Part shown: positions 1 through 64,000 of the stretch, piece after piece
How the letters are laid out: the number at the start of each line of letters is the position of its first letter
Position numbering within the stretch: position 1 is the stretch's first letter
Position numbers and translations under genes: made by a program
The notes under the pieces: model-generated
Database searches by the model: none
Seen by the model: only the letters and a program-made list of their open reading frames with translations
Told to the model about the DNA's origin: nothing
Assembly (NCBI GenBank): GCA_965223265.1
Contig: OZ244999.1
Span: 6,752,001-6,816,000 of the forward strand
From: Planctomycetota bacterium
GTDB taxonomy: Bacteria; Planctomycetota; UBA8108; SXIK01
Length of the DNA stretch: 64,000 bases
Direction: 5' to 3'

Positions 1-542
1 GCCGCTGCCTCGGAGCGAGCCTTCTCGATGTCCGATTGGTGCTGCGCCATCATTGCCTCGGCATCCGCCTTCGCCTTCTCCGCGGCATCGAGCGAGTTGC
101 GGATTTCCTCCGCTCGCTTGTCCATGGCGATGAGGATCGGCGGAATCAGCTTTTTGCTCAGGATCCAGAGCACGACCAAGAACGTTCCGATCGCCCAAAG
201 GGTCGAGGCGGGCACGAACGGTCCATGCCCGCCGTGTCCGTTAGAACCCGCGTGGGCGTCATCGTTCGAATGTACCTGTTCGTCCTCGCTGTGCGGATGT
301 TCGTGGTCACCGTCGCCATGCGGATGTTCGTGGTCACCGTCGCCGTGCGAATGATTGTCGCCATCGCCATGCGAATGGTCGTGATCGTCGCCATGCGAAT
401 GATCATGATCATGGACATCGTGATCCGACTGCTGCGCCCACGCCCCGATGGCGTCAGACGACAGCCAAAACACACCCGTCCCAAGCACATAGACAATCGC
501 CAGGGCGACGACGGACGACAATCGAATGCTGCAGCTCTTCAT
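1..542 (-). CDS. atpF: F0F1 ATP synthase subunit b (3'-truncated at window edge), with signal-like N-terminus and His/Asp-rich extension
   Basis: Not in the ORF track because it runs off the edge. Manual translation from ATG at 542 (GGAG upstream): MKSCSIRLSSVVALAIVYVLG...DHDVHDHDHSHGDD...GPFVPASTLWAIGTFLVVLWILSKKLIPPILIAMDKRAEEIRNSLDAAEKAKADAEAMMAQHQSDIEKARSEA, which is the subunit-b TM helix plus coiled coil. Lies directly downstream of atpE. Confidence 0.9.
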   Translation of the reverse strand, partial: MKSCSIRLSSVVALAIVYVLGTGVFWLSSDAIGAWAQQSDHDVHDHDHSHGDDHDHSHGDGDNHSHGDGDHEHPHGDGDHEHPHSEDEQVHSNDDAHAGSNGHGGHGPFVPASTLWAIGTFLVVLWILSKKLIPPILIAMDKRAEEIRNSLDAAEKAKADAEAMMAQHQSDIEKARSEAA

Positions 543-585
543 GCTGTACTTCTCCACGGTCGAACCTTCGGGAAGTCCTCTCCGC

Positions 586-873
<288 letters not shown>

Positions 874-1071
874 TCAAAGACTCCTAAGCTTGATGGAGAC
901 GTGTGCTTCGTGCGGGCAGCGCTGGGGAGCAACAATTGCGATCGCGCTGGCCGCCTTGAAGCACTCTGAACTCTCTCTCTTTTTTTCGAACTCTTTCCGA
1001 AATCTGTGGAACCTGTCAGCCCGTTCACACCACACATGATGTGCAGAGCTCCGCACAGGCCGTTTTACGAT

Positions 1072-1905
1072 CTAATGTTCTGGGTGCACCGCCCCGGCGA
1101 GAAAAACCGTGGTCAAAAAGGTGAAGACAAACGCCTGAATGACGGCAACGAGCAACTCGAGAAACGTCAGGGCCACGACCGCCAACGCAGAAACCAGAGC
1201 GATCGCACCACCGCCGATCAGAAAGTCCTTCGTCATCACCAGGGTGAAGCTAAGAATGATCGCCAGCATGGTGTGGCCTGCGAGCATGTTGGCAAAAAGA
1301 CGAATCGCGAGTGCGCACGGCCGCACAATATGGGCGACCAGTTCGACCGGCACGATGACCAACATGACAGGTGCAGGCACGTGCGGAAACAAACTCTTGA
1401 AGTACGTCCAGAGCCCGCCCTGCTCGCGGATACCTTGAAAGTGATAAAACCCTAGAGCACAAAGCGCGAGCCCCGCGGTGATGTAGATGTTCCCTGTCGC
1501 AGTGTTACTACCGTGGCCAATGAGGTCAAAAAACGGGATCATCCCGAGCAGGTTGCAGAACAGAATGTAGGTGAAGAAGGTCGTCAACACGGGAACGAAC
1601 TTGTCGCCATGCTCGCCCATGAACGGCCGCGTCATCTGGTTCCGAATGAGAAGGATGAGACTCTCTACGAAGTTGCCGTAGCGCGACGGAACGCGCTGTT
1701 GGCCGGCACTGCGCGCATAGAGCCAGAAGAAAAGGATCGTCAACACGCCGGCGAGAATGAACATCATCGTCTGCTTGGTGACGCCGTACTGATAGAGGTG
1801 TCCGAGATTCGTCAGGCCGTCGAGGATCGGGCGATCGACGACGTGCCCCATCGGGTCGGCGGCGGCAAAGAAGATAGGTAGGCCCGTACTGAACGTTGAA
1901 TCCAT
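1072..1905 (-). CDS. atpB: F0F1 ATP synthase subunit a
   Basis: NLLGMIP, RPCALAIRLFANMLAGH, LELLVAVIQAFVFTFL motifs. Confidence 0.97.
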   Translation of the reverse strand: MDSTFSTGLPIFFAAADPMGHVVDRPILDGLTNLGHLYQYGVTKQTMMFILAGVLTILFFWLYARSAGQQRVPSRYGNFVESLILLIRNQMTRPFMGEHGDKFVPVLTTFFTYILFCNLLGMIPFFDLIGHGSNTATGNIYITAGLALCALGFYHFQGIREQGGLWTYFKSLFPHVPAPVMLVIVPVELVAHIVRPCALAIRLFANMLAGHTMLAIILSFTLVMTKDFLIGGGAIALVSALAVVALTFLELLVAVIQAFVFTFLTTVFLAGAVHPEH

Positions 1906-2378
1906 TAGACCTCCCCCTCCGCTTGCGACCCTGCCCTGCGTTGGGCTGTCGTCTGCGCCGTCGACGATGTTGCCGTCGACTTGACTGAAACCGACGGTGC
2001 TGACGTTGACGCCACCGTCGTCTGCATCGAAAGCGAACGGCTCACATCGGCGACGTCGTAAGCCCGGAAAACCAGGTAAAGCGTCAGCGAAGTGAGCGTC
2101 GACGCCGTCAGATACTGCTTCGCCAGCGCCGCGACGACCACCATGCCCAGGATGAGGAGAACGAAGCTTGAGAGCACGCTCAGCAGCACGAGCTTAACCG
2201 TCTCCGACGGGCGCTGCTGCGCCCTGCGCGTGAGCGAAGAACTGACGCCGCACACCAAAAGTGCGATGCCAATTCCCGCTGCGACGCCGATCAAGCCATC
2301 GCCCCCCATGCGCCCGAATGCTATGGCGGCGCAGATCAGGCTGACGCCGAGCAGCGACATGGTTTTCACCGAGAACAC
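1905..2378 (-). CDS. ATP synthase protein I-like membrane protein (start may be ATG 2360)
   Basis: Four hydrophobic segments; immediately upstream of atpB with 1-nt overlap. Confidence 0.7.
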   Translation of the reverse strand: MFSVKTMSLLGVSLICAAIAFGRMGGDGLIGVAAGIGIALLVCGVSSSLTRRAQQRPSETVKLVLLSVLSSFVLLILGMVVVAALAKQYLTASTLTSLTLYLVFRAYDVADVSRSLSMQTTVASTSAPSVSVKSTATSSTAQTTAQRRAGSQAEGEV

Positions 2379-2516
2379 AGCGTTTCTCTTTTTCTCTTAG
2401 ATTCTCTAGACCCGTCTCTGATCCAACACTTCCTGAGCTCTCGAACCTTGCGGTCCTCGCGTCTCAGGGAAGTCTGTTTGAACCCGCATCAGTGCCCCGT
2501 GTGTTCGGACTCTTCG

Positions 2517-2852
2517 TCAACCGTTTGTTTCGCCGGAATTCTCTGCTGCGTCCTTTTTTGTCTCGTTCGTGCCGGCTTCGTGCGCCGGTCCGTCGCGCTG
2601 GGGTCGCTTCGCGAAACGCTTCGACGACCTCGTCGGCGGAAACAAATCCCTGTACACCGCGTAGGTGCCGCCGGCGAAGCCGACCGCAAGCCCAACAAGC
2701 ATGAAGAGCGGCAAGGTACCTAACTTGCGATCGAGCCAGTAGCCAAGGCCAGTGAAGATGCAAAAAGAGACGAGCAATTGCAACCCCAGGTGAGAGTACC
2801 TGAGGTACTTCAGCAGGTCCCGCGACGACTTGTTTCCCTTTTTCGAAGGCAT
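2517..2852 (-). CDS. AtpZ/AtpI family protein
   Basis: GLQLLVSFCIFTGLGYWLDRKLGTLPLFMLVGLAVGFAGG is the typical two-TM AtpZ signature; first gene of atp operon. Confidence 0.85.
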   Translation of the reverse strand: MPSKKGNKSSRDLLKYLRYSHLGLQLLVSFCIFTGLGYWLDRKLGTLPLFMLVGLAVGFAGGTYAVYRDLFPPTRSSKRFAKRPQRDGPAHEAGTNETKKDAAENSGETNG

Positions 2853-3220
2853 AGCTCGACCGCGTCAGATCGTTTTCCTCGCTCCTTGTCGCAGCCCTGC
2901 ACCAGCCCGATCACATCGGCAGCGCTTGGCATCGACGCAGCTCGAGGAAAACCGTGTGAGGCAACCTTCCTGCACCGGCGTCGCATGCAGTCTGAGAGGA
3001 GTCAAACCGATCGCGTCGACACGGCGCTGAGTGCGCTTCATGCGGACGGAATTTCCTTCGCATCGGGGTCCCGTCGTCGGGGCTTCCCTCGAAGAAAGCC
3101 GAGAATCTACAAGACGCTTCAGACCAAGTCAACAAGCTTCTCGACGCCGATTTCAGAGGGTCGAACACGGCCCTCGAAGTCCCGCTCAGCGGCCTCGTCG
3201 AGAGTGTCGAGCGCTCGCCA

Positions 3221-3802
3221 TCAGCGGCGTCGAAAGCCAGTGAAAAGCCCCAGACTCGAGAGCCCAGCGGTAGGCAGACTACCAGCGACGAAGGACTTGA
3301 ACTCAGACATTTCGTCGCCGAGGCGCCCGGTCCACTCATTGAACTGAGTTTCCATGACTTCCCACCGAACGTCGACCCAGCCGAAGTAGGACATCAGCAG
3401 AAGGATCCCGAGATTGAACCCGATGACGATGGCTGTGAGGCGAAAAAACGTCCGCAACGCCAGGCCAATGCTGAACCCCGCGAAGAAACCAAAGCCGCCG
3501 CGGAGCATTGCCGGAGACCAATCCGACGCCGGCCGCTCGTCCACTCGCGCTGTGTCGCTCGGCGGGCGCGTCCCCGATCCGGGCCCGACGAGATTGCCGC
3601 TCATCTGCGAAGGCCCGCCGGTGCCGCCGGGGCGCACGGGGTCGTCCCCACTCATGGAACTGACACCCTTGAGAAGAAAACCTCCCACCACGAGACACCC
3701 CGCGATCGTTAGAAGGACTTTTTTCCAACGCGGCAATGAGGTCACGAGCCGCGCGCGCCCCGCCCCGCCGCTCCCCTCGATGCCTGGTGTGCCGTTTTCC
3801 AT
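3221..3802 (-). CDS. FUN14-family membrane protein
   Basis: GFGFFAGFSIGLALRTFFRL...LLLMSYFGWVDVRW...GLFTGFRR pattern; N-terminal TM segment. Confidence 0.7.
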   Translation of the reverse strand: MENGTPGIEGSGGAGRARLVTSLPRWKKVLLTIAGCLVVGGFLLKGVSSMSGDDPVRPGGTGGPSQMSGNLVGPGSGTRPPSDTARVDERPASDWSPAMLRGGFGFFAGFSIGLALRTFFRLTAIVIGFNLGILLLMSYFGWVDVRWEVMETQFNEWTGRLGDEMSEFKSFVAGSLPTAGLSSLGLFTGFRRR

Positions 3803-3921
3803 GGCGTTATCTTATCGTGTCGTCAAAACACGAACAAGGACCACGGTTCCGGGTGCGCAGCGTGCGTTCCCCCGTAAGCGTGGACGTCGACCGGGAAGAT
3901 TCATAGTAGCAACATCGCACC

Positions 3922-4350
3922 ATGTCCGCAGCACCAGCCTCAAAGTCCGCCTCGCAGCCCCCGATGGGCCGGGCCATCCTCCTCGTCGACCACGGCAGCG
4001 TCAGAGCCGCGGCAAACGCGCTCCTCAGCGAGGTCGCGAATCTCGTTCGCGCCCGCACGCCAGAATCGCATGTGGTGGTTGCTCACATGGAACTCGCGGA
4101 GCCGACCATCGATCAGGCCTTCGATGCCTGCGTGGCTGCAGGCGCGCGCGAGATCATCGTCCATCCGTACATGCTTGCGCCCGGACGACACGCGACCGCG
4201 GACATTCCGCGCCAAGTGCAGGCGGCGGCGGCAAGGCATCCCGGCATCCGTTATGCCGTCACCGCGCCGTTGGGCCTCCATCCTCTCCTCGCCGACGTTG
4301 TCCTGGCGCGCGTCGAGGCGGCGGCGGCAGAGTTGACGCCCGGCGAGTGA
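3922..4350 (+). CDS. CbiX/SirB-family (sirohydrochlorin chelatase-like) single-domain protein
   Basis: LLVDHGS, AHMELAEPTI, HPYMLAPGRH...DIP, PLGLHP motifs. Confidence 0.88.
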   Translation: MSAAPASKSASQPPMGRAILLVDHGSVRAAANALLSEVANLVRARTPESHVVVAHMELAEPTIDQAFDACVAAGAREIIVHPYMLAPGRHATADIPRQVQAAAARHPGIRYAVTAPLGLHPLLADVVLARVEAAAAELTPGE

Positions 4351-4537
4351 ATGGCTCGCGCTTGCAAGCGGTAAGGAGCGGGCACGATCGCCTGCGCACG
4401 TCAACGCGACAAAGTTTGGTGACACAGATTGTCACTCACTGACCGGCACACCCAGCAGTTTCACGACTTGCGAAGATCCGCGGCCCAGGGCACGACGGTT
4501 GCGACGCTCCCTTTGAACGACGTTTCCCCCCCGGTCG

Positions 4538-4571
4538 CGCCCGAGAGACACCGGCCTCTCGGGCGTTTTTT
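4538..4571 (+). terminator. Intrinsic terminator
   Basis: CGCCCGAGAG-N8-CTCTCGGGCG followed by TTTTTT, downstream of the CbiX-like gene. Confidence 0.7.
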
Positions 4572-4745
4572 GATCGCAGGACACACGGACCCCACTGGCC
4601 ATTTGGTGCCAGCGTGGCCGCAGAGTTCACTGGGGTCTCCGGGGAGACGCTCTCCCAGGCACCTACGAAAAGTCCCGCGAGGCATAGTGAACAGGCGCAC
4701 CCCGGCATGCCGCGCGAGAGAAGAAACGGACGCCGAAACTCACTG

Positions 4746-5612
4746 TTAGCGCCCGCTTGCCGGCGGCCACTTGCCCTGCAGCAAGTAGTAGAGTCGCCAT
4801 CTCAGTTGATCCCAGGCGCGGATCATGCGATTCGCTGCCACAGACCGTTTCACTTTGCGGTAAACGAGGAACTTCTGATACTTCTCAACGAACTGAAATC
4901 CCATGCCGCGAATGGTACTGCGGATCGGATACTTGCTGCGGAGGAGATGAAAGGGGCGTTCAGAATCTTGTTTCGACGCGATGAGATCAAAGACAAGGTG
5001 GCCGCCCAGGCGCAGCGCGCCGTTGAGAGTTTGCAGCGTGGCGACCGGGTCGTGGACATGCTCGAGGACGTCGACTGCCGAAACGAGATCGTACCTTCCC
5101 GACTCGACATTGTCGCGCTTCAGATCGATCGTCCGCACCTCGAGCTGACGCCGCTTGAAGCGCCACCGGGCGAAGTCAAGGAGCACGTCAGAGACGTCGG
5201 CAACTGTCACCTCAAGCCCGAGCTGCGAGAGAAGAATCGCGTTCGTACCGATGCCGGCCCCGAAGTCGAGGTACGAACGCGCCTGGCCGCGGCGCGCGAG
5301 GGCGACCATGTGGGCATTCCACGCCGGTGCCTCGCCTTGCTGCAGTGCGTGCCACCAAAGAAGCTCGTAGAGATAGGCATCGCACTCGTTGTAAAAATCG
5401 GTCAGCTGCGCCTCCGACGCGCGCTCCTTTGCGAACCACAGCGCGCGTTGGTCGTCCACGGCCTTGAGACATCGAACGTGAACTTCTTCAGGACTGAGCC
5501 CTGTGTACTCGGCGAGCTCCTTTAGGCAGCTTTCGACCGCGTCGCTCTCACCCGGCAGCAGCATGGCCTCGAGCCAAAGACGACGATACTCAGCCGGCAA
5601 GGTCTTGGACAC
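4746..5612 (-). CDS. Class I SAM-dependent methyltransferase
   Basis: YLDFGAGIG motif I, VADVS, YDLVSAVDVLEHVHDP. Confidence 0.85.
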   Translation of the reverse strand: MSKTLPAEYRRLWLEAMLLPGESDAVESCLKELAEYTGLSPEEVHVRCLKAVDDQRALWFAKERASEAQLTDFYNECDAYLYELLWWHALQQGEAPAWNAHMVALARRGQARSYLDFGAGIGTNAILLSQLGLEVTVADVSDVLLDFARWRFKRRQLEVRTIDLKRDNVESGRYDLVSAVDVLEHVHDPVATLQTLNGALRLGGHLVFDLIASKQDSERPFHLLRSKYPIRSTIRGMGFQFVEKYQKFLVYRKVKRSVAANRMIRAWDQLRWRLYYLLQGKWPPASGR

Positions 5613-5709
5613 TCAGCTCTCCCTCCTTTTCCACACCCTGAAGGTGCTCACCTTCGCAACGCTGCACTCGGCGCGTGAGACGACACGGCGAGGATACAGT
5701 GCACCGCCG

Positions 5710-7368
5710 TCAGTAGCCGAGCGCGCACCCATCCTTTCGATTGTCGGAAGCGCCAACGTATGCACCGCTTTCCGGGTCGACCAGAATTCCTTGATAGCCC
5801 CCGAACCCACCGCCGCGCCGCACGCGGTGTCCCATCGCTTCCAGTTCGGCGCGGACGGCAGCGGGGACCCCGCTTTCGACGAGCAACGTCCCTCCCGCTT
5901 CGCGCACGCGCGCCGCCTCTCCCGCCTCCTGTGGGTTCATGCCAAAATCGATCATGTTGATGAGAACCTGAGTGTGCCCCTGCGGCTGCATGTCGCCGCC
6001 CATGACCCCGAAACAGAACCAGGGTTGTCCCCCCTTCATGACCAGCGCGGGAATGATGGTGTGAAGGGGCCGCTTGGAGCCTTCGACACGGTTGAGATGC
6101 TCCGGGTCGAGTGAAAAGAGGGCGCCACGATTCTGAAGACAGATGCCCGTTCCGGGCACCACCAGACCAGCGCCGAAGCCATGGAAAATGCTATTGATGA
6201 AGCTGACGAGATTACCCTCTTCATCGGCCGCGGCGAGGTAGACGGTGTCGGAGCCGGCGTGCAGCGTCGAAACGGGGAACGAACCAGCCCGTGCGGGATC
6301 GATCCGTTCGCGCATGCGCGCGGCGTAGGGTTTCGAGATCAACGTTGAGATCGGCAGCGGGCGAATGGAGGGATCGGTGACGAACGTGGCGCGGTCGGCG
6401 AAAGCGAGCTTCTTCGCCTCGGTGATGAGGTGGATCGTCTGCGCGCTGTTGTGCCCTAAGGCTCTCAGGTCAAAGCCTTCAAGGATATTCAACATTTCGA
6501 GCGCGACGATGCCCTGCCCGTTCGGGGGCAGCTCGTAGACGTCGTAACCGCGGTAGTTCGTGCTCACCGGTTCGACCCAGTCTGACGTGTGAGCCGAGAA
6601 ATCAGCGGCGGTCAGCAGGCTTCCCCGCGATTGTAGGTACGCCGCCATCTTCTGCGCCAGTTCGCCTTCGTAGAACCCTTTGACGCCAGAGGTCGACAGA
6701 TGCCGGAAAGTCCGTGCCAGATCGGGTTGACGAAACACCTCGCCGACCCGCGGGGTACGGTAAGATTCGCCTGTCCGCAAGAGGTAGGTTGAGGCGAACT
6801 CTCGATTCTGTTGATGCCGCAGACCACCTCGCCACTGCTCTGCGATGATCTCGCTGACGGGAAAGCCAGCTTCGGCGTAGTGAATCGCGTCCTGCAGCAG
6901 CTCAGCAAACGGCAAGCGGCCGTATCGCTCGTGCAGGGCAACCCAGGCGTGAAAGGCACCGGGGACGGTGACCGAATCGGCCCCATACGTCGGGAGGCGC
7001 TCGTAGCCCTTCGCACGAAAATGCTCGACCGTCGCCGCACTCGCGCTTCTGCCGCTGCCGTTGAGGCCGACGAGTTTCTTCTCCTTGGCTGACCAGGCGA
7101 GAACGAACGCGTCGCCACCGATGCCGGTTGACATCGGCTCGACGACGTTGAGAACGGCCGCGGTCGCAATCGCGGCATCGAATGCATTGCCGCCTCGCCG
7201 CAGCACGGCGATTCCCGCCTCCGCCGCAAGTACTTGGCTCGTGCACACCATGCCGCGGCGCGCCAGCACCATGGAGCGAGTCGACTGCGTGTCGACAGGA
7301 CGGTCAAACCCTTGCGCAAAACTCATGGCGGTCGAACCAAGAATGAGGCAGACGATCAGGAGTTTCAT
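5710..7368 (-). CDS. ggt: Gamma-glutamyltransferase (signal peptide)
   Basis: GGNAFDAAIA, GIGGDAF, TVPG, autocleavage Thr in SDTVYL, KRPLHTIIP, GGDMQPQGH; start moved to ATG 7368 behind AAGGA. Confidence 0.93.
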   Translation of the reverse strand: MKLLIVCLILGSTAMSFAQGFDRPVDTQSTRSMVLARRGMVCTSQVLAAEAGIAVLRRGGNAFDAAIATAAVLNVVEPMSTGIGGDAFVLAWSAKEKKLVGLNGSGRSASAATVEHFRAKGYERLPTYGADSVTVPGAFHAWVALHERYGRLPFAELLQDAIHYAEAGFPVSEIIAEQWRGGLRHQQNREFASTYLLRTGESYRTPRVGEVFRQPDLARTFRHLSTSGVKGFYEGELAQKMAAYLQSRGSLLTAADFSAHTSDWVEPVSTNYRGYDVYELPPNGQGIVALEMLNILEGFDLRALGHNSAQTIHLITEAKKLAFADRATFVTDPSIRPLPISTLISKPYAARMRERIDPARAGSFPVSTLHAGSDTVYLAAADEEGNLVSFINSIFHGFGAGLVVPGTGICLQNRGALFSLDPEHLNRVEGSKRPLHTIIPALVMKGGQPWFCFGVMGGDMQPQGHTQVLINMIDFGMNPQEAGEAARVREAGGTLLVESGVPAAVRAELEAMGHRVRRGGGFGGYQGILVDPESGAYVGASDNRKDGCALGY

Positions 7369-7576
7369 GTTTGTTCCTTTGCCGCGCGGTCGCTGCCTGG
7401 CTCCGCGCACGCCGAGCAGTCTACCAAAGAGCAAACCAAAGAGGACGCGTGTCTTTGATCGACGCTGCGACAATCCGCTCGCCAGAGTGGGGGTGACAGC
7501 CGGCGCGAACCCCCCAGCTTTGGCGAAAGGTTCGCTAATACCTCCATAAAAAAAATCGAACTTTTCGCTCGCATCA

Positions 7577-7590
7577 CGAACAAATGTTCG
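7577..7590. promoter_or_regulatory. LexA (SOS) box CGAACAAATGTTCG
   Basis: Perfect CGAAC-N4-GTTCG palindrome upstream of lexA, next to a TATAGT -10-like hexamer (7592-7597). Confidence 0.85.
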
Positions 7591-7611
7591 CTATAGTCTT
7601 CCCAGGATTCA

Positions 7612-7625
7612 CGAACACCTGTTCG
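7612..7625. promoter_or_regulatory. LexA (SOS) box CGAACACCTGTTCG
   Basis: Second perfect CGAAC-N4-GTTCG, 35 bp after the first. Confidence 0.85.
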
Positions 7626-7875
7626 TCGCCCATAGCAAAAGGAGTGATGGCGAAATAAAGCCAAGAAAGCGGCCTCAACGTACGGGTTTCAACAGCGCGT
7701 CGCGCACAGCCTTCACTCGCGGCCTCGCAGTGAACAACGGTTTGGAGTGAGAACCGGACCCCACCGGTGGTGCTCCGGGGAAACGGTTTCGCGACGGAAC
7801 ACCTTCGCGACGGAGCACCGTCGCAGCAGATTCTCCCTTGCCGACCAAGCACTGAATCGATGATCGGAGTTCTTA

Positions 7876-8685
7876 ATGGCCCCTGAGCAGACACTCTCTT
7901 CAAAGCAGCGGACGATTCTCGACGCGATTCTCTTCTTAATCCGCAGGGGAGAGCTGCCGACGGTGCGCGAAGTCGGCGCACTCGTCGGACTGCGATCCCC
8001 CGCGACCGTCCTCAAACACCTGAGGGGTCTTGAGAAGGCAGGATTCATTTCGCTCAGTGGTAAGAGCCGCGGGATCCGTATCGCGGATCAGGAGCTTCTG
8101 GCGCAGGCGCTCACAGACGACCCACAGGGCGAAGTGCTCCAGTCGCATCTTCCGAACGCCTTACGACTGCACGCAGCGCCAGGACCGCGGCTGGTGACGT
8201 CCGGCGAGGAATCGAGCATTCCTCTGGTCGGCGCAATCGCCGCGGGCCAGCCGTTCGAGAGCTACGCCGAGGGATTCTCAAACTCCGAGTTGGCCGAAGC
8301 GTACGGCGAAAGCGGCGGCACAGCACCCAGCGGCACACCCGGCCTCGGTATCGATCCACAAGTCTTCTGCCAAAGCGGCGAAGTGATTGCACTGCGTATT
8401 GAGGGTGAGTCCATGGTGAACGCGGGCATCCTCGACGGAGACTACGCCATCATCCGACGGCAAAGTAGTGTCGAGGAGGGAGAGATCGCCGCAGTGATCA
8501 TCGACGGCGAGGGGACGCTCAAGCGCTGGACGACGCGGCGTACGTCGCGCGGCGACCGGCAGATTTCTTTGCAACCGGAGAATGATCATTTCGAGCCCAT
8601 CGAGCTGGACGCGCAAGACGGGCACAATGTTCTCGTCATCGGAAAATACGTCGGACTCGTGCGCGGCGATATTCAGCTCATGTGA
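7876..8685 (+). CDS. lexA: SOS repressor LexA
   Basis: wHTH PTVREVGALVGLRSPATVLKHL, Ala-Gly cleavage site (GAIAAGQP), catalytic Ser (GESM) and Lys (TLKR); upstream operators. Confidence 0.93.
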   Translation: MAPEQTLSSKQRTILDAILFLIRRGELPTVREVGALVGLRSPATVLKHLRGLEKAGFISLSGKSRGIRIADQELLAQALTDDPQGEVLQSHLPNALRLHAAPGPRLVTSGEESSIPLVGAIAAGQPFESYAEGFSNSELAEAYGESGGTAPSGTPGLGIDPQVFCQSGEVIALRIEGESMVNAGILDGDYAIIRRQSSVEEGEIAAVIIDGEGTLKRWTTRRTSRGDRQISLQPENDHFEPIELDAQDGHNVLVIGKYVGLVRGDIQLM

Positions 8686-8768
8686 GATGCGAGGAGGAAG
8701 GGAGTCGGCGCCGCTGGCGCAAAGAAGGGCGTCAGCCGGATGGCTGACTTGCAGAGGACGTTCATTCG

Positions 8769-9020
8769 ATGCAGGAGGAATTCATTGACGCGGCACTCAA
8801 CAAGGTTGTGGTCGAGTTCAGCGCTGGGAGGATGCGCCCCATCTTTCTCGAATGGTCAGGGAGACGCTGGCCAGTGCGGCGTGTGAACTCGATCTGGCGA
8901 CACACGTCGCCGCCGCGGCGCACAAATTTCTCGTTAACCATGGAGAGCGGCGATGTCTTCCGTGTCAGCTACGAAGAGGCGCGTGCGTCATGGAGGCTTG
9001 AGGCGGTGATGTCGTCGTAA
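8769..9020 (+). CDS. Small protein resembling DUF6504 / ImuB C-terminal-like domain
   Basis: P-x-x-x-x-W-x-GRRWPVRRVNSIW...F-x-L-x-x-E-x-G-x-x-F...WRL pattern (family recalled, not searched); co-directional with lexA. Confidence 0.6.
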   Translation: MQEEFIDAALNKVVVEFSAGRMRPIFLEWSGRRWPVRRVNSIWRHTSPPRRTNFSLTMESGDVFRVSYEEARASWRLEAVMSS

Positions 9021-9452
9021 CTCACGGTCTTGCGACGAGCGAGGATCAGCGGGGATGGAACGGAAGAGGTGTTTCGCCCTTGCCTTGAATCGCGCCGCAA
9101 GAAAAACCAGCAAAAAAGAACCCAAAGAACCTATCACTGCAACGGACACATGACCGCGAAACGTACGAAGCGCCGCAGGACGAAACATCACACAAGGGAC
9201 CTCATGCGACCTCACGCAAGAAACGCACCGCCGCTCCACGTCGATCCAAGCGCTTCGGAGTAACAAAAAGACACTTCTCTTCACTCGGCTTGACTCCTCG
9301 CCCCACAGGAGTCAAGTTCGAACAGACCACCGCGGAGAACCCAGCAGTCTTACGGCTGCCGTCCACCCACTCCGCGGTGGTCTTTCTCATCAGTCGACTC
9401 AGTCGAGTGAACCACGTACCGGCAACCGAAAAGCGTGTTTCGGTCGCTGCGG

Positions 9453-10709
9453 TTACTCCTCGAAAAACTCGGCGTGAATCGACTCGACGGCGTCCTTGAC
9501 TCGCTCCTGCGGAATGACGCACGTGAGCTTGAGGTTTGACGTGCTGATCAGATCGATGTTGATCTTTCTCTCCCCCAGCGCCGAGAACATACGCGCCGCA
9601 ATGCCGACCTCCCGGTGCACGCCCTCGCCGACGACCGATACCGTCGCCACCTTGTCGTCGACGCGAGCCTCGCGAGCACCAACGAGCTTGACAAGATCGT
9701 CGAGTTGCGGTTCCAAGCGCGCCATGTCATCTGCGGAGACAACAAAAGAGATATCGTTCTCTCCACCTCGGTGTTCGGACTGCACGATCAGGCTGATGTT
9801 GACGTCCCACTCTCCAATGCGAGAGAAGACTCGGCCCGAGACCCCCGGCTCGTCTGGAACACCAACGAGGGAGATTTTGACGACGTCCTCCTTGTGCGCG
9901 ATTCCGCGTAACGTGACATCTTCCATCAGTTGCAGCTCCTTCGCCTTCTCAGCTGAGCAGACCACCGTGCCGGGCGTCGCGGCGAAACTGGTGGCGACGA
10001 GTAGAGGGATTCCGAAACGCCTGGCGATTTCCACCGATCTCGAATGGAGCACCTTCGCGCCGAGGATTGCCAGCTCCAACATCTCGTCGTAGGAACACCA
10101 CGCAAGCTTGCGTGCCCCAGGTACGATGCGCGGATCCGCCGTGTAGACACCGTCGACGTCTGTCAGGATCTCGCAGTGATCGGCAGACAAGCCGACGGCG
10201 ATGGCAACGGCGCTCGTGTCCGACCCACCCCGCCCGAGAGTCGTCACTTGCAAATCGTCAGTGACGCCCTGAAAACCGGCAACCACCACGATGCGACCTG
10301 CCGCGAGTTCGGCAAGAATGCGCTCCCCTTGAACGCTGCGCACGCGAGCTTGAGTGTGCATGCTGTCTGTCTTCATACCGGCTTGCTGGCCGGTGAAGGC
10401 GACTGCAGGAACACCTGACTCCGTGATGGCCATGGCTAGCAGAGCGGCGCTCATGATCTCGCCGGAATGCAGAAGCATGTCCATCTCGCGACGCTCGGGG
10501 CGACTCGACACCTCGGCCGCAAGCGCGACGAGTGAATCCGTGGTTTTTCCCATCGCGGAGACGACGACGACAAGCGAGTTTCCCTCGGCATGGCGCTGCT
10601 GAACTCGCCGCGCCACGTTCTTGATGTGGTCCGCCGTAGCTACAGAGCTGCCACCATACTTCTGCACGACGATCGGCCGCTTTGTCACGTCGCCTTTCTT
10701 GGCCGACAC
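9453..10709 (-). CDS. lysC: Aspartate kinase
   Basis: [41 protein letters not shown], two ACT domains; GTG start at 10709 after GAGGAGG. Confidence 0.95.
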
Positions 10710-10781
10710 GACTTCCTCCTCTTTAGTGAGATCGCCGCACGGCACCAAATCCCAGTTGCCGTGTCGTCGATCAAGGACACT

Positions 10782-11690
10782 TCAATACGTCATGCCAAGG
10801 TAATCCGGAGCGATGATCTGGTAGCGAGCATCGATTTCCCATTTCTCGAATTCTGCGACGCCAAGCTCGCCGAGTCGATTGCAATCCTCGGCCGCGAACG
10901 CTGCGAGTGCTGGTCCAGCACCACTGACGAATGCACCGAGACAAGCGCGCTGCTGGTTTAACGTCGTTAGAACTGAGCCCATCGCGGGCAGCAGATGGAA
11001 TCGGCGCCGCTGGTGAATCTTGTCACCGACACCGTAGATCAGAAAGTCCCTTCGATTCAGAAACAGCCCGGACAGCAAGAGTCCGAGACGCTGCAGGTTG
11101 AACACCGCTTCTGAGCGCGGCACGGAGAGTGGCAAGACTTCACGGGCTTTGCGCGTCGAAATCTCGCGGTCGGGTATGATCGCAGTGAGCTGAATCCCTT
11201 GTGGAACTCGAAGGCTCGTGGCGAGCACCTGTTCGTCGACGACCGCGCTAACGGTGAGGCCGCCCAGGATGCAAGCCGAGACATTGTCTGGATGACCCTC
11301 GACCTTAGTCGCCGCTTCGAGCACAGGTGCCTTCTCGGGAGGATTGCCGTGGGCGATCCACATGCCGATGGCAATTCCCGACGCAATCGCCGCCGCGCTC
11401 GACCCGAACCCTCGCGTTAGGGGAATCTCGTTGTGAATGTTGAGGTGCAGGCCTGATGGGATATCGTCGCCGGCATGCTCAGCAATCATGCGGTAGATCA
11501 AGTTCGAACGATCACGCGGAATCTCGTCCGCGCCAAGCCCCGTGACGTCGATCTGAAGCGAGTCCCCTTCTTCCCAAGCTTCGACTTCGAGGTACATCTG
11601 TAGAGCCAGCCCGAGGACATCGAACCCAGCCCCCAGGTTGGCCGTCGAGCCCGGTACGCGCACACGCATCCTACCGCCAGTCGCGCTCAT
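10782..11690 (-). CDS. thrB: Homoserine kinase
   Basis: [40 protein letters not shown]. Confidence 0.95.
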
Positions 11691-12796
11691 CGATCGATGT
11701 GGCTCCGCATCGCCTCCAAGGTTGGCTCGATCACCACCGGCAGGGTCGACGACTTGATGGCGCGCTCGGGATCTTTCAATCCGTGCCCGGTCAGTGTACA
11801 GACCACGAGATCACCCTGGTCGCTCGGCCCGCTGCCAGAGGATACCATCTTGATCAGCCCGGCGACGGACGCCGCTGATGCCGGTTCGGCGAAGACGCCT
11901 TCTAAACTGGCGAGCAGTTTATAGGCGGCGACGATCTCATCGTCGGTAACGGAGTCGATCAATCCGTTCGATTCGTCGCGCGCACTGATTGCGCCGTCCC
12001 AGCTCGCTGGTGAGCCGATTCGGATCGCTGTGGCCAACGTTTCCGGATGTTCGACCGGCGCACCGTGCACAAGCGGCGCAGCGCCAGCAGCTTGAAAACC
12101 CCACATTCGCGGCAGCCGGGTCGCGAGGCCGTAGTTCTCTTTGGCTTCCCGGTAGCCGCGCCACGTCGCGGTGATGTTCCCAGCGTTGCCCACCGGAATC
12201 AGATGATGCGTCGGTGCGTCGCCAAGCGCTTCGACGATTTCCCAGGCAGACGTCTTCTGACCCTCGATGCGGTAAGGGTTGACGGAGTTGACGAGAGTCA
12301 ACGAAAGCTGTTCCGCCGCAACCCTCACCAGCTGCAGCGCCTCATCGAAGTTGCCTTTGACAGCGATGACCCGCGCCCCAGCCATCACAGCCTGTGCCAG
12401 CTTCCCCATCGCTATATTGCCGTCGGGAATGACGACGTAGCACGGGACGCCCGCACGGGCAGCGTAGGCCGCCGCCGAGGCTGATGTATTCCCCGTCGAG
12501 GCGCAAATGACTCCCCTGGTCCCTTCCTCGACCGCCTTCGACATGGCCATCGTCATACCGCGATCTTTGAACGAGCCCGTCGGGTTGGCGCCATCGTATT
12601 TGAGAAAGACCTGTGGCACGGAGGCGCCTACGTTAGCCACCGAACGCAGGTGTTCCTCGAGGTGCTCGGCACGCAAAAGAGGCGTGTCCCCTTCTTGCAG
12701 CGAAACGATCGGTGTCGATGCGCTCACCGAAAGGTAGTCACCGTATCGTTCGATGAGGCCACGTTTGCGACCCGCACTGACGCCGTGTTGTGTCAT
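11687..12796 (-). CDS. thrC: Threonine synthase
   Basis: [10 protein letters not shown] (PLP Lys), [25 protein letters not shown]; overlaps thrB start. Confidence 0.95.
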
Positions 12797-13050
12797 CCTT
12801 CCTCTTGATGCAATCAGGACCGCCATGCGTTCGCGGCGGCAACTATTTCTTAGCAGTTCGTTGGAAAGTCATTCGGCCAAGAGCCGGGCCTCTTCACGCC
12901 AGTTTGACCGTGTCGATACTCGTCGTCACCAATCTCATCGAGAGGCCCCGCAAGATTACCTGCGTTTACCTGCGCCGATCTGGAGCCACGATCTGGAAAG
13001 GGCCCCGGGTATCGGCTCGGAGCACGTTTTCGGACAGGCTGTCAGCTCCT

Positions 13051-14340
<1,290 letters not shown>

Positions 14341-14747
14341 GATTCTGTCAGCGAGATGTAAAGCTGCGCTTCCTCAGACATCAACCGGTGAAAAGGGTCG
14401 GATAATCCACCACATTCTCACGCCGCAACTCTCCGCCAAGGAAGGCGCGGCGCCTTGCTGGCGCGGCCGATGCGTTGGTGCCGAACGACATTCGTAACTC
14501 TATATTCAACGAAATTTTACACAGCCCTTCCCGCCTTCGGCAGGCTCCAGGGCGGTGGCTCCGAAACGACTGCCGAAAATGTTATCGCCCCGTCACACGT
14601 CCATTGCTCGCAAGATTTTCCGTGATTTTAGTTGCGGCCGATTTGGCCTTGGTTAAGATCTCAGCTGGGCCGGCGAATCATCTCACCCAACTCCAACCCT
14701 ACCCTTTCGACCCAAACAACCTTTGCGCCGGCCCGCTTTTTCCCCCC

Positions 14748-15644
14748 TTAAGTCTCTTCCGTCGTTCGTCCCCCATCGGCCGAGTGTCTCACTTCTGAAC
14801 ACCGCCCCGCTGCCGTGTTCGGCCTTCTTTCGCGTCGACCGCAGTGGTCTCGCCGTGTCGCCGTAACTTTTCCGTCCAGCCACGCCGGCCAGAACGTTTG
14901 CGGCGACACTGGGAATCCTGGCACCGTCGCGCCCGCACGATGCTCGAGCTCGCCTCCCAGCTCATCTGTATCTCGTGAAGTGGTTGAGCCCGTGGCCGCC
15001 TGAATCCAAAGCGTCCTCAAACCCAAACGTCGTGCGGCCAGGATATCGCGTTCCAGGGAATCCCCAACGACGAGAATCTTCTCCGGCACGCAGGCGTAGC
15101 GCTGGATCGCGGCTTCAAACATCCGTGGATGCGGCTTCTCAACGCCAATGTCGTACGAGATGAAGAGTTCGTCGAAAAAGTCGAGAAGCTCAAGCTCACG
15201 CAGCGTCTGCGGCAAACGCTGATCCCAGTTGGAAAGAATTGCCATCTGTACCCCGGTGCGGCGTAGAAACTCTAAACTGGCACGCGCGCCTGGCACCACC
15301 TCCCACGCCGAGGCGCAGCGAAAGCGATCGTAGAGCGCGGCGAAGAGCTGCGGAAAAACCTCCTCTGGGACCGTGTCGCCAAAAGTCTCCGCCACAATCG
15401 TCCGCCACTCGTGACGCAGTATTGCGTCGCTCGAGCGGTGGCCGCGGGCACGACTACGCTGGAGGCTCGTCGCCCAGGCATTAGCGAAGGCGCGGTTCAA
15501 GCTCGCCGGCTCTACGTCCACGCCATACTCGAGGGCGACTTCCGCGTAAACGTCTCCGACCGATGAACGCACACGCAGCAGTGTTCCACCGGCATCGAAT
15601 AGGATCGCTTCAATCGAGGCGGGCGCGGCAGAGATGGATGTCAC
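14748..15644 (-). CDS. HAD-IA family hydrolase (start uncertain)
   Basis: LFDAGGTL motif I, ILSNWD, GVEKPHPRMF, VGDSLERD. Confidence 0.85.
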   Translation of the reverse strand: MTSISAAPASIEAILFDAGGTLLRVRSSVGDVYAEVALEYGVDVEPASLNRAFANAWATSLQRSRARGHRSSDAILRHEWRTIVAETFGDTVPEEVFPQLFAALYDRFRCASAWEVVPGARASLEFLRRTGVQMAILSNWDQRLPQTLRELELLDFFDELFISYDIGVEKPHPRMFEAAIQRYACVPEKILVVGDSLERDILAARRLGLRTLWIQAATGSTTSRDTDELGGELEHRAGATVPGFPVSPQTFWPAWLDGKVTATRRDHCGRRERRPNTAAGRCSEVRHSADGGRTTEET

Positions 15645-15696
15645 CGGTTTCGTCTTCGTTGTCGCTCGGAGAGGTGTCCGGTTGCTGCAAAGGGAA

Positions 15697-16749
15697 TCAG
15701 GCTGAGTCTGCCGTCGCCGCTTGCCGTACTCGGGAACGATCGTGAACGCGTGGCTTTTCGGGAGTGCTCCGCCAGCGAGGATAAATCCAAATCCACTGCG
15801 TCGGATAGCGGCGAATGTTGTCTTCGAGGATTGTCGTCCAGTGCTGCGTACCGCGGAGCAGGTCAGCTTCCTCGTCATCAGTACGGGGGGCTTCAAAGGT
15901 ATCCGCGAAGATACAGCGGAAGCCGTTCACCGATGCGGCAGACCCTTCGCGTACGAGGGAACAAAAGGCCATGGGCACATTCAGGCGACGCGCCAGCTCA
16001 ACGGGAAAGGTTACGGTGTATGCGGGCTTGCCGAAGAACTCAACAAAAACGCCACTGTTCGTCCGCAAGTCCTGGTCCGGCAGAAGGCCTAGGGTGTGTC
16101 CTTGGCGGAGGGCACGAATGAGTCGACGCGGTGACTCGTCGTTGTAGATCACCTCGACGCCATCCTCGGTGCGCAGGCGGTGCAGAAACTCTTGGTACTT
16201 GCCGAAGTAAGCCCGCTTCGCCACCGGCACGAGCAGCCCCGGTGCGAACCGGCTGAAAAGCAGCGACAGGACCTCCCAGTTGCCGAAATGAGCGGTCAGC
16301 CCAATGACCCCCCTTCCGGTGGCGCGATAGCTATCACGAACGTTTTCAATGACTTCAATCGCTTCAGGGTACTGGGCGCGAAGCCGCTCGTTCGACCAAC
16401 GCCGGAGGATGACCCATTCGATCGCGGTGGCGATCGTGTTGCGGAAGACTTGCCGCACTTGACGGCGGATCTCGGCCTCGCTGAACTCGTTCCCGTAAAC
16501 GCGATAGAGGCTATCATAGGCGTGCCTGCGTGCACCGCGCATACAGAAATAAGCACCAAAGGCGCAGAGGCGGCCAATGAAGAGCCCCAGTCTCAGCGGC
16601 AAGCGGGAGACGATCGCGTGAGCTGTCCGCAAAAAGGCGTAACCCACGTACCGCGACGCGTTTTTGCGCCAACGGCTCCGTCGACGCCGCGGCAGGCGCT
16701 GAGAGGATGGCGTTACAGCTACCGGTGTTGGTTCAACGGCGGTTTTCAT
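15697..16749 (-). CDS. Lipid A late acyltransferase (LpxL/HtrB) / lysophospholipid acyltransferase family
   Basis: TAHFGNWE, LLPDQD, FVEFFGKPA, IRRYPTQWIWIYPRWR. Confidence 0.9.
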   Translation of the reverse strand: MKTAVEPTPVAVTPSSQRLPRRRRSRWRKNASRYVGYAFLRTAHAIVSRLPLRLGLFIGRLCAFGAYFCMRGARRHAYDSLYRVYGNEFSEAEIRRQVRQVFRNTIATAIEWVILRRWSNERLRAQYPEAIEVIENVRDSYRATGRGVIGLTAHFGNWEVLSLLFSRFAPGLLVPVAKRAYFGKYQEFLHRLRTEDGVEVIYNDESPRRLIRALRQGHTLGLLPDQDLRTNSGVFVEFFGKPAYTVTFPVELARRLNVPMAFCSLVREGSAASVNGFRCIFADTFEAPRTDDEEADLLRGTQHWTTILEDNIRRYPTQWIWIYPRWRSTPEKPRVHDRSRVRQAATADSA

Positions 16750-17033
16750 GGAAGCGAAGATTCTATACCCTTGGGTGGTCTGTTGCCAGAACACTTTACC
16801 GGAGGATACCGCGTTTTTCGGTCGTTTCCAGGGGCTCGCGGCACCCGCCTTGGTTCGTTTATCGGCGATGGCTCGCCGCACCTTCAGTCCGACCGTCGGG
16901 CGGGCCGGTAAAACGGCCGCGCGGTGCCAAGAGCCCATCGCGCGGCGGAGATCGCCTGGCTCGCAGAAGGCGTGGCGCACCGATCGCCGCGTCGACTACA
17001 GTCGTGAGTCGTGGAATCTAGGCTGGTGGTGAA

Positions 17034-17089
17034 TCCCCGTAGCTCAGTCGGAAGAGCAGCGTGCCCCCCTAAGGGGGGCAAAGGGGGGT
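17034..17089 (+). pseudogene. Degenerate duplicate of tRNA-Arg 5' half (tRNA-like, no T arm)
   Basis: 17034-17058 identical (25 nt) to 17171-17195, followed by hairpin TGCCCCCC-TAA-GGGGGGCA; no T-psi-C arm. Confidence 0.6.
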
Positions 17090-17169
17090 GAATCATCGCA
17101 GAACCGATGCTCTGACGCGTTGCGCTGCGGTCGCCCCCTCGATTACAGTCCTAGAAACAGTCCATGTGG

Positions 17170-17245
17170 GTCCCCGTAGCTCAGTCGGAAGAGCATCGGT
17201 TTCCTAAACCGGAGGTCGCAGGTTCGAGCCCTGCCGGGGATACCA
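17170..17245 (+). tRNA. tRNA-Arg (anticodon CCT)
   Basis: Cloverleaf: acceptor GTCCCCG/CGGGGAT, D arm GCTC..GAGC, anticodon loop TTCCTAA, T arm GCAGG-TTCGAGC-CCTGC, encoded CCA. Confidence 0.96.
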
Positions 17246-17328
17246 CTTTCGTCCAGCCAGCGCGCAGCGCAGACCACCGATTGTTGGTGACGCCGAAGCG
17301 CGAGATTCGCCTCGCGGAGACGACCAGC

Positions 17329-19368
17329 GTGCCTAACGCATGTTTCGTTTTTTTCATCGCCGTTTGTTGGACTTTTGCGCCAGTGTCCGCGCGGGAAGTA
17401 CGCATTCCCCTCTCACTCAACCATGACACGGACGCTCTCTGCAGCGGACACATAGCCGCGCAGGACAACCTGTTCGTGTTCACGGTCAGCGAACGCGCGA
17501 ACGGTCTCAAAGATCTCAACGGCGATGGTGACAGCCTCGATTGCGTGCTCCATCTTCACGACACTGCGACGCAGAAAACCACGAACCTGAAGCTGACCGC
17601 AAACTTTGTGCAGGTAGTCGACGATTTCGTATTCTTCACGGTGGGCGAAAGATCCCAGGGAGGACGTGACCTCAACGGCGACGGCGATGCCCGAGACGCG
17701 GTGGCTCACCTCTATCGTTTCTCTACAGGTGAGTGCGTCAACACCGGGCTCTCAGGAAGCGTCGCCCACCCCGAGTTCCAGCAGCGACAGTTTGACGGGA
17801 ACTACGCCGTGATCAGCGTCTACGAAAGCGACCAGAAGAACCAAGATCTCAACGGCGATGGCGATGCGCACGATCGAGTGGTCCACCTGTACGACGTTGA
17901 GACGCGTAAATCGATCAACACCGGATTGAGCACCGGAAACTGGGTACTCCTTGCGGACCCCGTCCTCGTGATCGAAGTTTCAGAACGGGACCACCAGATC
18001 GACCTCAACGACGACGACGATCAGCGCGACTTCGTGTATCACGTCTTCGATATCGCCACGAAAACGGTCAACAACCTGAAACTTGCCTCCGACATTGCCG
18101 GGACGCCGATGCAAGCTCGGCGTTACGATCGATTTATCTTTCTTGGAGTGCCCGAGAGGGATCAGAACGGGACCGATCTGACCGGAGATGGCGATGCGTC
18201 TGATCTTGCCCTGTTCGTGTACGAGACAACGACGGGTGACGTAAGAAACCTCTCTCTCTCGATGTGCCTCGGTGAGCCCGACTTTCTGTCACAGGAGATC
18301 GACCGGTCCGTATTCCTGGCGGTAAGCGAGAGCTTCAACTCCACTGACTTCAATGGGGACGGAGACCAAAACGACAGGGTCCTCCATCGCTTCGACTTGC
18401 GAACCGGCGAAATGGCGAACGTAAGAATCTCGGCCGAGAAAGTGAGGACCTATGACCAAGGTCTCGTCCTCGCCCGACACGAGGACGACCAAGACGACTG
18501 GAACAATGATGGAGATCGTAACGATACGGTTCTGCATACTTTCACTCCAGGCGCACCGTCATCGAGGAGTCTTGGGGTCGCAGCGTTCGCATTCTCGGTT
18601 CACGCCACGACGGCTCTCGGTCACGTTTCGGAGGCGTCGCAAGGCTCGATGGACCGAAACGAGGACGGCGATGTTGACGATTCCTTTATGTTTCGGCTCG
18701 ACCTTGACACGGGCGAGGCGGAAGACCTCGGGTTTGAGACTGGGTTGACCCGCGTGCGGCCGCGAGATCGAAGATTAGGGCGCACGGTCAGCCACGCCGT
18801 GATTCAAAGAGCGGAGTTTGCCGTTGGCCATGACGACAACGGCGACGGAGACACCGACGACTTCGTGTATTGGTTGATCGACGCCCAGAATGCGGAGCGC
18901 CGCAACCTGGAGTTCGGCACTGTCGGGAGCTCAACGCGGGCCGGAAACGGCCAGTTGGCCGACGCCGTCCTCTCCGAAGACTGGGTAGCTCTCAAGGTTT
19001 CGGAGCGTGGAAACGGAGGAACAGATTTCAACGGCGACGGCGATTCGCTCGATTTCGTGCTCGATGTCGTCCCCCTGACCGACGTCGGCGAATCAACCTT
19101 TCGTAGGGGCGATTCGAACGCCGATGGCCGCACAAACATCTCCGATGCCGTGTTCACCATTCGACACGTCGCGTCGGGCGAAGCCAGGCCGACCTGTCAG
19201 AAGTCCGCCGACGCGAACGACGATGGTGCGGTAGACCTGACCGATCCTATATTCCTTCTAATGCACCTGTTCGAGTCTGCGCCTCCGCCCCCGAAACCGG
19301 CGAGTGCGTGCGGCCGCGATCCGACGTTCGACCCGCTCGGTTGCGAAGAGTTCCTCGGTTGCCCATAA
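17329..19368 (+). CDS. Secreted protein with ten DxNxDGD Ca-binding repeats and C-terminal dockerin-like domain
   Basis: GTG start after GGAG with signal peptide; repeats like VSERxxxxxDLNGDGDxxDxVLHLYD; tail FRRGDSNADG...SADANDDG..D.TDP...CGRDPT.DPLGC. Confidence 0.82.
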   Translation: MPNACFVFFIAVCWTFAPVSAREVRIPLSLNHDTDALCSGHIAAQDNLFVFTVSERANGLKDLNGDGDSLDCVLHLHDTATQKTTNLKLTANFVQVVDDFVFFTVGERSQGGRDLNGDGDARDAVAHLYRFSTGECVNTGLSGSVAHPEFQQRQFDGNYAVISVYESDQKNQDLNGDGDAHDRVVHLYDVETRKSINTGLSTGNWVLLADPVLVIEVSERDHQIDLNDDDDQRDFVYHVFDIATKTVNNLKLASDIAGTPMQARRYDRFIFLGVPERDQNGTDLTGDGDASDLALFVYETTTGDVRNLSLSMCLGEPDFLSQEIDRSVFLAVSESFNSTDFNGDGDQNDRVLHRFDLRTGEMANVRISAEKVRTYDQGLVLARHEDDQDDWNNDGDRNDTVLHTFTPGAPSSRSLGVAAFAFSVHATTALGHVSEASQGSMDRNEDGDVDDSFMFRLDLDTGEAEDLGFETGLTRVRPRDRRLGRTVSHAVIQRAEFAVGHDDNGDGDTDDFVYWLIDAQNAERRNLEFGTVGSSTRAGNGQLADAVLSEDWVALKVSERGNGGTDFNGDGDSLDFVLDVVPLTDVGESTFRRGDSNADGRTNISDAVFTIRHVASGEARPTCQKSADANDDGAVDLTDPIFLLMHLFESAPPPPKPASACGRDPTFDPLGCEEFLGCP

Positions 19369-19636
19369 CAGCAGCAGGCGGGCACGAGCGAAAAACACGC
19401 GCGCTCTGGAGAGCTGGTCTTGCCGGCGAGACGACGCGCCTTGATCGTTCTGGCCTGGTTCCGATTGCGTACAATACCGGAAAGCTGCACCATGCACGCG
19501 ACCGCTGCATCTGCCTGCCTCCAGACCCACGTTTGAACTTGACTCCCACCCGCCCTCCGTTTTCACTGCGAGAGTGGACGGGTCGGACCGCGGCCCTATA
19601 GACTGAAATTCCCATCGCAACTTGAGGAACGCGCCC

Positions 19637-20929
19637 GTGCTGCCTGCGACTTTCTCCGCCAAACTGACGCTTCTCGCTATTCTCCTCACCCCCACCCTGG
19701 CGCCATTCGCCGCTGCCGGCAATTGGCCGAATTGGCGTGGCCCCGACAACACGGGCGTCAGCCCAGAGGCTGCACCGGTGAAGTGGAGCCGTACGAAGAA
19801 CGTCGCCTGGAGCGTGCCCCTGCCAGGACCTGCCGGCGCCACTCCTGTGGTCTGGGGCGACCGTGTCTTTTTGACTGCGGCGGAAGGTGACGACCTTGTC
19901 GCTCTTTGCATCTCGACGAAAGGCCAGCAACTCTGGAAGCACGTCATCGGCAAAGGGAACAAAGTCGTTCGCGGTGACGAGGGCAACTACGCGTCGCCGT
20001 CACCGTCGACCGACGGCAAGCACGTCTGGTTCTTCATGGCCAACGGCCCACTCGCTTGCTACGACTTCGCTGGCAACGAGAAATGGAAAGTCGATCTTGC
20101 CGAACGTTACGGCAAGTTCGAAATCCAGTTCGGGCTTTCAAGCACGCCGATCGTCGACGGTGAGCGCATCTATGTGCAGCTCATTCACGGCGTATGGAAC
20201 AGCACCCCGAGTCAAGGGCTCATCGTCGCGCTCGAGAAGTCGAGTGGCAAAGAGGTCTGGAAGCACGTCCGCACCACCGACGCGATCGACGAATGCAAGC
20301 AATCATACGCCTCGCCGTTCCTCTACCGGGACGCACACCGTGCTTTCTTGGTTTCGCACGGGGCCGACTTTGCGATCGCGCACGACCTCGACAGCGGCGC
20401 TGAGGTGTGGCGCTGCGGCGGCCTCAACTCAAAGGAAAAGTATCACAACACCCTTCGTTTCGTCGCCTCTCCTGTTGGCGCCGAGGGACTGATCGTGATA
20501 CCAACGGCCAAACAACAAAAAGTCGTCGCAGTCAGAGTGGACGCACGCGGCGATGTGACGAATTCAAACAGCGCGATCGCATGGGTCATGCCGCGCCAGA
20601 CTCCGGATGTACCGTCCCCTCTCATCCACGGCGGCATCGTCTACCTTTGCCGTGAGAACGGTGTGCTGATCGCCCTCGATGCGAAAACTGGCGAGCGGCT
20701 CTATCAAGAGCGGACCGTCAGCGACCGCCACCGTGCCTCGCCCGTCTACGCCGGCGGGAACATCTATCTGACGGCGCGCAACGGCACCGTCACGGTTGTG
20801 AAGGCAGGCCGAGAGTTCAAGATCGTGGCGCAAAATGAGCTCGGCGAGGCCACCACGGCGTCGCCTGCCATCGCAGACGGAACGCTCTACATCCGCACCT
20901 TCGATCGCCTCTACGCGATCCGCGAGTAG
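19637..20929 (+). CDS. PQQ-binding-like beta-propeller repeat protein (BamB-like, planctomycete-expanded type)
   Basis: Signal peptide, NWPNWRGP, repeated SP/TP...G..W blades, ASPAIADGTLYIRT. Confidence 0.88.
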   Translation: MLPATFSAKLTLLAILLTPTLAPFAAAGNWPNWRGPDNTGVSPEAAPVKWSRTKNVAWSVPLPGPAGATPVVWGDRVFLTAAEGDDLVALCISTKGQQLWKHVIGKGNKVVRGDEGNYASPSPSTDGKHVWFFMANGPLACYDFAGNEKWKVDLAERYGKFEIQFGLSSTPIVDGERIYVQLIHGVWNSTPSQGLIVALEKSSGKEVWKHVRTTDAIDECKQSYASPFLYRDAHRAFLVSHGADFAIAHDLDSGAEVWRCGGLNSKEKYHNTLRFVASPVGAEGLIVIPTAKQQKVVAVRVDARGDVTNSNSAIAWVMPRQTPDVPSPLIHGGIVYLCRENGVLIALDAKTGERLYQERTVSDRHRASPVYAGGNIYLTARNGTVTVVKAGREFKIVAQNELGEATTASPAIADGTLYIRTFDRLYAIRE

Positions 20930-21044
20930 CCCGCTTCCCGAGGGCCTAGGCGAAACGACGACAGTTGCTGAGCGAGCCGCCGGCCTGCGCCGCACTCACG
21001 GCGCCGCATCGTCAAGTGACTTGAATCCACTCCATCTCTGCGAG

Positions 21045-21440
21045 TCACTTCATCGAGTCGACGAGATGAAGGTCGGCCAAAATGTCTTTGAGTCGCACCA
21101 TGCCCACAAGCTTCCCGTTCTCGATGACCGGGGCGCGTGACACCTTGCAGTTTGCGAGCAAGCGGGCTGTGTGCTTGACGCTCAGGTCGGGCAACACCAC
21201 GATCAACGGCTTCGTCATGACCTCGTACACCTTGACTTGATGGATGTCACGCCCTTTGGCGACGGTCTTGTAGACGACATCGCGCATCGTCACAATACCG
21301 TAGGTGTCACTCTCACTCTGCGGCTCGACGATCAAACTCGAGGCGCTGTACTCGTTCATCATGTGAACGGCATCACAGATACTCGCGTCGCGCGCAATCG
21401 TGTGAACTGTTCGGGACATGATGTCACGCGCTATCGGCAT
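21045..21440 (-). CDS. CBS-domain pair protein
   Basis: ARDIMS, YGIVTMRDVV, VYEVMTKP, RAPVIENGKLVGMV..DI. Confidence 0.9.
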   Translation of the reverse strand: MPIARDIMSRTVHTIARDASICDAVHMMNEYSASSLIVEPQSESDTYGIVTMRDVVYKTVAKGRDIHQVKVYEVMTKPLIVVLPDLSVKHTARLLANCKVSRAPVIENGKLVGMVRLKDILADLHLVDSMK

Positions 21441-21559
21441 AGCGTTCCCCTGAATTGTCTTGCGTCAATGGCGATGGCGAACGTCACAAGCATTGTGTTT
21501 ATCAGTGCTTGTTGATCGCACACAGGCTCTGAATCAGCCAATCCTAACGCAACTCTTTG

Positions 21560-21587
21560 TTGACACAAAGGCCAAGATTCAGATAAT
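21560..21587 (+). promoter_or_regulatory. Putative sigma70 promoter of the oxidoreductase operon
   Basis: TTGACA-N16-GATAAT in AT-rich intergenic DNA. Confidence 0.5.
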
Positions 21588-21877
21588 GATGCAGGGACTT
21601 TCCTGGAGCAGAGTTCGACCCTTGCGGGCCAAGGAGCGACCCATGGATGGCAACCCGTGGATGACCGCTTAGCTCCGGGGAATCGACGCGGCTCCAGAGG
21701 CTCTCGCCTCGGTCCGTCCCGTGCCAGGCGCGCCACCCCGTTAACGGCTGCCGGCAACCTCGAAGCCGAGGTGGCGGCGAGAGGTGAGACGAGAAGCCGG
21801 CGAAGACACGTGAAAGGCCCCAGCGACAACCACAGGCCGGGCTGCTGAATTCGAACGCTCAGCGAGGAACGAACTCT

Positions 21878-23944
21878 ATGATCGTGCAAAACGTGACTGC
21901 GGAACCGAAGGCAAAAGCGCCTGTGATCCGTTATCCCGGCATCCCCGGGACGGCCGATGGGACGAACATCATCGTCTATATCGAGACCCGAGCCACACAG
22001 GGTTCTGCGGCCTACCCCATCACATCCTCGACGCAGATGGGCACGGGCTACCAAGCAGCTGTAGCTAACGGATTTCGCAACGTCTGGGATCAGCCCCTGC
22101 AATGGATGGAGATGGAGTCGGAGCACTCCTCGGCGACGGGCTGTGAGGGCTTCGCGCTCGCCGGTGGCCGAGTGACCAACTTCACTTCCGGCCAGGGACT
22201 GATCCTCATGAAGGAAGTCCTCTACACGATCTCCGGCAAGCGACTTCCAGCAGTGTTTCACATCGCTGCCCGCGCCTTGACGTCGCATTCACTCAACGTC
22301 CATGCAGGCCACGACGACGTCATGGGCGTGGTCGACTGCGGCTGGGGCATGCTGTTCGCCAAAAACGTCCAGGACGCCGGAGACCTTTGCCTCATCACCC
22401 GGCGCGTTGCAGAGGACACGCTGACTCCGTTCATGAACATCCAGGACGGATTCCTGACGACGCACACCATCGAAAACGTGTTGTTCCCAGAGGATGACTT
22501 AATCCGAGAATTCCTCGGCCGCCCCGAAGACCGCATTCAAAAGGTTTTCGACCCGGCCAATCCGCTCATGAGCGGCGTCGTGCAAAACCAGGACAGCTAC
22601 ATGACGGGAAAGATCGCGCAGCGATTCTTTTATGACCGTGTGCGCGAGCGGATGCAGGTGGCGTTCGACGAATTCGAACGCCTGACGGGGCGGCGCTACG
22701 ATCTCATCCAGACCCATGCGCTGGACGATGCCGAGTACGCGATCGTGTCGATGGGGTCAACCTCGGAAACTGCCATGGCGACGGTCGACCACCTGCGCTC
22801 GCTCGGCTACCGCGTCGGTGTCGTCGATGTCACGGCGTTCCGTCCATTCCCCGGGCCCGAGCTCGTCCGCGCGCTGAGTCACCTACGGGCGTTTGCAGTG
22901 ATTGAACGTCTCGACATTCCGCTCGCGGTTGACAACCCGCTCACTGCGGAGATCGAGACGGCCTTCGCGAAGGCGATCATGCGGACCGAGGGTTATCCCG
23001 AAATCGATCGTGTTCCTCGCTGTTACTCAGGCTGCGCCGGACTTGGTTCGCGTGACGTGACACCTGGTCAAATGGTCGCATGCGTCAAGAACATGGCGGA
23101 CGGTACTGCCGACTCGAACGGCTGGAAGGGAAAGCGATTCTTCGTTCTCGGCATCGACTACAAGGACGCGCTCGATGTCGAAGACGAGCCGGACGTGCGA
23201 CCTCCGGGATCCTTCTCGATCCGCGGTCACTCCGTTGGTGGCTATGGTTCGGTGACGACGAACAAAGTCATTGCAAAGTGCCTCGGCGACATCTTCGGAT
23301 TCTCGGTTCAAGCGTCGCCGAAGTATGGCTCCGAAAAGAAGGGGCTTCCTACCAACACCTATTTGACGATCACGAGCAGCGGCAAAATCCAGACGCACGC
23401 AGAGCTGCAGCAGGTTGAGTTCGTACCTCTTTTGGATCCGAACACCTGGGCGATGGGCAACCCACTGGTCGGTTTGCAGGCAGGTGGCGCGGTGTTTCAG
23501 CACACCGACTGCGAAGAGCCGGGCGGTTTCTGGCAGACGATCCCTGACTGGGCGAAGTACTTCATGCTTGAAAACAACATTCGCCTCTACGGCGTTGACA
23601 CGGTGCGCATCGCCCGCGAGTGTTGTCGCGCTGACGACTCGCTCGTTCAGCGTTTCCAGGGCATCGTGCTGCTCGGCGTCTTTCTCAAGGTCACACCTTT
23701 CAATACCGATGCCGGACTTGAGGACGAGGAGCTGTTCGAACGCGTTGAGACGCCACTGCGCTATTACTTCGGCAAGCGTGGAGACCAGGTGATCGCGGAC
23801 AACTTAAACGCAGTCCGTAAAGGTTACGCCGAGGTCTTCGAAGTGTCTCGTTCCGTGATGGAAAAGACTCCCGCTGACGTCATCGCAGCCGGCAAAGAAG
23901 AGTGGGATGCCAAGGGCAAGGACACGAACGCGTTTTTCATCTAA
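21878..23944 (+). CDS. Pyruvate/2-oxoacid:ferredoxin oxidoreductase, fused alpha+gamma subunit
   Basis: AYPITSS, MESEHSS, NFTSGQGL, QDGFLTTH; gamma domain GHSVGGYGSVTTNK, PKYGSEKKG. Confidence 0.92.
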   Translation: MIVQNVTAEPKAKAPVIRYPGIPGTADGTNIIVYIETRATQGSAAYPITSSTQMGTGYQAAVANGFRNVWDQPLQWMEMESEHSSATGCEGFALAGGRVTNFTSGQGLILMKEVLYTISGKRLPAVFHIAARALTSHSLNVHAGHDDVMGVVDCGWGMLFAKNVQDAGDLCLITRRVAEDTLTPFMNIQDGFLTTHTIENVLFPEDDLIREFLGRPEDRIQKVFDPANPLMSGVVQNQDSYMTGKIAQRFFYDRVRERMQVAFDEFERLTGRRYDLIQTHALDDAEYAIVSMGSTSETAMATVDHLRSLGYRVGVVDVTAFRPFPGPELVRALSHLRAFAVIERLDIPLAVDNPLTAEIETAFAKAIMRTEGYPEIDRVPRCYSGCAGLGSRDVTPGQMVACVKNMADGTADSNGWKGKRFFVLGIDYKDALDVEDEPDVRPPGSFSIRGHSVGGYGSVTTNKVIAKCLGDIFGFSVQASPKYGSEKKGLPTNTYLTITSSGKIQTHAELQQVEFVPLLDPNTWAMGNPLVGLQAGGAVFQHTDCEEPGGFWQTIPDWAKYFMLENNIRLYGVDTVRIARECCRADDSLVQRFQGIVLLGVFLKVTPFNTDAGLEDEELFERVETPLRYYFGKRGDQVIADNLNAVRKGYAEVFEVSRSVMEKTPADVIAAGKEEWDAKGKDTNAFFI

Positions 23945-24025
23945 CGGGCCAACCAACTTCGATACGACGATTCCTCGAATATAATAGTGGAGATACGCGC
24001 GAGCGACGCGTGGTGAGTAAACCGC

Positions 24026-25726
24026 ATGAGAAAGAATTTGAGTGACACGAGCCCGTTCGAAGGGCGTGCGAACGGCGACCGCAACGTCAGCGACACCGCA
24101 GTCGACGAGAAAGCGTTCACGATCGACGACTGGTTCAACATGAACCGCGCGAATGAAGTCGTGGAGGCCTACAACCAAGGCGGTGGCTCGGCTCTTGAAG
24201 CGGATCCGTTCGTCGCACGCTCGATCATCCCGGCGGGAACCGGAAAGGCTCGTGACTTCAGCTACATCGCGCCAGAGCTCCCGGAGCTGAACGCTGAGGC
24301 ATGCGTCGGCTGCATGGACTGCGTGACCAATTGCCCGGACACCGCAATCCTTGGCAAGGCGGTTCCCAAGGAGGTGCTCGAAGAGCAGCTAGCGCAGATT
24401 GAAGACGAGGATCATCGCGAATTCGTCCGCGAGCAGTTCGTCGAGACGACCAAGTACTACACGTCGTTTGAAAAAAAGCGCGCCAAGAAGCCCGAGCTTC
24501 CCGAAGGCGCGACGTTCGGGATCTTTATCGATCCGACGAAGTGCAAGGGCTGCGCCGAGTGCGTCGAGGTGTGCGGCGACCACGAAGCTCTCCGCATGAT
24601 TAAGAAAACCCCCGACAACCTGCCGCGCTTCCTAGCGGCGTTCGAAGCCTACAACGCGCTGCCAAACACTCGTCCAGAGCACCGGATCGTCAAGGACAAG
24701 CGCGATCTCATGCTCAACGACGACAACTTGATCTACGTTGGTGGAGCCGGAAGCTGCATGGGCTGCGGCGAGGCGTCAGTGTTGCGCCAGTTCATGGCGG
24801 CGACGGCGGAGGTCCACGGCTGTAACTGGGGAATCGTCGCCGCGACCGGGTGTAACACGGTCTACGGTTCGACGTACCCGTACAATCCGTTCATGGTGCC
24901 GTGGACGAATCCACTGTTCGAGAACGCGCCGGCTGATGCCATGGGCATCCGTGCCTACTGGGACGCGATTGGTCATCCCGAATGGCCACTTTGGGTGGTC
25001 GGCGGTGACGGCGCCATGCTCGACATTGGCTTTCAGTCACTTTCCCGCCTTCTCACCTCGGGCATGAACATCAAAGTCTTGGTGCTGGACACCCAGGTCT
25101 ACTCCAACACCGGTGGCCAAACTTCGACAGCCACTTACATTGGTCAGGAAGCCAAGATGAGCTTCCACGGCAAAGAGGTGCACGGCAAGGTCGAAGGGCG
25201 CAAGGAGCTCGGCGTGATCTGCATGATGCATCCTCGCACTTACGTGGCGCAGACCGTAGGCCCCATGGCAAAGCACTTTTACAACGCGATCGAACGCGCC
25301 AACGAGTTCGTCGGTCCCGCGGTGATCAACGTTTTCACCACTTGCCAGCCGGAGCACGGTGTCGCTGATGATATGGCCGCGGCACAGGCACGCCTGGCCG
25401 TGGAGTCACGTGCTTTCCCGGTCTTCGAATACGACCCGGACAAAGGCGATTCGCTCAAGAAGTGCTTGTCGCTTGCCGGCAACCCGAGCGCAACGCGCGA
25501 TTGGCACACTCGGATCGGTAAGGACGGCACCAAAAGGCCCGTGACGTTCCTGGAGTGGGCGAAAACCGAGGGGCGTTTCCGGAAACACTTCGACAAGGAA
25601 GGCAATCCGGTCACCGACCTCATCGAGCGTGCGCAAGAAGAACGGTTGCGCAATTGGTGGCTACTGCAGGAACTCGCCGGAGTCGAAAATGTCGACCGCA
25701 AAGCCGCGGAAGAGCAAAAAGCCTGA
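24026..25726 (+). CDS. Pyruvate/2-oxoacid:ferredoxin oxidoreductase, fused delta (2x[4Fe-4S]) + beta (TPP) subunit
   Basis: CVGCMDCVTNCP, CKGCAECVEVC, GSCMGCGE, ATGC, GGDGAMLDIG, YSNTGGQ. Confidence 0.92.
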   Translation: MRKNLSDTSPFEGRANGDRNVSDTAVDEKAFTIDDWFNMNRANEVVEAYNQGGGSALEADPFVARSIIPAGTGKARDFSYIAPELPELNAEACVGCMDCVTNCPDTAILGKAVPKEVLEEQLAQIEDEDHREFVREQFVETTKYYTSFEKKRAKKPELPEGATFGIFIDPTKCKGCAECVEVCGDHEALRMIKKTPDNLPRFLAAFEAYNALPNTRPEHRIVKDKRDLMLNDDNLIYVGGAGSCMGCGEASVLRQFMAATAEVHGCNWGIVAATGCNTVYGSTYPYNPFMVPWTNPLFENAPADAMGIRAYWDAIGHPEWPLWVVGGDGAMLDIGFQSLSRLLTSGMNIKVLVLDTQVYSNTGGQTSTATYIGQEAKMSFHGKEVHGKVEGRKELGVICMMHPRTYVAQTVGPMAKHFYNAIERANEFVGPAVINVFTTCQPEHGVADDMAAAQARLAVESRAFPVFEYDPDKGDSLKKCLSLAGNPSATRDWHTRIGKDGTKRPVTFLEWAKTEGRFRKHFDKEGNPVTDLIERAQEERLRNWWLLQELAGVENVDRKAAEEQKA

Positions 25727-26516
25727 CTTCGGCGCGGTTCAGCACCTGACGCGGGAGAAGCTGGCCGAGCCGCGGCCTTTGACGCCACAAGTGCTCGGCC
25801 ACCTCCTCAGTCAACATGAGGTCGCTAGTGACCAGGTCACTTCTTGGCTGCGTGAGAACTTGCCGCAGCTCGAGCCATACGAACTCGACTTGTTGCTCTC
25901 GCCGCTGTTCACGCCCGGTCTCGAGCAGCGTCTTTGCTTCGAGGAAGTGCTTGGCGATAGCAGTCTCAGTGAGGCGGAGGTCGACGAGTTACTTGAGACG
26001 ACCCAGCAGAGCGACGTGAAGATCACGCTACTGCACGAAAGTGAGCAGATCGAGTCACCACTTCCGGAGGTTGTCCTGGAGCGATTCGTCCGCATGCTGC
26101 ACCTCGAATCTGAAGTGCCGCGTCCGGCGCTGGATCGCTTCGGAACAATGACTGCAGAAGCGCGCTGCCACTTGCGCGATGAAGTATGGAAGAAACGCCG
26201 CAACACCGAGCTTCTGCCGTCGCTGCTGACGGCGGTTGAGCGCATCGGCAGCGACTTCCCCGGCTACGTGCATTTCCTCACTGACTTCGTGCGCACGCAT
26301 CGCCCATCGCGCTTGGAGGAATGCGTCACGTTTCTCGATAATCTTGCAGAAGCCTACGAGGACGACCTGCGCAAGCACAACTCCGGCACGCGCTCTTTTT
26401 TCAGCGAGGAGCTGCAAGCTTCTCACGCAGGTCGCTGGCGCGTCGATGAGACGGTCGTCGATACGCACAAGCGCATGATCACGATGGCCCGGACGGTGCG
26501 GGAGATGCTGGTCTGA
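25689..26516 (+). CDS. Hypothetical protein, third gene of oxidoreductase operon
   Basis: 275-aa helical-looking ORF overlapping the end of the beta-subunit gene. Confidence 0.7.
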   Translation: MSTAKPRKSKKPDFGAVQHLTREKLAEPRPLTPQVLGHLLSQHEVASDQVTSWLRENLPQLEPYELDLLLSPLFTPGLEQRLCFEEVLGDSSLSEAEVDELLETTQQSDVKITLLHESEQIESPLPEVVLERFVRMLHLESEVPRPALDRFGTMTAEARCHLRDEVWKKRRNTELLPSLLTAVERIGSDFPGYVHFLTDFVRTHRPSRLEECVTFLDNLAEAYEDDLRKHNSGTRSFFSEELQASHAGRWRVDETVVDTHKRMITMARTVREMLV

Positions 26517-26649
26517 AAGACCGCCACACCGCCTGAGAGACGAACCGCAGTTCGTCGCTCACTCGCCCTGCCGCGGAGCAATTCAGCATGGACGGGGGAG
26601 CATAGCGCGGGCCTGGCCTCTGCAGTGGCGCGGCGAAGCGAGGATGCGG

Positions 26650-27049
26650 GTTTGCGTTTGCGTGGGCGTGGGCGCCTCTTAAAGTGGCAGGCACTCTCCG
26701 AGTGCCGTGGCCGCAGAGAAGACGGACGGCACTCGGAGAGTGCCTGCTACTATTGGGCGCCCGGTGGCGGAAAACTTGCCCGGATTCGAGGGCTCTTTGA
26801 GTTTTCCTTTGCCGCACCGGTTTGCGTTTGCGTTTGCGTTTGCGTTTGCGTTTGCGTTTGCGTGGGCGTGGGCGTGGGCGCCTCTTAAAGTGGCAGGCAC
26901 TCTCCGAGTGCCGTGGCCGCAGAGAAGACGGACGGCACTCGGAGAGTGCCTGCTACTATTGGGCGCCCGGTGGCGGAAAACTTGCCCGGATTCGAGGGCT
27001 CTTTGAGTTTTCCTTTGCCGCACCGATTTGCGTTTGCGTTTGCGTTTGC
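26650..27049. repeat. Two 206-bp-period tandem units, each with a REPIN-like palindrome, separated by (GTTTGC)n
   Basis: 26672-26819 identical to 26878-27025; GTTTGC x2, x7 and about x4; inverted 26-bp arms at 26683-26708 and 26726-26751. Confidence 0.92.
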
Positions 27050-27235
27050 GTGGGAAGGGGAGGGGGAGGCGGAGTGGGAGGTCACCGTACGGCGGCGGTC
27101 TTGTCGAGCGTACGCGGTGCTCGCGGGTGTGAAGTCGAGCACACAATGCACCTCCAACCTTCCGCTGTCGTAAGTCCTTTCGGTGTAAGCCGACGTAATC
27201 TGACGAATCTTTGATACAACCCGGTCGATTTACCT

Positions 27236-29326
27236 TCATAGGTCGTCGAAGAGCGTCATCTGGTTCTTCGCGCAGCCCTCCTTAGGCGGGAATCGACCCG
27301 TCGCCTTGAGCGTCGCCACGAGGCTCCGGACTCCTGGGGAGTCCAGCTCGTGGCGAGAGACGCGCCAGGGGGCGAACTCGGCGACTTGGTTTTTCCTGAT
27401 CAATCCTCGTTCGACAAGCGTACGTAATGCTATCGAGGAAACTCCTAGGTACTTGCTGGCGCCGTTCATCGACAACGCATCATCGGAGGACTGCGCTGAA
27501 TTGATACCGTTGTGTTTGCGAAATTCGGTCACCTTGTCTTTGGTCCACCGTGTGGTCGTGAGCCTTCGTCTGTTAAGCACTAAGGCAATCTCGCTGTCAC
27601 TATGCGCCGCGGCGCTGAGCCGCTTGATCAGCTCGAGCACCGAAACTTCCCTTGATGCCTTCGGAGAGGGGAATCGCAACAGCTCGGAGGTAGAGTGTAC
27701 GCCGCCCTTCCAGTGAATCGTCAATTCCAGGCGGCGACTTTGCCGATTGGATCCAACGAGCTCGCCGCTCTCCTTGATCATGATCTCGTGAATCGCTGCT
27801 CGCAGCAGAGTCTTCTTCAGCCTGACATCAATCGTCGATCGCCAGACCAACTGGAAGTTCCGTGCGAGAGTCTCGAGACGTTTTCGCTCTGCGACAGTCA
27901 ACGTCAATCTCGACGACTGCTGCTTGTGGAGTGTCTCCTTTGCCTCGGCAAGCCGCTGAAGCTTGTCGTTGAGACGTTTCTCGAGGTTGTCCGCAACAAG
28001 GCGATTCCTCGGATCGCACGCGTCGAACTGTTCGAATGCATGACTGGCGGCGTACTGCGCAGCCTCGACCTGCTGCTTCGCGTAGTTCAACTCGTCGGCT
28101 CGGCTCTTCTCGATCTGCTCGAACGCCCTGGTCGCAGCCTCGATCCCCGAGGAGTCAAGCGCTCGACACAACTGCTGCGCGACGATCGGGTCAACGCGAC
28201 ATGCCCCAACAGAGAGACAAATGCGTGAGTTCCCCTTTCGTGTGCCGTCGCAGTAATAGAAGGCCTTCTCGTATCGGTACCGGACCTTCAGCTGATCGCC
28301 ACAGTGACCACAACGCAACATCCCCGCCAGGAGAGCCTGGCCTTCCCGCGCGGCTCCTCGGTTGCCGTCGAGCCCTCTTCGCGGTCGATTCTGCGATAGC
28401 TTCTTCAAGTTCGCTTCGTACTCTGACCAATCGATGTAGGCTGGGTGATGGTCACGGATCATCACCCGAGCTTCACCAGGATCTTGCCGACGTTCACGCT
28501 GTTTGACCAGCCTCCCATCGGCGATCTTGCTTGTCGTCCTTGAACGACCCCAAGCGTAGACTCCAGCATAGGTCGGATTGACCAGGAGGTTGTGTAGCGA
28601 CTTGGCCGACGGCACCGCCCACCTGACCGTCTTGTTGCCCAAGCCCCGACTCGGAAACTCGATCCCCGCGTCTCGGTAATGCAATGCGAGCTGTCGGGCA
28701 CTACTGGAGCCACGGAAGTCCTGAAAGACACGGCGGATCGCGGTACGGATTCTCTCGTCGGGATCGAAGACAATCTCAGTGTCGTCGTAGACGTAGCCGA
28801 TCGGTAACTGAATCCACAGCTCACCTCGCTTCGCTTTCGCCTGCTGACCTAGGCGCAACCGCAAGCGAATCGTCGCAAGCTCGGCTTCTGAGATCGAGCC
28901 ACGGATGCCGATCAACAGTCTGTCGTTAGAGAGCGACAGATCGTAGACCTGCTCGGTGTCCGCGATCAGCGTATTGAAGTGCTGACAAAGCTCCATCAGT
29001 CGCGCCCAGTCCACCGAATTCCTCGACAGTCGGGAAATCTCGAGACAGAAGATAATCCCGACTTCCCCGGCAATGACCCAGCTCTTCAGTTTCTCGAAGC
29101 CGGGGCGATCGACGAATCCAGAAGCCGACTCGCCGAGATCGTCCTCGATGAGAATCGGCTCGCGCCAGCCAAGATCGACCGCCTTGTGCCTCAGTTCGCG
29201 TTGCAGGCGCGTGCTCTCTTCGTTGTTCTTCACCTGTGTTGGCGACGATTGACGAATGTATACTACTGCCGCGCGCCTGAGGTGCTCGGTAGTGACGCCA
29301 CCTGGATGATTGCTATCGATCCTCAT
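27236..29326 (-). CDS. Large serine recombinase (resolvase, recombinase, Zn-ribbon, coiled-coil and C-terminal HTH domains)
   Basis: VYIRQSS catalytic Ser, DLGESAS, EISRLSRN, PIGY, NPTYAG, LRCGHCG..YYC, C-terminal HTH (ASKYLGVSSIALRTLVERG). Confidence 0.95.
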   Translation of the reverse strand: MRIDSNHPGGVTTEHLRRAAVVYIRQSSPTQVKNNEESTRLQRELRHKAVDLGWREPILIEDDLGESASGFVDRPGFEKLKSWVIAGEVGIIFCLEISRLSRNSVDWARLMELCQHFNTLIADTEQVYDLSLSNDRLLIGIRGSISEAELATIRLRLRLGQQAKAKRGELWIQLPIGYVYDDTEIVFDPDERIRTAIRRVFQDFRGSSSARQLALHYRDAGIEFPSRGLGNKTVRWAVPSAKSLHNLLVNPTYAGVYAWGRSRTTSKIADGRLVKQRERRQDPGEARVMIRDHHPAYIDWSEYEANLKKLSQNRPRRGLDGNRGAAREGQALLAGMLRCGHCGDQLKVRYRYEKAFYYCDGTRKGNSRICLSVGACRVDPIVAQQLCRALDSSGIEAATRAFEQIEKSRADELNYAKQQVEAAQYAASHAFEQFDACDPRNRLVADNLEKRLNDKLQRLAEAKETLHKQQSSRLTLTVAERKRLETLARNFQLVWRSTIDVRLKKTLLRAAIHEIMIKESGELVGSNRQSRRLELTIHWKGGVHSTSELLRFPSPKASREVSVLELIKRLSAAAHSDSEIALVLNRRRLTTTRWTKDKVTEFRKHNGINSAQSSDDALSMNGASKYLGVSSIALRTLVERGLIRKNQVAEFAPWRVSRHELDSPGVRSLVATLKATGRFPPKEGCAKNQMTLFDDL

Positions 29327-29480
29327 CGTTCTCGCCCTCCACACCGTGGTTCTCGATGATCGCCTGCAGGAGAATCGCCACTGCCCGAGCGATTTCCTCC
29401 CGCTCCTTCGCGCTCAGCACTGCGAGCACGCTTTGATCTTCCGGCGGCAAGAACGGTAGAGTAAGCTGCGTCCACACCAT
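29313..29480 (-). CDS. Small accessory protein of the recombinase element (55 aa)
   Basis: Strong SD AAGGAGGAGG before ATG 29480; MVWTQLTLPF...EREEIARAVAILLQAII; overlaps recombinase start. Confidence 0.7.
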   Translation of the reverse strand: MVWTQLTLPFLPPEDQSVLAVLSAKEREEIARAVAILLQAIIENHGVEGENDEDR

Positions 29481-29772
29481 CGTCCTCCTCCTTGGTTCGA
29501 GTTGGTTCTGAGTCAAGGATGGACGATGGTGCTTCTTGGAGTCGAGACTCTACGATCGCCGCAATGACGAGGAGCTCCTCCACGTCGATGTGGGGCGATC
29601 TACACAGCTCCACCCACATAGCGCTCTCCTCGGTCATCCAGCACGGCACCAAGAGCTGGCGCTTCTCGATTTGAACCAAGTAGCAGGGCGGTTCTCTCGA
29701 GGTCCGCCGAACGACCGGCAGAGAGCGTCCCGCAAGGGGGTGGTAGGGATAGAAGACCGTTACGGTCGTCAA
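29323..29772 (-). CDS. Y4bD/DUF5372-like accessory protein of serine-recombinase elements (no SD-backed start)
   Basis: VTVFYPYHPLAGRSL...LVPCWMT signature (family recalled, not searched); stop overlaps recombinase ATG (ATGA). Confidence 0.65.
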   Translation of the reverse strand: MTTVTVFYPYHPLAGRSLPVVRRTSREPPCYLVQIEKRQLLVPCWMTEESAMWVELCRSPHIDVEELLVIAAIVESRLQEAPSSILDSEPTRTKEEDDGVDAAYSTVLAAGRSKRARSAEREGAGGNRSGSGDSPAGDHREPRCGGRER

Positions 29773-29923
29773 ACCAACATCAGTGTGGGCTACCCGTGGT
29801 CAGGGGTGCCTTCGCTGCGCTCGGCGCTGCGCGCCCTTGACACCCACTCCGCTCCGCGTTGGGGGGTGGAGTACCGCCGCCCGGACGCGGCGGGCTCTTG
29901 ACTCACCGTTTCGGAGGCTTCTC

Positions 29924-30247
29924 ATGCGCTTCATCGCTCTCGATGTCAGTCTCAGTTTGATTCGCGACTTGCGGGCTCCATTGCTGCGGCTTCGGAGGCT
30001 TGATCCAGATCTCCATCGGCAGATTCGGCGGGCTGCTTCTTCCGTCGCGCTCAATCTCTCGGAGGGTGCCGAGCGCGCTGGAAAGGATCGGCTGCACCTC
30101 TATCGCGTTGCCCGCGGCAGTGCCCGGGAGGTCGAGACTGCCCTGCAGCTCTCGGTGGCCTGGGGCGATCTCAAGACCGAAGACGTCTCAGTGCCTCTCC
30201 AGACCCTCGATCGACTCCTAGCTCTTCTCAGCGGACTCACGCGCTGA
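29924..30247 (+). CDS. Four-helix-bundle protein (23S rRNA IVP-like family)
   Basis: GGAGG SD; QIRRAASSVALNLSEG, YRVARGSAREVETAL. Confidence 0.9.
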   Translation: MRFIALDVSLSLIRDLRAPLLRLRRLDPDLHRQIRRAASSVALNLSEGAERAGKDRLHLYRVARGSAREVETALQLSVAWGDLKTEDVSVPLQTLDRLLALLSGLTR

Positions 30248-30319
30248 GCGAGGCGCCCGAGCGCCCGCTGCTTTCGTAGCGGGCGCTGCTCACGGCGCCT
30301 GCGACTTCTGTATCTGGCC

Positions 30320-30540
30320 CTGTCTCCGTCATCCGAGTCCGTCTCTGGCTCTGCATCTGTATCTGTATCTGTATCTGTCTCCGTCTCTGACTCTGTCATC
30401 TGCTTCTGTATCTCTATCCGCCATCCGTCTCTGATTCTGACTCTGACCCCAACGTTGCAAAAGAGACGCGCCTTAAGACCGTGCGCGATTGCGATTGAGT
30501 GAGAGTTTGCGTGTGGGTGTGCGTGGGCGAGGGGGAACAC
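30320..30540. repeat. Degenerate hexamer microsatellite (TCTGTA/TCTGAC/TCCGTC)n downstream of the four-helix-bundle gene
   Basis: tctgcatctgtatctgtatctgtatctgtctccgtctctgactctgtc..., tctgattctgactctgacc. Confidence 0.8.
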
Positions 30541-30843
30541 GGCACACCGTCAACCTCACCAAACGTGAGGTCCGCCGCGACGTCCTTCAACTGCCGATCG
30601 AACCTCAGGGAAAGGGTTTCTGAGCCCTTCCTGCGAAAACTTATGCAACTGTCGGGTCCGTCTCTGATTCTGCCTCCGCCTCTCCCCCGCCTCAAAACCC
30701 GCCGCGCCAAATCGCACGGTAGCCCGCCATGCATAGTGGCGGACGCTTCGCTTGAAGTGACGTCGTATCGCTTCCGCGTCTGGTCGCCCCGTCAATCAAG
30801 CAACGAGACGTTCCCGCGAGTGCCCCCAAACAAATCGAGCCTC

Positions 30844-32286
30844 TCACGAGCAGGCTATCGACCCGCCCTCGCAGCCGAGCTCGTCTGCGGTGGGATCCAC
30901 GCCGGGCATCAGGGGGCCGGGCGTCGGCGGCTCCGGCTGTGCCGGCACGAAGAGATACTCAAGCAGGAAGACGATGTCGCTGGCATCAAGACGGCCGTCG
31001 TCGTTGGCGTCGCAAGCGTCCTCGCACGGCGCCAAGAACTTCTGCTCACCCTCGAGGAAGATGAAACCAGCTGCCGCGGCCGCGTCTGAGATATCGATCG
31101 CCATCCCAGTCATGCCGGAGAAATTGCAATCGCCGCGGACGAATTCCTGGCGCTGCGTCACGCAGACATCGCAGTCGAATAGCTCCACTGGTCGTGCCTC
31201 AAAGTCGACGGAAATCAGGTTCTTGACGGCGACGCCATCGTTTGCTTCCTCACCATCGGTGAAACGAAGCGGCAGGCACTCACCGCAAAAAGCGTCTTCG
31301 CCGACGCGGAAGTCGACGGAGAAGAGCTTCGCGAATCCGGCAGCCGCCGGCAGCGTGCGGCCGTCAAACGGCGGGTTCGAATCGATCAAGATTCCCATGG
31401 TCAGGCCACAGCCATCGCCGTCGGTGCTTGAATTGTCGTTGTCGATCACGAGATTGACGAACTCCGCTTCGGACGATTCAAGCGCCGTTCCCGTCGTGTT
31501 GAGGGATTCAGGGATCGCGCTCAGGGCGCAGTCGTAGCGCACGGACATTGAGAGCCCCTGAACAGGGTCGGCCGACCGGTAATAGAAGTTCACAGTCGTC
31601 GTCCCGCCCAGTTCGGCTTCGAGCGGGCTCGGCGAGCCGGCGGCGTCAAGTTCTCCGCCGCACGCGAACGCAGCCTCACCACCACCGGTTGGCGAGCAAA
31701 CGAAAGCACCATGACGCAGCGTCAAGCCGCCATTCTCTTGCCAAACGAACTCGCCGAAGACGAGGAGCGTATTGAACACGCTTACGGCGGGATCGCCGAT
31801 CTGAATCTGCTCGTCGACAAGCGTGATCGCATGTTCTTGAGGGCCGGCGGCATCGGTGGCAAGGCAGCGGATCTGCGCTTCACCGACTTCGAAGTTGTCC
31901 CCTGCTGGGATCTTTTCGCAGTCAGCGCTGTCCGCATCCATGCTGACGCCGAAGATCATCGATCCATCCGACACCTGGGTGACGACGAGATCTGCGCTTT
32001 CTAGCAATTCGCCAGGCCCATCCCGTGGCACGAGCGCCTCGCCCCTCCCACTAGACTCGTCCCAAGTCATGGCGATCACAAAACCGTGAAACGGCTCGTC
32101 CGAGCTGATCAAGATCGGCACGCTCGCGACCTCGCCGGGGGCCGCCTCGCCGCGTCCGACCGTGATGGCGTTCTCCCCTCGTACACGCGCACCGCAGAGC
32201 GCAATGATCGATACGGCAGCCGCTACGAGAGGCCGTCTACTAAGGCGACGATTCAAAACACGCACCCGAAAGGAATCCTTGACCAT
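30844..32286 (-). CDS. Secreted protein with two cohesin-like domains and C-terminal dockerin-like domain
   Basis: Signal peptide; beta-rich units (GEVASVPILISSDEPFHGFVIAMTWD; GTTTVNFYYRSADPVQGLSMSVRYD); tail FVRGDCN...DISDA...ACDANDDGRLDASD..LL.YLF...PGVDPT.D.LGC. Confidence 0.75.
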   Translation of the reverse strand: MVKDSFRVRVLNRRLSRRPLVAAAVSIIALCGARVRGENAITVGRGEAAPGEVASVPILISSDEPFHGFVIAMTWDESSGRGEALVPRDGPGELLESADLVVTQVSDGSMIFGVSMDADSADCEKIPAGDNFEVGEAQIRCLATDAAGPQEHAITLVDEQIQIGDPAVSVFNTLLVFGEFVWQENGGLTLRHGAFVCSPTGGGEAAFACGGELDAAGSPSPLEAELGGTTTVNFYYRSADPVQGLSMSVRYDCALSAIPESLNTTGTALESSEAEFVNLVIDNDNSSTDGDGCGLTMGILIDSNPPFDGRTLPAAAGFAKLFSVDFRVGEDAFCGECLPLRFTDGEEANDGVAVKNLISVDFEARPVELFDCDVCVTQRQEFVRGDCNFSGMTGMAIDISDAAAAAGFIFLEGEQKFLAPCEDACDANDDGRLDASDIVFLLEYLFVPAQPEPPTPGPLMPGVDPTADELGCEGGSIACS

Positions 32287-32694
32287 AGCCGTCGTCTGAC
32301 GCTCTACCTATGTCTTCATTTCTGTTCGATGTCGTCGGGGAACCCCGCGGCTCACGCGTGCCCAGAAGACACCGCTTCGAGATCGCAACATGCCATTGCA
32401 ATCATCGCATCGGTGGGGATCAACCGGAGCATGAGACCTGAAACTGGTACGCCGGCCAGGCCAGGGGGCGCGCGTCCCGCCTGGAAACCGCCAACCGACT
32501 CTCGCCATTCTATTGGACACCTTCGTTAGATGCTATTGCGTAACCATTTAGGAAAATGTTAGTGACCCATCGAAGTAGAAAAACTACTTGCCAATGGAGG
32601 ATTTCACTCCGCTGCAGCGTCGACGCCCTAGAATCATTACAGGGGCACGAGAACGCCTGACGAAAAGAAGTTCACGACAAGAGGATCACACCAC

Positions 32695-33531
32695 ATGTTC
32701 GGTTCTTACCATTTGACTCGCATCCGCGGCATTCCGATCCGTATCCATGGGTCACTCGTGCTGTTCGTGCTGGTGATCGCGGCCTTGTGGGGAAGCGCCG
32801 GCGGCCTCGCCGGCGTCGTCACTCACCTGGCCTTCCTTGCCTCGCTCTACCTCTTCGTGCTGCTCCACGAACTCGGCCACGCGGTGGTGGCCCAGCGGCA
32901 CGGCATCTCCGTGCCCTCGATCACGCTTTACCCGATCGGCGGGATCGCGGCGCTCTCCCACATCCCGAAGGATTCCAAGACCGAGCTGAAGATCGCGCTG
33001 GCAGGCCCAGCGGTCAACGTCGTCCTAGCGGCAGCTCTCGGCCTAATGCTCGCGATGCTGGCGGCGGTTAGCGGGCTAGGGACGGGTTCTTTCGCAGCGA
33101 GCGTCCTGCCGCAGCTCATGTATCTGAACGTCGGCTTAGCCATCTTCAACATGCTCCCAGCGTTTCCCCTCGACGGTGGTAGAGTCTTGAGAGCTCTGCT
33201 GGCGATGCGCCTCCCCCACGCACGAGCTACCCGCATCGCGGCCAGGACAGGGCAAGCTCTGGCAATCGCCATGGGGGTTCTCGGCGTCATCAGCGGCCAC
33301 CTCATGCTCGTCGTGATCGCGATGTTTCTTTTTTTGACCCAAAACGCAACTTTGGCCTCCCAGCCGGCCCCAGCGAGCTCGCTAACGGCGACGCTGCAGG
33401 CGGCGGCTCAGGCGCGCCAGGCTGCACGCCAGGGCCGGACGCCGCCGCGCCCGAATTCAACGTATAGCGACTTGATCGTCGAAGTCGGACCTGACGGCGA
33501 GGTGAACACGTTTCGGCGCTGGCCAAGGTAG
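32695..33531 (+). CDS. Site-2 protease (peptidase M50)
   Basis: HELGH zinc motif, LAGPAVN, FNMLPAFPLDGGR. Confidence 0.93.
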   Translation: MFGSYHLTRIRGIPIRIHGSLVLFVLVIAALWGSAGGLAGVVTHLAFLASLYLFVLLHELGHAVVAQRHGISVPSITLYPIGGIAALSHIPKDSKTELKIALAGPAVNVVLAAALGLMLAMLAAVSGLGTGSFAASVLPQLMYLNVGLAIFNMLPAFPLDGGRVLRALLAMRLPHARATRIAARTGQALAIAMGVLGVISGHLMLVVIAMFLFLTQNATLASQPAPASSLTATLQAAAQARQAARQGRTPPRPNSTYSDLIVEVGPDGEVNTFRRWPR

Positions 33532-33804
33532 AATCGCACCCCTATCCACGCCGCAACCGAGCCCCGAGGGGAGCCAGACGCGGCCCCTTTCACCCTTGCG
33601 AGCGCTCGGCGAGTATGGTACGAAAGCCCTTCCGATTCGACCGCCATCCACAGTCTCCTGTGGCGGCGGAGGAGGTCCCTGCCGAGTCCCGTGGGGCGAG
33701 CTGCGGATGGCCTCAGCGGACGCGACCCACAGCGGGAGAGCCGCAGGTGCCCCCTCAACGGCGAATCGGTCGAACCTCGAATCTACACAGGAGAGGGTCC
33801 TCTC

Positions 33805-34119
33805 ATGAGCCGTGTCTGCCAGGTAACCGGACGCCGCACCAGTGTCGGCAATCACTACACGCGCCGTGGTCTCGCCAAGGCCAAGGGTGGCGTCGGCAAA
33901 AAGACAACCGGCATCGCGCGCCGCAAATTCAAGATCAATCTGCAGTGGAAGCGGATCTGGGTGCCCGAGGTGAAGCGCTACGTCCGCGTCCGTCTCTCCA
34001 CACAGGCGCTCCGCAACATCAGCAAGAACGGCGCTTACAAGACGCTCGTCGGTGCCGGCATCATCAAGCCGACGCGGTCGCGGAAGAAAAAGAAGAAGGC
34101 CCAATCCGCAAACGCTTGA
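33805..34119 (+). CDS. rpmB: 50S ribosomal protein L28
   Basis: MSRVCQVTGRRT..GN...RRKFKINLQWKRIW...RLSTQALRNI.K.G. Confidence 0.95.
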   Translation: MSRVCQVTGRRTSVGNHYTRRGLAKAKGGVGKKTTGIARRKFKINLQWKRIWVPEVKRYVRVRLSTQALRNISKNGAYKTLVGAGIIKPTRSRKKKKKAQSANA

Positions 34120-34257
34120 GCCGACGTGCCCCGCGCCGCGAAAACGCCGCGGCTCTGAACGCCGACCACGCCGCCTCACGGCCGTTCACACCGTGGAGTC
34201 CAGCAGTGGTCAGGCCATGAAGCCGGCGCGTCAAATTGCGAAATCTGAAACGCTGTC

Positions 34258-34295
34258 AACGCCCCTTGGATCCCCTCCGAGGGGCGTTTTTCTTT
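34258..34295 (+). terminator. Intrinsic terminator after rpmB
   Basis: AACGCCCCTTGGA-TCCCC-TCCGAGGGGCGTT followed by TTTCTTT. Confidence 0.75.
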
Positions 34296-34342
34296 GGCCG
34301 CGCCGCGGCTCTCGCGTCAGTCACGGCGAAAAACCGTTTTAC

Positions 34343-34963
34343 TTGGAGACACCAGACGACGTCTCAAATGAAAACGGACGACGGGACCAAAGTTTGGACG
34401 CACGGATCCTCCAACAGGCCCAGAGCGGAGACGAACGCGCCATCGAGACTGTCCTGCGTCGAGTGACGCCGCGCTTGCTCCCACTCGCCAGACACCTGAC
34501 GGCGAACCCGACGGCAGCGGAGGAGCTCGTCGAGGATGCGCTCTACCGTGGCGCTCTGAAACTCAAGGAACTCCGACATGCACACGCTCTCAACTCGTGG
34601 TTTCGCACCATCCTCCTGCGGCTGTGGCGGGACGCCCTGCGGCGGAGCGCCCGGGAGCGGAAGAGAGGTGACCGCCCACTCGACAGCAGCGACGACTCGA
34701 TCCTTCCAGCCGCGCCGCGTAGCTCTCAGCCTGAAGCGATCGCGGAAGCAACCGAGACGCATGATCTCATCGCGCGCGCCATCGACGAGCTGCCGCCGCT
34801 GCAGCGCGCTGTCGTCAAACTTACGTTCGAGTCGTCGCTCAGCGTCAGTGAGATCGCGGCGGTTCTGGAGACGTCTGCCGACCGCGTCAAGGCGAACCTA
34901 TGGCACGCACGACACCGTCTGCGCGGGCGCCTCAAGGGCATCGTCGGCAACGACATCGATTGA
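34343..34963 (+). CDS. ECF-family RNA polymerase sigma factor (start uncertain)
   Basis: Region 2 (AEELVEDA, SWFRTI) and region 4 (LPPLQRAVV, SVSEIAAVL, VKANLWHARHRLR). Confidence 0.88.
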   Translation: METPDDVSNENGRRDQSLDARILQQAQSGDERAIETVLRRVTPRLLPLARHLTANPTAAEELVEDALYRGALKLKELRHAHALNSWFRTILLRLWRDALRRSARERKRGDRPLDSSDDSILPAAPRSSQPEAIAEATETHDLIARAIDELPPLQRAVVKLTFESSLSVSEIAAVLETSADRVKANLWHARHRLRGRLKGIVGNDID

Positions 34964-34990
34964 ACTTGCAGGCAGAAAGAAGTTGATTCC

Positions 34991-36829
34991 ATGAAACGAA
35001 ACGAGCCGGTCGGGTCGCAACCAGAGAACGACCCGCTCGACGCTTTGCTGGCGCGGGAGCTGCGCCGGGCCACGGGAGTTGGTCCGGATGTCCGTCCAGG
35101 CGAAGCCTCCGCCCCAGGAAGAGACGCAGAAGTCACGGCAGAAGCCATCGACCGCGTCGTCGGACGTGCCATGGATCGCGTGCGGCAGCACCGCGCCCGC
35201 GAACGCGAGCCGCGCCGTGGGCGGCGACGTTTCTACGCGGCCGCGGCAGCAGCGGCGCTCGTCGCAGCGGCACTGGTGGCGGCCATCGTTCGTAACGAGC
35301 GGTCACAAGCTCCGCCGCCGCCGCTTGTTGACGACCGGAACCAAACCGCAGAACCGAAGCGGGAAAATCCACCGAGCCGCGACAAGGCGTACGGCGCGAA
35401 CGACTCGTCGTCGAGTCTCGCCGATGTCCTAGAACGCCCGCATCGTGACCGAAGAGAGCTTCTCAAGCGAATCCGCCGGGACGCTCCAGCTTCGTTTGCA
35501 GAGCTGGAAGAGCTCGTTCTGTCGGGACCGCGTGACGCGGCGATCGAAGCCGCGTGGCTCCTCGCCCGAGCCCGCTCGGGCGCCGCGGATCGGCGGATCG
35601 CCGAACTCCTGCACCGCGTCGCTGATCACGAGGTGGCGATGGCCACCCTGTCGGCGCTTGCCGAACGGCGCGACGGCGCAGCGACGGAACTACTGAGCAC
35701 ACTGTTCGCCGACGAGCGAGCTGCAGGACATCTCAAGCGCTTCCTTGCCGGCGGGGCGCGAAGCGAACGCGTCGTCGACATCGCGTGTACCTCACCGCTC
35801 GTCGAGTTGCGGACGCTGGCCATCTCACTTCTCTCCGTCACCGCGCCCGCGCGTGCGGCCGAGCGAGTGTGGACTGAACTCATGGACCACTATGCAGACG
35901 CATCGAGGACACCGTCCGCCGACGCAGGCAACGAAGTTGGCGCCGGTGGTGCCGACGCTGTGGCGTTTCTTCGCACTGCGCTCCCGGCGCTTTCGTCGAC
36001 ATCGCGAAATCAGCTCGCTCGACTCGTTCGTGGCGACTCGTTGAGAGCGAGCGTTCGGGCGCAGCGCGGCTGCTCCGGAGAACGCCTCGCTCGCTGGCTT
36101 GCCGCGGCACGCCTGGCCGAGTCTTGGCCTCTTCTCGCAGCGCTGCTCGAGGTCGAGCGCCCCACCGCCGCCCTGATCGCGGCCGCGGGCGCTTCGCATG
36201 ACCTGCGGGCCCTCGCCTACCTCGAGCGCTTCGTCCATTTGGACGACGCCAGGGGCACCGCGGCAATTCACGCCATCGCCAGGCTGCCAGGACGCACAGC
36301 GCTCGAGCGATTGACCAAGACCTACCATCTCAAGCGCGGCGCCGGTGCCCTGTCTTCCGCTGCGATCGCCGCCCTCACCAGCGCGCTCCGCAGCCGCGGC
36401 AACGAGACGCTCGAGCACCTTGACCACCAGCTGGCGCGCGGCGCGCGTGAAGAAGCGATCGACCTCCTCGTCGACGTTTTTCCAGACGCGGCAACGCCGC
36501 GGCTCGTCGCGCTCATCGACGATGAAGGCGAACTGCGCGATCGGATTGTGCGCGGAATCGTCGTCAGGTCGCTCGGCCGTCTGCGAACACCGCAGGCCAT
36601 CGGCGCACTCCTCGACGCGCTCGATGAACCCAGACTAGCGACCGACGCGCACGCAGCTCTCCGCCGCCTGACGCAGCGCGATTTCGGCCGCAACCCGGAT
36701 GCATGGAAGCGGTGGCTGCGCGCCAGCGACCTGCTGCCGCCGGTCGACGCGGAATCAAGAAATCGAAACATGAACCCTGAATCGACCGTAGCTCTCAAGA
36801 CCGCCCTTTGGGCGCAGGAGGAAGCATGA
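34991..36829 (+). CDS. Putative membrane-anchored anti-sigma factor with HEAT/PBS-like repeats
   Basis: Directly after ECF sigma; RRRF plus Ala-rich TM helix; C-terminal ALRRLTQRDFGRNPDAWKRW helical-repeat cap. Confidence 0.65.
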   Translation: MKRNEPVGSQPENDPLDALLARELRRATGVGPDVRPGEASAPGRDAEVTAEAIDRVVGRAMDRVRQHRAREREPRRGRRRFYAAAAAAALVAAALVAAIVRNERSQAPPPPLVDDRNQTAEPKRENPPSRDKAYGANDSSSSLADVLERPHRDRRELLKRIRRDAPASFAELEELVLSGPRDAAIEAAWLLARARSGAADRRIAELLHRVADHEVAMATLSALAERRDGAATELLSTLFADERAAGHLKRFLAGGARSERVVDIACTSPLVELRTLAISLLSVTAPARAAERVWTELMDHYADASRTPSADAGNEVGAGGADAVAFLRTALPALSSTSRNQLARLVRGDSLRASVRAQRGCSGERLARWLAAARLAESWPLLAALLEVERPTAALIAAAGASHDLRALAYLERFVHLDDARGTAAIHAIARLPGRTALERLTKTYHLKRGAGALSSAAIAALTSALRSRGNETLEHLDHQLARGAREEAIDLLVDVFPDAATPRLVALIDDEGELRDRIVRGIVVRSLGRLRTPQAIGALLDALDEPRLATDAHAALRRLTQRDFGRNPDAWKRWLRASDLLPPVDAESRNRNMNPESTVALKTALWAQEEA

Positions 36830-38754
36830 AGCTTCGCAGTTTCGCATTTCGCCTCGTCGCACTCAGCTCTATCGCTGCCGCGGGACCAACTTTCCTCGTC
36901 GCAGAATCGCCCGAGGATGAAACCGTCCGCAGCTACGACTTCCGCACGCTCGTGCGTTCGCTGCCGCACGCGCGCACCTTTCTGAAGCCCTATGGGCCGC
37001 TGCTCTCAGTCTCACCAGGGTCCCAGATCCAGAACAACGAGCATGAAACGCTAGGGATCCTCCAAGACCCCCAGGTCGGAGAGTCCATCATCTTTTCTCA
37101 TTCTTCTCGAGCTTCGATGTCGATGCCGGGGCACGCAGCCCCAGCGATCCATGCGGAAGCCGTGCCAGGCTCGGTCTCTCGCTACCTGCAACTCATGGGC
37201 CTGATCGACGAAGCCGATGAGTTCTCAGAGCGGAACGTGGTCTTCGCTGCCGGCATCCTTCAAATCAAGGGGAGCGCTGCAATCCATACGGCGGTCGAGG
37301 CCTTTGTTCAGCGGCTCGAAAGGCTGGCGCACACGATGGTTCAAGTGGAGTGCCTCCTCGTACCGCCAGCAGTCGCAGGAGAGATTCTCGGCGATACCAC
37401 GGACCAGCACACGCTGGACGATGCGGGATTCGAGCGGGCTCTCGCCCATTCCCAGACCCGCCTCTTCACCGCCAACTGCCGCAGCGGTCAACGGATCGCC
37501 ACCGGCACGACGGACGCGGAGATGGTCCAGACCGACTTCGAGGTCAATCAAACCGGCGTGATTCCAGTGATCAATCCCGTTGTCACCGTCCCGCCGCAGG
37601 GAGAGCGTCTCGAGGTCTATCCGCTCGTCCTCGCGGACGGTCGCATCTTCCTCGAGATCGTCGTCGGTCGCCTCGGGTTGACGGTAGGCCAGATGGGGAT
37701 CGGCGGCGGCCTCGGAAACCTCGATCGCCCAGTGCGAAGGGAAACGCTGTTCTCTGCCAGCTTGGTGATCGCCAACCGTGAGACGGTCGTCGCGGGAGAA
37801 GTCGGCACAGAGAACGGTTTCGTCGTCCTCGTCAGATCAAACGTGTGGCCGGCCGCAGGGACGTCAACGGACGACTCATTCGACGAGGTCGTGTTCGCCG
37901 ATCGTACGCCGTTCCAGCGTCTATGGCCGGCCCGGGAGTGGCCCCAACTCCACACACACCGGACCTTCGCCGTCAACGTCGAGGAGTCTCGAGAGGTGCC
38001 GCAGTTCTCTCTGTTCCTGGATTCTATCGACGAAGAAGACGAGGCTCGGGATCTACTGTCGGGGATCGAGTCGATGATGGTCCCCGTCCCGCGCGAGCTG
38101 GCGCCAAAGCTGGCAGAATTCACGCGCAGAGAGACCGCGAAACTGGCTCAGACGGCTCGGATCGACCTGCGCCTGGCGCGCGTCTCGCGCCAAACGTTCG
38201 CTCAGCTGCGAAACCAGGTCAAAGACGGCGAGTCGCTTCCGGGCGACTGGCTCAAGAAGGTCGAGCGGACTGCCGGCGCCGAAGTGCAGAGGTTTCGCAT
38301 CGTTGGCGCCGCCGGTGAAGTGCACGCGCTCCGTGACGCCGAGTTGAGCACGTTCGTCACCGACGTTGTACAGGTATCTGGCGGCACCGGGTTTGCCATC
38401 ATCGAAGTGGGCGATCCCGTGACGCAAGAAGCCGGTTCAGGAATGGAACTGCGCGTGCGCGCTGATCTGCAGGTCGACGCGGACCGAGCGTTTCTCCAAA
38501 TCGACGGCGCCGAGGCAACGATCACGGCCACGCGCAAGGTGGTGACTGAGTATACGGTGGTTTCCGTAGCCAGCTCCAAGCCACTTCAGGAGCTTCAGCC
38601 GGTGAAGCGCACTCTCCTTCTGCCGCGCCAAGAAACGCGGCGCTGGGACATCCGCCGCACGCTCCCGCTCGACCGCTGGATCATCCTGCACAGCGACGTT
38701 AAGCAAGGGGATCAGGCACACCTCCTCATCGGACGTGTGCGCGCAGAAGGGTGA
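36826..38754 (+). CDS. Secreted protein with tandem secretin-like domains
   Basis: Signal peptide, SYDFRTLV, two segments resembling secretin beta-domain (TDFEV..VINPVV...GERLEVYP; FVTDV..VGDPVT...GMELRVR); ATGA overlap with the upstream gene. Confidence 0.5.
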   Translation: MKLRSFAFRLVALSSIAAAGPTFLVAESPEDETVRSYDFRTLVRSLPHARTFLKPYGPLLSVSPGSQIQNNEHETLGILQDPQVGESIIFSHSSRASMSMPGHAAPAIHAEAVPGSVSRYLQLMGLIDEADEFSERNVVFAAGILQIKGSAAIHTAVEAFVQRLERLAHTMVQVECLLVPPAVAGEILGDTTDQHTLDDAGFERALAHSQTRLFTANCRSGQRIATGTTDAEMVQTDFEVNQTGVIPVINPVVTVPPQGERLEVYPLVLADGRIFLEIVVGRLGLTVGQMGIGGGLGNLDRPVRRETLFSASLVIANRETVVAGEVGTENGFVVLVRSNVWPAAGTSTDDSFDEVVFADRTPFQRLWPAREWPQLHTHRTFAVNVEESREVPQFSLFLDSIDEEDEARDLLSGIESMMVPVPRELAPKLAEFTRRETAKLAQTARIDLRLARVSRQTFAQLRNQVKDGESLPGDWLKKVERTAGAEVQRFRIVGAAGEVHALRDAELSTFVTDVVQVSGGTGFAIIEVGDPVTQEAGSGMELRVRADLQVDADRAFLQIDGAEATITATRKVVTEYTVVSVASSKPLQELQPVKRTLLLPRQETRRWDIRRTLPLDRWIILHSDVKQGDQAHLLIGRVRAEG

Positions 38755-38997
38755 CGTGATCTTGCCTCGAGTTTGGCCATTCGGTGCACGAAAGTAGCAG
38801 CGCACGCCGAGGCGGTGAATTCTTCAGACGTGACGGCGCAACTCGCAGTCGCAGTCCACGGCCACGGCCGGACGACACACGACGTTGCCTGCTCCCTTCG
38901 GACGGTCTTCCTTCGTTGACTTGGTTTCCTTCTGTTCAACGCTTCTTCTGATCTCTTGAATCTTGAACAGAAGCAAACACCGCGCGGCGCGCGCCCG

Positions 38998-39945
38998 TCA
39001 CACAACCAGCACCGGCCGACTCGACTCACGGATGAGCGCCAGTACCTGCTGATAGCCCGTGACGACGCGCTTCTGCGGGCAGCCGGTGACAATGACGCAC
39101 GGTCGCTCTTTCGCGACGCCCGCGACCACTGGCACCGGCTCGCCGACGCGGAACGACACGTGGCAACCGAGGTCGTGATGCGCCGCGTGACGCTGCAGCG
39201 CAGCGATCAGGCCGGCGTGCTCCTTGTTCTCCAGTCCGCGCAGCGTTCCCTCGTCGAGCTCGCGCGCATCGACGTCACCGCCGAGCAGATGACTTGCCGA
39301 TTCGAGAACTTGTGCATCCGCCACGATCAGCAGTCGCACACCGCCTGAAGCAGCGACGAGCCGGAGCGCCCAGCCCGCAGCCTTGACGTTCTCCTCGTCG
39401 TGAAAGGTCACCGGCAGGAGTACATGCTCAAGCGCCTCTGCGACATCGTCCAGGGGTTCGCGCACCACAAGCACAGGAACCTTGCTGCGGTAGAGAAGCA
39501 TGTCGAGGTTGGTGCCGACGCTCTCGCGGCCGAGGACGCGGAGATCGTCGAGATACGGCGAACACACGAGGATCAAATCGCACCGCTCGCGCTCGCCCAC
39601 CTCGAGGATCTTTTCAAAGGACTTCTTTTGTGTTGAGTGTGCTGCCTGGACAGTCACACGCTCGTTCGCTTCCAGTCGCTTCGCCAGCTCGTCACAGCGC
39701 TCCTCGAGGTATCTCTCAGACGCTTCATCGCGTTCGCCTTCGTAGGCATAAACCACATGCAGCGACGCATCGTGGCGACGCACGATCTCGACGGCGATCG
39801 CCTCGACGGTCGCGTCTTGATTCGATTGATCGAGCGCCATCAAGACCCGCTCGATCGCTGGCTCCTCGATGCGCACCTCGCGAGCCTCGAGCGCCGCCTC
39901 GAAGGCACTCATACTCTCTCTCAGATCAGCGTCTGTGTCGGCCAT
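38998..39945 (-). CDS. Universal stress protein (tandem USP domains)
   Basis: RVLMALDQS, CDLILV, SVGT..DMLL..SKVPVLVVR, LIRESSRPVLVV. Confidence 0.88.
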   Translation of the reverse strand: MADTDADLRESMSAFEAALEAREVRIEEPAIERVLMALDQSNQDATVEAIAVEIVRRHDASLHVVYAYEGERDEASERYLEERCDELAKRLEANERVTVQAAHSTQKKSFEKILEVGERERCDLILVCSPYLDDLRVLGRESVGTNLDMLLYRSKVPVLVVREPLDDVAEALEHVLLPVTFHDEENVKAAGWALRLVAASGGVRLLIVADAQVLESASHLLGGDVDARELDEGTLRGLENKEHAGLIAALQRHAAHHDLGCHVSFRVGEPVPVVAGVAKERPCVIVTGCPQKRVVTGYQQVLALIRESSRPVLVV

Positions 39946-40022
39946 GTCGCAGCCTCAACGGGTCACAGGCACTCATCGGTGCCAACAGGGAGCCCAAAGG
40001 TCACCTCTCCATCGCCGCGCGG

Positions 40023-41444
40023 TCAAGAGCCGCTCAGCGAGGGGAAGAGCCCGAATTTGTAGAACAGATAGATATAGCCGATGACGAGAAGAATCTGCAG
40101 CACCGTTACCGCGCCGCCGACCTTGAGGTACTCGCCCCAGCCGATCTTGATGCGCCGCTCCTTCTCGAGCGCGTGGAGCGCAATCACCGCGGAAATGCTG
40201 CCGACGGGCGTCGGGTTGCCGCCGAGGTTGCACGCGCCGATGAGCCCCCACCAGAGTGGTTCGGCCGCAAGCCCTTGGGCGATCATCGATTTGACGACGG
40301 GGATCATCGTAGCGGCGACCGGAATGTTGTCGACCAGACCGCTCAATATGAAAGCGAATGGCACAATGACCACGACAGCAAGGACGACGTTGTCGCCGGA
40401 GATCGTATAGATCTGGGAGGCCAGGAGATCGAGCAGGCCGGTCTCGCGGACGGTGCCAATGATCACAAAGAGCCCGACGAAAAACATGATCACCGGCCAT
40501 TTGACCTTCTTAATGGCCTCTTCGGCGTCAAATCCTGAAAAAAGGAGCGCTGCTGTGCCCCCAAGAACAGCAATGAAGTCGAGCCCAACGCCGAGCTGCT
40601 GCGCCGTGGCGAAGCCGATGATCGTCACACCGAGAATCCCAGCCGAGCGGTAGAAGATCGACCGGTCGCGCACGAGCGCCCACTCGTCGAACTCAGCGAC
40701 CTTGCGCGCCCGTGCCGCCAAGTCCTCGGCGCCGCTCAGGGAACGCCGGTAGATCCAGCGAACCACAAAAAACGCCACCACGGCCGAAATCAGTGCCAGC
40801 GGCATGGAAACGACTAAGAAATGAAGGTAGGGAATCTCCGCGCTGGTACCAATCATGAGCGTCGGGATGCCGGAGGCGAACGTCATGAGCGCGCCCGAGT
40901 TGGCGCCGATCGCAACAGCGATGATGTACGGCTTTGGGTCGTCCTCAAGCTCACGCGTGATCACCAGCACGAGCGACGACATGATGAGCACACCGGGAGC
41001 AATCGTGAGAAACGTCACGAAGAGAATCGTCGCGCCCATGATCGCCGGAAAAAGGCGCGAGGGCGCGCCGCCGGTCGCCTTGACGAGACGAACAGCAAGA
41101 AAGTGAAAGAGACCCGAGTGGCCGGCGATCTCGACGAGGATGCTCGTCCCGACGATCACTCCGAGGACGCCAAGATCATGCTCGATGAAGTGATGCACCG
41201 CCGCGTAAGGGACATCACCATGATAAACACCGAGAACGAGAGCCAGAATCACCGACACCACGGCACCGAGCAGCGCCGCGACGGTCTTGTGGAGGACCTC
41301 GAACGCGATGAGACTGAACGTCGCCACGAGCACAATTCCCATGAGGATCATGGGGAGTACCGGTGGATCGCCAACCTGCACTTCGCCTCCGGCTGCGGCG
41401 AGCAGAGGCAAGGCGCCCACCAGGGGTGCGATCGTCGTCACCAT
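40023..41444 (-). CDS. ArsB/NhaD/SLC13-family ion transporter
   Basis: About 12 TM segments; ANSGALMT..SGIP, LSGLVDNIP, NLGGNPTPVGS. Confidence 0.85.
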   Translation of the reverse strand: MVTTIAPLVGALPLLAAAGGEVQVGDPPVLPMILMGIVLVATFSLIAFEVLHKTVAALLGAVVSVILALVLGVYHGDVPYAAVHHFIEHDLGVLGVIVGTSILVEIAGHSGLFHFLAVRLVKATGGAPSRLFPAIMGATILFVTFLTIAPGVLIMSSLVLVITRELEDDPKPYIIAVAIGANSGALMTFASGIPTLMIGTSAEIPYLHFLVVSMPLALISAVVAFFVVRWIYRRSLSGAEDLAARARKVAEFDEWALVRDRSIFYRSAGILGVTIIGFATAQQLGVGLDFIAVLGGTAALLFSGFDAEEAIKKVKWPVIMFFVGLFVIIGTVRETGLLDLLASQIYTISGDNVVLAVVVIVPFAFILSGLVDNIPVAATMIPVVKSMIAQGLAAEPLWWGLIGACNLGGNPTPVGSISAVIALHALEKERRIKIGWGEYLKVGGAVTVLQILLVIGYIYLFYKFGLFPSLSGS

Positions 41445-41649
41445 GAGCGCTCGGTCTCCTCTTTTCTCTTCGTTGTCGGGCAGTTCCGGAACGAACGGTC
41501 TCAGAGCGGTCCGTCGCGGATTATAGTCGCCGACGTGTCCAGGGCTCAACCCGCGTCGAGCGGGTGTTTCGGTGTCGGGCGCGGGACGGTGGAATGCGCG
41601 TACAGATCGGCGGGCGCGGGCGAGCGCGGCGGCCGTTTGCATGGACGTG

Positions 41650-41890
41650 GGCGTCTCCTGATCCGTGCGCGTGTGCCGCTTCAGACGTGACCGTGACCGT
41701 GACCGTGACCGTCGACCGTTCGTCACGACGACGCGTTCTCAGAAACTCACAGCCTCTCCGTGTGCCGTCCGGACTTGTCCGCATCGGCCGTTCCCGTTCC
41801 CGTTCCCGGTTGCGTGTGAGTGTGCGTGTGCGTCGCCGTTCCCGTTCCCCTTTGCGTGTGGGCTGTCCGCCTCTGTCTCCGTCTCCGATC
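41650..41890. repeat. Hexamer microsatellite cluster (GTGACC)n, (CCGTTC)n, (TCCGTC)n with a REP half-site
   Basis: gtgaccgtgaccgtgaccgtgacc; ccgttcccgttcccgttccc; ctctccgtgtgccgt resembles the REP arm at 26694-26708. Confidence 0.75.
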
Positions 41891-42002
41891 CAAAAGCACT
41901 TGACGGCCGCTCTCCCCAACCTGTTAACTCACACTCTCATGTGTTCCTGCGCAGCAGGAACCTGGCGCAAGAGGGTTTCACCCGCGGCAGGAGGACTCGA
42001 CG

Positions 42003-43178
42003 ATGATCCGCTCCACGGCTCCGCACGAGCCGACGCTCGACACGCAAAAGTACTTCCTCGACCGCCTCGGTCGCCTGCCGACGCCGTGCCTGATCGTCTT
42101 TCGCCCCGTCGTGGAAGAGAACATTCGGCGCATGCACTCCTATTTGGAGGCCGTCGCGCCAGGAACCGGCTTTGATCACCTGCGCACGCACGTCAAAACG
42201 CACAAGTCGGCGTGGACGACGCGCCTTCTCCTCGACGCTGGCATCGAACGATACAAGTGCTCACTGCATGAGCTTGAGATGCTGATCGACGGCGGTGCGC
42301 GCGACATCTTCGTCGCCTATCCGCTCCTGCCGCGCGACGCGGACCGCGTTGCTGAGCGGGTCGCGCAGTATCCGGACCTGCGCATCTTGACGCAAGCGGG
42401 CTGCGAGACGCATGCCGAGTATCTGGCCCAGGCGGCGCAGCGTCGTGGGGTCGAGTTGGAAATCCTTCTCGACGTCGACATCGGCAACCAACGCACGGGG
42501 TCCCCGCCCGAGCGCGTCATCGAGCTCGCTGGGTTGCTCCAGCGCGACCAGCGTTTCGGGACGCTCAAGGTTGCAGGTGTGCACGGCTACGATGGCCACA
42601 ACCACGCCGTTGACCCGGGTGAACGCCGCAGCATCGCACACGGAACGATGGAAGCGCTCGTGCGCTGCGTTCAAGGTGTCGAGCGCGCCGTCGGTGAGCT
42701 CGACACCGTCGTCACGGGGGGAACGCCGCCGTTCGCCGAAGATCTCGACGAGCTACTACGCATGCAAAGCCTCACCGCGCACATCGAGGTCTCGCCCGGC
42801 ACGTGGATCTACTGGGATAGTAACTACGATCATATCCTGCCCGGAAAGTTCGACATCGCCGCGCTCCTTTTGGCGCAGGTGATCGACCTGCCGCAGGACG
42901 ATCTCATGACGCTCAACCTCGGCCACAAGCGATGGTCCATTGACCACGGCCCGATCGAGCTCTACAGTCTGCCCGGTGTAGAGTTCGTCTCGGCGACCGA
43001 GGAACACACGGTCCTCAGGCGAACCGCAGCGACACCTGAGGTGAACATCGGCGACCCGGTGCTCTTGGCGCCGTTTCACGTCTGCCCGACGGTCAACCTC
43101 TGGGAGCGATTCGTCGTCGTTGGGGCCGATGGGGCCATCGAGACGCAAACCGAACCGGTGACGGCGCGCAACCGCTAG
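42003..43178 (+). CDS. D-threonine aldolase / DSD1-like PLP enzyme (alanine racemase fold)
   Basis: TPCL, LRTHVKTHKS, HGYDGH, GGTP, EEH, HVCPTVNL. Confidence 0.88.
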   Translation: MIRSTAPHEPTLDTQKYFLDRLGRLPTPCLIVFRPVVEENIRRMHSYLEAVAPGTGFDHLRTHVKTHKSAWTTRLLLDAGIERYKCSLHELEMLIDGGARDIFVAYPLLPRDADRVAERVAQYPDLRILTQAGCETHAEYLAQAAQRRGVELEILLDVDIGNQRTGSPPERVIELAGLLQRDQRFGTLKVAGVHGYDGHNHAVDPGERRSIAHGTMEALVRCVQGVERAVGELDTVVTGGTPPFAEDLDELLRMQSLTAHIEVSPGTWIYWDSNYDHILPGKFDIAALLLAQVIDLPQDDLMTLNLGHKRWSIDHGPIELYSLPGVEFVSATEEHTVLRRTAATPEVNIGDPVLLAPFHVCPTVNLWERFVVVGADGAIETQTEPVTARNR

Positions 43179-43246
43179 CGACCCACCGCCTCTCGCTTGA
43201 CCGAGTCCTCCGCAACGTCGAGCCCGCGCGGCAAGAACGAAGCGAC

Positions 43247-45166
43247 TCAGTTGCGTGGTCGAGTTCGACGATCGAAGTAGAAGAACGCGGCTGGCACCAA
43301 CGCCAGGACGGCGAACGTCACAAGCGCGACAAGTTGCGGTGACCAAGAGACCGCAACCTCACCCGCGTCCCGATCGAGAAACCGAATCGCAGCGATCAAA
43401 ATACCGACCAGAGCCTCACCTGCGATGACCCCGGACGCCAGGAGGACACCGACGCCGCCGGACTTCTTACGCTGCGGTGCCGGCCGAACGGCGAGCGTGT
43501 GCGCGATGCCACCGATCAGAATCGGCACTGAAATGCTCAGCGGTAAATAGATGCCGACGGCAATCGGCATGACGTGGAATCGAAACAGCGACTGCGGTCG
43601 CAGTCGCTGCAGCACCAAATCTGCGCAGAAGAGAAACGCTGCGAGCGCGACGCCGATCTGAAACATTGCCGACTGCAGCTCGCCGTCACCAAAAAAGACG
43701 TCGACAAGACTAGCGAAGAGTTGAGCTTGCGGGGCTCTGAGTTCCTCGCCGCCGAAACCACCGCCTTGATCCCCTTCATGAAGCATGTAGAGAACTGGCC
43801 ACATGACAAACGCCGCCACCACGACGCCGATGACTTGCAGCAGCTGTTGATCCCGGGGCCGTGCCCCGACGAGATGCCCTGTCTTCAGGTCATTGCAAAC
43901 GTCGCCGGCGGTGCAAGCGACGCAGCACACCACGCCCGCCACGCCCAACGTCGCGACGATGGCAACCTCGCCGGCGAAACCAGAGAGCGACAGGAGAAGC
44001 GCAGTCCCAAGGAGGGCCATGAGCGTCATCCCAGAGACCGGACTGTTCGAATTGCCAACGAGACCGACAATGTAACTCGCGATCGCCGTCAGGAAGAAAG
44101 CGAGCACAAGCATCGACACGGCTGTCACCACGGTGATGGCGACGCTGTTGGTGAGATAGAAGTAGAGCAGTGCGATCGCCAGCGTCGTAACGACCGCGGT
44201 CGGAATGAGAATGCTGTTCTCCAGGTCGTCGCCGCGAGTCTCGCCGCAATCGCTTCGCTGCTCACCCGACGAACGACCGAAGAGCTCGGCGACCGCAGCG
44301 CGCAGACCATGCCGAACTCGGAAGATCGAGATCAGTCCGCCGACGACCATCGCACCGACGCCGATGTACCGCACCTTGGTACTCCACAGGTGGCGAGCGT
44401 GCGCAACGGCGGCTTCTGGGGTGGCGTCGCCGGAGAATCCGCCCAGCATCGGGATCGCGACACACCAACCAATCGCGCCCCCCAAGACGATCAGAAGAGC
44501 AATTCTCAACCCCACGATGTAACCGACCGCCATCAGTGCCGGCGACACGTCGGTACCGGCGTAGAACACGCGCCCAGAAACCGCCCGTGCCCATTCCACG
44601 GTCTCGTAGATAAGGTGAAGAGAGCTAGCGAAGAACTTGATGCATCCTCCAGCGAGAACACCGCCAAGCACGAAGAGCGCATCGCGCCCAGCTGTGGCTC
44701 CGGCACGCAGCACCTCCGCGCAAGCGACGCCCTCTGGAAAGAGAAGCTCGCGGCTGTCGACGACGAAAACGCGGCGCATCGGAATCATGAGGAGCACGCC
44801 CAGGAGGCCGCCGCCAAGTGCCACGGCGGTGACGATGAAGAAGCGATCCCAGCCGGCGAGCGAATCCCAAACTCCGACGATGACGAGAGCCGGCATGGTG
44901 AAGACGATTCCCGCTGCAAGTGACTCGCCGGCCGATGCCGCCGTCTGCACCAGATTGCTCTCAAGGACACCGCTGCGACCGCGCAAGGCTCGTAGCACTC
45001 CCATGGCGACCACGGCCGCCGGAATCGATGCCGACACCGTCATGCCCACCTTGAGACCGAGGTAGACGTTCGCCGCCCCCATGACAAGCGACAGGATGAT
45101 GCCTAGGAGAATCGCCAGCCAGGTCAGCTCCCGCTCGCGGCTCGGACCAGTCTGCTGTGTTTCCAC
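43247..45166 (-). CDS. OPT-family oligopeptide transporter
   Basis: ANVYLGLKVG.TVSASIPAAV, ESNLVQTAASAGES, FPEGVACAEVL, SNSPVSG, DLKTGHLVGA, APQA. Confidence 0.93.
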   Translation of the reverse strand: METQQTGPSRERELTWLAILLGIILSLVMGAANVYLGLKVGMTVSASIPAAVVAMGVLRALRGRSGVLESNLVQTAASAGESLAAGIVFTMPALVIVGVWDSLAGWDRFFIVTAVALGGGLLGVLLMIPMRRVFVVDSRELLFPEGVACAEVLRAGATAGRDALFVLGGVLAGGCIKFFASSLHLIYETVEWARAVSGRVFYAGTDVSPALMAVGYIVGLRIALLIVLGGAIGWCVAIPMLGGFSGDATPEAAVAHARHLWSTKVRYIGVGAMVVGGLISIFRVRHGLRAAVAELFGRSSGEQRSDCGETRGDDLENSILIPTAVVTTLAIALLYFYLTNSVAITVVTAVSMLVLAFFLTAIASYIVGLVGNSNSPVSGMTLMALLGTALLLSLSGFAGEVAIVATLGVAGVVCCVACTAGDVCNDLKTGHLVGARPRDQQLLQVIGVVVAAFVMWPVLYMLHEGDQGGGFGGEELRAPQAQLFASLVDVFFGDGELQSAMFQIGVALAAFLFCADLVLQRLRPQSLFRFHVMPIAVGIYLPLSISVPILIGGIAHTLAVRPAPQRKKSGGVGVLLASGVIAGEALVGILIAAIRFLDRDAGEVAVSWSPQLVALVTFAVLALVPAAFFYFDRRTRPRN

Positions 45167-45388
45167 GGAGTCTCCACGTTCTTGCGCCGGGACGCGCGAT
45201 TGTGCCGCGGTTCATCTTAGTGATGCTGCGCGGCAGCTCGGGACATGCCGCATCTCTTCCCCCTGTCGGCAACGCCGGAGGAAGAAGCCCCAAGGACACA
45301 ACATCGTCGTGATCGTTGCAACCCTTCTTGGTAGAATTCTCGATCAACGTCGCGGCGGCTGCGTCGCCGCAGCGCCCACACAAGAGCC

Positions 45389-46093
45389 GTGACGCAACCT
45401 GAAACGATGCAGCGCATCCCCGAACCTGAAGTGATGAACGCCGACGCCGAGGTGAAGGCCTACGCGGGAGCAGATTTCCGTGCTGTCAACCGCCGCTGCG
45501 CGCGCCGTGCCCTGCGCGCCGCCGGCACGCGGCGGGGACACGCGCTCGACCTCGGCACCGGGCCGGGAGACATCCCGATCGCGCTGTGCCGGCTCGCCCC
45601 GCTCTGGCGTGTGACGGCGGTCGACCTCGCCCCGCGCATGGTCGCGTGGGCGCGAAGAAACGTGCGCGACGCGGGACTCGCCAGCCGCATCCGCGTCGTC
45701 AAAGCCGACGCGAAACGCGCCGCGCGCCTCAATGGGCCATTTCAGCTGGTGTTCTCCAACAGCCTGCTCCACCATCTCGAGGATCCGGCGCCGTTTTGGC
45801 GCAGCGTCAAGCGACATCTCAGGCCGCGCACCGCTGTGATGATCCAAGACCTCTCGCGCCCAGAGTCTAAGAGCGCCGCGCGCAAATTGGTCAAGCTCCA
45901 TGCAGCCGGCGAGTCGCCGCTCCTTCGGCGACTCTTCTATGAATCGCTTCTCGCTGCGTTCACGCCGTCGGAAGTGCGCGTTCAACTGCGTGCGGCTGGA
46001 CTCGAGAACCTTGTAGTCCGCAAAATCAACGATCGCCATCTCGTGGTCAGGCGGTCTTCACCCCGTCCGAGAATCAAAAGACACTCTGCATGA
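45389..46093 (+). CDS. Class I SAM-dependent methyltransferase (start may be ATG 45407)
   Basis: RIPEPEVM, LDLGTGPGDI, SNSLLHHL, DLSRP, SLLAAFT. Confidence 0.88.
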   Translation: MTQPETMQRIPEPEVMNADAEVKAYAGADFRAVNRRCARRALRAAGTRRGHALDLGTGPGDIPIALCRLAPLWRVTAVDLAPRMVAWARRNVRDAGLASRIRVVKADAKRAARLNGPFQLVFSNSLLHHLEDPAPFWRSVKRHLRPRTAVMIQDLSRPESKSAARKLVKLHAAGESPLLRRLFYESLLAAFTPSEVRVQLRAAGLENLVVRKINDRHLVVRRSSPRPRIKRHSA

Positions 46094-46884
46094 TCGAACG
46101 CATCGAAGGTCCTGCCTGGAGCCCGCTCGAGTTTCCCACTGGGTTCACGGAGGACGACACGCACGCCCCCGTGTCTCTTCCCGACGCGCCGCCGCGCGCC
46201 TATTCGGTGACACTCGCTCTGCTTCTCGAGGGCACGGAGATCCCGGCAGAGACTCTGCAAGTGTGCATGTCGACGGCCGGGGTGTTCCTCTACGGAGCAA
46301 AGCACTTTCTCGAGCACGCCAACCGCTTCATCGAGCTTGTCGACACGGATCCCGCGGCGGCCGTTGACTCGCTCGATCAGCTCCTCGTCTGTGCAACCAC
46401 CCTCGTCGGCGAACGGACGGCAGCGTACGCCCTCCGCCAGGTCAGCGACATGGTGGCCGCACAACGCGGCGCCAACCCGTTCGGCCACACGTGTCGGATC
46501 CGGCGTACACGGCGCTACATCGCGTCGTTGGAAGAGCCGCTGAAGCGCTCGGGCGCGCCGGCGCGGATGGAGCCAACCGAGTACGCTCGACTTGTCGTTG
46601 CGTTCGACGAATTCTACGATGACGCCTACGTCCAGCTGTCGCGACTCGCCGACCTCGTCGGCAGCCACCTCGACGACGCGCGGCAACAGTTTCCCGAGTT
46701 TCTCCGCCGCGTTTACGACGACTTCGCGCTGGCAAGTTTCGGAGACAACCTCATCGCAGAGCACGCGCACGCGGAGCCGAGTGTCGAGGGCGCACCGGGC
46801 GAGATGGCGGAGTCCGTGGAAGGCATCGCCGCGCGGCATGGACTCTTAAACCTGCTGCCGGAACTCATCGCAGCCCTGAGATAG
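46090..46884 (+). CDS. Hypothetical protein
   Basis: 264-aa ORF translationally coupled (ATGA) to the methyltransferase. Confidence 0.65.
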   Translation: MIERIEGPAWSPLEFPTGFTEDDTHAPVSLPDAPPRAYSVTLALLLEGTEIPAETLQVCMSTAGVFLYGAKHFLEHANRFIELVDTDPAAAVDSLDQLLVCATTLVGERTAAYALRQVSDMVAAQRGANPFGHTCRIRRTRRYIASLEEPLKRSGAPARMEPTEYARLVVAFDEFYDDAYVQLSRLADLVGSHLDDARQQFPEFLRRVYDDFALASFGDNLIAEHAHAEPSVEGAPGEMAESVEGIAARHGLLNLLPELIAALR

Positions 46885-47052
46885 GCTCACAGTACGCGCG
46901 GCCGTTGCTTGGGGGCGGCGCCAGACCTGTATCATCGCCGCGCGCGAATCGGGGCAACGCTTCGTCTTCGACGCCGATGCCGACGTCGAAGACGAAGCGG
47001 TCCCTCTCAGGCGCGGAGCTCGTGCACGACGAACGACCGCGTCAGACGATGA

Positions 47053-50000
47053 TCAACTACAACCTTGAGATTCGCCGCAAAAGATGCAGCGGTAGCAAGC
47101 ACCACTACGGATGGTGAACTGGCCGCAGTTGTTGCAAGTCGGTGCGTCACCCATGAGCGAAGCGAGCTCTTCGCGGTAGTTCTCCATGAAGAAATCTTCC
47201 ATGCGGCCGGCGGCGAGCTTGTCGTCACCACCGCTCTTGAGCGCCTCGGCGAGCGACGCCTTCTGCCCGGTTGTGGGCGGAGCCTCCGTGCTCCCTGCCG
47301 CCGGCTCGGCGGGCGGCGGCGCGGGCGTCTCCGTGGCTGAGGATTCCGGCGTTGGCCGCTGCTGCATCTTCGCTGCCATCTCCTTTTCGCTCGGATCGGC
47401 CTCCGACAGCTGCGGCGGCTTCACATGTACGAAGTCAGTGCGATCGAGATACTCGAGTGCGAGGATGCGGAAGACGAGATCGACGACCGAAGTGGACATC
47501 TTGATGTTGGGGTGGTCCTTCACTTGTCCCTGCGGGGCAAAGCGCGTGAACGTGAAGGTGTCCACAAACTCTTCGAGCGGAACGCCGTACTGGAGTCCCT
47601 TCGACACCGCGATCGCGAAACAATTCATCAAGGCACGGAACGAAGCACCCTCTTTATGCATGTCGACGAAGATCTCACCGAGGGTGTGGTCCTCGTATTC
47701 ACCCGTGCGCAAATAGATCTTGTGACCGCTGATGCGAGCTTCCTGGGTGAAGCCGCGTCGCTTCGCCGGCAGGAGCCGCCGCATCTGTCGTAGCTCAGGC
47801 ACTGCCGAAACGCTGTCGCTAGTCTCCGCTGCACCTTCAGCGCTCTTGGCCTCGCCGGAGTCGCCTCGATCCGCGTCCGATTTCGTCGATAGCGGTTGGC
47901 TTTCCTTACAACCGTCACGATAGAGAGCCGTCGCCTTAAGACCCAAGTGCCAGCTCTGCATGTACGCTTCGCCGATCTCGTCGACCGTGGTCTCGTGCGG
48001 CATGTTGATGGTCTTCGAGATCGCACCGCTGATGAACGGCTGCGCCACAGACATCATGCGCAGGTGCCCAAGCGGCGCTATGAACCGCTGGCCATGCTTG
48101 CCGCAGCGATTGGCGCAGTCGAACACACTTAAGTGCTCCGGCGTCAGGCGAGGTGCCCCCTCAATCGTATGGCGGCCGCAGATATGCGCGTTGGCGGCCT
48201 CGATCTGCTCGTCGCTGAAACCGAGCTCATGGAGGAGCGAAAAACCAGGCTGTTGATACTGCTCAGGAGCGAAGCCGAGGCGTTTGAGGCACTCCTCACC
48301 GAGCACCCACGACGTGAACGCGCTTGGCAAATCGAAGACCTTCGACAGCGCCTCATCGACCTGATCGAGCTCGCCATCGGTGAGCCCGTTCTCGCGTAGC
48401 GAGGCACGATTGACATAAGGTGCGCCCGCCAAACAATTGGTGCCGATGAGGTACTCGACGATCGCCTGACAGTCGTCATCGCTATAGCCGAGGGCCTGGA
48501 GAGCCGGCTCCACCGAACGGTTCGGGATCTTGAAGAACCCGCCGCCAGCGAGCTTCTTGAACTTCACAAGCGCGAAATCGGGCTCGATGCCTGTCGTATC
48601 ACAGTCCATCAGGAGGCCGATCGTGCCAGTCGGTGCGATGACTGTGGTCTGCGCGTTGCGGAATCCGTGCTCCTCGCCGAGCGCGAGTGCGCGGTCCCAC
48701 GCACCGCGTGCTGCTTCCAGGAGATCACGCGGACAGAAGCGCGAATCGATGCCGAGTGGCTTCACCGAAAGCTCCTCGTACTCCGACGCGGGCACGTTGT
48801 AGGCGGCACGACGATGGTTTCGGATCACGCGCAGCATGTCGCTGCGGTTCAGCTCGTAGCGCGGGAACGGTCCGAGCTCCCGGGCCATTTCCGCCGAGGT
48901 GGCGTAGCTTTCGCCCGTCATCAACGCCGTCAGCGCGCCGGCAATCGCCCGACCCTCATCGCTGTCGTACGGAATGCCGCGGAGCATCAACATGGCGCCG
49001 AGGTTGGCATAGCCAAGACCAAGTGTCCGGTACTCATAGCTGAGCTCAGCGATGCGCTGGCTCGGGTACTGTGCCATGAGCACGCTGATCTCAAGGACCA
49101 TCGTCCACAGGCGCACCGCATGACGAAACGCGTCGAGGTCCACTTCCCGCTTGAGCGGATCGTAAAACTTCACCAAGTTGATCGAGGCAAGATTGCACGC
49201 TGTGTCGTCCAGGAACATGTACTCCGAACATGGATTCGAAGCGTTGATTCGGCCACTCTTGGGACACGTGTGCCACTCGTTGATGGTCGTATCGTACTGC
49301 AGGCCAGGATCGGCGCAGCGCCACGCCGCCTCGCAGATCTGTCGCCAGAGATCCGGTGCATCGACCGTCTTGGCGACGCCGCCGTCAATGCGATTCGTGA
49401 GCTGCCACGGTCGTCCGGCCTCAACAGCGTCGATGAACGCGCGACTGACGCGAACGCTGTTGTTAGAGTTCTGGCCGGAGACGGTCATGTAGGCCTCTCC
49501 GTTGAAGTCGCACGGATAACCGGCATCGATGAGAGCCTTGACCTTACGCTCCTCTTCCGCCTTCCAATTGATAAACCCCTCAACATCGGGATGGTCGATG
49601 TCAAGACAAACCATCTTGGCAGCGCGGCGGGTCGTCCCACCACTCTTGATCGCACCGGCGGCGCGGTCGCCAATCTTCAAAAACGACATCAGCCCTGACG
49701 AGAAGCCGCCGCCCGCAAGTGCCTCGCCTTCACCGCGAATGCACGAAAAGTTGGTGCCCGTGCCAGAGCCGTACTTGAACAGCCGAGCTTCACGAACCCA
49801 AAGGTCCATGATGCCTCCAGCGTTGACGAGGTCATCCGTCACCGACTGAATGAAACAGGCGTGAGGCTGCGGACGAGAGTACGCGTCCTTCGACTGCTTC
49901 ACCGTTTCCGAGACAGGGTCGACGTAGTAGTGCCCCTGTGCCGGCCCCGTCAAACCATAAGCAAGGTTCAGCCCGGTGTTGAACCACTGTGGTGAGTTCG

Positions 50001-50577
50001 GCGCTGCCATCTGGTGCAGTAACATGTACGCCAGCTCGTCACCAAACACCTCTGCGTCTGCGCTGCTGGCGAAGTACCCGTGCTGCTCACCCCAATGCCG
50101 CCAGCAACGGACCAGCCGGTCAACAACCTGTCGCGTGCTCTTCTCCGGCCCCGTCACCTGCGCGCCATGCTCGTCGAGAATCGGGCGCCCGTTGACGTCG
50201 AACTGCGGCACTCCGGCTTTTCGCATATACTTCGACGCCATGATGTCGCCGGCAACTGCGGACCAGTCGGCGGGCACCTCGACGTCATCCATCTCGAAGA
50301 CGACAGCACCGTCGGAGCCGCGAATGGAGGACGAACGCTTCTCCCAGCGCACGGTCGCGTAGGGATCAATCTGTTCGCCTTTTTCATCGACGGTAAAACG
50401 ACGCGAGAGCGTCAGACCGCGCATACTGGATCCTGTCGCAACGCTCGATCCAGATCCGGCTGCAGCCCCGTTCCCGGCGCCACTACTCCCACCGGAGCCA
50501 TTGCCCGAACCATTGCGATCCCCCAAGGTGTCTTGAAACTTCAGGCCCGTTCGCTCGTGCTTGCCGTCAAGCGCCAT
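47053..50577 (-). CDS. nrdJ: Vitamin B12-dependent (class II) ribonucleotide reductase
   Basis: PNSPQWFN, QPHACFI, GSGTGTNFS, ASNPCSEY, APTGTIG, C-terminal TSCPD domain and CxxC..CxxC; AGGAGG SD. Confidence 0.96.
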   Translation of the reverse strand: MALDGKHERTGLKFQDTLGDRNGSGNGSGGSSGAGNGAAAGSGSSVATGSSMRGLTLSRRFTVDEKGEQIDPYATVRWEKRSSSIRGSDGAVVFEMDDVEVPADWSAVAGDIMASKYMRKAGVPQFDVNGRPILDEHGAQVTGPEKSTRQVVDRLVRCWRHWGEQHGYFASSADAEVFGDELAYMLLHQMAAPNSPQWFNTGLNLAYGLTGPAQGHYYVDPVSETVKQSKDAYSRPQPHACFIQSVTDDLVNAGGIMDLWVREARLFKYGSGTGTNFSCIRGEGEALAGGGFSSGLMSFLKIGDRAAGAIKSGGTTRRAAKMVCLDIDHPDVEGFINWKAEEERKVKALIDAGYPCDFNGEAYMTVSGQNSNNSVRVSRAFIDAVEAGRPWQLTNRIDGGVAKTVDAPDLWRQICEAAWRCADPGLQYDTTINEWHTCPKSGRINASNPCSEYMFLDDTACNLASINLVKFYDPLKREVDLDAFRHAVRLWTMVLEISVLMAQYPSQRIAELSYEYRTLGLGYANLGAMLMLRGIPYDSDEGRAIAGALTALMTGESYATSAEMARELGPFPRYELNRSDMLRVIRNHRRAAYNVPASEYEELSVKPLGIDSRFCPRDLLEAARGAWDRALALGEEHGFRNAQTTVIAPTGTIGLLMDCDTTGIEPDFALVKFKKLAGGGFFKIPNRSVEPALQALGYSDDDCQAIVEYLIGTNCLAGAPYVNRASLRENGLTDGELDQVDEALSKVFDLPSAFTSWVLGEECLKRLGFAPEQYQQPGFSLLHELGFSDEQIEAANAHICGRHTIEGAPRLTPEHLSVFDCANRCGKHGQRFIAPLGHLRMMSVAQPFISGAISKTINMPHETTVDEIGEAYMQSWHLGLKATALYRDGCKESQPLSTKSDADRGDSGEAKSAEGAAETSDSVSAVPELRQMRRLLPAKRRGFTQEARISGHKIYLRTGEYEDHTLGEIFVDMHKEGASFRALMNCFAIAVSKGLQYGVPLEEFVDTFTFTRFAPQGQVKDHPNIKMSTSVVDLVFRILALEYLDRTDFVHVKPPQLSEADPSEKEMAAKMQQRPTPESSATETPAPPPAEPAAGSTEAPPTTGQKASLAEALKSGGDDKLAAGRMEDFFMENYREELASLMGDAPTCNNCGQFTIRSGACYRCIFCGESQGCS

Positions 50578-51523
50578 GAACTCCCTCCTACTTCGTCTTC
50601 TGTCGTCTTCCTTCTTTTACAACCACAGCTGGCCGGCATCATGCTCCAGCACCGAGGGCCGAGAAACATCGGCCTTACTTGCGCGCCGCGAGCCCTGCGG
50701 CACGACGACACTCCCCTGCCCTCCCTATTGCCAGAGCCGGAGCTCAGTCAATAGCGCTCGTCCGACACATCCCGACGCCGGCAATGCCGGCGTCACCTAC
50801 AGGATGATCATCGCAGACGCGGCAACCCGTCAGTCCGGTGGTGCATCAACAACTCGCGCCAGGCTCTGCGCCGGGTCCGCCAAGTGGTTGCTGTTCCCGT
50901 CTTTTAGGTCCATCCTCTTCCTCACTTCCTCTCAGCCACCGGCGTGGACACCGCAAGACACCATCGAGTCGATCGAACGTCTCGCGGCATGCCGCTCGGC
51001 AGAATCTCTCCCGATTTTAGATCATTCGCAGACGCCGTCGGCGCCGCCAAAACCCGCGGCCGAAACCGCTTTTCATCACCGCGGCGGAGCGGTTAGCATG
51101 CCGCGACAGTCCCCCCTCGAAAGATCGACGCGGGGGACTCAACTCACCGCGGCGCACCGACCGTGAACGCTGAAAATCGGAACACCTCGTGCTGACACTC
51201 AGTCGTCTGCTTTTCTCTGGCGGAGTGACTCGAACCTTCGGCCCTCATCACACCCGTCTACGCTTGCGTGCGCGGGCGCGTACCAGCGGAAACAACCGCA
51301 GCCGGGACAACCCGGCAGAGATCTCAAGAGAAGAGACGATCTATAGAGAGGCCTACAGAAAGAGAGTCCCGATAACACTTCAACCCGGCGACCGTCAGAT
51401 CGCCGCAGCGGAAGCGCCAGAGTGTCAATTCACAGCGTCAACGGTCGAGGATCCACCGCAAAAATCGACCACCAAATCCCACCAAACCGGATCCACCGAT
51501 CCTCGAGACCAAAGAAGCAATCA

Positions 51524-51578
51524 CCACAACATGTTTTACAAGGCGCCCCCACCCTACTACAAGATCTTGCGGTGTCAA
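51524..51578 (-). promoter_or_regulatory. Tandem NrdR-box-like palindromes overlapping a putative nrdJ promoter
   Basis: CCACAACATGTTTTAC (51524-51539) and CTACAAGATCTTGCGG (51557-51572), 33 bp apart; minus-strand TTGACA (51578-51573)-N16-TAGGGT. Confidence 0.6.
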
Positions 51579-51771
51579 TGCCGAAATCAAAAAATTCGCT
51601 AACATCCTTGGCCGCTGCCCGTTCTGCTGCCTTGTACCGCTGGATGTCCCGTGGTAAGATACGGCACGACTTGTGTTTAGGGCGGCTTTTCAGAGCCGCG
51701 ACAGGAACGATTCCGACCACCCGGTCGCGGCCTCCCCGACACCGCGATCAAGCCTCGCAGAGCGTCTAGCT

Positions 51772-53115
51772 TTGGAGCCACGCCTCTCGCATTCCCACCC
51801 CGACTCCAGCCCGCAGATCATCCCGCGCCCCGAGCACTGTGTCTCCCGTCGCAATATCGATGACGACGCCCTGCAGGTGCTTCAGAGGCTCAGATCAGCC
51901 GGCTTTCAGAGCTATCTCGTCGGCGGTGGTGTGCGCGATCTCCTTCTCGGTAAGACACCGAAGGACTTCGACATCGCCACGGACGCTCGCCCCCGAGAAA
52001 TCCGACGCCTCTTCAGCAATTCCCGCGTCGTGGGCCGCCGATTCCGCATCGCGCACGTATTCTTCGGCGATAAGATCGTCGAGGTAGCGACATTTCGGCG
52101 CGGCACCCAAGAGGCCATCACGACAGCCAAAGGGCGCACCATCCTGCGTGACAATGCCTTCGGCACAGCGGAGGAGGACGCGCGGCGCCGCGACCTAACG
52201 ATCAACGCGCTGTTCTACGACATTTCCACGTTCGCCATCATCGACTACGTGGGTGGCATGGAAGACCTCCGCCGCGGCGTCGTGCGCACGATCAACGATC
52301 CAGGCGAAAGCTTTCGCGAAGACCCCGTGCGCATGATCCGCGCGCAGCGCCACGCGGCGCGGACCGGATTCACGATCGATTCAGCCACTTGGGCGGCGAT
52401 CCTCGACTCTCGGCACCTTCTGCCCCAAGCAAACCCATCGCGCCTCCTCGAAGAGACACTCAAGGATCTCAAGAGCGGGTACGCGGCCGTGTTTTTTCGT
52501 CAAGCTTTGGCCTCGCGGCTTCTGGAGTGGTGGCTACCGCCCTTAGCCAGCCAGCTGCGAGAGTCCGGCGACCAGCATCCACTCTGGGGACGCCTCGACG
52601 CGCTGGACCGCCAGCTGCGTGCCGGCGCAACATATACTGTACCGGTCCTTCTGTCGGTGCTGCTGCAAACGGTCGCAATGCCTGGGCGCGAACACTGGGC
52701 GGGAGAAGCTAACAACCCTCCGGACGCGTGGACGGCGATGAACGCGGAGCTGCAAGAGTTCACCGACATCGTCCGCATCTCGCGCCGTGACACCGAACGC
52801 ATGCTCGAGATCATCACCGCCTTCAGAAAACTCATCGTCAGCCGTGAACGAGGGCAACTCTTCCGCAGCATTGCGCACAAGGAGTATCTCTCCGAGGCAC
52901 TCGATTTCTTTGAGATCGATCTACGCTGCCACGGCTGCGACTGTTCCCTCGTGGCCGACTGGCGCGAAAAGGCACCGCCGGCACCCAAGCCGGCACGGGC
53001 GGGCTTCGATCGCGGCCACCCAAAGGCGGCGAAGGGGACGAAAAAGACGGAACCTTCACGGACATCGCTGCGACGACGAAGACGGAGGCGACGTCGCAAA
53101 AAAACCGAGGAGTGA
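51772..53115 (+). CDS. pcnB: Poly(A) polymerase I (start uncertain, 51673-51772)
   Basis: YLVGGGVRDLLLG..PKDFDIAT, PAP signature VGRRFRIAHV, RRDLTINAL, EDPVRMIRA, Arg-rich tail. Confidence 0.9.
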   Translation: MEPRLSHSHPDSSPQIIPRPEHCVSRRNIDDDALQVLQRLRSAGFQSYLVGGGVRDLLLGKTPKDFDIATDARPREIRRLFSNSRVVGRRFRIAHVFFGDKIVEVATFRRGTQEAITTAKGRTILRDNAFGTAEEDARRRDLTINALFYDISTFAIIDYVGGMEDLRRGVVRTINDPGESFREDPVRMIRAQRHAARTGFTIDSATWAAILDSRHLLPQANPSRLLEETLKDLKSGYAAVFFRQALASRLLEWWLPPLASQLRESGDQHPLWGRLDALDRQLRAGATYTVPVLLSVLLQTVAMPGREHWAGEANNPPDAWTAMNAELQEFTDIVRISRRDTERMLEIITAFRKLIVSRERGQLFRSIAHKEYLSEALDFFEIDLRCHGCDCSLVADWREKAPPAPKPARAGFDRGHPKAAKGTKKTEPSRTSLRRRRRRRRRKKTEE

Positions 53116-53192
53116 TGCACCCGCAACGATCAAAGTTGTCACTTGCATCAAACGCGTGAGCGCAAGACTGCGAAAGCAACGCTGCGCTTCGT

Positions 53193-54134
53193 CTACTGCA
53201 GTTGCCGGCCGTATCGGGAGGCCAGCTTGCGCTCAACGAACTGCAGGAATTCCTCCACTTCGCTCGAAAGAGTGTCGCGCTCTGCGAGTTCCGCGCGAAC
53301 TTCCGCCGGGTCCCTCTTGCCTTCCTTCGGAAAGAGCGCCTTGTAAGCCCCGCGGAGCTTGCGGATCGCGTCGACAGAGAAGCCGGCGCGCTTGAGGCCC
53401 ACGTCGTTGATGCACTGTGGCGACGACTCCGGTCCGGTGCCGAACTCAACACCGTGAATCACAAACGGCTCAAGGTCTCGCCGTGCGCCAAGAAGGCCGA
53501 TCATGAACGCGTGTCTCCCCACGGTGACAAACTGAGAGAGCGCAGCGCCGCCGGCAAAATTCGCGTGGGACTGCACGTGGCAGTGACCGGCGAACAGCAC
53601 GTCATTCGCGGTAATGACGTGGTCTTCGATGACACAGTCGTGTCCAACGTGGGTGTTCGCCATGAAGAAATTGTGGTTGCCGACGCGCGTCACACCGTCG
53701 CCTTTCTGCGAGGCTCGATGAACAGTGACGCCCTCGCGGAAGACGTTGCCGTCGCCGATCTCCAGTCGCGTCGGCTCACCACCGTAGCCAACGTCCTGCG
53801 GCGGCCCGCCGATGACGGCTGTGGGAAAGATGCGATTGTTCTTACCAATGCGCGTCGGACCGTGGATCACTGCGCCAGCACCAATCCAGGTACCGCTATC
53901 GATGTCGACGCCGCTGCCGATCACGACACCCGGCTCAACCTCAACGTCGTCAGCGACGCGCGCCTCTTCGTGAACCCAGACGCCGTCAACTAACCGATAT
54001 CCAGAAGCGGGTTTCACGTCTGGCGTTCCTCGTTTCGCTCCACTCACCTCTTGGCCTTCAAACCGGCCTCCTCGTAACGCGGCGCCGGTGTTTGGGCAAT
54101 ACTTTTTTTTGCTTTTTTGGTTTTGAGAAGGCAT
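53193..54134 (-). CDS. lpxA: UDP-N-acetylglucosamine acyltransferase (start uncertain)
   Basis: Hexapeptide repeats, GGPPQD, FREGVTVHR, HVGHDC, GLKRAGF. Confidence 0.9.
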   Translation of the reverse strand: MPSQNQKSKKKYCPNTGAALRGGRFEGQEVSGAKRGTPDVKPASGYRLVDGVWVHEEARVADDVEVEPGVVIGSGVDIDSGTWIGAGAVIHGPTRIGKNNRIFPTAVIGGPPQDVGYGGEPTRLEIGDGNVFREGVTVHRASQKGDGVTRVGNHNFFMANTHVGHDCVIEDHVITANDVLFAGHCHVQSHANFAGGAALSQFVTVGRHAFMIGLLGARRDLEPFVIHGVEFGTGPESSPQCINDVGLKRAGFSVDAIRKLRGAYKALFPKEGKRDPAEVRAELAERDTLSSEVEEFLQFVERKLASRYGRQLQ

Positions 54135-54571
54135 ATGAATACACACTTGGCGACGCGCTGCCAATGAAAAGGTTTTGTCGCTCGGCCACAGCTCAAAGGG
54201 TCGGCACGTACCGCGCATCTTCGCGGCTGCGGCGGCTGGATGGCCGTTGACGATTCTGAGTGGTGAAGGCTGGTCGAGGCTTCTATTTGCGCGGAGCGAG
54301 CGCAAGCGACCCTGGAGGCGGTCGTTGAGGACGGGCGATAGAATCAGGGTAGAACGCGCCGGCGGGGCGATCGCCCAAATTTGTCAGCAGCGGCTGAGGA
54401 AGCGCGCCTTCACAAGCAACTCGACGGCGTTCGGCTCCGGCGCCGCGCTCGGCTGCTCCCTACGGGAATCACCGACGGCGACGAATACGATTGTGAAGTT
54501 GAACGGCCCCGACGACAACGTCGCGACGTGCGAAGCGCACGTGCGACATTAGGACACCCTCGCGAAAGTTC

Positions 54572-55672
54572 ATGAAAAAACAGGAAACGACCTACCGGAT
54601 ACAGCGCTTCACCGAACCTCTGGCGACTGAGTCCGGCGCGGTTCTGCCGAGCTTCGAGCTCGCCTATGAGAGTTGGGGTGTTCCCCGCGAGCGTCCCGAA
54701 GACACCGTGGTCGTGCTCCACGCGCTGTCGGGATCGAGCCATGCGCTCAGTTCCCCCGGTGTGAAAACACCGGGCTGGTGGCAAGGACTCCTTGGCGGCG
54801 AGGCGCCGCTCGGCCCGGCGCGACGGTTCGTCATCTGCTCGAATCTGCTCGGCGGCTGTAGTGGAAGCACAGGCCCAAGCTCCATCGACCCGACGCAAGG
54901 CCAGCCGTACGCCGTCGACTTCCCCGCGCTGACGATCGGCGATCTGGTGGAGTCGCAAAGACGACTTCTCCAGGCGTTGGACATCCCGTTTCCGGTGACC
55001 CTGGTCGGTGGATCCATGGGCGGCATGCTGGCACTCGAGTGGGCGGTTCGTTATCCCGAAGAGGTGTACCGCCTCGTCGGCGTCGGAACACCAGGGCGAT
55101 CGTTCGCGCAGACGATCGCCCTACGGGCGGTACAGCGCGAGGCGATTCTCAACGACCCCGGGTGGAAAGGGGGACGCTATTACCCCGGGCCTGGCCCGAC
55201 GAACGGCATGGCTCTGGCGCGCAAGATCGGCATGATCACCTACCGCTCGGCAGCTGAATTCGAAGAGCGGTTTGGACGTGCGATGCGCGACCCGCGGCCC
55301 CACTTTCTTGACGGCTTCTTTGAAGTGCAGTCGTATCTGAACCACCAAGGGGGAAAGTTTGTCGATCGATTCGACGCCAACACCTACTTGTACTACTCGC
55401 GCGCGATGGACCTCTTCGATCTCAGCAGCGACTATGAATCGCTCGCCGCGGCCCTGGCTCGAGTGACGGCACGGTGCCTGCTAGTCGCGATCGACAGCGA
55501 TTTCCTCTGCCCACTCGAGCAGATGGCCGAAGTCGAAGAGGCTCTCAAGGGAGCCGGGAGAATCTGCGAACTCGAAGTCATCCGGTCAATTCATGGCCAC
55601 GATGGCTTCCTCATCGAAGCCGAACAGATCAATCAGCGAATCGAGAAGTTCTTGGAGACGACGGGTCGCTGA
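54572..55672 (+). CDS. metX: Homoserine O-acetyltransferase
   Basis: HALSG, GGCSGSTGP, GGSMGGM nucleophile, RFDAN.Y, HGHDGFL. Confidence 0.93.
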   Translation: MKKQETTYRIQRFTEPLATESGAVLPSFELAYESWGVPRERPEDTVVVLHALSGSSHALSSPGVKTPGWWQGLLGGEAPLGPARRFVICSNLLGGCSGSTGPSSIDPTQGQPYAVDFPALTIGDLVESQRRLLQALDIPFPVTLVGGSMGGMLALEWAVRYPEEVYRLVGVGTPGRSFAQTIALRAVQREAILNDPGWKGGRYYPGPGPTNGMALARKIGMITYRSAAEFEERFGRAMRDPRPHFLDGFFEVQSYLNHQGGKFVDRFDANTYLYYSRAMDLFDLSSDYESLAAALARVTARCLLVAIDSDFLCPLEQMAEVEEALKGAGRICELEVIRSIHGHDGFLIEAEQINQRIEKFLETTGR

Positions 55673-55723
55673 CTGGCTACGCGTCAGGAGGCTGCGGCAA
55701 TCACCTAACGCGTCCGACAGAGG

Positions 55724-56560
55724 CTATTTCCTCTCCGACTCGCCCGACTCGTCGCCGACCAAGCGCACAAACCGGACAACCGTTCCGCCCTCTTCGTTGA
55801 CCTTGCCGTCTTTGTCCTTGGTGATGAGTCGGAGCTCCTGGTAGTAGTCGCCGACTGGAATCACGAGTCGTCCGCCAGGTTTGAGCTGGCGGATCAACGC
55901 CTCAGGCACCTTCTGCGGCGCGGCCGTAACGATGATCGCGTCGTAAGGCGCGGCGTCTTCATGTCCCATGCGCCCATCGCCGACGACGAAGTGGATCTTG
56001 TCAGGAGTGAGGACACTCTCCCCCTGCAATCGCTCGATCGTCCCACGTGCCTCTGAGGCAAGCGCCGGCAGAATCTCTACCGTGTACACGCTCTTCGCCA
56101 GCTCACCAAGGATCGCCGCCTGGTAGCCCGAACCTGTACCGATTTCGAGGACCGTCTCTGTGCCGTCGAGATCGAGGAGCTCCGTCATGATGGCCACGAC
56201 GGTCGGTTGCGAAATCGTCTGCCCTTCGTTGATCGGTAGCGCGTTGTCAACGTAGCTCCGCGCGCGGATCTCAGGCGGCACGAACTCATGTCGCGGCACG
56301 CGGCGCATAGCGTCCAGCACACGGCGGCTCTTAATGTTCGCTTGCAACGCATCGACCATTCGATTGCGTAGCTTCGCGTAGTCAGCTGGCGTTGGCACAG
56401 CACCAGTCTCCGAATGTGATCCGGTTTTGACCCCGCGCGGCGGCGCGCTCTGAGGGTCGGGAGCATCACAGCGCGCGAGCCCGAGACAGACCGCAAGACA
56501 GGCGACGGGTACCCAGCGGTGAATGAGCCACCGCCACGCGGTGGACCGACGCCGGGGCAT
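55724..56560 (-). CDS. pcm: Protein-L-isoaspartate O-methyltransferase with N-terminal signal-like segment
   Basis: VPRHEFV, GQTISQP, VLEIGTGSGYQAA, APYDAIIVTAA, QLKPGGRLVIPVG, VRFV. Confidence 0.93.
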   Translation of the reverse strand: MPRRRSTAWRWLIHRWVPVACLAVCLGLARCDAPDPQSAPPRGVKTGSHSETGAVPTPADYAKLRNRMVDALQANIKSRRVLDAMRRVPRHEFVPPEIRARSYVDNALPINEGQTISQPTVVAIMTELLDLDGTETVLEIGTGSGYQAAILGELAKSVYTVEILPALASEARGTIERLQGESVLTPDKIHFVVGDGRMGHEDAAPYDAIIVTAAPQKVPEALIRQLKPGGRLVIPVGDYYQELRLITKDKDGKVNEEGGTVVRFVRLVGDESGESERK

Positions 56561-56779
56561 ACAGCGCTGCATGAGATCAGTTCTCCCGCTCAAGTGTCGC
56601 TCCGGAGGCTCCTCACCAAGGGCCGCCAAAACCGGGCTCGGCCGGCGAGAAGCTCGCCGACCCACGAGCCCAGCGCCCAGCGACGTTCGCTGAAGAGCCC
56701 GCTCTTGTCAGACTCCTAAGATCTTATAGCAAGGATGATCGGCCGCCATGAGATTTCTCCAGGCCGCGAGCTGCGGCTC

Positions 56780-57868
56780 TCACGAGTCCGCCTCAGCGTA
56801 GTCCGTGAACGACCGAACGCTCTCCTCGTCAAGTCCGCGCACCACGTGACCGAGCAGCTCGTACGCGTTGACATAGTCCTCCCACTGAATCAGCGACACG
56901 TGCGTGTGGATGTGACGCGCCGGGACAGCGATCACGACCGTCGGCACTCCACGCCCGTGCATATGAATCGAGCGAGCATCTGTGCCGCCGCTTCGCCGCA
57001 CCGCCGTCTGCACTGCGATGCCGTGCGCTTCAGCCGTACGTTCGACGAAACGCACCAACCGGCGGTTTGAAAGTGCCGTTGGATCGTACAGCCGTATCTG
57101 CGGCCCACCACCGAGCACACTCTGCCGCTCGGTGAAACCGGGAAGGTCGTCCGCGGGCGTTCCCTCGAGCACGATCCCGACATCGGCCGAGGCGACTTCG
57201 CACGCCGTCGCCGCGCCGCGACAACCGACTTCTTCCTGGACCGCAGCAACGCCAACCACCGTGTTGGGGTGGTCGGTCGCGCTCAGCGAGCGCAGCAACT
57301 CACAGAGCAGACCGACGCCGACTCGATCATCGAACGCTTTACAACTCAAGACGCCGTTGACGCCGAATTCGACCCACTCGCTATGCGGCGCGATGGCATC
57401 GCCAACTCGAATGCCGAGGTCTTCGACTTGCCGGCGCGACGATGCTCCGACATCGACATACATCTTTTCGAGCCCAAGTACTTGGTCGCGTTCCTTCCCC
57501 TTCAGAAAGTGCGGTGGAGTCGAACCGATAACCCCGGCGATCGTCCCTGAGTCTGTGAGGACCTGCACCCGCTGCGCGAGAAGTACATGCCCCCACCATC
57601 CGCCGAGCGGCACGAATCTTAGACGGCCTTCGTCCGTGATGCTCTGAACCATAAAGCCGACTTCGTCCATATGCGCATCGACAAGCACACGCGGAGACTT
57701 CGTCTTCCCACCGACCTCGCAAATCAAACTTCCAAGAGCGTCGTATGAGATCTCGCCGACCTCCTCGACAGTTTCACGGACGATGCGACGAACGGCCCTC
57801 TCCGCGCCCGGAACGCCAGGTGCAAGCGCCAAGCGACGCAAGAGTTCCCGATTTGGTTGCTGCGACAT
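56780..57868 (-). CDS. M42 family metallopeptidase
   Basis: AHMDEVG, KAFDDRVG, QEEVG, GGTDA, RHIHT. Confidence 0.93.
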   Translation of the reverse strand: MSQQPNRELLRRLALAPGVPGAERAVRRIVRETVEEVGEISYDALGSLICEVGGKTKSPRVLVDAHMDEVGFMVQSITDEGRLRFVPLGGWWGHVLLAQRVQVLTDSGTIAGVIGSTPPHFLKGKERDQVLGLEKMYVDVGASSRRQVEDLGIRVGDAIAPHSEWVEFGVNGVLSCKAFDDRVGVGLLCELLRSLSATDHPNTVVGVAAVQEEVGCRGAATACEVASADVGIVLEGTPADDLPGFTERQSVLGGGPQIRLYDPTALSNRRLVRFVERTAEAHGIAVQTAVRRSGGTDARSIHMHGRGVPTVVIAVPARHIHTHVSLIQWEDYVNAYELLGHVVRGLDEESVRSFTDYAEADS

Positions 57869-58107
57869 GAATCCTTCCTCTTCGCGCCGCGTGTAGGCCC
57901 GATATCGCGGCGACATGAGCTTCTCAGGCGGGCTGCTCGTCACGAACGCACGCAGGGTAAACCAACTCAATCCGTGGATGCGAGGCCATAAGTCAGCTGC
58001 CGCGCAAACTCGAGGTAAAGCGCCGCCAGTGAAATGCGGCGACAGTGACGATACGATAGCAAGTCATACCATTCCGCCCCCGTCCGTCTCTACAGACCGA
58101 GGTCAAC

Positions 58108-59574
58108 GTGAGAGAGCCGTTGTTCGAGCCGACACGCGTCATCGCTGGCGTCCTGGGGGTTGTTCTTGCAATGTCCGTAATCGCTGCCAACGAGACGCCA
58201 CCCGATCCACGGACGCAGAGGGGCGCGGGAGAATCCTCTCAGCCGGTCAGTGCGGAGGAGTTAGCAAAACGGCGCGCCCAGGTCGTCGAGGCGCTGGAAG
58301 CCGACGCCGACGGGAACTCGTTCCTCCTCCTCCTAGCTCCGCCGCGCGCCCAGTTCGCGGGAGATGTCAACTACCCTTATCGGCCCTCCAACGATCTCTA
58401 CTACCTGACCGGAATCGACGAGCCAGACGCCGCACTCCTGCTCTCGAAGAAGCCGTTCGAGCACGGGAACGCCTTGCTCTTCCTACGACCGCAGAGCGAA
58501 TTCTCGGTGCTTTGGAATGGCCGTCGATTGGACGCGCCGGAAGCGGCGCGAGTCAGTGGCGTTGCCATCGAGGCCATTCTCGACGTCGACAGCCTGAAGG
58601 ACAGAGTCCGCACCTCCGTCGGAAGCAGCACGCCGCCGCATCGCCACCGCTCTGCGTATCCAAGTGCCGGTCACCTCTACTTCGACGCAGGTCCCGCGTT
58701 CGCTGCCGGCGAACCTGCCAGCAGCGGCTACGGGTTTCTGCTTTCAACGCTGGGAAGTGCAGCATTTCATCTGGATCTGAAACTGCCGAGCTCTGCCATC
58801 CATCCGCTGCGACAAGTGAAGTCGGACGCCGAAATCGCAACCCTCGCACGCGCCGTTGAAATCACATGCACGGCGCTCAAACGGGCCATCGAGGCGGTTC
58901 GCCCCGGGCTTTTCGAATACGAAGTGCGCGCCTTGATCGAGTCGACGTTCCTCGAGGCCTCAAGCTCAGGGTGGGGCTTTCCGTCGATCGTGGCCAGCGG
59001 CGCCAACGCTTGCACGCTGCACTACGCGGACTCTTCGCGCCAGCTCGAGCCGGGCGACCTTCTGCTCATGGACGTCGGCGCCGAGTATGGCTACTACTCC
59101 GCCGATGTGACACGCACCATTCCGGTGAGCGGACGCTTCACAGAACGTCAGCGAGCACTCTACGAAGCCGTGCTGCGTACTCAGGAACACGTCATCGAAT
59201 CGGTCAAGCCCGGGACAACCATGAAGGAGCTGCACACGCTTTCAAAAGAGAAGCTGGCGGCGGAACTCATCGCCCTCGGCGAGCTCGAGGAGGAGGGCGA
59301 GATCGGTGCGCTGCTGCCGCACCGGACGTGTCACGGTCTTGGCTTGAGCGTCCACGACCCGTCGCCGATCGAGCAACTCGCTCCCGGCATGGTGATCACC
59401 ATCGAACCAGGTGTCTACTTGCTGGGCGAGGGCATCGGAATCCGCATCGAGGACGACGTCGTCGTCACTGCCGACGGGTGTCGCGTTCTCAGTGCATGCG
59501 TTCCGAAGTCGCCCGACTCGATCGAAATGTTGATGCGCCAGGGCACTTCGTCATCCCGCCCAGATTCACGTTGA
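58108..59574 (+). CDS. Xaa-Pro aminopeptidase (M24B) with signal peptide
   Basis: YYLTG.DEP, VKS.AEI, DVGAEY.YYSADVTRT, HGLG..VHD, TIEPG, IRIEDD. Confidence 0.92.
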   Translation: MREPLFEPTRVIAGVLGVVLAMSVIAANETPPDPRTQRGAGESSQPVSAEELAKRRAQVVEALEADADGNSFLLLLAPPRAQFAGDVNYPYRPSNDLYYLTGIDEPDAALLLSKKPFEHGNALLFLRPQSEFSVLWNGRRLDAPEAARVSGVAIEAILDVDSLKDRVRTSVGSSTPPHRHRSAYPSAGHLYFDAGPAFAAGEPASSGYGFLLSTLGSAAFHLDLKLPSSAIHPLRQVKSDAEIATLARAVEITCTALKRAIEAVRPGLFEYEVRALIESTFLEASSSGWGFPSIVASGANACTLHYADSSRQLEPGDLLLMDVGAEYGYYSADVTRTIPVSGRFTERQRALYEAVLRTQEHVIESVKPGTTMKELHTLSKEKLAAELIALGELEEEGEIGALLPHRTCHGLGLSVHDPSPIEQLAPGMVITIEPGVYLLGEGIGIRIEDDVVVTADGCRVLSACVPKSPDSIEMLMRQGTSSSRPDSR

Positions 59575-60393
59575 CCCAGAATGCATCGCCGGTGCGCAAA
59601 CAGCGAACGCGCCGTAGCCCACGACGCGCTCGCGCGAGCCTGACGTATCGCTGGAGTTCTGCATCGACAGCGCGCGTACGTGCAGTCCTTTCCGCCGGGC
59701 GACCTCCAAGAGAGCGTTGATCGGTTTGTGACCACACGCGTCGTCGCCGCCGACCGGCTCCAGCGCCTCGATGCGCTCGCATGTGGCGCGATCAAGACGC
59801 CGGGCCGTCCGATCGTCGTGGTAGTGACTCAGATCTGAGCTGATCAGAATCACGGTCTCGTCACCGCCCCACACCGCCTCGAGCACATCGCTCAGCACCG
59901 CGGTGGTGACGCTGCCGACCAGGAGCGGCACGATGGAGAAACGGTCAAACAGCTGTTGCAAAAAGGGCAGATGAACTTCGAGGCAATGTTCCTCGCGATG
60001 AGCCTCGTCGAGGCGCGCCACAGCGCCTCCCTCACACAAGCGCGCAACCGTTTCGGTGTCGATTGGGACCCGGCCAAGAGGCGTCACGAACGCCGCGGCG
60101 CTCGAAGCCGCGACGCCGCGGAACGGGACGCGGTGCGCCGGGCCGACGATCACGACGCGTGTCGTCGAGCTCGCACCGGCGGCGAGAGCAGCGTAAGCGT
60201 GCGCGGCCACCTGCGCGGAGTAGATGTATCCGGCGTGCGGTGCGATGACGGCCTTCGCCGCTTCACTCGCCTCGGCAATAGCAGCGAGGTGGTGGCGAAC
60301 CGCAGCTCGGAGCTCATGCGCATCTGCCGGATAGAAGAGACCGGCGACTGCCGCCGGGCGGACTTTCACAGGCGTTCCTTTCGATGGTTCCAT
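59566..60393 (-). CDS. amrB: AmmeMemoRadiSam system protein B (MEMO1 family)
   Basis: RPAAVAGLFYP, APHAGYIYS, GPAH, EHCLEVHLPFLQ, SSDLSHY, VVGYGA. Confidence 0.9.
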   Translation of the reverse strand: MEPSKGTPVKVRPAAVAGLFYPADAHELRAAVRHHLAAIAEASEAAKAVIAPHAGYIYSAQVAAHAYAALAAGASSTTRVVIVGPAHRVPFRGVAASSAAAFVTPLGRVPIDTETVARLCEGGAVARLDEAHREEHCLEVHLPFLQQLFDRFSIVPLLVGSVTTAVLSDVLEAVWGGDETVILISSDLSHYHDDRTARRLDRATCERIEALEPVGGDDACGHKPINALLEVARRKGLHVRALSMQNSSDTSGSRERVVGYGAFAVCAPAMHSGST

Positions 60394-60524
60394 CGCGTTG
60401 TACACTATCGATAGCGTCGATCGACAGCACCGCGTGCCATGCAGCGTCCGGCGCGGCCGGCGCTCCACACGCGGAGGCAGACACCAGCGTAGTCTCCGAA
60501 CGCCCACAGCGGAAGAACCTGTCC

Positions 60525-61628
60525 ATGGCGGCGAACCCTCACACTCACATCCACCCCGGTCGATTCTGGCATCGCCTCGACGACGGCCGCATTCAATGTG
60601 ACCTGTGCCCGCGCTACTGCTGCCTCGACGAAGGGCAGAGAGGGCTTTGCTTCGTCCGCCAGCGACTCGGCGACCAGATCGTGCTCACGACCTATGGTCG
60701 ATCGAGCGGCTTCTGCGTCGATCCCATCGAAAAGAAACCCCTGAATCATTTCCTCCCGGGCACCCCGGTTCTGTCGTTCGGCACTGCTGGCTGTAACCTA
60801 GCGTGCAAGTTCTGCCAAAACTGGGACATCAGCAAGTCGCGTGAAATGGACACCCTGGCGGACGCGGCCTCGCCAACACGCATCGCCGCTGCTGCCGAGC
60901 GGCTCCGCTGCCGCAGCGTCGCGTTCACGTATAACGACCCGGTGATCTTTCATGAGTACGCCGTCGACGTTGCCGCTGCTTGCCGCGAACGAGGCATCAA
61001 AACCGTGGCCGTGACTGCGGGTTACGTCACGCCGCAGCCGAGGGCGGAGTTCTTCACCGCCATGGACGCTGCCAACGTCGACCTCAAAGCCTTCACGCAC
61101 AGTTTCTATCGACGGATCTGCGGTGGCGACCTCGACACAGTCCTCGACACGCTCCGCTATCTCAAGCGCGAAACGAACGTCTGGTTCGAGATCACGACCC
61201 TGCTCATCCCGGACGAGAACGACTCCAATGCCGAACTCGAAGAGATGACGCAGTGGGTCGTCGCCGAACTCGGGCCGGACGTACCGATGCACTTCACCGC
61301 GTTTCACCCGGACTGGAAGATGATGGAGACCCCACACACACCTCCGAGGACACTGTCCCGCGCCCGCATGATCGCCATGAAAAACGGCGTCCGGTACGCC
61401 TACACAGGAAACGTCCACGATCCAGCCGGCGCGAGCACGTACTGTCCTGCATGTGGCGACCGCCTCATCGGCCGAGATGGATACGACATCACGTGCTGGA
61501 ACCTTTCGCACGCGAGTTGCGGGACTTGCGGTGAGGGAGTTGCGGGCGTCTTCGACGCACAGCCCGGCGACTGGGGCGCTCGAAGACTTCCTGTCGATCT
61601 CAGCGCGAGCGGCGGCAGCCCGACCTAG
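60525..61628 (+). CDS. amrS: AmmeMemoRadiSam system radical SAM enzyme
   Basis: CDLCPRYC, DPIEKKPLNHFLPG, CNLACKFCQN, HFTAFHP, YTGNVH. Confidence 0.93.
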   Translation: MAANPHTHIHPGRFWHRLDDGRIQCDLCPRYCCLDEGQRGLCFVRQRLGDQIVLTTYGRSSGFCVDPIEKKPLNHFLPGTPVLSFGTAGCNLACKFCQNWDISKSREMDTLADAASPTRIAAAAERLRCRSVAFTYNDPVIFHEYAVDVAAACRERGIKTVAVTAGYVTPQPRAEFFTAMDAANVDLKAFTHSFYRRICGGDLDTVLDTLRYLKRETNVWFEITTLLIPDENDSNAELEEMTQWVVAELGPDVPMHFTAFHPDWKMMETPHTPPRTLSRARMIAMKNGVRYAYTGNVHDPAGASTYCPACGDRLIGRDGYDITCWNLSHASCGTCGEGVAGVFDAQPGDWGARRLPVDLSASGGSPT

Positions 61629-61779
61629 CGCGAGGGAGGAGCCGAGCCGAACGGTGTAAGGTCAGAGTGCGCGTCTGACGCAGGCCGTTCGTGAACGAGA
61701 ACGACGATTCTCCAGCGCGAAGAATCGTGCTGGATTTTGTGGCGGTGCCGACACGGAGGCGCTCACCGGTCCCGTCTCG

Positions 61780-64000
61780 TCAACGGGAACCCGCCGCGGC
61801 CCCCGCCTCGACCAGAGTCGCCTTCAAACTGAGCAAGTTCGCGAGCAATCGATATGCACCGGGCACACCGGCTGGCAACTGTCGGAAGAGACCAAGCCCC
61901 GTATAGACCCAGACGCCGCGGCCATAGCGCGCCACGACGAGACTGCCGCGTTTGGGACCCTTGTTGTACGCGAACGAATCTTCGATCTCGAGGAGCGCTG
62001 TGTAACGCTCATCCCACTCACCGAGAAAATAGAGTCCGCGTTCCTGCACCCAACCATCCCAGTCGCGCGCCCCCAATCGATTCGGTTGGCTGAGAATCGG
62101 GTGCTCCGGGAAGAGCGCCCGCACCGGAGCGTCTTCATCCGTGACGCGATCGTGCGGCCGATGGATCGTCAATGGATAGGGGCCGTACTGCGCCGCGTTG
62201 AACTCATACTTGTTGTACTGGACGATCATCACGCCGCCGCTTTTGACGTAGTCAAGCAATCGGTGATTGCTGGCGATCAGATCGTCCCGATCTTTGTATG
62301 CGCGCACGCCGGTGACGATGACATCGTATTTCGACAGATCGTCGCTGCGCAGCGCGGTGCCTTCAAGCTGCGTGACCGGGACGCCGAGCTGCTGAATCGA
62401 GGCATCGACCTCGTCACCCACCCCGACGACGTAGCCGACGTTCGGCTTCCCGGCCACTTCAACGTCGACGACCCTCAATGTCGCTGCGGCGGGCCGAAAG
62501 AGGTGGCGCGTCTCAATGTGATGGTAGGCAATCGTTTCATAGCCCTCGCGGTACTCCCGCTGCCCGTGGCGGGCGACGACGCGGATCGACTGCGATCCTG
62601 GCTCCAGCGCCTCCGGAGCCTGCAGTGTAAAGGAAATCTCGGCCTCATCGCCGCCGCGGGGAAGCTCCACCTGTGCGACCGCGGGCGTTGCTCGCCATCC
62701 GCCTGTGACGCTGACCTCGACATCGACGCGCGCTGCGGCGACGTTCGTGCGCACACGCGCCTGGACGCGCACCGGTGCGGAGTCCGATCGGCTCGACGCG
62801 ATCACAACCCTCGGCGACGCAATGACGGAGATTTCAGGCACGACTTTGAGCGCATGGCTGCGTCGCCGCGCCACGGCAGGGTCGTACGAGCGGGCGACCA
62901 CGGGCTGATCGACGTGAGCTTCGACACCGTGCGATGTGTACGTCCAGCGGGCAGTGAGCGGCGGCGCGACGAACGGTTCGCCACAGTGCTGGGTGTCGAC
63001 ACTGTAGCGACCTGACCACTCAAGGCTGCGTCGCCAGTAGGGTCGCGTCGGCGGGGCGTCTTGTGGGACGCGGACGCGAAAACGACTGCGCGCGACCTCG
63101 CCACGGCCCGGCCGGTCCGCACCGGCCTGTACCGTCTCGACGTGCCAACCCGGGGGCGCCCGCAGCTGGCAGCTCACGCCAGAGACGTCGGCTGGCGAGC
63201 GGTGCGCGAACTCGGTCTCAACCACGAACGCTTCACCTGAAACGACCATGCCGTCCGGATCGCCTTTCGCGCCCGCATCGCCCGTGACATATGCATCGTA
63301 GTGTAGAAAATGAGACTTGGCAGCCGCGTCGACCCAATCCTCCTCTTCCCGCTCGAGCAGAAACGGCACCTCGGTGCGCGCTGGACGGTCGCTGTCGGCT
63401 TCCGCGTCACTGTCGACGATCCGTTTCACTCGCCGCAGCTCCGCTAGACCCGACATGATCTGCTGACGCAGCTCATCGTAGTCGCGAAGGCGGAACGCGT
63501 TTGTAACAGCTCGTATGGTGTCGCTCCAACGATCAAGGTCCACACCGCGCGGCAGAGGCTTCAGAGACGCTCGCAGACGCGAGACGACGTCTGTGTGCAC
63601 ACCCTCGAAAAGTGCACCGCCCTCAGCGGCAGTGCCGACAAACGAGACCGCCAAACTATACCAGCGCGATTGCGGCCCCACGACAGGAGGTGCGTTCATG
63701 CCCTGAGATCGATGCTGGTTGCGAGCCAAGGCGCCGAACTCCGCATAGGACATGCCAAGCAGCGCGTCGAAGCCGCCAAGCTGGACTCTCACCATACGGC
63801 GTGAAGAGTCAGCATCACGATCTCCCCAATGAGCGCGATAAAGCTTCACCGGCTGCCAAGGCTCTAGCCCCGCAGCGAACTGTTCGGGAAAACGGCTGCG
63901 ATCGCCAGCGGCGAAGAAGGCTTCTGTCGCCAGACGCGCACTCGCTTGATGATGCTGCCCGCCGCCGGCGCCGATAGGAACCAACGTCACAACAACATCC
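61780..64000 (-). CDS. PIG-L family deacetylase with NEW3-like and class-I GATase-like C-terminal domains (5'-truncated)
   Basis: GQHHQASA, QLxxGLEPWQPxK-type segment, HRSQG, YHHIE, RVTDEDA, WDGWVQERGLYF, FRQLPAGVPGAYRLLANL. Confidence 0.85.
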   Translation of the reverse strand, partial: DVVVTLVPIGAGGGQHHQASARLATEAFFAAGDRSRFPEQFAAGLEPWQPVKLYRAHWGDRDADSSRRMVRVQLGGFDALLGMSYAEFGALARNQHRSQGMNAPPVVGPQSRWYSLAVSFVGTAAEGGALFEGVHTDVVSRLRASLKPLPRGVDLDRWSDTIRAVTNAFRLRDYDELRQQIMSGLAELRRVKRIVDSDAEADSDRPARTEVPFLLEREEEDWVDAAAKSHFLHYDAYVTGDAGAKGDPDGMVVSGEAFVVETEFAHRSPADVSGVSCQLRAPPGWHVETVQAGADRPGRGEVARSRFRVRVPQDAPPTRPYWRRSLEWSGRYSVDTQHCGEPFVAPPLTARWTYTSHGVEAHVDQPVVARSYDPAVARRRSHALKVVPEISVIASPRVVIASSRSDSAPVRVQARVRTNVAAARVDVEVSVTGGWRATPAVAQVELPRGGDEAEISFTLQAPEALEPGSQSIRVVARHGQREYREGYETIAYHHIETRHLFRPAAATLRVVDVEVAGKPNVGYVVGVGDEVDASIQQLGVPVTQLEGTALRSDDLSKYDVIVTGVRAYKDRDDLIASNHRLLDYVKSGGVMIVQYNKYEFNAAQYGPYPLTIHRPHDRVTDEDAPVRALFPEHPILSQPNRLGARDWDGWVQERGLYFLGEWDERYTALLEIEDSFAYNKGPKRGSLVVARYGRGVWVYTGLGLFRQLPAGVPGAYRLLANLLSLKATLVEAGAAAGSR

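Follow-up and report, generated by a model that had tools for sequence, protein, structure and literature searches.

The window, a stretch of 64,000 nucleotides from a Planctomycetota bacterium (assembly GCA_965223265.1, contig OZ244999.1, positions 6,752,001 to 6,816,000), contains on its minus strand a mobile element of 2670 bp (27129-29798, including one copy of a 2-bp core). The element has three genes. The body of gene 1 (29326-29798) encodes a DUF5372-related domain and, after it, a tail that is not conserved; the gene 1 frame runs open as far as the left end of the element and closes with a stop codon at 29325-29323. ORF2 (29313-29480, 55 aa), which has a strong Shine-Dalgarno (SD) sequence, is nested in the +1 frame in the 3' part of gene 1, ends 14 nt inside the recombinase gene, and encodes a conserved small helical protein (35 aligned homologues). 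The third gene (27236-29326) encodes a large serine recombinase of 696 aa, and its ATG overlaps the gene 1 stop as ATGA at 29326-29323. Pfam searches of the recombinase identified a resolvase catalytic domain (PF00239, residues 20-169, E = 1.9e-19, 70.6 bits vs. a cut-off of 23.3), PF07508 (E = 1.5e-13), and then a zinc ribbon (PF13408, 26.3 bits vs. a cut-off of 25.3). This is the only enzyme encoded by the element, which has neither a DDE nor a DEDD transposase, and other traits of large serine recombinase systems are present: the 2-bp core is identical in partner sites and junctions, and the arms form an imperfect inverted repeat. Outside the element, as host context on the plus strand, a multi-copy four-helix-bundle gene (29924-30247; PF05635, E = 1.8e-13) adjoins the target hairpin described below, and a flank with this gene occurs about 20 times in the genome.

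Six near-identical copies of the element are present in the genome (0-4 nt different across 2670 bp), and identity between the copy in the window and the remaining copies begins and ends at 27129 and 29798. The comparison of the six copies with 15 empty target sites fixed both ends and the crossover core, AC, which is the sole sequence common to empty sites, left junctions, and right junctions. The left copy of the core (attL) lies at 29799-29800 and the right copy (attR) at 27129-27130. The initial annotation had suggested copies and empty sites as the means of fixing the crossover, and they did so; its own limits, 27142-29787, fell 11-13 nt short at either end, and the central dinucleotides that it had read as GA vs. 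GG are AC on both partners. The imperfect inverted motifs that it had described at the two ends are real and form part of symmetric arms, with a motif at -18..-8 on both sides of the crossover. The insertion point is the AC dinucleotide within the 3' arm of a repeated, conserved hairpin. Its 5' arm, loop, and the beginning of its 3' arm remain on the left (29799-29848), and the remainder of the 3' arm, which pairs with its own 5' arm, has been pushed to the right flank (27123-27128). Of the 20 hairpin sites found genome-wide, 5 carry an element and 15 are empty, and their stems show compensatory variation among the sites. A search of 60 related genomes yielded no empty sites in close relatives and just one additional recombinase match.

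At the right end, 81 nt beyond the recombinase stop (TGA, 27238-27236), the minus strand reads GGAGGT (27155-27150), GCATT (27149-27145), and GTG (27144-27142), in agreement with the SD and start codon noted there earlier. The GGAGGT stands 6 nt before the GTG, and the anti-SD of this genome is canonical. At the left end, the gene 1 frame contains no stop codon from 29799, past the CAC codon at 29787, down to a TTG at 29772-29770, the fifth codon after CAC and the only in-frame ATG, GTG, or TTG of gene 1 when integrated. Nothing SD-like precedes this TTG. When the element is integrated, the gene 1 frame is closed by an in-frame TGA contributed by the target site (29802-29800, within its conserved TTGAC). 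The sequence thus bears out what had been described at this end, namely the TGA, the open frame through CAC, and the lack of an SD-backed start. When the two ends are joined at the AC core, GTG 27144 (at -14..-12 from the core) reads in frame into gene 1, whereas the frames of three neighboring start codons stop after 13-15 codons. In-frame joining had been proposed with a spacer of 12 nt; the distance from the GTG to the CAC codon at the true junction is 24 nt, which gives the same reading frame. The outcomes named in advance as contrary to that proposal and accessible by computation were not found, since the motif lies between the true ends, the junction preserves the reading frame, and internal starts are missing from most homologues.

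In the integrated state the right-end signal is directed out of the element, where it might drive translation into host DNA, producing a fusion peptide or activating a downstream gene. An outward-reading open reading frame does exist there (26885-27157), in the other GTG frame. The frame that begins at GTG 27144, however, stops after about 20 codons in repeat DNA. Moreover, the flanks of homologous elements differ widely (a hairpin, a tRNA 3' end, a palindrome, the 3' end of a gene), yet the distance from start codon to core is constant at 14 nt. We therefore give outward translation hardly any credence.

Of 8000 candidates scored, more than 3500, from many phyla, were homologous to the recombinase at E ≤ 1e-20. 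The gene 1 domain lies upstream of the recombinase in 100 of 114 loci. For each homologous locus the core was predicted from each of the two ends, as the dinucleotide 13 nt before a conserved His/Gln codon on the left and 14 nt after the start codon on the right. The two predictions agreed in 45 of the 54 loci that were evaluable at both ends (30 of 36 clusters) and disagreed in nine. The right-end start codons in the 45 matching loci were GTG (31), ATG (13), and CTG (1). Across shifted registers (n = 156), core matches had a mean of 3.4 and never exceeded 21. Because the same geometry returns in 45 of 54 loci against this mean, sequence comparison argues that the right-end start layout of the present element is more than chance; the proposed conservation of SD, start codon, and in-frame fusion was thereby upheld. 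A second element in the source genome, with a canonical DUF5372 gene (78 bits) and core TT, has the same in-frame layout. So has an element, likewise with core TT, on a Sinorhizobium plasmid; its ends were fixed from two insertion contexts, and its gene is annotated with ATA or CTG as the start. A related element is present on pSymA of Sinorhizobium meliloti 1021, a model rhizobium. An exception is a subgroup with GA as its core, in which an in-frame GTG is provided by the host flank.

The in-frame relation alone is weak evidence, because it partly follows from the symmetry of the arms. A conserved 8-nt motif occupies -19..-12 on both arms in 30 clusters, and the GTG falls inside a TTGTG motif that both arms share. 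The right-end GGAGG-GTG could accordingly be a recombinase-binding arm only, with gene 1 starting internally in both states from TTG or non-canonical codons. Internal starts of this kind are present in a minority of cases: an ATG or TTG usable when integrated was found in 7 of the 45 matching loci, comprising the present element and one clade, and annotation pipelines choose ATA or CTG for the Sinorhizobium gene. Against this stands the asymmetry of the arms, which, together with the missing internal starts, carries the weight of the case. At -14..-12 the right arms of 30 clusters have GTG (22), ATG (7), or CTG (1), so that the first position is G or A in 29 of 30, whereas the mirrored left arms allow C, G, and T there (CTG 13, GTG 12, TTG 5). 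An SD-like 4-mer is present at -30..-17 in 25 of 30 right arms vs. 3 of 30 mirrored left arms, so that such motifs are all but confined to the right arm. In 38 of the 45 matching loci there is no in-frame ATG, GTG, or TTG from the core to the gene 1 domain, and no canonical start within the element. Finally, no stop codon separates the gene 1 domain from the end of the element in its frame, and in 38 of the 39 loci where the arm motif was found it shares the phase of that domain. We regard an arm without a role in initiation as unlikely.

Two further features concern the operon. In 43 of 53 clusters (56 of 75 loci) the gene 1 stop overlaps a start codon in the recombinase frame (NTGA), and the recombinase stop overlaps the proposed gene 1 start as GTGA in 15 of 54 homologues. 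The gene 1 frame is open across ORF2 in 36 of 50 clusters vs. 11.8 expected from synonymous resampling of ORF2 codons. The idea that the long tail of gene 1 is a conserved protein segment was rejected, because the tail shows no conservation and is predicted to be disordered; structure prediction was confident for residues 11-90. The product had been called DUF5372-like. By Pfam this holds weakly (PF17342, E = 0.016, 15.7 bits, below the gathering cut-off of 25), and 7 of 39 gene 1 relatives match PF17342 at E ≤ 0.01. Comparison of the gene 1 profile with a canonical DUF5372 protein by hhalign gave better support (probability 94.6%, E = 7e-8). By these sequence comparisons it is a remote relative of DUF5372 and not a member by Pfam's rule. 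Neither gene 1 nor ORF2 had a match in NCBIfam, and Foldseek searches of the gene 1 fold against the PDB gave weak SH3-like and KOW-like matches only (best E = 0.09); because these matches are weak, no function can be assigned from them.

Modelling of the gene 1 product in complex with the recombinase gave a score of 0.67, vs. 0.00 for the best of three controls. Of 80 solved complexes 58 scored this high, and of 110 mismatched pairs 2 did; these counts apply only approximately, because our own alignments were used here. Contacts agreed by at least 87% between runs, with a partner pLDDT of at least 72. The modelled interface on the recombinase comprises residues 338-345, 385-402, 473-518, and 536-546. 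In the accessible part of PMC12286644, directionality factors are placed where the second DNA-binding domain meets the coiled coil. The model thus predicts that the gene 1 product contacts the recombinase at its zinc-ribbon/coiled-coil junction, the binding site of directionality factors.

Joined ends were sought in several data sets. Junction 26-mers built from the 45 loci were absent from the genome and from the 130-odd homologous loci, and there were no terminal overlaps among the 113 contigs collected. In assembled contigs of four public runs that contain the element, no joint went back to the element's other end; the joints seen all skip the element and are paralogous empty sites. The public runs listed as containing the element included no RNA data set. 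Neither a sigma-70-like promoter nor a terminator on the minus strand was detected when the integrated element was scanned, and the RNA between the recombinase stop and the right end folds no better than shuffles (z = 0.56). A head-to-tail tandem of two copies would contain the same sequence at its junction as attP, and complete gene 1 could form mainly in such tandems and not in free circles. One homologue has its right end duplicated 126 nt further on. Yet no tandem element junction was present in this genome or in the collected homologous loci, and all six copies are single insertions, each in a separate hairpin, and we consider a tandem origin highly improbable.

We hypothesize that gene 1 is split by integration and completed by circularization, a layout that would link its expression to the state of the recombinase reaction in a minimal element, and we give this reading a probability of about three in four. 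The element would be a site-specific one, moved by its large serine recombinase, and attP of the excised form would lie within the 5' end of gene 1. The right end would supply the SD, the GTG start, and the first five codons, and the left end the remaining gene 1. With this distribution, integration would part the initiation region from the coding body and place the host TGA before the body; excision and circularization would restore gene 1 in frame, with the right-end GTG serving as its start. Because the gene 1 stop overlaps the recombinase start, ribosomes that translate gene 1 should also be passed on to the recombinase gene, crossing the start of ORF2 on the way. The element would then make the recombinase cofactor and extra recombinase mainly as a circle, the junction would act as an expression switch, and the state of the DNA itself would set the mix of proteins that decides the next reaction. 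Synthesis in the circle only is hard to rationalize if the gene 1 product is a classical excision-promoting directionality factor; our guess is that this cofactor favors integration rather than excision.

A further step, which we put forward tentatively and would sooner bet against than for, would make the element a sensor of its own topology. The overlaps of recombinase stop with gene 1 start (GTGA, 15/54) and of gene 1 stop with recombinase start (ATGA, 56/75) would form a closed translational loop in the circle. Circularization would shift the output from ORF2 and little recombinase to gene 1 protein and much recombinase, and the gene 1 protein, acting as an inverse or anti-directionality factor, would occupy the directionality-factor site on the recombinase as a cofactor of the integration state. 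If true, this would account for the alternation of excision and insertion in an element that has three genes and no outside regulator.

The literature searched gave no account of this element family or layout, and 'DUF5372' appeared in no paper searched. Several known systems resemble it in part. In IS911 and other IS3-family members, IS30, and IS110/IS1111, which use DDE or DEDD transposases, the circle junction brings the -35 and -10 halves of a promoter together. As is proposed here, expression of the recombination gene is raised in those insertion sequences only once the ends join in the excised circle; in contrast to them, the present element encodes a large serine recombinase, and its joined ends would link a ribosome-binding site and start codon to the body of an open reading frame, completing the gene of a small cofactor-like protein and not that of the recombinase. 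Tn4451 and Tn4453, on which Lyras and Rood reportedly published in 2000, are said to form a non-replicating circle through TnpX, with the joint forming a promoter for the recombinase gene. These too are large-serine-recombinase elements, and here too the joint is proposed to raise recombination functions; they differ in being cargo-carrying transposons whose joint promoter drives the recombinase gene itself. Genes that contain attP and are altered by integration include the SSV1-type integrase, intP of phage Mx8, and the repressors of mycobacteriophages with integration-dependent immunity. In these the crossover likewise falls inside coding sequence and free and integrated products differ; they belong to tyrosine integrase systems, and it is the integrase or repressor that is split or truncated, mostly at its 3' end. 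Here, in contrast, the 5' initiation region and five codons would be detached from an accessory gene predicted to bind a serine recombinase.

Multi-targeting large serine recombinases typically carry DUF4368, as far as the accessible part of PMC10083194 describes them. A Pfam search of the 696-aa recombinase found no match to DUF4368, which sets it apart from that TnpX-like clade. Recombination directionality factors of serine integrases, for example phiC31 gp3 and SPbeta SprB, offer a further comparison (PMC12286644, PMC5814800). Like them, the gene 1 product is small, element-encoded, and predicted at the zinc-ribbon/coiled-coil junction; compared with known directionality factors it showed no sequence relation or clear fold relation, only the weak SH3-like matches. 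Synthesis gated by circularization would also be the opposite of what an excision factor appears to need. The gin element in gerE of Bacillus cereus is, in the accessible part of PMC5595907, a single-copy developmental gene-intervening element. As it is described there, gin shares with the present element a very small, non-phage format around a serine recombinase and a specific insertion site, and the present element differs from it by its multiple copies, its insertion-sequence-like behavior, and its conserved overlapping three-gene operon.

Serine integrases are valued for genome engineering because a small cofactor sets their direction. To our knowledge, the timing of this cofactor in natural elements has been worked out for a few phages only. 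In a large family of minimal elements that has apparently not been described, this timing seems to be built into the topology of the DNA. If this is confirmed, site-specific recombination would gain a new regulatory principle, synthetic biology a compact switch that limits itself, and a new class of recombinase-cofactor pairs would become available. The layout would also be a warning for annotation, because genes of this type have no start codon when integrated and are now called with ATA or CTG starts, or truncated.

The 2670-bp element was present in six copies in the 9.18-Mb host genome, with mutual differences of 0-4 nt, and its flanks were part of a repeat that also occurred without the element. 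A loop-motif search of the genome returned 20 hairpin sites, of which 5 contained the element and 15 were empty, and the sixth element copy was located in a truncated hairpin. Only the dinucleotide AC was common to the empty sites, the left junctions and the right junctions, and the element limits are therefore 29798 to 27129 (minus strand, one AC counted). AC is the 2-bp crossover, as expected for a serine recombinase, with symmetric arms on both sides (positions -18 to -8). The six copies and 15 empty sites thereby fixed the ends and the core, which the initial annotation had been unable to place.

The 696-aa protein encoded at 27236-29326 (minus strand) is a large serine recombinase, as judged by Pfam (PF00239, PF07508, PF13408). 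On the minus strand, the frame of the first gene of the element, gene 1, is open from 29799 and continues past a TTG at 29772; an in-frame TGA (29802-29800) closes it upstream, and nothing SD-like was found ahead of the TTG. At the right end the minus strand carries a GTG (27144-27142) preceded by GCATT and an SD-like GGAGGT (27155-27150), 81 nt beyond the recombinase stop. This pair, already recognized in the initial annotation, sits within the element limits, 14 nt from the core. When the ends were joined through one AC, the GTG at 27144 was in frame with gene 1: five codons run from 27144 to 27130, one consists of 27129 plus 29798-29797, and the following codons start from 29796. The junction proposed earlier had the right frame; measured against the AC-joined ends, it lacked 12 nt and used the wrong core. 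Other nearby starts (TTG 27157, GTG 27151 and GTG 27142) share one different frame and reach a stop after 13-15 codons. The host genome has a canonical anti-SD, and by a crude estimate SD-like motifs precede 31% of its long-ORF first ATGs vs. 11% in a control window. Neither a circle junction nor a tandem junction turned up in the genome, the fetched loci or the contigs examined, and a scan of the element identified no promoter.

The target is a hairpin of roughly 50 nt (window 29799-29920 and 27080-27128) adjoining a multi-copy four-helix-bundle (PF05635) gene, with about 20 sites genome-wide (e.g. G000:C1:749966, 1008784 and 9142842, genome positions); the adjoining plus-strand gene encodes, according to Pfam, a four-helix-bundle "23S rRNA intervening sequence" protein. 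Stem changes between hairpin copies were compensatory, some of them giving G-U-type pairs possible on the window's minus strand alone, a pattern that suggests a structured RNA or a repeat unit that is itself mobile. One empty hairpin (G000:C1:8372033) combines 5' and 3' arms from different stem types, which leaves its stem mismatched; it could be the product of recombinase-mediated exchange between two sites. Hexanucleotide microsatellites were abundant in both flanks (window 26650-27080 and 30300-30480), which also hold a tandemly duplicated unit of ~206 nt with a long perfect palindrome (REP-like). A secreted-looking 480-aa protein with an Asp/Gly-rich, dockerin-like C-terminal segment is encoded at 30844-32286 (minus strand).

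Among 8000 candidates scored, at least 3563 were recombinase relatives at E <= 1e-20, the best being 57% identical; most of the 120 relatives listed were on contigs of 2.2-5 kb, close to element size. The loci fetched for comparison, 33 of genomic and 80 of metagenomic origin, span many phyla and 31-58% identity and were clustered at 90% identity. According to an HMM of the gene 1 domain, 100 of 114 loci have this domain upstream of the recombinase, and 13 of the 14 others have less than 320 nt of contig upstream. In 79 of these 100 loci the domain follows a conserved His/Gln-Asn/Lys-Thr codon triple; in the remaining 21 the N-terminus was off the contig (9) or no triple was recognizable (12). 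On the left, the core lies 13 nt before the conserved His/Gln codon, and on the right 14 nt after the start codon, itself within a conserved 8-nt motif. Left and right cores, predicted independently, were identical in 45 of 54 loci evaluable at both ends (30 of 36 clusters), five loci having more than one right-end candidate, compared with a mean of 3.4 and a maximum of 21 matches in 156 shifted registers. Three of the nine mismatching loci (L026, L031, L062, L064, L089, L091, L117, L121 and L130) have matching siblings in their own cluster. Right-end start codons in the 45 matching loci were GTG (31), ATG (13) and CTG (1), and in 38 of them the stretch from core to domain contains no in-frame ATG, GTG or TTG. 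Searched in all three phases, the left-arm DNA motif was found in 39 of 54 non-redundant loci, in phase with the gene 1 domain in 38.

Both arms carry the same motif across 30 matched clusters, and the start codon might be a mere by-product of the arm that binds the recombinase. Right/left asymmetry makes this explanation unlikely: positions -14 to -12 read GTG (22), ATG (7) or CTG (1) in the right arm and CTG (13), GTG (12) or TTG (5) in the mirrored left arm, and SD-like 4-mers at -30 to -17 occurred in 25/30 right arms vs. 3/30 mirrored left arms. With the matching cores, these counts bear out across homologues the right-end SD and start codon and the in-frame fusion.

The pattern has exceptions: a TTG lies inside the window's element, an internal ATG three codons past the His/Gln codon is present in one clade, and one cluster has CTG in the start position. 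Insertions of the core-GA subgroup (L019, L024, L046, L061) lie immediately past the stop codon of a conserved host gene that is encoded on the opposite strand. Gene 1 of L024, L046 and L061 might be translated even when integrated, because the host flank supplies an in-frame GTG and an SD-like motif. A core-TG subgroup (L029, L069, L070, L083, L086 and relatives) shares 9 nt around the core with its target, which resembles a tRNA gene 3' end. The core-TA subgroup comprises L071, L073, L074, L076 and L077. The L071 flanks are mutual reverse complements, and its deduced target is therefore a perfect palindrome centered on TA; the left flanks of the other four differ. With a palindromic core, insertion orientation should not be fixed. 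L025 carries the right end (SD, GTG, arm, core AA) twice, 126 nt apart, 11 and 137 nt past the recombinase stop; the duplicate may be a solo end from an earlier event.

A second serine-recombinase element in the same genome has two copies, 99.97% identical over 3382 bp (G000:C1:6104029-6107410 and 2468207-2471588; L016 and L017). It encodes a canonical DUF5372 protein (78 bits), an HTH gene and a 691-aa recombinase 38% identical to that of the window's element. At its right end an ATG lies 14 nt before a TT core, in frame with an ORF that remains open right up to the left end, and its ends show a predicted split of start codon and gene body of the same kind. Sinorhizobium plasmids, including pSymA of strain 1021, carry a DUF5372-HTH-recombinase element with TT boundaries set by two insertion contexts. 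This element has the same right-end signal, which here overlaps the recombinase stop, and no canonical start precedes its DUF5372 domain. In the two records L131 (NC_019847.2) and L132 (NZ_CP140903.1), RefSeq-derived annotation lets the DUF5372 gene begin with ATA (87 aa) in one and with a CTG within the domain (69 aa) in the other; both calls are probably artefacts caused by the lack of a start codon.

In the window's element the gene 1 stop overlaps the recombinase ATG (ATGA, 29326-29323). Of 75 loci, 56 (43 of 53 clusters) show such an overlap, NTGA, between the gene 1 stop and a start that is in frame with the recombinase. A second overlap, GTGA, links the right-end start to the recombinase stop in 15 of 54 loci. 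ORF2 is nested in the +1 frame, has a strong SD of its own and encodes a conserved small helical protein (55 aa) without a Pfam match. The gene 1 tail overlapping it is unconserved and disordered in the structure model; the gene 1 frame is uninterrupted over the length of ORF2 in 36 of 50 clusters, with 11.8 expected when ORF2 codons were resampled synonymously.

Profile comparison links the gene 1 family to DUF5372; the direct Pfam match was weak and under the cut-off (E 0.016). The structure model was confident at residues 11-90, four strands then helices, with weakly SH3-like fold matches. Modelled in complex with the recombinase, the gene 1 protein scored 0.67 (best control 0.00). Of 80 solved complexes 58 attained this mark, as did 2 of 110 mismatched pairs; these counts are a rough guide since our own alignments were used. 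Contact agreement between runs was at least 87% and partner pLDDT at least 72. Modelled contacts involve the zinc ribbon and the coiled-coil base, where PMC12286644 places directionality factors.

Ends, core, frame, conservation, asymmetry and overlaps are observed features; a mechanism consistent with them would have the element leave as a circle, in which alone gene 1 would gain an SD and a start codon. Its translation would feed the recombinase start and pass over the start of ORF2, and the product is predicted to bind the recombinase. In our view such a cofactor would more likely favor reinsertion of the circle than excision. The literature searched yielded no description of this element family, nor of a serine-recombinase element in which attP, the attachment site of the circle, separates a start codon from its gene. 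Circularization is known to switch on element genes through promoters formed at the junction. Because junction promoters already exemplify circularization-activated genes, the split of start codon and gene would be a variant of this known principle.
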